DNA of 19,943 nucleotides from an uncultured Candidatus Poseidoniales archaeon. Its GTDB lineage: Archaea; Thermoplasmatota; Poseidoniia; Poseidoniales; Thalassarchaeaceae. Below, one piece after another: positions 1 to 19,943 of the stretch. Numbering within the stretch: the stretch's first letter is position 1; every line of letters begins with the position of its first letter. Where the stretch lies: contig CAZXZO010000002.1 of the NCBI GenBank assembly GCA_964645485.1, positions 2,915-22,857 on the forward strand, written 5' to 3'. A model generated the notes under the pieces. It was not told where the DNA came from, did not search any database, and was given only the letters and a program-made list of their open reading frames with translations. The position numbers and the translations under genes were made by a program.

Positions 1-2006
1 AATAATTCGAAGCGTTTCAAAACTGCTCGATATTCCTTCACAACACCATTGGTAGAAATCGTCATTCCCGGCTCTAAATCATCAAGATTTGGTGTTTTGT
101 CAGAGGCAATAACTGAGACAGCAATATCAGTTCCTTCAATAACCCCTTCAAGGGTTTTCCCGTTTTTGTATTCATCTGTAAGGCCAATACCCATTGTTCT
201 ACTTACTCGATTAATTACGACTGACACAGGCCATTCCCCTATCATATCTTGAGATACAATTTTTGTTCGTTCGGTTGAAGTGAGTGCATCCCTAACTTGC
301 TGTGCTAAGAGAACAAATTCGCTTCCTCGGTCATCACTCATTGGTTCAATTACAGGTTGCGGAGTTTCCTCAACAAGCGCATCTTCAACAACACCTTCAG
401 GTTCAGAGATTTCTTCAGATGTTCCCATTTCTTCAACATCATCATCAAATTCAGGCTGACCAATATCCATTCCTTCAACAAGGTCTAGAACTTGGTTTTG
501 AATTTCATCAAGATCAACTTCTCCATCTTCCATGATGACTTCTGCTCTTTCAGATACGCCAGCAACTGCAGCCAAGCCAGCCGCGGCTCCGACAGCCCCT
601 GCCGCTACTCCAACTCCTGCGGCAACCTTAGCGGCATCAGGGATTTTACTTCGTGCCTTTTCTTCAACAGCATCCATCTTAGATGCAAACCCAGCACGAA
701 TCTTATTTTGTATAGGTGCAGGCAAATTTTTGATTTGCCCTTCCATTTCCTCTTCGGCTAACATTCTAAGATTCGAAATCTCACCATCAAAATTAGGATC
801 TATTGAAAGTTCCTCTACCGCTTCAGCAAGGGCTACAATTTCTTGCTCTTTTAATTCTTCAATGCCGCTCGCTTCATCAGCGAATTTTTGTAAAGTGTCA
901 GCAGCTTCTTCTTTGAGTGAGCGATGGACGTGACTAATCACAAAATCCTTAGTGGCGAGTAATTGGTAACCATTGTTAGCAAGGAAAGCCACCTTGTAAT
1001 TCCCTGCTTGTAAATTATGGGGGATGGTGATTTGTCCCTCTCTAAAACCATGGCCAGAAATTTTTTCTCCATTTACATACAACCAATTTCCATGATGATG
1101 CCCCCCATCTATTGGGTGTTCTGATTGATAAATCCCAATCCAATCGGTTGGGTTTCCAGGCCCATTCTTGAAGGCAACTTCAATATTTTCCTGGGGACCG
1201 AAATGTTCCTGACTGAGGGAAAGTGAAGGACCATCACCATCAAACGACTCAGCCGCCATGAGTTCTTTCAGGGCCCCCTGTGTTATAGGACCTACTATTC
1301 CATCTGCAGCCAACCCGTTTTCGGTCTGGAAATTCTTCACAGAGTTTCGAGTTTGAACACCAAATGACCCATCAACAATAATTGAATCACCTGCCTTATT
1401 GAGCAATTCTTGTAGTTCACGAACATCATCACCATCGGCTCCTAGTGCAAGACTCCTTTGGGCAACATCCAAGCCTTCAATCACTTGATTTCCAGCATTT
1501 TTAATCCGGCTAATCCCATCAATTAGGATACCAAATAATGGCATCAATCCCATAGGGACCAACATAAAAATCCACAAGAAAATAAAACCCCAACCATGTT
1601 CAAATGGCATTATTCCCCAAGTATGAGGGAGACTCCATAACCAAAGCACTGCCCAAATTATCGAACCCCATAGTCCTGCAGTAAGGACTGTTCCAAGCCC
1701 ATCTCTTTCAGGAAGAGTCATCTGAGTAAATACTGTCTTTTGACCCAATGATACTCCGCCGATTATTCCTGGCGACAGAACGCAGCCAAGAATGAAAGTA
1801 TGCAGTAGAAGCCACCACTCCGCTCCACCGCAAAATCGGGGTCCATTCCAAAAACCACAACTTATAGACTCTTGAAAGAACCAATCTGCCTGCAACACTT
1901 TGAAGACAACGAAATATCCCATTAAGGAACCAATAATTGCTTGAGATTCTTTGGGATAATTTCTAAAAAAATCACCATCCATTGGCTCATTTTCATAACC
2001 TCCCAT
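1..2006 (-). CDS. Multi-domain membrane protein with peptidoglycan-binding (PG_binding_1-like) domain; 3' end runs off the window (absent from ORF track)
   Basis: Manually translated: ATG at 2006 (in-frame TGA just upstream), no in-frame stop down to base 1 (668 full codons; MGGYENEPMDGDFF...EYRAVLKRFEL). Four N-terminal hydrophobic helices, PGBD (aa 184-246), beta-sandwich domain (aa 260-357), helical region, Ala/Gly-rich helix (aa 461-484), acidic linker, C-terminal beta-rich domain. Confidence 0.9.
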   Translation of the reverse strand, partial: MGGYENEPMDGDFFRNYPKESQAIIGSLMGYFVVFKVLQADWFFQESISCGFWNGPRFCGGAEWWLLLHTFILGCVLSPGIIGGVSLGQKTVFTQMTLPERDGLGTVLTAGLWGSIIWAVLWLWSLPHTWGIMPFEHGWGFIFLWIFMLVPMGLMPLFGILIDGISRIKNAGNQVIEGLDVAQRSLALGADGDDVRELQELLNKAGDSIIVDGSFGVQTRNSVKNFQTENGLAADGIVGPITQGALKELMAAESFDGDGPSLSLSQEHFGPQENIEVAFKNGPGNPTDWIGIYQSEHPIDGGHHHGNWLYVNGEKISGHGFREGQITIPHNLQAGNYKVAFLANNGYQLLATKDFVISHVHRSLKEEAADTLQKFADEASGIEELKEQEIVALAEAVEELSIDPNFDGEISNLRMLAEEEMEGQIKNLPAPIQNKIRAGFASKMDAVEEKARSKIPDAAKVAAGVGVAAGAVGAAAGLAAVAGVSERAEVIMEDGEVDLDEIQNQVLDLVEGMDIGQPEFDDDVEEMGTSEEISEPEGVVEDALVEETPQPVIEPMSDDRGSEFVLLAQQVRDALTSTERTKIVSQDMIGEWPVSVVINRVSRTMGIGLTDEYKNGKTLEGVIEGTDIAVSVIASDKTPNLDDLEPGMTISTNGVVKEYRAVLKRFEL
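1269..1457 (-). other. Peptidoglycan-binding domain (PG_binding_1/PGBD-like) within the 1..2006 CDS
   Basis: RSLALGADGDDVRELQELLNKAGDSIIVDGSFGVQTRNSVKNFQTENGLAADGIVGPITQGAL follows the family pattern L-x-x-G-x-x-G-x-DV-x-x-LQ-x-x-L...DG-x-FG-x-x-T-x-x-x-V-x-x-FQ-x-x-x-GL-x-x-DGIVG-x-x-T-x-x-x-L. Confidence 0.9.
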
Positions 2007-2030
2007 GGTAACTCTTCATAGTTGTCGGTT

Positions 2031-2056
2031 GTATATCTTTCCTTATTTATTTTATA
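2031..2056 (-). promoter_or_regulatory. Candidate archaeal TATA/BRE region for the PGBD gene
   Basis: Minus strand reads GTTATAAAATAAATAAGGAAAGATATAC. It holds two TATA-like candidates, TTATAAAA (~2049-2056) and a purine run plus ATATAC (2031-2040, 25-34 nt upstream of the ATG at 2006). I cannot tell which is used. Confidence 0.35.
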
Positions 2057-2098
2057 ACAATAATTGTCTTTGGTAAAGCCGGTGAGGATTGAGGCGTC

Positions 2099-3544
2099 TC
2101 AAAGAGCAAAGTCTGAGAAGTCATCGTCATCGGTAATATCTGGTCCACTTCTAGTTCGTGGCTCAGGCTTGGATTCAGGTTCGGGTTCTTTCTTGACAGC
2201 CTTTGTCTTGCGAACTTTACGTGTTTGTGGTTGTGATTTGGCAGCATCTGTTTTTTTTGCCGGAGTTGGCGAAGTAGGTTTATCTGGTAATCCTTTAGGA
2301 ACCTCTATTTTCCCTCCCATTCTTGCCATCTGTCGTTGCTTTATTGTGTCCTGCAACTCACGCAAAGAATCTGCCTCATCCATTTGTGCTTGCATTTCAA
2401 ATGATTCTGTAGTTTCTATAACACCAGCACTAGTAGATGAGCGCACTGAATGTGCGCTCGGCCGATTTGCTTCACTCATTACACTATCAATATCAAAGTC
2501 ATCGAGTTCAATACTTGGTTTTTCACTCAACTTTTCAGCCTGTACAACCTGTGCCTTTGCGGCCTTGATTTTCTTCTTTTCACCAGTTTCAGATTTTACT
2601 CTATGCATATCATGTTTGACTTCTTTCTTTACTGTCTTCGCTGCTAGCATCTGCGCCTCAGTCATTAATTCTCGAGCACTTAATTTCGCACCCCGCCGAA
2701 TTAAACCACTAGATAAGAAAAAGAGTACGGCAGCGCCAGCAATAGACCCGAGGAGAATAATAGAGTATAACCAAGTGCCAAAGATTGGAACTGAGTAGGC
2801 ATTGTAAGAATTCTCTTCATCAATCAAACCATGCTCACTAAGTGTCATTGATGTCACAAGCATTGAGCCCCTGAAACCGTCAATATTTGCACCAGCATAA
2901 ATACGGCATTGTCCATCATCGGAAACATGTACCTCATTATCGCCCATATATTGTCCATCAACTAACCAACCCTCAAGTGCTATTTTTTGATGCCAATCTA
3001 ATCCCGCAAAACCATCTAGAATATTCTCATTGGCTGGAATCAAGCCTACAATTGCCCACCCATCGTGCGGGAATTTACTCGCAGATGTAAAGCCTGGAGG
3101 TGTGGCTCTTACACTCAAAAATGGAGTATGCCAGTCCTTAACTCCCTCAACTTTCCCTTGCATTGGAGGGATTACCTCATCATATTTACCAAATTGAACA
3201 ATTATTGCAGATGTGCTCACCATTTCGCCTTTTGAAGTCGAAGAAGTGCCATCTGGAAAGTGCTTGGATAGATGTAACCAACCTTCAATTCTGATTGGTT
3301 TGTCAGTAGATGCTGCGGCTACTGAAAAATTTCCTTCATCATCACATCCTAGCAGAGTAGCAACATCATCCGAGAGGTCATGGTCGCCCGTGTAGGACGA
3401 CATCGTTGCAGTACCTGCTGATTCATCAATAGTGACTTCGATGCCATCTGCACCCCACTTTTGCATCTCTGGTGAAACACAACCGGAAAGCACTATACTT
3501 GCCATTAAGAGAATTGCAAGACTAACCTGCGCCCCTCTTGCCAT
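2099..3544 (-). CDS. Hypothetical lipoprotein with C-terminal TM helix and charged low-complexity cytoplasmic tail
   Basis: 481 aa ORF; signal peptide with lipobox IVLSGC (C22); TM helix at ~aa 253-281 followed by RRGAK; Lys/Glu/Pro-rich tail ending DDDDFSDFAL. No family recognised. Confidence 0.8.
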   Translation of the reverse strand: MARGAQVSLAILLMASIVLSGCVSPEMQKWGADGIEVTIDESAGTATMSSYTGDHDLSDDVATLLGCDDEGNFSVAAASTDKPIRIEGWLHLSKHFPDGTSSTSKGEMVSTSAIIVQFGKYDEVIPPMQGKVEGVKDWHTPFLSVRATPPGFTSASKFPHDGWAIVGLIPANENILDGFAGLDWHQKIALEGWLVDGQYMGDNEVHVSDDGQCRIYAGANIDGFRGSMLVTSMTLSEHGLIDEENSYNAYSVPIFGTWLYSIILLGSIAGAAVLFFLSSGLIRRGAKLSARELMTEAQMLAAKTVKKEVKHDMHRVKSETGEKKKIKAAKAQVVQAEKLSEKPSIELDDFDIDSVMSEANRPSAHSVRSSTSAGVIETTESFEMQAQMDEADSLRELQDTIKQRQMARMGGKIEVPKGLPDKPTSPTPAKKTDAAKSQPQTRKVRKTKAVKKEPEPESKPEPRTRSGPDITDDDDFSDFAL

Positions 3545-3613
3545 GAGTTGGCGAGGAGTGGCGTAGTTGAATACGCTTTGCCGTGTAATTAATGGTCATC
3601 GGTGTCATTGAGG

Positions 3614-4789
3614 TCATTGGCCTACTAAAATTCTAATATCCTCAAGGAATTCATCGGTACTCCAATCAGAACCAACCCAAGCAACTCGCTTTTGCCCATT
3701 CTTGTCTACGATATATGTGACAGTGCTATGTCCTACATCATACACTTCTTCTGCATCCTCAGAATCTTCACCACTCTCATGACCATCATGTGTGCCTTGC
3801 CCGTCTCCAGATACACAAGTTAGGTGGTCAGCACCATCCCATTGGTAGCCATCATCACACATACAATGAGCACCATCTCCCTCACCCATTACCCATCCAT
3901 GTCCACCGCATATTGCTGATGCTGGTGTTGGAAGATTTGAGAGGTTTGCATTACTCGCTACCCAAGCAATGTGTGGGTGGTGTGCGGAAATATCTACTCC
4001 ATCAATTCCTACTTGACTTTCTTCCCATGAAGAGTTTGAACCGTTCCAAAGGTAAAGACTCCAATACCATGAGTAGTCAGAAGGAGATTCAATTCCTGAA
4101 ATATTTTCCATGTAATGCCCATATTGTGAATCAGGTGCTACGAAACTGATGTTGTTGATGTTGAAAGCGCTTGTAGTTAGATTGTAACCAGTTGCATTCT
4201 CTGGTAGATGTGTTTGGTTTACTTCATATTCAGCGGTGCTATTATCTGGCATCATGGTAATTACAGAATGCATGATTTCCTCTTCATCCATACCATCGTC
4301 ACTTCCATCCATCTCCCCGTTGATATGCATATCAATCATTGAAGAGTTGACAGCAACCCCCCAACTATTCCACATACTCTTCAGTAATTCAAAATCTGTG
4401 GAAGTAAGGTGGGGCCAATCGTAGCCATATTCCTCGACATATTGTGCTAGAACTTCAGGTGTATCTCTAATTGGGTCGATAGTGATAGACAGATAAACCA
4501 CATCTTCACCATATGAATCTCCTAATTCTCCTGCCATATAATTCATGTTTGCTTCAATAATTGGGCAAACATCAGTGCAGGATGTGTAAGTGAAAGCTAC
4601 AACAACGACCTTCCCATCATAATCGGAAAGAGACACATCATTTCCATCTTGGTCTGTTAAGGTGAAATCCGGAGCATCAACGGGTGGATTGTATTGGTGA
4701 CCATTGAATGTAACAGCCTCTTCATTTCCACCTAAGCATCCAGAGAGCAACAGCGCCCCTGCTAACAAAACAACGACAACTCTACGCAT
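3614..4789 (-). CDS. sco: SCO1/SenC family copper chaperone lipoprotein with large internal insertion
   Basis: Lipobox LLLSGC; APDFTLTDQDG, FTYTSCTDVCP (CxxxC, C71/C75), SITIDPIRDTPEVL and YDVGHSTVTYIVDKNG (His354) are SCO hallmarks; located next to the oxidase operon. Confidence 0.92.
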   Translation of the reverse strand: MRRVVVVLLAGALLLSGCLGGNEEAVTFNGHQYNPPVDAPDFTLTDQDGNDVSLSDYDGKVVVVAFTYTSCTDVCPIIEANMNYMAGELGDSYGEDVVYLSITIDPIRDTPEVLAQYVEEYGYDWPHLTSTDFELLKSMWNSWGVAVNSSMIDMHINGEMDGSDDGMDEEEIMHSVITMMPDNSTAEYEVNQTHLPENATGYNLTTSAFNINNISFVAPDSQYGHYMENISGIESPSDYSWYWSLYLWNGSNSSWEESQVGIDGVDISAHHPHIAWVASNANLSNLPTPASAICGGHGWVMGEGDGAHCMCDDGYQWDGADHLTCVSGDGQGTHDGHESGEDSEDAEEVYDVGHSTVTYIVDKNGQKRVAWVGSDWSTDEFLEDIRILVGQ

Positions 4790-4858
4790 GTTTTTGCGCA
4801 GGTTAATTTTGGTTTTAATTTATTCCAGCAGAGGTATCCACCCTATTCGTCAATTCAT

Positions 4859-4873
4859 ATTGATTCAATCAAT
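4859..4873. repeat. Perfect inverted repeat ATTGATT-C-AATCAAT in the sco / tRNA divergent intergenic region
   Basis: 7-bp arms with a 1-nt spacer, read directly from the sequence; function not established. Confidence 0.55.
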
Positions 4874-4923
4874 GCTTGTTGCCCTTTGGGTTCAAGAATG
4901 AGAAGCGAGTCGGCCGCTTCACT

Positions 4924-5006
4924 GCGGACGTCGCATAGCCTGGTATCGCGCCGGATTTGAAATCCGGTGACCTCGTGTCGCGGGAGTTCAAATCTCTCCG
5001 TCCGCG
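4924..5006 (+). tRNA. tRNA-Ser (anticodon UGA), intronless, CCA not encoded
   Basis: Acceptor GCGGACG/CGTCCGC plus discriminator G; D-loop AGCCTGGTA; anticodon arm CCGGA-TTTGAAA-TCCGG; long variable arm (GAC-CTCGT-GTC); T arm GGGAG-TTCAAAT-CTCTC. Confidence 0.96.
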
Positions 5007-5114
5007 TCATTAACAAAACGACATACTGCTGTCAATAGCAGAGCCACTCAATTTTGCCCATCAATTAACAAGTTCAACTAGGGCGTATCAGCAAAGATGC
5101 TATTGAAAGCAATT

Positions 5115-5444
5115 CTACCAGAATCTACACCATGCTGGTAAAGAATCAGGTGAAGCAGGGCTAGTTAAAGCGATGACAGCGATCATAATACCAATGAAAA
5201 AGACAGGGAACAAAGCAGTCATTGTCAAAATGTTGCTATCTTCTTCCATCCTAAGGTGCATGAATATGAAAGCGATTCCAAGAAATTTAACCACTCCAAT
5301 TGATACGAGGACAAAAATAATCATGCCCTCAGAAATCTGTTCTTGTACTGCTGCAGCAACCGCTCCAACTTCAATTAAAGTTAGAATCATCAGCATAGCG
5401 AAGTTCATGTTGTAAGCGTCTTTTCCAAAAATTGTATGACTCAT
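5115..5444 (-). CDS. coxD: Cytochrome c oxidase subunit IV (prokaryotic COX4/CtaF-like)
   Basis: 109 aa, three hydrophobic helices, VKFLGIAFIFMHL motif typical of prokaryotic subunit IV; last gene of the operon; SD AAGGAGG upstream. Confidence 0.8.
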   Translation of the reverse strand: MSHTIFGKDAYNMNFAMLMILTLIEVGAVAAAVQEQISEGMIIFVLVSIGVVKFLGIAFIFMHLRMEEDSNILTMTALFPVFFIGIMIAVIALTSPASPDSLPAWCRFW

Positions 5445-5456
5445 ATTCTCTCCTCC

Positions 5457-6545
5457 TTAATACAGGTAAAATGCTGGGAAAACCAACACCCAAACCAAAT
5501 CTACAAAGTGCCAATAAAGACCGAAGTACTCAATCGATACTGCGTTAGTTGGTGAGTACCCTCCCTTGTGAGCCTTGAAGGTCATATAACACAGGCCAAC
5601 AATGCCTCCGAATACGTGAGCACCGTGAGTTCCAGTAGCGACATAGAAGGTACTTGCAGAGAGACGTAAATTGGCTGTAAGGTGTTCTTCACCGTGGCCT
5701 GAACCAGCAAATGGGTAGGCCGTATTGTGAATTGTGTATCCATCTTCCAACAGACTTGGTGCATGGAATGGTCCGATATTGAATCCAATGAACCACTCAA
5801 CCATCTTCAAGATTAGGAACAGAGTTGCAAGTGCAAGAGTTGCTCCTAGATAGTTGCGTATTTTCCGGCTTCGCTCTTCGTCATCCAAATCGGTTCGCTT
5901 TGCAGTCTGTAGAGCCATTACCACTGTGAAGGAGGAAATAATTAGAGCGAATGTGTTGATTGCACCTGGAACCAGAGTGTCTGGAAGTCCAAATCCACCA
6001 AATGATAGGGTCCACGATTCTGAGTGGCTTCCAGCGATAAAGTAAGATGCTGGAATCCAGCAAGCATCACCCGGTGTGAATGGTACACCGTTAGAGTATG
6101 TGGAATGGTTGTCAAGAATTGTTTGGCATGATTCTGTACTAAGTCTATAACGAATATAGGTTGAGAATAAGGATGAGAAGACCATCATCTCAGACATTAG
6201 GAATACCCAAATACCAACCTTACGGATGTCGATATTCTTGAATGGAACTCCTGCGGATTTTGGTTCGTAGGTACCATCAAAGGAAAGATCTTGGCGCCAC
6301 CAGATTAGGAATCCTGCCATGATTATTGCAAATCCAACAAGAGTTACCGGTAGGCCACCGGGATTGTAGATGGTATTGTCCATTGTTTCATTCATTGCGA
6401 ATGTGCCCGCAAATCCGAATAGGAATACTCCTACTCCAAGTGATACAATGATTGGTGCCCAACTGTTGTGTGGCGCTCCGTGTGCCCAGTCATGTGGACC
6501 CCATGCGCTTCCATGATGTTCGTCGTGCTCTCCGTCGTAACTCAT
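5457..6545 (-). CDS. coxC: Heme-copper oxidase subunit III (7-TM form)
   Basis: GIWVFLMSEMMVFSSLF, INTFALIISSFT, FYVATGTHGAHV and YWHFVDLVW motifs; His-rich N-terminus with SWAP; ATGA overlap with the subunit I stop; SD GAGGTG. Confidence 0.95.
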   Translation of the reverse strand: MSYDGEHDEHHGSAWGPHDWAHGAPHNSWAPIIVSLGVGVFLFGFAGTFAMNETMDNTIYNPGGLPVTLVGFAIIMAGFLIWWRQDLSFDGTYEPKSAGVPFKNIDIRKVGIWVFLMSEMMVFSSLFSTYIRYRLSTESCQTILDNHSTYSNGVPFTPGDACWIPASYFIAGSHSESWTLSFGGFGLPDTLVPGAINTFALIISSFTVVMALQTAKRTDLDDEERSRKIRNYLGATLALATLFLILKMVEWFIGFNIGPFHAPSLLEDGYTIHNTAYPFAGSGHGEEHLTANLRLSASTFYVATGTHGAHVFGGIVGLCYMTFKAHKGGYSPTNAVSIEYFGLYWHFVDLVWVLVFPAFYLY

Positions 6546-8860
6546 TTTGCCACCTCCTCGTGGTTATCAGGAACCATCATTCGCATCAACCAATTTGGTT
6601 CCTTCTCTTCGTGAACGTTAGCATCTATTAGAGTTGGAATCTCGTCGAATGATGGAGTTGGTGGAGGTGATGTTGTAAGCCACTCGAATGACCAACCACC
6701 CCATGGGTCAGCAGGTGCTTTTTGACCCTTGATTAGAGAAACTACCATGTTGATTACCATAAACAAAGATGAAAGTCCAAAGATAAAAGCATTGATTGTA
6801 ATGAACATATTCCAACCTGCTGCTTCAGGAGGTAGAGTTCCAATCACATCACTGTATTCATTTGCCTGCATGAAGTATGTGTGGTGTCTTCGAGTCATTC
6901 CCCAAAGTCCTAACTTGTGCATTGGCCAGAAAATTCCATTGTATGAAATGAAGGCGATTAAGAAATGAATAACGCCCAGACGTTCATTCATCATGCGTCC
7001 AGTCATTTTCGGATACCAGTAGTATATCGCTGAAAACAGACCGAATACAACTCCCCCAACCAGCACATAGTGGAAGTGCGCGACTACGAAGTAAGTCTCA
7101 TGCAAATGTGTGTTCATTGAAATTGCCGGGAAGAACATTCCTGAAATACCACCTAATGTGAAGGTAATTAAGAACCCAAGAGCCCATAGTGTGTGAGTTC
7201 GATAAACTAGAGAACCCCCGTGCATGGTTTTGAGCCAATTGAAAATTTTGATTCCCGTAGGAACAGCCACAGCCATTGTTGTCAGCATCATGACGAAACG
7301 TAGAGCAGGAGACATTCCACTGGTCAACATGTGATGCCCATAAACAATAAACGACACAAATCCAATTCCAGCAAGCGCAAAAACCATTGAGCGATAACCG
7401 AAGATTGCTCTTCTTGCACTAGTCGCCAATACTTCAGAAACGATACCGAAAGCAGGTAAAATAACCACATAAACTTCGGGATGTCCAAAGTACCAGAACA
7501 AGTGACTCCAAAGAACAGGGTCACCACCTGCTGAGACATTGAAGAAGGAAGTTGCAACGGTTCTATCTAAGAAGGCTTCAATCAATCCGATTCCAAATGC
7601 TGGGATTGAAATAAATAGACACATGATAGAAACTAGAATTGACCATGTGAATAGAGGCATTTGCATCCAACCCATCCCAGGCGCTCGCATACCTGCGATT
7701 GTTGTAATGAAATTAATTCCTGCAAGCGTTGAAGATGCCACCAGCATTATTTGGCCAGCAATCCAGAACGTCGCCCCAGTGTGGGTACCAACCCAGCCTG
7801 TAATTGGTTGATATCCAGTCCAACCAACATCAGCAGCGTTTCCAGAGAAAATCCCACTCATTATGAGCACTGAAGCAACAGGGTTCAGCCAGAACGCCAT
7901 TGCATTGATTCTTGGGAAAGCCAAATCCTTTGCACCAATTTGTAGCGGGACAATCCAATTAGCAAATCCATTAATCATTGGCATTGCTGCTAAGAAAATC
8001 ATAATTGTTCCATGTAAGGTGAAGAATTGATTGTATTCATCCTTGGTTAAGAAATCGTTACCAGGGATTGCTAATTGTGTGCGCATTAACAGAGCAAGAA
8101 CTCCACCGACAACGAAGTAAAACAGTCCTGCTACAAAGTAAAGAGTTCCAATCTTTTTGTGATCGGTGCTAGTCAACCATTCTGAAATCCAAGGTGCAAA
8201 AGCTGACCAACTGAATCCCTCAGGATTCATTCGGTAGAATACGTAAACTATTGCGACAAACAGCAGAAGTGTTACCAAAATAATTGCAGAGAATAGAACA
8301 ACGAGCCCATCAGCATCCGCCAAAGGCTCTTCTCCTCCACCCATTGAACTCATAGTGAATGTTGATTGAGCCCAGTAGTCATCAGCACTAGCACTTCCAT
8401 CCCCATTTACAGAATTTACAGTCAGGGTAAAACTAGATGTTCCACTCGCAGGTGAAGTCCATTCAACTGTCCAAGAAGTTTGGTCATTTCCTGAATCTGT
8501 GTGGGTTAACTGGCCTGCCATTAATTGAGAAGAGTCATCAGTTGATGCCAGAGTTCCTTTTGTTGCAACGAGATTGAATCCACCCATGTTCTCTTGGGTT
8601 CCGGCAGCCACATCTCCAGGTCCACCAGTAAAACCAACTAAGAATGAATAAGTTTCAGCGGCATTGTATGTTTCTGGTAATGCGCTACCATTCGCTAATG
8701 TCATAAAAACTGACACTTCACTGTTAGGGCTTCCAGTGTGACATGAACAACCTGTTTCTACATTTGAGATACCTGTTGGCCTTGCTTGCATGCTAGGTGC
8801 CAACAACATTGCAACTAGTATCATTGAGAAGATTGCGATAAATTTCTTATTTACTTGCAC
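6542..8860 (-). CDS. coxA: Cytochrome c oxidase subunit I, A1-type, with fused N-terminal Reeler/choice-of-anchor-V-like domain
   Basis: Numbering from the track's 8887 start: WLTSTDHKKIG, TLHGTIM (H292), GAKDLAFPRINA (D321/N328, D-channel), GHPEVY (H469/E471/Y473), GHHM (H518/H519), PTGIK (K547), AHFHY (H604/H606), RR pair. The start is most likely GTG at 8860: it lies 5 nt after SD GAGGTGA and avoids the overlap with coxB. Confidence 0.96.
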   Translation of the reverse strand: MQVNKKFIAIFSMILVAMLLAPSMQARPTGISNVETGCSCHTGSPNSEVSVFMTLANGSALPETYNAAETYSFLVGFTGGPGDVAAGTQENMGGFNLVATKGTLASTDDSSQLMAGQLTHTDSGNDQTSWTVEWTSPASGTSSFTLTVNSVNGDGSASADDYWAQSTFTMSSMGGGEEPLADADGLVVLFSAIILVTLLLFVAIVYVFYRMNPEGFSWSAFAPWISEWLTSTDHKKIGTLYFVAGLFYFVVGGVLALLMRTQLAIPGNDFLTKDEYNQFFTLHGTIMIFLAAMPMINGFANWIVPLQIGAKDLAFPRINAMAFWLNPVASVLIMSGIFSGNAADVGWTGYQPITGWVGTHTGATFWIAGQIMLVASSTLAGINFITTIAGMRAPGMGWMQMPLFTWSILVSIMCLFISIPAFGIGLIEAFLDRTVATSFFNVSAGGDPVLWSHLFWYFGHPEVYVVILPAFGIVSEVLATSARRAIFGYRSMVFALAGIGFVSFIVYGHHMLTSGMSPALRFVMMLTTMAVAVPTGIKIFNWLKTMHGGSLVYRTHTLWALGFLITFTLGGISGMFFPAISMNTHLHETYFVVAHFHYVLVGGVVFGLFSAIYYWYPKMTGRMMNERLGVIHFLIAFISYNGIFWPMHKLGLWGMTRRHHTYFMQANEYSDVIGTLPPEAAGWNMFITINAFIFGLSSLFMVINMVVSLIKGQKAPADPWGGWSFEWLTTSPPPTPSFDEIPTLIDANVHEEKEPNWLMRMMVPDNHEEVAK

Positions 8861-8870
8861 GATAATCACC

Positions 8871-9515
8871 TCACTCGTGGACCTCAAGAATCGCAGTCAT
8901 GTATGCATGGTCATCGCCACAAAACTCTGCACAATCAATGAAGAATTTACCAGTTAAATCAATTGGAAGCCAAATAGCAGTCTGCAGTCCAGGCACAGCA
9001 TCCTCCTTTGCACCCCATTGAACGAAGTAAGGTGAATGTGTTACATCCCCCGAAGTTAAATCAATTCGATACATGGTATTATTTTTCAGAATTAGCGTGG
9101 TTAAGCCAGTATCTGCATCAACTCCCACATCACAAAGGTCTGTACTTAATTCTCGACAGTCAAATTCCCAGTACCATTGGTAGCCAGTAACTCCAACTTC
9201 AAAGTAATCTACACCCTCAACTCCAATTGCATCGGGGTCTTCCCACACATCAGATGTTGGGCCTATGATTAGTACGGTGAGATAAATAATGAGGATAGAA
9301 GGAGCAATAATCCAAGCGGCTTCCAACTTTCCATTGTGATAATGTAGTGGAAATTCTCCAACTTTGAGATTATCAATATTTGGCACTTCTCCGTCCTTAG
9401 AGCGGTAGAAGAACGAATGGTGTAATTGCCATCCAAAAACGATGACACCTACAAAGATAGACCAGTTCCAAAATATCTCAAACAACTCATTGTATGAAGC
9501 GCCACCTACAGCCAT
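8871..9515 (-). CDS. coxB: Cytochrome c oxidase subunit II (CuA-containing)
   Basis: Two TM helices with LEAAWIIAP; aromatic electron-entry motif GYQWYWEF; complete CuA ligand set H160...CAEFCGDDHAYM (C195, E197, C199, H203, M206); no C-terminal cytochrome c fusion. Confidence 0.95.
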   Translation of the reverse strand: MAVGGASYNELFEIFWNWSIFVGVIVFGWQLHHSFFYRSKDGEVPNIDNLKVGEFPLHYHNGKLEAAWIIAPSILIIYLTVLIIGPTSDVWEDPDAIGVEGVDYFEVGVTGYQWYWEFDCRELSTDLCDVGVDADTGLTTLILKNNTMYRIDLTSGDVTHSPYFVQWGAKEDAVPGLQTAIWLPIDLTGKFFIDCAEFCGDDHAYMTAILEVHE

Positions 9516-9591
9516 GGAAAACCCTCTTGGTTTGGCCGTAAAGCGGTCCGTAGTTAAGCGTTGGCAAAACCTAACTCAAAGTGGGAACAAA

Positions 9592-9612
9592 GATTGAACC
9601 ATTTTTTCAATC
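9592..9612. promoter_or_regulatory. Inverted repeat GATTGAA-N7-TTCAATC in the divergent coxB / receiver-gene promoter region (candidate operator)
   Basis: Perfect 7-bp arms at 9592-9598 and 9606-9612, seen directly; the operator role is inferred from position. Confidence 0.4.
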
Positions 9613-9739
9613 ACTTACACACACGGCAGTTGTCCACTGAAGTATTCAAATATTGATATTAAAACGCATTTTCAAGATGGTTATTCGATTCTTTTTGACC
9701 AACATGCGATTTCGCAAAAGGTTGAATTGGTAACACTGT

Positions 9740-10132
9740 ATGGCTCTGTCTATGAGTGTGCGGGCGTTGGTGGTTGAAGACAACCAAGTAAACGTACGTT
9801 TACTACTCGCTTTGCTAAAGGGAAAAGGCATCACTGACATTGAAATTGCAGAGGATGCCAACCAAGCCTTCACCGCTCTCCAGACCGGCGCTTTTGATCT
9901 GATATTCATGGATATTCAATTACCTTGGACAGATGGTTTACAATTGACAAAAGCAATTCGTGACCACCCCCTTGTAAGGAAAAGTAGGATAATTGCTGTG
10001 ACAGCATTCTCTACCCCAGAAGACCGTCGTAAGGCAGCAGCGGTAGGATGTGATGCATTCGTTGCAAAACCAGTACGGCGAGAAGAGTTGTATCGAGTAA
10101 TTGATGAGCAATTAGCCGAGCGTGGCAAATGA
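9740..10132 (+). CDS. Stand-alone response regulator receiver (CheY/DivK-like)
   Basis: LVVEDN acidic pocket, phosphoacceptor FMDIQLP, DG, VTA (Thr), AKPV (Lys-Pro); no output domain. An alternative start exists at ATG 9752. Confidence 0.92.
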   Translation: MALSMSVRALVVEDNQVNVRLLLALLKGKGITDIEIAEDANQAFTALQTGAFDLIFMDIQLPWTDGLQLTKAIRDHPLVRKSRIIAVTAFSTPEDRRKAAAVGCDAFVAKPVRREELYRVIDEQLAERGK

Positions 10133-10211
10133 TTGATTCCGCTCAAATGCTGATTATTGTACTGAATTAACCGCTTTGTTTTCATGTTAAGCCAAATTCA
10201 AGATACATAGA

Positions 10212-10550
10212 GTGATAATGATGGCTGACATTAATGATGTAGTTACCCTATCATCTTCTAGAGAAGTTTCAATTGCAATCGAACTCCAACCTTCATCTTC
10301 AAGTTCAGAAATTTTGGGAATCAATCAATGGCGTCAGCGCTTGCAAGTAAAGGTCATTTCACCAGCAATAAAGGGCGCGGCCAATCAAGAACTCATCGAG
10401 ATAATGGCAACTTTTTTTGGCTTATCTAACTCATCAGTGAAACTAGATTCAGGGGCCAAGGATAGACGTAAACGAATTTTACTTTCAGATATTTCATTGG
10501 AAAAAGTGCTCGAGAAACTTGAACATTTTTTGGATGAAGGGGGGCAATGA
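10212..10550 (+). CDS. DUF167 / UPF0235 (YggU-like) protein
   Basis: LQVKVISPAIKGAANQELIEIMATFFGLSNSSVKLDSGAKDRRKRILL matches the DUF167 pattern (V-x-x-P-x-x-G-x-AN...SG-x-x-x-R-x-K). The exact start among GTG/ATG/ATG is uncertain. Confidence 0.85.
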   Translation: MIMMADINDVVTLSSSREVSIAIELQPSSSSSEILGINQWRQRLQVKVISPAIKGAANQELIEIMATFFGLSNSSVKLDSGAKDRRKRILLSDISLEKVLEKLEHFLDEGGQ

Positions 10551-11054
10551 ATGTCTCGAAAAAACAGCACTGGGAACCCCACTCAAGACGTACGGTTTGA
10601 AAGTGCTGGCCGTGCATTGGCGTTAGCCCGAGAGAGGAACCGAGATGTTGAGAAGGGTGGTTCTTCATGCCCTGTATTAATTGAGGGAATAAACGATGTC
10701 AAGGCATTACGAAAATTAGGCTTCACTGGAGTCATTGAACAACTGAATAGAGGTTGGGACCGAAGTCGTTTAGTAGCATATTTATTTGAAAAATATGGTT
10801 GTAATAATCCAAATGATGGCGGTCCAGCCATCATCTTATTAATGGATTGGGATCGTACAGGTGGTCGTATCCAAAATGACCTCAGTATTCGTCTTAAGGC
10901 AATGGATGTCTCCTTGGATGAAAAGACACGAATTGAATTAGTAAGGGCAATGAAACCAGAAGGAAAAACAATTGAATCATTGGCTCCATTTGCTAGCCAA
11001 TTACGTGAAAAAATGAGTTATCATGACCCAGATGGTTCAGATGGTGAGGAGTAA
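10551..11054 (+). CDS. Small TOPRIM-domain protein (RNase M5/primase-like)
   Basis: VLIEGINDVKAL (EGxxD) and LLMDWDRTG (DxDxxG) TOPRIM motifs; ATG directly follows the DUF167 stop. Confidence 0.88.
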   Translation: MSRKNSTGNPTQDVRFESAGRALALARERNRDVEKGGSSCPVLIEGINDVKALRKLGFTGVIEQLNRGWDRSRLVAYLFEKYGCNNPNDGGPAIILLMDWDRTGGRIQNDLSIRLKAMDVSLDEKTRIELVRAMKPEGKTIESLAPFASQLREKMSYHDPDGSDGEE

Positions 11055-14035
11055 TCCTCTAGTTGAATGATAATCCGAGCACTGAGTTCTGCCTGAACAC
11101 CCTCGCGAATTTTTTCAAGGTGTACAATTCGCTCATCAAGTTCTCTGGTTAGCCTCGCAATCAATCCGTTTTTCATTCGTCTCCAACGGTCATCAACAGG
11201 CGTCCCACCTTGTTGTTGGCGATAGACTGCAGCACGAATCTGCTCACGCTCTCGTTCGATTCTTTGCATCCACGAGCGTTGCACATTGTGCCTCAATTCG
11301 TCCAAAAGTGGTGCTAGCCTTGCCCTTTCATCTTCTAGAAGCCAACCATGGATTCTATCTAGAGCACTTTCAATAACGACTTCTTCGGTCTCATCAAACA
11401 TCACCCTCTCAAGTTCCTCAATTGATTTCCATGGATAGAGAGGTTGATTGGGTATAGGCATACCATGTTTGTCTAGAACTAGCCATCGTCGAACTGCATG
11501 ATTCGATAATCCAGCAACAATCCAATCAAGGCAGATTAGCATACATGCTTCTTTATCCCAATATTTTGGCCTCATCGCTTTGAGTTGAGTAACAGGAGCA
11601 ATTCCAGCGACCTTCCATCCGCTGATGGTAGCATCGGGATTTGATTCACCACCAATTGGTTCACGCAACCATTGGACAATTGGGTGCCATGGAGCAAGTT
11701 GGACAAGATCAGTTCTGTCTTTCGCCTCTTCTCTATCAATCGCTACTCCAATTATGTGCGGTCCAGCCGAACCTGCTAACATTTCAATATGCTTTTGCCA
11801 ACCACTAGTCAGCCAATCAGAACGATATTTTTCAGCGCATCTTTGGGCTAATTCATCAACGCTATATTGGCTTAATTTCAAGTGCCAATATCCATCAACT
11901 TTGTATACGCTTGAATGTCGGTCACGTTGTTTCAATCTTGCTTTCACCCAGGCAATTAATTGACCCGGCTCAATACCAAGTTCCATGTTGATAGCGTCTT
12001 CCCTCAACTTTCGAATTCCCGGGTCATTACCTAACCATTCACGTTCTTCAGTGGCTCTCTCTGTTAACCAGCGCTCGCGTTTTTCGAGTAAAGTGTCAAG
12101 CCCGCCATCAACATTGGCAACTTCATCAGCATTTACCAGACTATATCCACTATGGCCTAAACGTTTGGCACGTGGATTGTTGAGTTCGGTTTGAGCAACA
12201 AGCCGCATGGCTTTACCAAGTAGCGGGTCAAGCATTCCAATTGAATCTTCAAACAATCTTATTCGGTGGAATAAACGACCTAGGATTGCAGCATCAATTG
12301 TGCCTTCAACTGCTAAGTTGAGAATAGTAATCACATCTGCTTCTTGACCAAATCTATCAAGGCGGCCAATCCGCTGTTCTATTCTCATAGGATTCCATGG
12401 TAAATCGTAGTTGACTAGTCTATGACAATGCTGTTGGTCTAAACCTTCACTTCCAACTTCACTTGAGAGAAGAACATCAATTTCTCCATTAGCAAATTGG
12501 GTACGCAACTCCTCTCTTTCCAACATTGGAGTTTGTCCACTCAGAACTTTACAATTTACCCCCTCTTCGGTTAATCGTCGAGATAAATAAGCAAGTGTTC
12601 CACGGAAATGACTGAACAACAGAATTCCTCCCACACGGTCTTCTTCAAGGGAGTTCAACATCCACATTTTCATGGCTTCAAACTTTGAGTCTTCATCTCC
12701 CAGTTCTTCCGCTGCGTCAATCAATTCATCAAGGTCACCAAAGCGACTCAGGAGTCGGTGTTCGGCTTCTCGGATTGTGCCATCATCTGCCTCATCCTGA
12801 CCTTCGGTTCCAAAATCAAATGCAGCTCTTGCTGTTTGTCGTAATTGAGTTTGAACATGAGTTGCAAATGCTTGTAGGCAACTGCTAGCCATTCTCTCAG
12901 GCACTACTAGTGCCCAATCAAATCTATCCGAATCAGGATTTCTCAATTGCATCAATCTCCAAGTCCAACGTCTAGCAGCCTCATACAGCCTCCACTCAGC
13001 AGCACTCAATTCAACATCCAATGTGATTGCTTCCCGGGTCGCAAGGTGGAGGTCTAAATCCCGACGTCTTGTTCTAACAATTAATTCATTGAGTGGTCTT
13101 AGTTGACGAATTAAATCAGCAACTTCTAAACGATTTCTTTGTAAATTTTCATCTCTCCAACCAAGGGGGTCTGAGCAGATTTCAATGGCTTGAGTCAAAC
13201 GAGGGTCGTTGGTAAATCCAGGCGTCATGTTTAGAATTTGTAGTGCACCCAAAGCCCCTTCAAGGTCAGGTGTGGTTTTTGCTGTGGCATCTAATGCCGT
13301 GTTCAGCATCTGCATAGGTCTCATGGTTGCTTGGAAGGAATTGAAATCTGGCCATCTGTCAGGTGCTAGAAGTGAAAGTTGCACCCACAATTCTTCATTT
13401 GAGAGATTGACAGGAGTGGCTGTTAGAAACAAGGTTTGCCGGCTATGTAATGAAAGAATCTGGATAGCATCGTGTAATCGACTACGAGGATTTCTGCAAT
13501 GGTGTGACTCATCAACAATTGTCAGAAGCAAATCAGGCACCCCCTCTTCCATCAATTCTCTCAACAATTTTGATTGTCTGAAAATACCATGACTAGTGAC
13601 GACTACAAGTGATTCACCATCGCGAATCCTGTCCAGAGCATTGTGCAACTTCTTACCGGTATTCGCCTCGAATCCATCAAGGTCACAACGGTGGAACATT
13701 TCTTGCAACCATTTCAATCTCAATCCACCAGGACAAATGATGAGAACGCCGCCGGATTCACCCATCGCGTGAAGGCGGCGTAATACATGCAATGCCGACA
13801 CTGTCTTGCCTAATCCAACTTCGTCAGCAATTAGTAATCCAGCCCAATTACTAGAAGCCAGCCTTGCTGCTGGAAGGTGCTGATGTGGCTGGTCAACCCA
13901 GCGTCCAAAATTTAGTAATGGACACAAATCAGATGGTGGAAATCTAATATCCAAATCGGCGCGGATTAGATTCCATTCAGGGGCACCTAATTTTGCGCCG
14001 CTGGCGCCTTGATTCCTACTACCTAAATCGCTCAA
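11021..14035 (-). CDS. SNF2-family (RapA/HepA-like clade) SF2 helicase/translocase
   Basis: PHQ (Q motif), IADEVGLGKT (I), IVDESHHCRN (II), LTATPVNL (III), LLFSHF (IV), SEVGSEGLD (V), NPMRIEQRIGRLDRFGQ (VI); ~350 aa C-terminal extension with a predicted coiled coil; TTG start; the 3' end overlaps the TOPRIM gene by 34 bp. Confidence 0.93.
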   Translation of the reverse strand: MSDLGSRNQGASGAKLGAPEWNLIRADLDIRFPPSDLCPLLNFGRWVDQPHQHLPAARLASSNWAGLLIADEVGLGKTVSALHVLRRLHAMGESGGVLIICPGGLRLKWLQEMFHRCDLDGFEANTGKKLHNALDRIRDGESLVVVTSHGIFRQSKLLRELMEEGVPDLLLTIVDESHHCRNPRSRLHDAIQILSLHSRQTLFLTATPVNLSNEELWVQLSLLAPDRWPDFNSFQATMRPMQMLNTALDATAKTTPDLEGALGALQILNMTPGFTNDPRLTQAIEICSDPLGWRDENLQRNRLEVADLIRQLRPLNELIVRTRRRDLDLHLATREAITLDVELSAAEWRLYEAARRWTWRLMQLRNPDSDRFDWALVVPERMASSCLQAFATHVQTQLRQTARAAFDFGTEGQDEADDGTIREAEHRLLSRFGDLDELIDAAEELGDEDSKFEAMKMWMLNSLEEDRVGGILLFSHFRGTLAYLSRRLTEEGVNCKVLSGQTPMLEREELRTQFANGEIDVLLSSEVGSEGLDQQHCHRLVNYDLPWNPMRIEQRIGRLDRFGQEADVITILNLAVEGTIDAAILGRLFHRIRLFEDSIGMLDPLLGKAMRLVAQTELNNPRAKRLGHSGYSLVNADEVANVDGGLDTLLEKRERWLTERATEEREWLGNDPGIRKLREDAINMELGIEPGQLIAWVKARLKQRDRHSSVYKVDGYWHLKLSQYSVDELAQRCAEKYRSDWLTSGWQKHIEMLAGSAGPHIIGVAIDREEAKDRTDLVQLAPWHPIVQWLREPIGGESNPDATISGWKVAGIAPVTQLKAMRPKYWDKEACMLICLDWIVAGLSNHAVRRWLVLDKHGMPIPNQPLYPWKSIEELERVMFDETEEVVIESALDRIHGWLLEDERARLAPLLDELRHNVQRSWMQRIEREREQIRAAVYRQQQGGTPVDDRWRRMKNGLIARLTRELDERIVHLEKIREGVQAELSARIIIQLEDYSSPSEPSGS

Positions 14036-14152
14036 CAGTGCCTTACCGCAAAGCGACCGTTCTTGAAGATGCGCGAATCAATAGGGTGAAACAGTCAAAA
14101 AACGACAATTCCCACAAAACGGCACTGCGATAATTTTTCAAGGATTTAACCA

Positions 14153-14170
14153 AATGAATCTTGATTCATT
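14153..14170. repeat. Inverted repeat AATGAATC-TT-GATTCATT between the Lrp stop and the helicase start
   Basis: Perfect 8-bp arms with a 2-nt spacer, 5 nt beyond the Lrp stop codon and ~120 nt upstream of the helicase start; could be an operator or a terminator. Confidence 0.5.
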
Positions 14171-14175
14171 ACTGC

Positions 14176-14625
14176 TTATTTCGGTAACTTAACACCTTGT
14201 TCTTTCACGGTGTTTAACACAACCATGGTAGTAGACCTTTCAACTCCTTCTGTTGAGAGAACGGTTTTGGTGAAATCATCTAAATCATCTCGGTCACTCA
14301 CCCGTGCAAACACCAAACTATCCATTTCACCTGTCACATCGTACACTGCGAAAACCCGAGGGTCGTCGGCAATCAAACGCTGTACCGGGAGAAGTTCTCC
14401 TTTGACGATTCGCAACCCGACAACAACACTCATTTCCCAACCAATTTTGTCCGCATCTAGGGTGACAGTATAGCCTGTGATGACACCATTTTCTTCTAAT
14501 TTACCGAGTCTGTTTGACACAGTTCCTAGAGCGACACCGACCAAATCAGCCAGTGCTCTCATGGAGAGTCTACCATCTCCTTGAAGGGCCTCAATCAATT
14601 GCTTGTCAGTTTCATCCAACTCCAT
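14176..14625 (-). CDS. Lrp/AsnC family transcriptional regulator
   Basis: LDETDKQLIEALQGDGRLSMRALADLVGVALGTVSNRLGKLEENGVITGY HTH; C-terminal RAM domain with YDVTGEMD; 149 aa. Confidence 0.95.
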   Translation of the reverse strand: MELDETDKQLIEALQGDGRLSMRALADLVGVALGTVSNRLGKLEENGVITGYTVTLDADKIGWEMSVVVGLRIVKGELLPVQRLIADDPRVFAVYDVTGEMDSLVFARVSDRDDLDDFTKTVLSTEGVERSTTMVVLNTVKEQGVKLPK

Positions 14626-14764
14626 TTTACCAAGTCCGGAGTTTAATCGCTCCGCAGGAGGTTTTTGAACGTTGTTGACAATTTACTATCTTTTTTTGGT
14701 CAGATGAGCACCAAACTATGTGAAAAAGCAATTTTACGACAATTTCTCGTAAGTCCAAAAAGTT

Positions 14765-15895
14765 TCACTCAATTTTGTGAACAGGTAATTTTAGGTCAAG
14801 AACCCAACCACCTAATTCTTCTACTTCAACTTCCCAATGAGTTTCTGCCTCGCTGATTTCTTCGGTACTTCTTAGTTTTACAGAAAAATTCCGACTTGTT
14901 CCTGCTGCAACCAACTGCTGCTTCGGTATCCTTGACATCTTCCAAGGTAATGTTGCTGACGCCCCCTTGATTGTCAAGTCGTATTTACCCGCGGTAACTT
15001 TTACTTCAGCAATCCATTCCTTCTTGATATAACGTAGTGTTCCTGTGATGAGTGGAAGCCCAACTTCTCTTTGGTAATCTTGACGTACAATGATAACAAG
15101 GCCTACAATGATTGCAACCACCAACAGCATGACAGGAAACATCCCTGCAATATTCGGGATTCTATCAAGAGTTTGAACCTGAGCATGGTCAATTCCATAA
15201 ATGGTTGAATTGAGGTCATCGACTAACATCACTGTCACTTCTAATCTCCACAGGTCATTGATGGTAAATGGAATTCCATCCTCTGCCAAGCGTTCTGAAT
15301 CAATGACCTGCGACCAGTTCGTGACATTACCGGCAGAATGGTAAAATGAGGATGACCAACCATAGTGGAGCACGACATCATCAGCAGTTCCATTTCCTAC
15401 AGGAGCATGGTCCACCGTAACATACCAGCGCAAATTTAGTGACTCCGCTAAATCCTCTAATGGTTCAATTTCAACTTCTAATAATAGTCCAGCAGATTGA
15501 GTCACATCAGTGGCAGGGGATTCTTCATCATCTTCTGTGGCTACAATATCAACACTGAGAGTCAATGTTGCTAGCGATGATATCTTGGTAGCATTCTCAA
15601 TTGACTCCCCATTCTTCCATTGTGAACAGGAATCTGCACCGAGTTTTTCAGCTCGTTGCTGTCCGGCTAAACTGCTTCCTTCACCATGAATCCAGTTTAG
15701 TGTGATATCGTTCTCTCCTTTCTCAACAATGTCAATTTCTTCAGCACAATTGTTGTCATCAATAAATGATTCAAAGACCGAAATTGATGATTCTTCAGCC
15801 TCAGCACTAACAGCCTCCAAGTTATCGGGAATGACAAAAAAAGTCAGATTTATCAAGATGAATGCAGCGATCATTACTGCCGAAAATCGTGTCAC
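14765..15895 (-). CDS. Hypothetical membrane protein (N-terminal signal/TM, acidic extracellular domain, second TM, basic beta-rich C-terminal domain)
   Basis: 376 aa ORF; GTG start overlaps the methyltransferase TGA (GTGA coupling); hydrophobic segments MIAAFILINLTFFVI and MFPVMLLVVAIIVGLVIIV. Confidence 0.75.
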   Translation of the reverse strand: MTRFSAVMIAAFILINLTFFVIPDNLEAVSAEAEESSISVFESFIDDNNCAEEIDIVEKGENDITLNWIHGEGSSLAGQQRAEKLGADSCSQWKNGESIENATKISSLATLTLSVDIVATEDDEESPATDVTQSAGLLLEVEIEPLEDLAESLNLRWYVTVDHAPVGNGTADDVVLHYGWSSSFYHSAGNVTNWSQVIDSERLAEDGIPFTINDLWRLEVTVMLVDDLNSTIYGIDHAQVQTLDRIPNIAGMFPVMLLVVAIIVGLVIIVRQDYQREVGLPLITGTLRYIKKEWIAEVKVTAGKYDLTIKGASATLPWKMSRIPKQQLVAAGTSRNFSVKLRSTEEISEAETHWEVEVEELGGWVLDLKLPVHKIE

Positions 15896-17574
15896 AGAGT
15901 CACCTCAATTCCTAGTGCATAGGTCAGGAGAGTGCGTTCGCAATCTGGCAACATGAGAGTCAACTTGCCACCTAGCCATGCAGGTAGCCACCACACCACT
16001 CCTTCATGATTGAACCGCAGTACCACACCTCCAGATGATTCCTTCTCAATAGTCGATATGCTTGGGGCGGCGACTTCCTTGTCTAAACTTCCCTTGAGTA
16101 ACATTTCCTCTAGTAACCCGGCTGATATTTCGTGTACACGATTAGATAATTTTGCTGCTGTAATATGTATTCCTTTGGAAGTTGGTCTTTGTAAAATTCC
16201 TTTGCGTATTTCCCACGTAGGCAGCCCTGCTTGAATGACTTGAAACGGATGCCAATGACAACCCGGCAATTTACCACCGCGTCTCAGCATTCTTTCACCA
16301 GCCCAGAACCAATCGTGAATCTCATTGCTGATGGTGTAGATTTTACTACCTCTAGTGAACATTTTTTCATAGTCAGCCCCCCATTCCTGAGAAATAGTCT
16401 TTAGCACATCAGTTGAGGTAGGCAGTTCGTGGTTTTTTGTTGGTGGAGGTGGTTCACTAATTGGCCGTTCTGCCATCTCACTTGTGGGCATTAATGCTTC
16501 AGCAACTTCGCTATTGCCGATATGTTCGAAAGATGCCACAAAGAATCCTCCTGAATCATTTTCATCACTCCAAATTCGTTGACAAAGAGGCAACGCGCTA
16601 GCGATTTCGGCTTCTTCAGGCGGTATCAGAATCTTTTCAGCATCATCAATATGCCCTCCTTTGCCATCACTTTTTTGATGAAGTAGAGGCCAAGTGGACA
16701 TTCCATTCCGACTAACTATTCCCGGGCATTTTTTATCAATTTCAGTATCAACTAATTTCAAAAATTCACAGGTCCGAAGAATCTCTGCTACCACCGCTTC
16801 ATTTTCAAGTGGGTCCATTGAACATGTAGAGTAAACCATTCTACCTCCCGGTGCGAGTAACATTGCACCCTTTCTGACTAAAGCAACCTGTAACTGATTC
16901 AATTTCCTTCCAGCCCGTTCAGTCCATTTGTTCCATAGTTCAGGATTCTTTCGCGTTGTCCCGCTACCTGAACATGGGGCATCCACCAATATCCTATCAT
17001 AGCCAGGATTTGGACAGCGAGGCAAATGCCTGCCATCATGACGAATAATTACCATCGAAGTAAGTCCAACTCTCTTAGAATTTGATACCAACAAATTTGC
17101 TCGCCCAGGGTTTGATTCATTGGCAACAACCACTCCCTCATCATCAATTGCTTCACACAATTGAGTCGATTTGCTGCCAGGAGCCGCACACATATCCAAT
17201 ATGTGATGCCCAACCTTGCAATTGAGTAGTTTTACAGGAACCATGCTAACTGCTTCTTGCCTAGTTATCCGACCTGAATCATGCAGGGCACAAAGCAGTA
17301 TTTTTGATTCACTTGAAGGCCATTTTCCCCTAGCCCAAGGCATTACCCAACCTTGTCCTCCCCCGCCTTCAGGTAACCACTGGAGCGGTTTTCCACCTAG
17401 ATAGGAGAGTATTTCCTCGGTCCATTTTTGGTCCTCCCGCAAAGGATTTACGCGCAAGGTTTCACTAAGTCTTGATTCAGCAGCCTCAAGCCATGGTTCT
17501 GGGTCGTCACGCCATGCTTTCACAGCCTTCCACAGGTCGCTTTTCGAAGGGTCTCCAAAGCCGAGTTTGCCCAT
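15892..17574 (-). CDS. RsmB/NOP2/NSUN family RNA cytosine-C5 methyltransferase (NSUN2/Trm4-like)
   Basis: RQEAVSM, ILDMCAAPGSKS (motif I), DRILVDAPCSGSG (motif IV Cys201), YSTCSMDPLENEAVV (motif VI Cys251), GGFFVA; SD GGGGGTGG upstream. Confidence 0.93.
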   Translation of the reverse strand: MGKLGFGDPSKSDLWKAVKAWRDDPEPWLEAAESRLSETLRVNPLREDQKWTEEILSYLGGKPLQWLPEGGGGQGWVMPWARGKWPSSESKILLCALHDSGRITRQEAVSMVPVKLLNCKVGHHILDMCAAPGSKSTQLCEAIDDEGVVVANESNPGRANLLVSNSKRVGLTSMVIIRHDGRHLPRCPNPGYDRILVDAPCSGSGTTRKNPELWNKWTERAGRKLNQLQVALVRKGAMLLAPGGRMVYSTCSMDPLENEAVVAEILRTCEFLKLVDTEIDKKCPGIVSRNGMSTWPLLHQKSDGKGGHIDDAEKILIPPEEAEIASALPLCQRIWSDENDSGGFFVASFEHIGNSEVAEALMPTSEMAERPISEPPPPTKNHELPTSTDVLKTISQEWGADYEKMFTRGSKIYTISNEIHDWFWAGERMLRRGGKLPGCHWHPFQVIQAGLPTWEIRKGILQRPTSKGIHITAAKLSNRVHEISAGLLEEMLLKGSLDKEVAAPSISTIEKESSGGVVLRFNHEGVVWWLPAWLGGKLTLMLPDCERTLLTYALGIEVTL

Positions 17575-17680
17575 TCATACCACCCCCATAACCGGTTGCA
17601 CAAACCTTCGTGCCCGTGACCATCCCTCAAGGGTTGTGGATGCGCTAACCCAATGAGCCATACCCACAGTCGCCTATTTC

Positions 17681-19084
17681 ATGGCGGTTGGTGGAGGTGA
17701 TGCATTCAGCCTTCCCGCCACCTTGTTGACTCTTATTTTACTGTGGTCGTTTTTACAGTGGTCTGCACCTTTATGGCTACCAGGAATGTATGAAAAATAT
17801 CCAGATAAAGCAAAATTTTTGCGTAATTTTGACCGCAGTTTAACAATCCTACCTGTGGTATTGGTGTTGCTTGTTGTCTTAGTATTATTCAGGATTCATT
17901 ATGTTCAAGATTTCAACCACGGTCATGTGGTAAATTTTGGAATTAATAGTTCATCAGCATTGCAAAGGATGTTACACGGTCCATTCAACACAGTTGGTTC
18001 GCCATGGTTAGGAATCATCATTTTATTTGCTCTAACTACTTTTGTAAAAGAGATTTTTGGCAACTCAGATTATTCATTATTTGATGATGAGAGTGCCGAC
18101 CTACGCGCCCGTGTATTAAGATGGCATGGATTTCTATGGCCATTGATGCTGGTTGGGTTTATTCCTTCAGATGCATTTTCAGTCCATTCGGAGCCACAAA
18201 CTTTCATCGGCTCACAAATTGTACCAATACAGACTACAATTACATTGATTTTTGCAGGCATCGGAATAGGCATCTGGCCCTATGCTATGGCAAATTATTC
18301 ACAGTCGGGTGAAATTGGTAAAGGTGACAATTTTCTGCTAGCCGGTATTCCTGCTGTACTAGCATTATTTTTCCTAGCGATGTCAAACTTAAGTTCACAA
18401 CAAATTGATGATTTTGATGAACTAATTGCTCTAGGGCAGTTCAGCCAAATATCTCTCGCCATTTCAATGGTTGTTTTATTGTTAGGATGGCCTGTCTTCT
18501 TGTTGTTATTGACTAAAGTACACCAAAAAAGAGGTATTGCGAAAGGAAGGCGTTGGCTTGGATTAACTCGCTCCCTCGCTCATACACTAATTTTGACTTG
18601 GATTTCTGGGGCAGTAATACTCGAATCTCTGCCTCACATTGATGGTTGGTTCAGTGCACTTTGGCTTTCATTGAATTTGATGCTTCCTCTAGCAATCTTT
18701 GGAGTTGTTGGGACCTTGCTCCCTATTGTAGGATTAGATTCTAGACCACGGCCAGAAGTTTGGGGATTTTACTTATTGATGAGTTTATCAATTCCTTTCT
18801 TGACAATAAGGGAACCTCTCACTGTAGTTTTAATGCCCGGCTTGTACATGTCAATGACGACATTACCTCTGTTAGCAACCCATCCAGAAAAGCGCCCCAA
18901 TCTCCCCGTTCAAACCAGAGGAATTGAATCAGGTGTGTTAATTGGATTAACAATTACAGCCTTGTGGGGATTGCACCACATGTTCTCAGGCGATTCACTT
19001 GCTATTTCCTTAGGTATTGGAATAACTTTGGTTTTACCATTGATATCACTACTATTACTGAACCGAAAAACAGCACTTTCTTGA
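17681..19084 (+). CDS. Hypothetical polytopic membrane protein
   Basis: 467 aa ORF with roughly a dozen or more hydrophobic segments and a polar GLDSRPRPEVWG motif; no family recognised. Confidence 0.75.
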   Translation: MAVGGGDAFSLPATLLTLILLWSFLQWSAPLWLPGMYEKYPDKAKFLRNFDRSLTILPVVLVLLVVLVLFRIHYVQDFNHGHVVNFGINSSSALQRMLHGPFNTVGSPWLGIIILFALTTFVKEIFGNSDYSLFDDESADLRARVLRWHGFLWPLMLVGFIPSDAFSVHSEPQTFIGSQIVPIQTTITLIFAGIGIGIWPYAMANYSQSGEIGKGDNFLLAGIPAVLALFFLAMSNLSSQQIDDFDELIALGQFSQISLAISMVVLLLGWPVFLLLLTKVHQKRGIAKGRRWLGLTRSLAHTLILTWISGAVILESLPHIDGWFSALWLSLNLMLPLAIFGVVGTLLPIVGLDSRPRPEVWGFYLLMSLSIPFLTIREPLTVVLMPGLYMSMTTLPLLATHPEKRPNLPVQTRGIESGVLIGLTITALWGLHHMFSGDSLAISLGIGITLVLPLISLLLLNRKTALS

Positions 19085-19228
19085 ACAAACTTAGTGAATT
19101 AAAAGGGGAAACTTGGTGTCAAAGAATACCCTACCAAAATCACCATCTTGAGGAGTTTTTGACCTGCAACGGTTATAGCACCGACAGTGCGCCTGCATTT
19201 CAGTTGACTGCGTTTAGTAGTCATCTAG

Positions 19229-19666
19229 ATGGGATGCGAAATGACGGAAGAGAGTGAGCGAGGAGTAAAGAGACAAAAGAGGATTAGTCCATTAGCAAAA
19301 GCCAACAAACAGGCTTTCAAAGCGGCTAGGGCTAGAGCCGAAAAAACATCACAACAACTTGATGAAACCAGAGAGTTCAGAACACGCTTCCAAGATATCC
19401 ACGAGCGTGCAGTAGAGAGCCAAGTTGAGCAAGGCCCGCTAGTTCCTGTTGAGGCACAGATGGAGGTTGAAGATGATGATTGGGTTTACCAGTCAATTGA
19501 TGAGGAAACTCTCCGTGAATTGAGTCATCGCGTAGTTCTTCAAACCAGTGCTGGTACGCGAAAAGTACTATTTGAAACTCAAAATCTCAATGAAGCAATG
19601 GATTGTGCAGCACGAATTGTAGAGTACAGTGATGGCTGTGTTTTGGTCGAAACTGTCGACCCTTGA
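19229..19666 (+). CDS. Hypothetical protein (basic N-terminal helix, acidic linker, small alpha/beta C-terminal domain)
   Basis: 145 aa ORF on the same strand as its neighbours; the start may be ATG 19241; TATA-like TTATAG at 19173-19178. Confidence 0.7.
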   Translation: MGCEMTEESERGVKRQKRISPLAKANKQAFKAARARAEKTSQQLDETREFRTRFQDIHERAVESQVEQGPLVPVEAQMEVEDDDWVYQSIDEETLRELSHRVVLQTSAGTRKVLFETQNLNEAMDCAARIVEYSDGCVLVETVDP

Positions 19667-19720
19667 GTGTAAATTAGCATTCGTCGCGTTCAAATAGGCG
19701 AGGCAGGTCGGGCGTTTTAC

Positions 19721-19939
19721 ATGGCAGTCAAGAAGGACAAGAAGTCGAAGGGGCCAAACATCCAGCAAGCTGCTGGGTTGATTCGCTACTTCGACGAGGA
19801 GTCAGATGATGCTTGGCAGATTTCAAAAGGCATGATCTACACTGTCTGTATTCTATTCTCGGTTGGCGTATATTTGGCTAACCAACCCAACCAGTGGGAT
19901 AACACTTGGATGTGGATGTGGGATAACCTGTTCGGCTGA
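19721..19939 (+). CDS. secG: Preprotein translocase subunit Sec61beta (archaeal SecG)
   Basis: Basic N-terminus, signature AGLIRYFDEE, single C-terminal TM helix; 72 aa. Confidence 0.9.
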   Translation: MAVKKDKKSKGPNIQQAAGLIRYFDEESDDAWQISKGMIYTVCILFSVGVYLANQPNQWDNTWMWMWDNLFG

Positions 19940-19943
19940 CTTT

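What the first reader, a model, noticed from the sequence alone, without database searches (positions are those of the whole stretch)
8348..8860. Cytochrome c oxidase subunit I fused to an exported Reeler/choice-of-anchor-V-like domain with a CxCH motif: a possible built-in electron donor
Seen: before the normal subunit I start (WLTSTDHKKIG, ~aa 237 of the track protein) there is a cleavable-looking signal peptide (...APSMQA|RPTG), a ~145 aa beta-rich domain containing GCSCH (8738-8749), GGFNL, LTHT, WTVEWTSP and NSVNGDG, a Gly/Glu linker, and one extra TM helix. Known: these motifs resemble Reeler/choice-of-anchor V domains, whose bacterial members typically carry CxxCH. Subunit I normally starts in the cytoplasm, and caa3-type oxidases fuse their cytochrome c to subunit II, not I. 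Inference: signal peptide plus extra helix put the domain on the outer face beside the CuA domain, where a soluble donor would dock. Subunit II here keeps its electron-entry Trp (YQWYW) and has no cytochrome c fusion. The domain could be a tethered heme- or copper-binding electron relay (CxCH plus distal His129 or a Met), an oxidase architecture I do not know as characterised.
Basis: partly seen in the sequence, partly recalled or inferred. Interest (0 to 1): 0.88.

Follow-up and report, generated by a model that had tools for sequence, protein, structure and literature searches.

The report
Oxidase subunit I with built-in CxCH domain
In Marine Group II archaea, very abundant in the surface ocean, the core subunit of the oxygen-reducing respiratory enzyme always carries an extra outward-facing domain with a Cys-x-Cys-His site that is probably a new kind of covalent-haem electron carrier, filling the gap left by the cytochromes c and c1 these cells appear to lack.

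Summary
The coxI ORF (6542-8887, minus strand) encodes a Sec-type signal peptide, a 140-aa choice-of-anchor V domain (NF041895, 79.5 bits against a cut-off of 42), a Gly/Glu linker, one extra TM helix and then a normal subunit I.

The fusion is not an artefact. 46 of 49 Poseidoniales CoxI ORFs are 768-809 aa, and 185 GTDB species genomes carry it.

GCxCH and a distal His (H129) are invariant in the fused forms. Family-wide, the Cys-His pair is kept in every full-length relative checked but one. The spacing to the first Cys varies (CxCH, CxxCH, Cx4CH, Cx9CH, or a single Cys). That pattern is typical of c-type haem sites.

The genome has a full archaeal Ccm haem-attachment system. It has no class I cytochrome c domain match and no exported CxxCH protein. 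Its only plausible Ccm substrates are three proteins with this domain. One paralogue heads the Rieske/cytochrome b operon, where cytochrome c1 or f would sit. The fold resembles Reeler and cytochrome f.

Best reading: a tethered electron-entry cytochrome feeding CuA. The cofactor is inferred, not shown.

This scan found the same feature before on other genomes. I found no paper describing it.

The parts
8871..9515 (-). coxII: CuA-type subunit II with no cytochrome c fusion
   Evidence: PF00116 E 3.3e-13 and TIGR02866. It carries the CuA motif CAEFCGDDHAYM and YQWYW. A CoxII with the CuA motif lies directly upstream of the fused coxI in 77 of 80 related loci.
6542..8887 (-). coxI fusion ORF: 781 aa from TTG 8887; the probable true start is GTG 8860, giving 772 aa
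   Evidence: ORFs of 768-809 aa hold CoxI in 46 of 49 Poseidoniales genomes with a match.
8783..8860 (-). Sec-type signal peptide (MQVNKKFIAIFSMILVAMLLAPSMQA), predicted cleavage before RPTG
   Evidence: Hydrophobicity scan and alignment of 32 fused homologues. There is no conserved twin-arginine motif.
8360..8782 (-). Exported choice-of-anchor V / Reeler-like beta-sandwich domain (aa 36-176)
8738..8749 (-). C47-S-C49-H50, the proposed cofactor (haem c) attachment site
   Evidence: Invariant in 36 fused homologues and in a 44-sequence family alignment. The spacing to the first Cys varies across the family while the Cys-His pair is kept.
8501..8503 (-). H129 (LTHT), candidate distal ligand
   Evidence: Invariant in the fused forms. 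At least 90% conserved family-wide, and Tyr in the CxxCH clade f26.
8318..8359 (-). Gly/Glu/Asp-rich flexible linker (aa 177-190)
   Evidence: Sequence; variable in the alignment; lower pLDDT in the model.
8222..8317 (-). Extra transmembrane helix (aa 191-222) that returns the chain to the cytoplasm
   Evidence: Hydrophobicity peak of 3.2. Predicted helix 168-194 of model 1. The VL...YVFYR motif is conserved.
6545..8155 (-). Canonical haem-copper oxidase subunit I core (aa 245-781)
   Evidence: PF00115 E 7e-142; TIGR02891 633 bits.
5457..6545 (-). coxIII
   Evidence: PF00510 E 1.8e-13.
5115..5444 (-). coxIV (prokaryotic subunit IV)
   Evidence: PF03626 E 1e-10.
3614..4789 (-). Sco1/SenC copper chaperone lipoprotein with a large internal insertion
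   Evidence: PF02630 E 2.8e-27. CTDVCP motif and lipobox-like LSGC.

Best explanation
The N-terminal extension of CoxI is an exported redox domain held on the outer face of the oxidase by one extra transmembrane helix and a flexible linker. It is most likely a new type of c-type cytochrome.

Proposed build (inferred). The domain has a Reeler-like beta-sandwich. Haem would be bound covalently at Cys-x-Cys-His by the archaeal Ccm system. His129, or the new N-terminus left after signal-peptide cleavage, would be the second axial ligand.

Proposed role (inferred). It acts as the built-in electron-entry station of the oxidase, as the cytochrome c domain does in caa3 oxidases. It would take electrons from the Rieske/cytochrome b complex and pass them to CuA of subunit II. 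That complex has its own paralogous domain protein in the place of cytochrome c1 or f. The hand-over could be direct or go through an anchored carrier.

Shown here: domain identity, topology logic, conservation, gene contexts, and the presence of Ccm without a class I cytochrome c domain match.

Inferred: haem binding, the ligands, and contact with CuA.
For: 1. Family membership and topology.

2. The fusion is universal in the order. 46 of 49 Poseidoniales CoxI ORFs are 768-809 aa, in all three families. 185 GTDB species genomes encode it. It also occurs in the wider class and phylum, in G140 and G157.

3. Conserved residues. GCxCH, H129, FTGGP, GGFxL, W..W and NSVxG are invariant at 41-89% identity.

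4. A haem-c-like signature. Across the family the Cys-His pair is fixed while the spacing to the first Cys varies:
- CxCH in 131 of 149 representatives
- CxxCH in 4, including a whole clade (f26) and a Poseidoniales protein whose motif region weakly hits the haem site of PF13442
- Cx4CH in 7
- Cx9CH in 2
- one single-Cys form, TCH
. One listed representative (P0081) shows no such site and may be mis-started.

5. Ccm without other substrates. The genome encodes CcmA/B, CcmC, a CcmE of the archaeal CxxxY type (CPSKY) and CcmF. It has no PF00034 or PF13442 match and no exported CxxCH ORF. The three choice-of-anchor V proteins are the only exported Cys..Cys-His proteins.

6. The same pattern holds order-wide. 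Class I cytochrome c domains were over cut-off in 0 of 51 genomes (PF13442) and 1 of 51 (PF00034). CcmE was found in 40 of 45. The domain was found in 121 of 121.

7. Phylum-wide co-occurrence. 58 of 69 genomes with the domain have CcmE, against 10 of 132 without it. Five of the 11 exceptions were checked, and all five have CcmF/CcmC-type proteins.

8. Respiratory gene contexts.
- A paralogue heads the operon V-domain - DUF7318 - Rieske - cytochrome b - subunit IV/Hdr-like. This synteny is seen in four families.
- In G133 a member follows NrfC-NrfD and sits beside ccmB, ccmC, ccmF and an MtrC-like multihaem cytochrome. Another member there follows a multicopper oxidase.

10. Literature. MGII archaea have Rieske and cytochrome b genes but no cytochrome c1 (PMC6336850).
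Against: - No direct evidence of any cofactor.
- CX1CH is not a known natural haem-c motif. This rests on my own knowledge; the paper searches found nothing.
- Two Cys plus two His could also bind Cu, Zn or Fe.
- The same domain heads large surface proteins with TSP3, RCC1, PKD and ephrin-receptor-like repeats. Some free-standing members lie in non-respiratory neighbourhoods, for example after the ribosomal S24e/S27ae genes. A generic surface-module role therefore cannot be excluded.
- The co-occurrence with Ccm is confounded by phylogeny and by an aerobic lifestyle.
- The genome is 82% complete, so a canonical cytochrome c could have been missed.
Confidence: 0.55

Rival explanations
1. The domain binds copper, not haem. 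It could be a copper chaperone for CuB or CuA insertion, analogous to Cox11 (an Ig-like fold with a CFCF motif), Sco or PCuAC. Or it could be a copper redox centre built from two Cys and two His.
Against: Paralogues sit in copper-free contexts: the Rieske/cytochrome b operon and NrfCD. The spacing to the first Cys varies from 1 to 9 residues, and one member has a single Cys, yet the Cys-His pair stays adjacent. That is unlike rigid copper sites, where neighbouring residues rarely bind the same ion (general knowledge). Pfam gave no hit to CtaG_Cox11, PCuAC or cupredoxin families at E up to 1. A copper role would also leave the Ccm system without a substrate.
Confidence: 0.15
2. The domain has no redox role. 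It is a structural, docking or assembly module. It might tie the oxidase to the Rieske/cytochrome b complex through like-with-like contacts, or to the cell envelope. The Cys and His residues would hold a structural disulfide or a zinc ion.
For: Reeler domains of animals are binding modules. The same domain heads many large adhesin-like surface proteins. The 'choice-of-anchor' naming reflects a generic surface domain. Several free-standing members lie in non-respiratory neighbourhoods.
Against: The adjacent Cys-His pair with variable spacing to the first Cys is not what a structural disulfide needs. F-spondin Reeler lacks this N-terminal arm and the His. The domain recurs beside quinol-oxidising modules and ccm genes. 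In the same genome a true redox head, a cupredoxin, uses the same layout of head, long TSP3-like tether and PGF-CTERM anchor. That layout therefore does not argue against redox function.
Confidence: 0.17
3. The domain binds haem for uptake or handling rather than electron transfer, like NEAT domains of Gram-positive bacteria. The copy on CoxI would then help supply haem to the oxidase.
For: It is a beta-sandwich surface domain at the head of long surface proteins. Its motif is haem-like.
Against: Haem a is inserted from the membrane or cytoplasmic side (general knowledge). The paralogue occupies the position of cytochrome c1/f in the Rieske/cytochrome b operon and follows NrfCD. NEAT domains bind haem through Tyr without Cys-His (general knowledge).
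Confidence: 0.05
4. The fusion is an assembly chimera, a frameshift or a miscalled start.
For: None beyond the uncertain start codon (TTG 8887 or GTG 8860).
Against: The reading frame is uninterrupted. The same architecture appears in 35 protein clusters, 185 species genomes and 46 of 49 high-quality genomes from independent assemblies.
Confidence: 0.01

Closest known systems
Cytochrome c domain of caa3-type oxidases (Thermus, Bacillus, Rhodothermus)
   Same: An electron-donor domain built into an A-type haem-copper oxidase. It sits on the outer face beside CuA, so no soluble donor has to dock.
   Different: In caa3 oxidases a class I all-helical cytochrome c with CxxCH is fused to the C-terminus of subunit II. 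Here a Reeler-like beta-sandwich with CxCH is fused to the N-terminus of subunit I through an extra TM helix. Subunit II has no fusion.
Cytochrome f of b6f complexes
   Different: There is no sequence-level similarity. The motif is CxCH, not CxxCH. A conserved distal His is present. There is no small domain. In this window the domain is fused to CoxI, not to the bc-type complex.
NCBIfam NF041895 choice-of-anchor V domain / Pfam PF02014 Reeler (F-spondin reeler, PDB 3coo and 2zot)
   Different: NF041895 has no assigned function. Animal Reeler domains lack the N-terminal Cys-x-Cys-His arm and the conserved His, and they are binding modules.
CbsA (cytochrome b558/566) of the Sulfolobus SoxLN-CbsAB complex
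   Same: It is an archaeal, outward-facing, beta-rich, membrane-anchored haem protein encoded with Rieske and cytochrome b genes and proposed to replace cytochrome c1 (general knowledge; the operon is named in PMC4122944).
   Different: CbsA binds haem b non-covalently. It belongs to another fold family and is not fused to an oxidase.
Cox11/CtaG copper chaperone
   Same: An Ig-like beta-sandwich with a Cys-x-Cys motif, functionally tied to subunit I.
   Different: Pfam gave no CtaG_Cox11 match. Cox11 has no adjacent His, and it is not found in Rieske/cytochrome b or NrfCD operons.

Membership tests
NCBIfam NF041895 (choice-of-anchor V domain) | HMM score above the curated cut-off of 42 bits over nearly the full model | tested here: met
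   79.5 bits, E 2.5e-22, model positions 3-148 of 150.
Pfam PF02014 Reeler | HMM score at or above the gathering threshold of 21 bits | tested here: not met
Haem-copper oxidase subunit I (A-type, CtaD/CoxA) | Full-length COX1 domain | tested here: met
   PF00115 E 7e-142. TIGR02891 scored 633 bits, just under its equivalog cut-off of 670.75.
c-type cytochrome | Canonical CxxCH haem-binding motif | tested here: not met
   This protein has C-S-C-H. Relatives at the same aligned position have CxxCH, Cx4CH, Cx9CH or a single-Cys CH.
c-type cytochrome | Export by Sec, and a cytochrome c maturation system in the genome | tested here: met
   Sec-type signal peptide. CcmA/B, CcmC, CcmE (CPSKY) and CcmF are present.
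c-type cytochrome | Covalently bound haem | not testable with these tools
   This needs haem staining, a pyridine haemochrome spectrum and mass spectrometry.
caa3-type oxidase | Class I cytochrome c domain fused to the C-terminus of subunit II | tested here: not met
   CoxII is 214 aa and ends just after the CuA motif. There is no PF00034 or PF13442 match anywhere in the genome.
Cytochrome f (Apocytochr_F) | Sequence match to the cytochrome f families | tested here: not met
Cox11/CtaG, PCuAC, cupredoxin | Family HMM match and the characteristic ligand pattern | tested here: not met
   No such Pfam or NCBIfam hit on aa 1-240 at E up to 1.

The most novel reading that the evidence does not exclude
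The choice-of-anchor V domain is a new class of c-type cytochrome. It would have a Reeler fold and haem attached at Cys-x-Cys-His (CX1CH) by the archaeal CcmE(Cys)-type system.

It would replace both cytochrome c1/f (as the free paralogue in the Rieske/cytochrome b operon) and soluble cytochrome c (as the domain fused to CoxI) in Marine Group II and III archaea and other Thermoplasmatota. That would explain why these genomes keep Ccm genes without any recognisable cytochrome c.

Non-standard haem-c proteins of this kind could also bear on the 'haloarchaea paradox' of biochemically seen but genomically unidentified haem-c subunits (PMC4429474). I found no evidence for the domain in Haloferax.
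Probability: 0.45. Interest if true: 0.85.

Novelty: new variant of a known kind. Interest (0 to 1): 0.78.

Why it matters
Marine Group II archaea are among the most abundant heterotrophs of the surface ocean and have never been cultured. Published genome surveys note that they have Rieske and cytochrome b genes but no cytochrome c1. Those surveys leave the link to the terminal oxidase open (PMC6336850).

This domain gives a concrete candidate for both missing links. It also explains an otherwise substrate-less cytochrome c maturation system.

If haem binding is confirmed, three things follow:
- a new fold and a new attachment motif (CX1CH) are added to the c-type cytochromes
- motif-based censuses of cytochromes in archaea would need revising, because they search for CxxCH
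- a new oxidase architecture is defined, with the donor fused to subunit I

The claim can be tested directly with one recombinant domain.

Tried and rejected
Docking to CuA is therefore untested.
- The search for related loci with the diverse family alignment A2 failed because no stretch was conserved enough. The fusion-specific alignment A1 was used instead.
- Neighbourhoods of free-standing metagenomic members were short or non-respiratory and gave no functional lead. These were P0038, P0079, P0082, P0042 and P0071. Their neighbours included ribosomal S24e/S27ae genes, glycosyltransferases and LSM.
- The listing of cluster members and a second homologue search gave no organism names for the high-GC members with PGF-CTERM tails. 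A link to haloarchaea could not be made. The Haloferax volcanii control genome has no match to NF041895.
- Literature searches found nothing on this domain. Terms tried: 'choice-of-anchor V'; CXCH with haem or c-type cytochrome; Reeler domain with haem.
- A Rieske-like [2Fe-2S] reading of CxCH was considered, because Rieske box II is also CxCH (PMC4122944). I rejected it. The signal peptide is Sec-type without a conserved twin-arginine, and only two Cys are present.
It remains untested.
Full report
**What is in the window.** The minus strand carries a terminal-oxidase operon:
- coxII at 8871-9515
- a 781-aa coxI ORF at 6542-8887
- coxIII at 5457-6545
- coxIV at 5115-5444
- a Sco1/SenC lipoprotein at 3614-4789

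These were found.

The coxI ORF begins with a hydrophobic signal peptide ending APSMQA|RPTG. Next comes a 140-aa domain that matches NCBIfam NF041895, choice-of-anchor V (E 2.5e-22, 79.5 bits, cut-off 42, nearly the whole model). The same stretch scores below threshold on Pfam Reeler (16.8 bits against 21).

After the domain come a Gly/Glu/Asp linker and one strongly hydrophobic helix at aa 191-222. Then follow a conserved cytoplasmic connector and a complete COX1 domain from aa 245 (PF00115, E 7e-142).

Relatives start at the equivalent of the GTG at 8860. The real protein is therefore probably 772 aa.

CoxII has the CuA ligands (CAEFCGDDHAYM) and YQWYW, and no cytochrome c extension. It is a CuA-type, cytochrome-c-oxidase-like enzyme that needs a one-electron donor on the outer face.

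**The fusion is real and lineage-wide.** A word-indexed search with the N-terminal 240 aa returned 35 protein clusters at 41-89% identity. All contained COX1, and they were named Thalassarchaeaceae, Euryarchaeota or Thermoplasmatota.

In 51 Poseidoniales genomes at least 90% complete, 49 have CoxI. In 46 of those the ORF holding the best match is 768-809 aa. This holds in all three families of the order, and no ordinary-length subunit I was seen.

A pattern scan of GTDB species genomes confirmed 185 loci with the fusion. A CuA-type coxII lies directly upstream in 77 of the 80 loci kept. The fusion also occurs in a sister family of the class (G140) and in another Thermoplasmatota family (G157). 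An assembly artefact is excluded.

**Conservation.** In 32 non-identical fused N-termini the invariant positions are:
- the Gly four residues after the predicted cleavage site
- G-C-x-C-H
- FTGGP and GGF(N/H)L
- H129
- GN, W...W..P, NSV.G and D.W

The extra helix and connector are also conserved.

In a 44-sequence alignment of diverse family members, only nine columns are invariant. They are that Gly, both Cys, the His, two Gly, two Trp and one Asp. H129 is at least 90% conserved.

An exhaustive HMMER search of 1.8 billion representatives found 459 clusters at E up to 1e-3. Most are proteins of 200-230 aa with a C-terminal anchor, and many tails look like PGF-CTERM.

**The motif behaves like a haem-c site.** In the 149 nearest representatives the motif breaks down as follows:

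| Form | Count |
|---|---|
| CxCH | 131 |
| CxxCH | 4 |
| Cx4CH | 7 |
| None by my regular expression | 7 |

Of the last seven:
- two are Cx9CH
- one has a single Cys (ATCH)
- three are fragments
- one (P0081) shows no Cys-His site and may be mis-started

One Thermoplasmatota family (f26) carries canonical CxxCH throughout: CTSCH, CSSCH, CISCH and CVSCH. One Poseidoniales surface protein has CGSCH, and its motif region is weakly picked up by the haem-site part of the cytochrome c model PF13442.

The pattern is therefore a fixed Cys-His pair with a first Cys at variable distance or missing. That is the pattern known for c-type haem attachment (CXnCH, and XXXCH in euglenozoans; general knowledge). 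It is not the pattern of copper or zinc sites, where adjacent residues rarely bind the same ion.

**A maturation system without other substrates.** The window's genome is 1.94 Mb and 82% complete. It encodes:
- a CcmA/B fusion
- CcmC, with a WGTPWD tryptophan-rich motif
- CcmE of the archaeal Cys type (CPSKY)
- an 848-aa CcmF, with WGGYWAWDPVE

The genome has no match to PF00034 or PF13442. Two scans of all ORFs looked for exported proteins with Cys-x(1-4)-Cys-His/Lys. Apart from short spurious frames and thioredoxin/Sco-like or Fe-S proteins, they found only the three choice-of-anchor V proteins.

Across the order:
- the domain is present in 121 of 121 genomes, at 2-10 copies each
- CcmE is present in 40 of 45; that bulk mode missed the CcmE of this very genome, so this is a lower bound
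- class I cytochrome c domains were over cut-off in 0 of 51 genomes (PF13442) and 1 of 51 (PF00034); the one hit is a DUF1111-like dihaem protein

Across 201 Thermoplasmatota genomes:

| | CcmE found | CcmE not found |
|---|---|---|
| Domain over cut-off (69) | 58 | 11 |
| Domain not over cut-off (132) | 10 | 122 |

Five of the 11 exceptions were checked, and all five have CcmF/CcmC-type proteins. These genomes are related to one another, and both traits track aerobic respiration. The association is supportive, not decisive.

**Gene contexts point to electron transfer.** The genome has two more family members.

The first is 275 aa, with a signal peptide, GCTCH and a C-terminal TM anchor. It is the first gene of an operon that continues as follows:
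- a DUF7318 protein
- a Tat-signal Rieske protein
- cytochrome b (N-terminal half)
- a 966-aa subunit IV fused to an Hdr-like Fe-S/CCG module
- a ferredoxin

This order is kept in both large families of Poseidoniales. It is also kept in a class-level relative (G247, motif CYCH), and a similar arrangement is seen in G157. From the coordinates listed, a V-domain match lies about 1.2 kb upstream of the Rieske gene on the same strand in at least 27 genomes.

This is the slot of cytochrome c1 or f, which published MGII surveys report as missing (PMC6336850).

The second member is 349 aa with C-terminal TM helices. It lies between pntB and tatC.

In another Thermoplasmatota genome (G133) a member is translationally coupled to NrfC-NrfD. 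It is followed by ccmB and ccmC, with ccmF and an MtrC-like multihaem cytochrome next to them. Another member there follows a multicopper oxidase.

All four partners (oxidase, Rieske/cytochrome b, NrfCD and multicopper oxidase) exchange electrons with carriers on the outer face.

**Fold.** The domain alone, modelled with 44 sequences, gives pLDDT 89.5 and pTM 0.85. The N-terminal arm with CxCH is the least confident part.

- Foldseek ranks the F-spondin Reeler domain first (E about 2e-5).
- A family profile finds the same protein in the PDB at E 0.02. That alignment starts after the CxCH arm, and F-spondin has no His at the H129 position.

Cytochrome f is a beta-sandwich. Its haem is attached 21-25 residues from the mature N-terminus, its N-terminal amino group is the sixth ligand, and it has a C-terminal TM anchor (general knowledge). 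The free paralogue has the same build.

**What argues for caution.** No cofactor has been observed. I know of no natural CX1CH haem site, and the paper searches found none.

The domain also heads large surface proteins with TSP3, RCC1, PKD and ephrin-receptor-like repeats. Some free-standing members sit in non-respiratory neighbourhoods. Some members may therefore do something else.

Against reading that as evidence for a non-redox role: the same genome anchors a true cupredoxin through TSP3-like repeats and a PGF-CTERM tail. 'Redox head on a long tether' is thus a local design. That cupredoxin is also a candidate shuttle between the two complexes.

**Mechanism proposed.** Steps are marked as shown or inferred.
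1. Sec export and signal-peptide cleavage. Inferred from sequence.
2. Haem attachment at C47/C49 with H50 as proximal ligand, by the Ccm system. Inferred.
3. H129 or the new N-terminus as distal ligand. Inferred.
4. The extra helix anchors the domain next to CoxI TM1, and the linker of about 20 residues lets it reach the CuA domain. The topology follows from the sequence. The contact is inferred.
5. Electrons arrive from the paralogous subunit of the Rieske/cytochrome b complex, either directly in a supercomplex or through an anchored carrier. They then pass to CuA, haem a and the haem a3-CuB site. Inferred by analogy with caa3 oxidases and bcc-aa3 supercomplexes.

**Comparison and novelty.** By function the nearest known thing is the cytochrome c domain of caa3 oxidases. 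Here, however, the fold, the motif, the subunit and the terminus of fusion all differ. By build the nearest is cytochrome f. By sequence it is a member of NF041895, a family with a name but no function.

I found no paper on it. [quoted passage not shown] I could not connect this domain to haloarchaea.

The same feature has been reported several times before by this scan on other Poseidoniales genomes, with the same reading. Those notes are not independent evidence. I re-derived the main points here. I also added the variable-spacing argument, the Ccm-without-substrate survey, the NrfCD/ccm neighbourhood and the cytochrome f fold match.

**Verdict.** I rate it a new variant of a known kind of system (a tethered electron donor on a haem-copper oxidase). 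There is a substantial chance that it represents a new class of c-type cytochrome.

Noticed in passing
G000:C4:8568-14593 (locus L004 2569-8594, minus strand): Complex III-like operon: V-domain protein, DUF7318, Tat-signal Rieske, cytochrome b N-half, then a 966-aa protein. That last protein joins subunit IV to a 4Fe-4S/CCG (heterodisulfide-reductase-like) module. A small ferredoxin follows. The order is syntenic across Poseidoniales.
   Followed up: partly
G000:C22:13045-14724: A 559-aa surface protein: signal peptide, plastocyanin-like cupredoxin head (PF00127), long acidic TSP3-like repeats and a PGF-CTERM anchor. It is a candidate tethered electron shuttle.
   Followed up: partly
G000:C5:9321-10370 (L001 1420-2469): Third choice-of-anchor V paralogue (349 aa, GCNCH) with C-terminal transmembrane helices, between pntB and tatC. 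Its role is unknown.
   Followed up: partly
window 3614-4789 (-): The Sco1/SenC lipoprotein (CTDVCP motif) carries an insertion of about 200 aa, rich in Asn, Ser, Trp, Cys and His, inside the thioredoxin fold. There are weak EGF-like hits.
   Followed up: no
L037/L038 (G133:C3:1-30000): In another Thermoplasmatota family the gene order is ArsR, NrfC, NrfD, V-domain (CTCH), two unknown exported proteins, ccmB, ccmC, ccmF, then a 17-motif MtrC-like multihaem cytochrome. Separately, a multicopper oxidase is followed by a V-domain protein.
   Followed up: partly
L015, L018, L019, L020 (G027, G053, G003): Choice-of-anchor V domains head surface proteins of 680-1700 aa with TSP3, RCC1, PKD and ephrin-receptor-like repeats. 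One has Cx5CH (GCGGTACH).
   Followed up: partly
L012 478-1143 and L129 1631-2281: In two unrelated high-GC metagenomic contigs a free PGF-CTERM-type V-domain gene directly follows the ribosomal S24e-S27ae genes.
   Followed up: no
L039 1243-2829 (G276:C62): This is the only canonical cytochrome c hit in 51 Poseidoniales genomes. It is a 528-aa dihaem DUF1111-like protein (CSGCH, CANCH) and may be contamination.
   Followed up: no
G000:C5:22754-23197: CcmE of this genome (archaeal CPSKY type) was found by the 'own' search but missed by the bulk phylum search. Bulk absences of CcmE are therefore partly false negatives.
   Followed up: yes
window 9740-14035: Next to the oxidase operon lie a lone response-regulator receiver (130 aa), a DUF167/YggU protein, a 167-aa unknown and a 1004-aa SNF2-family helicase. 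All look ordinary.
   Followed up: no
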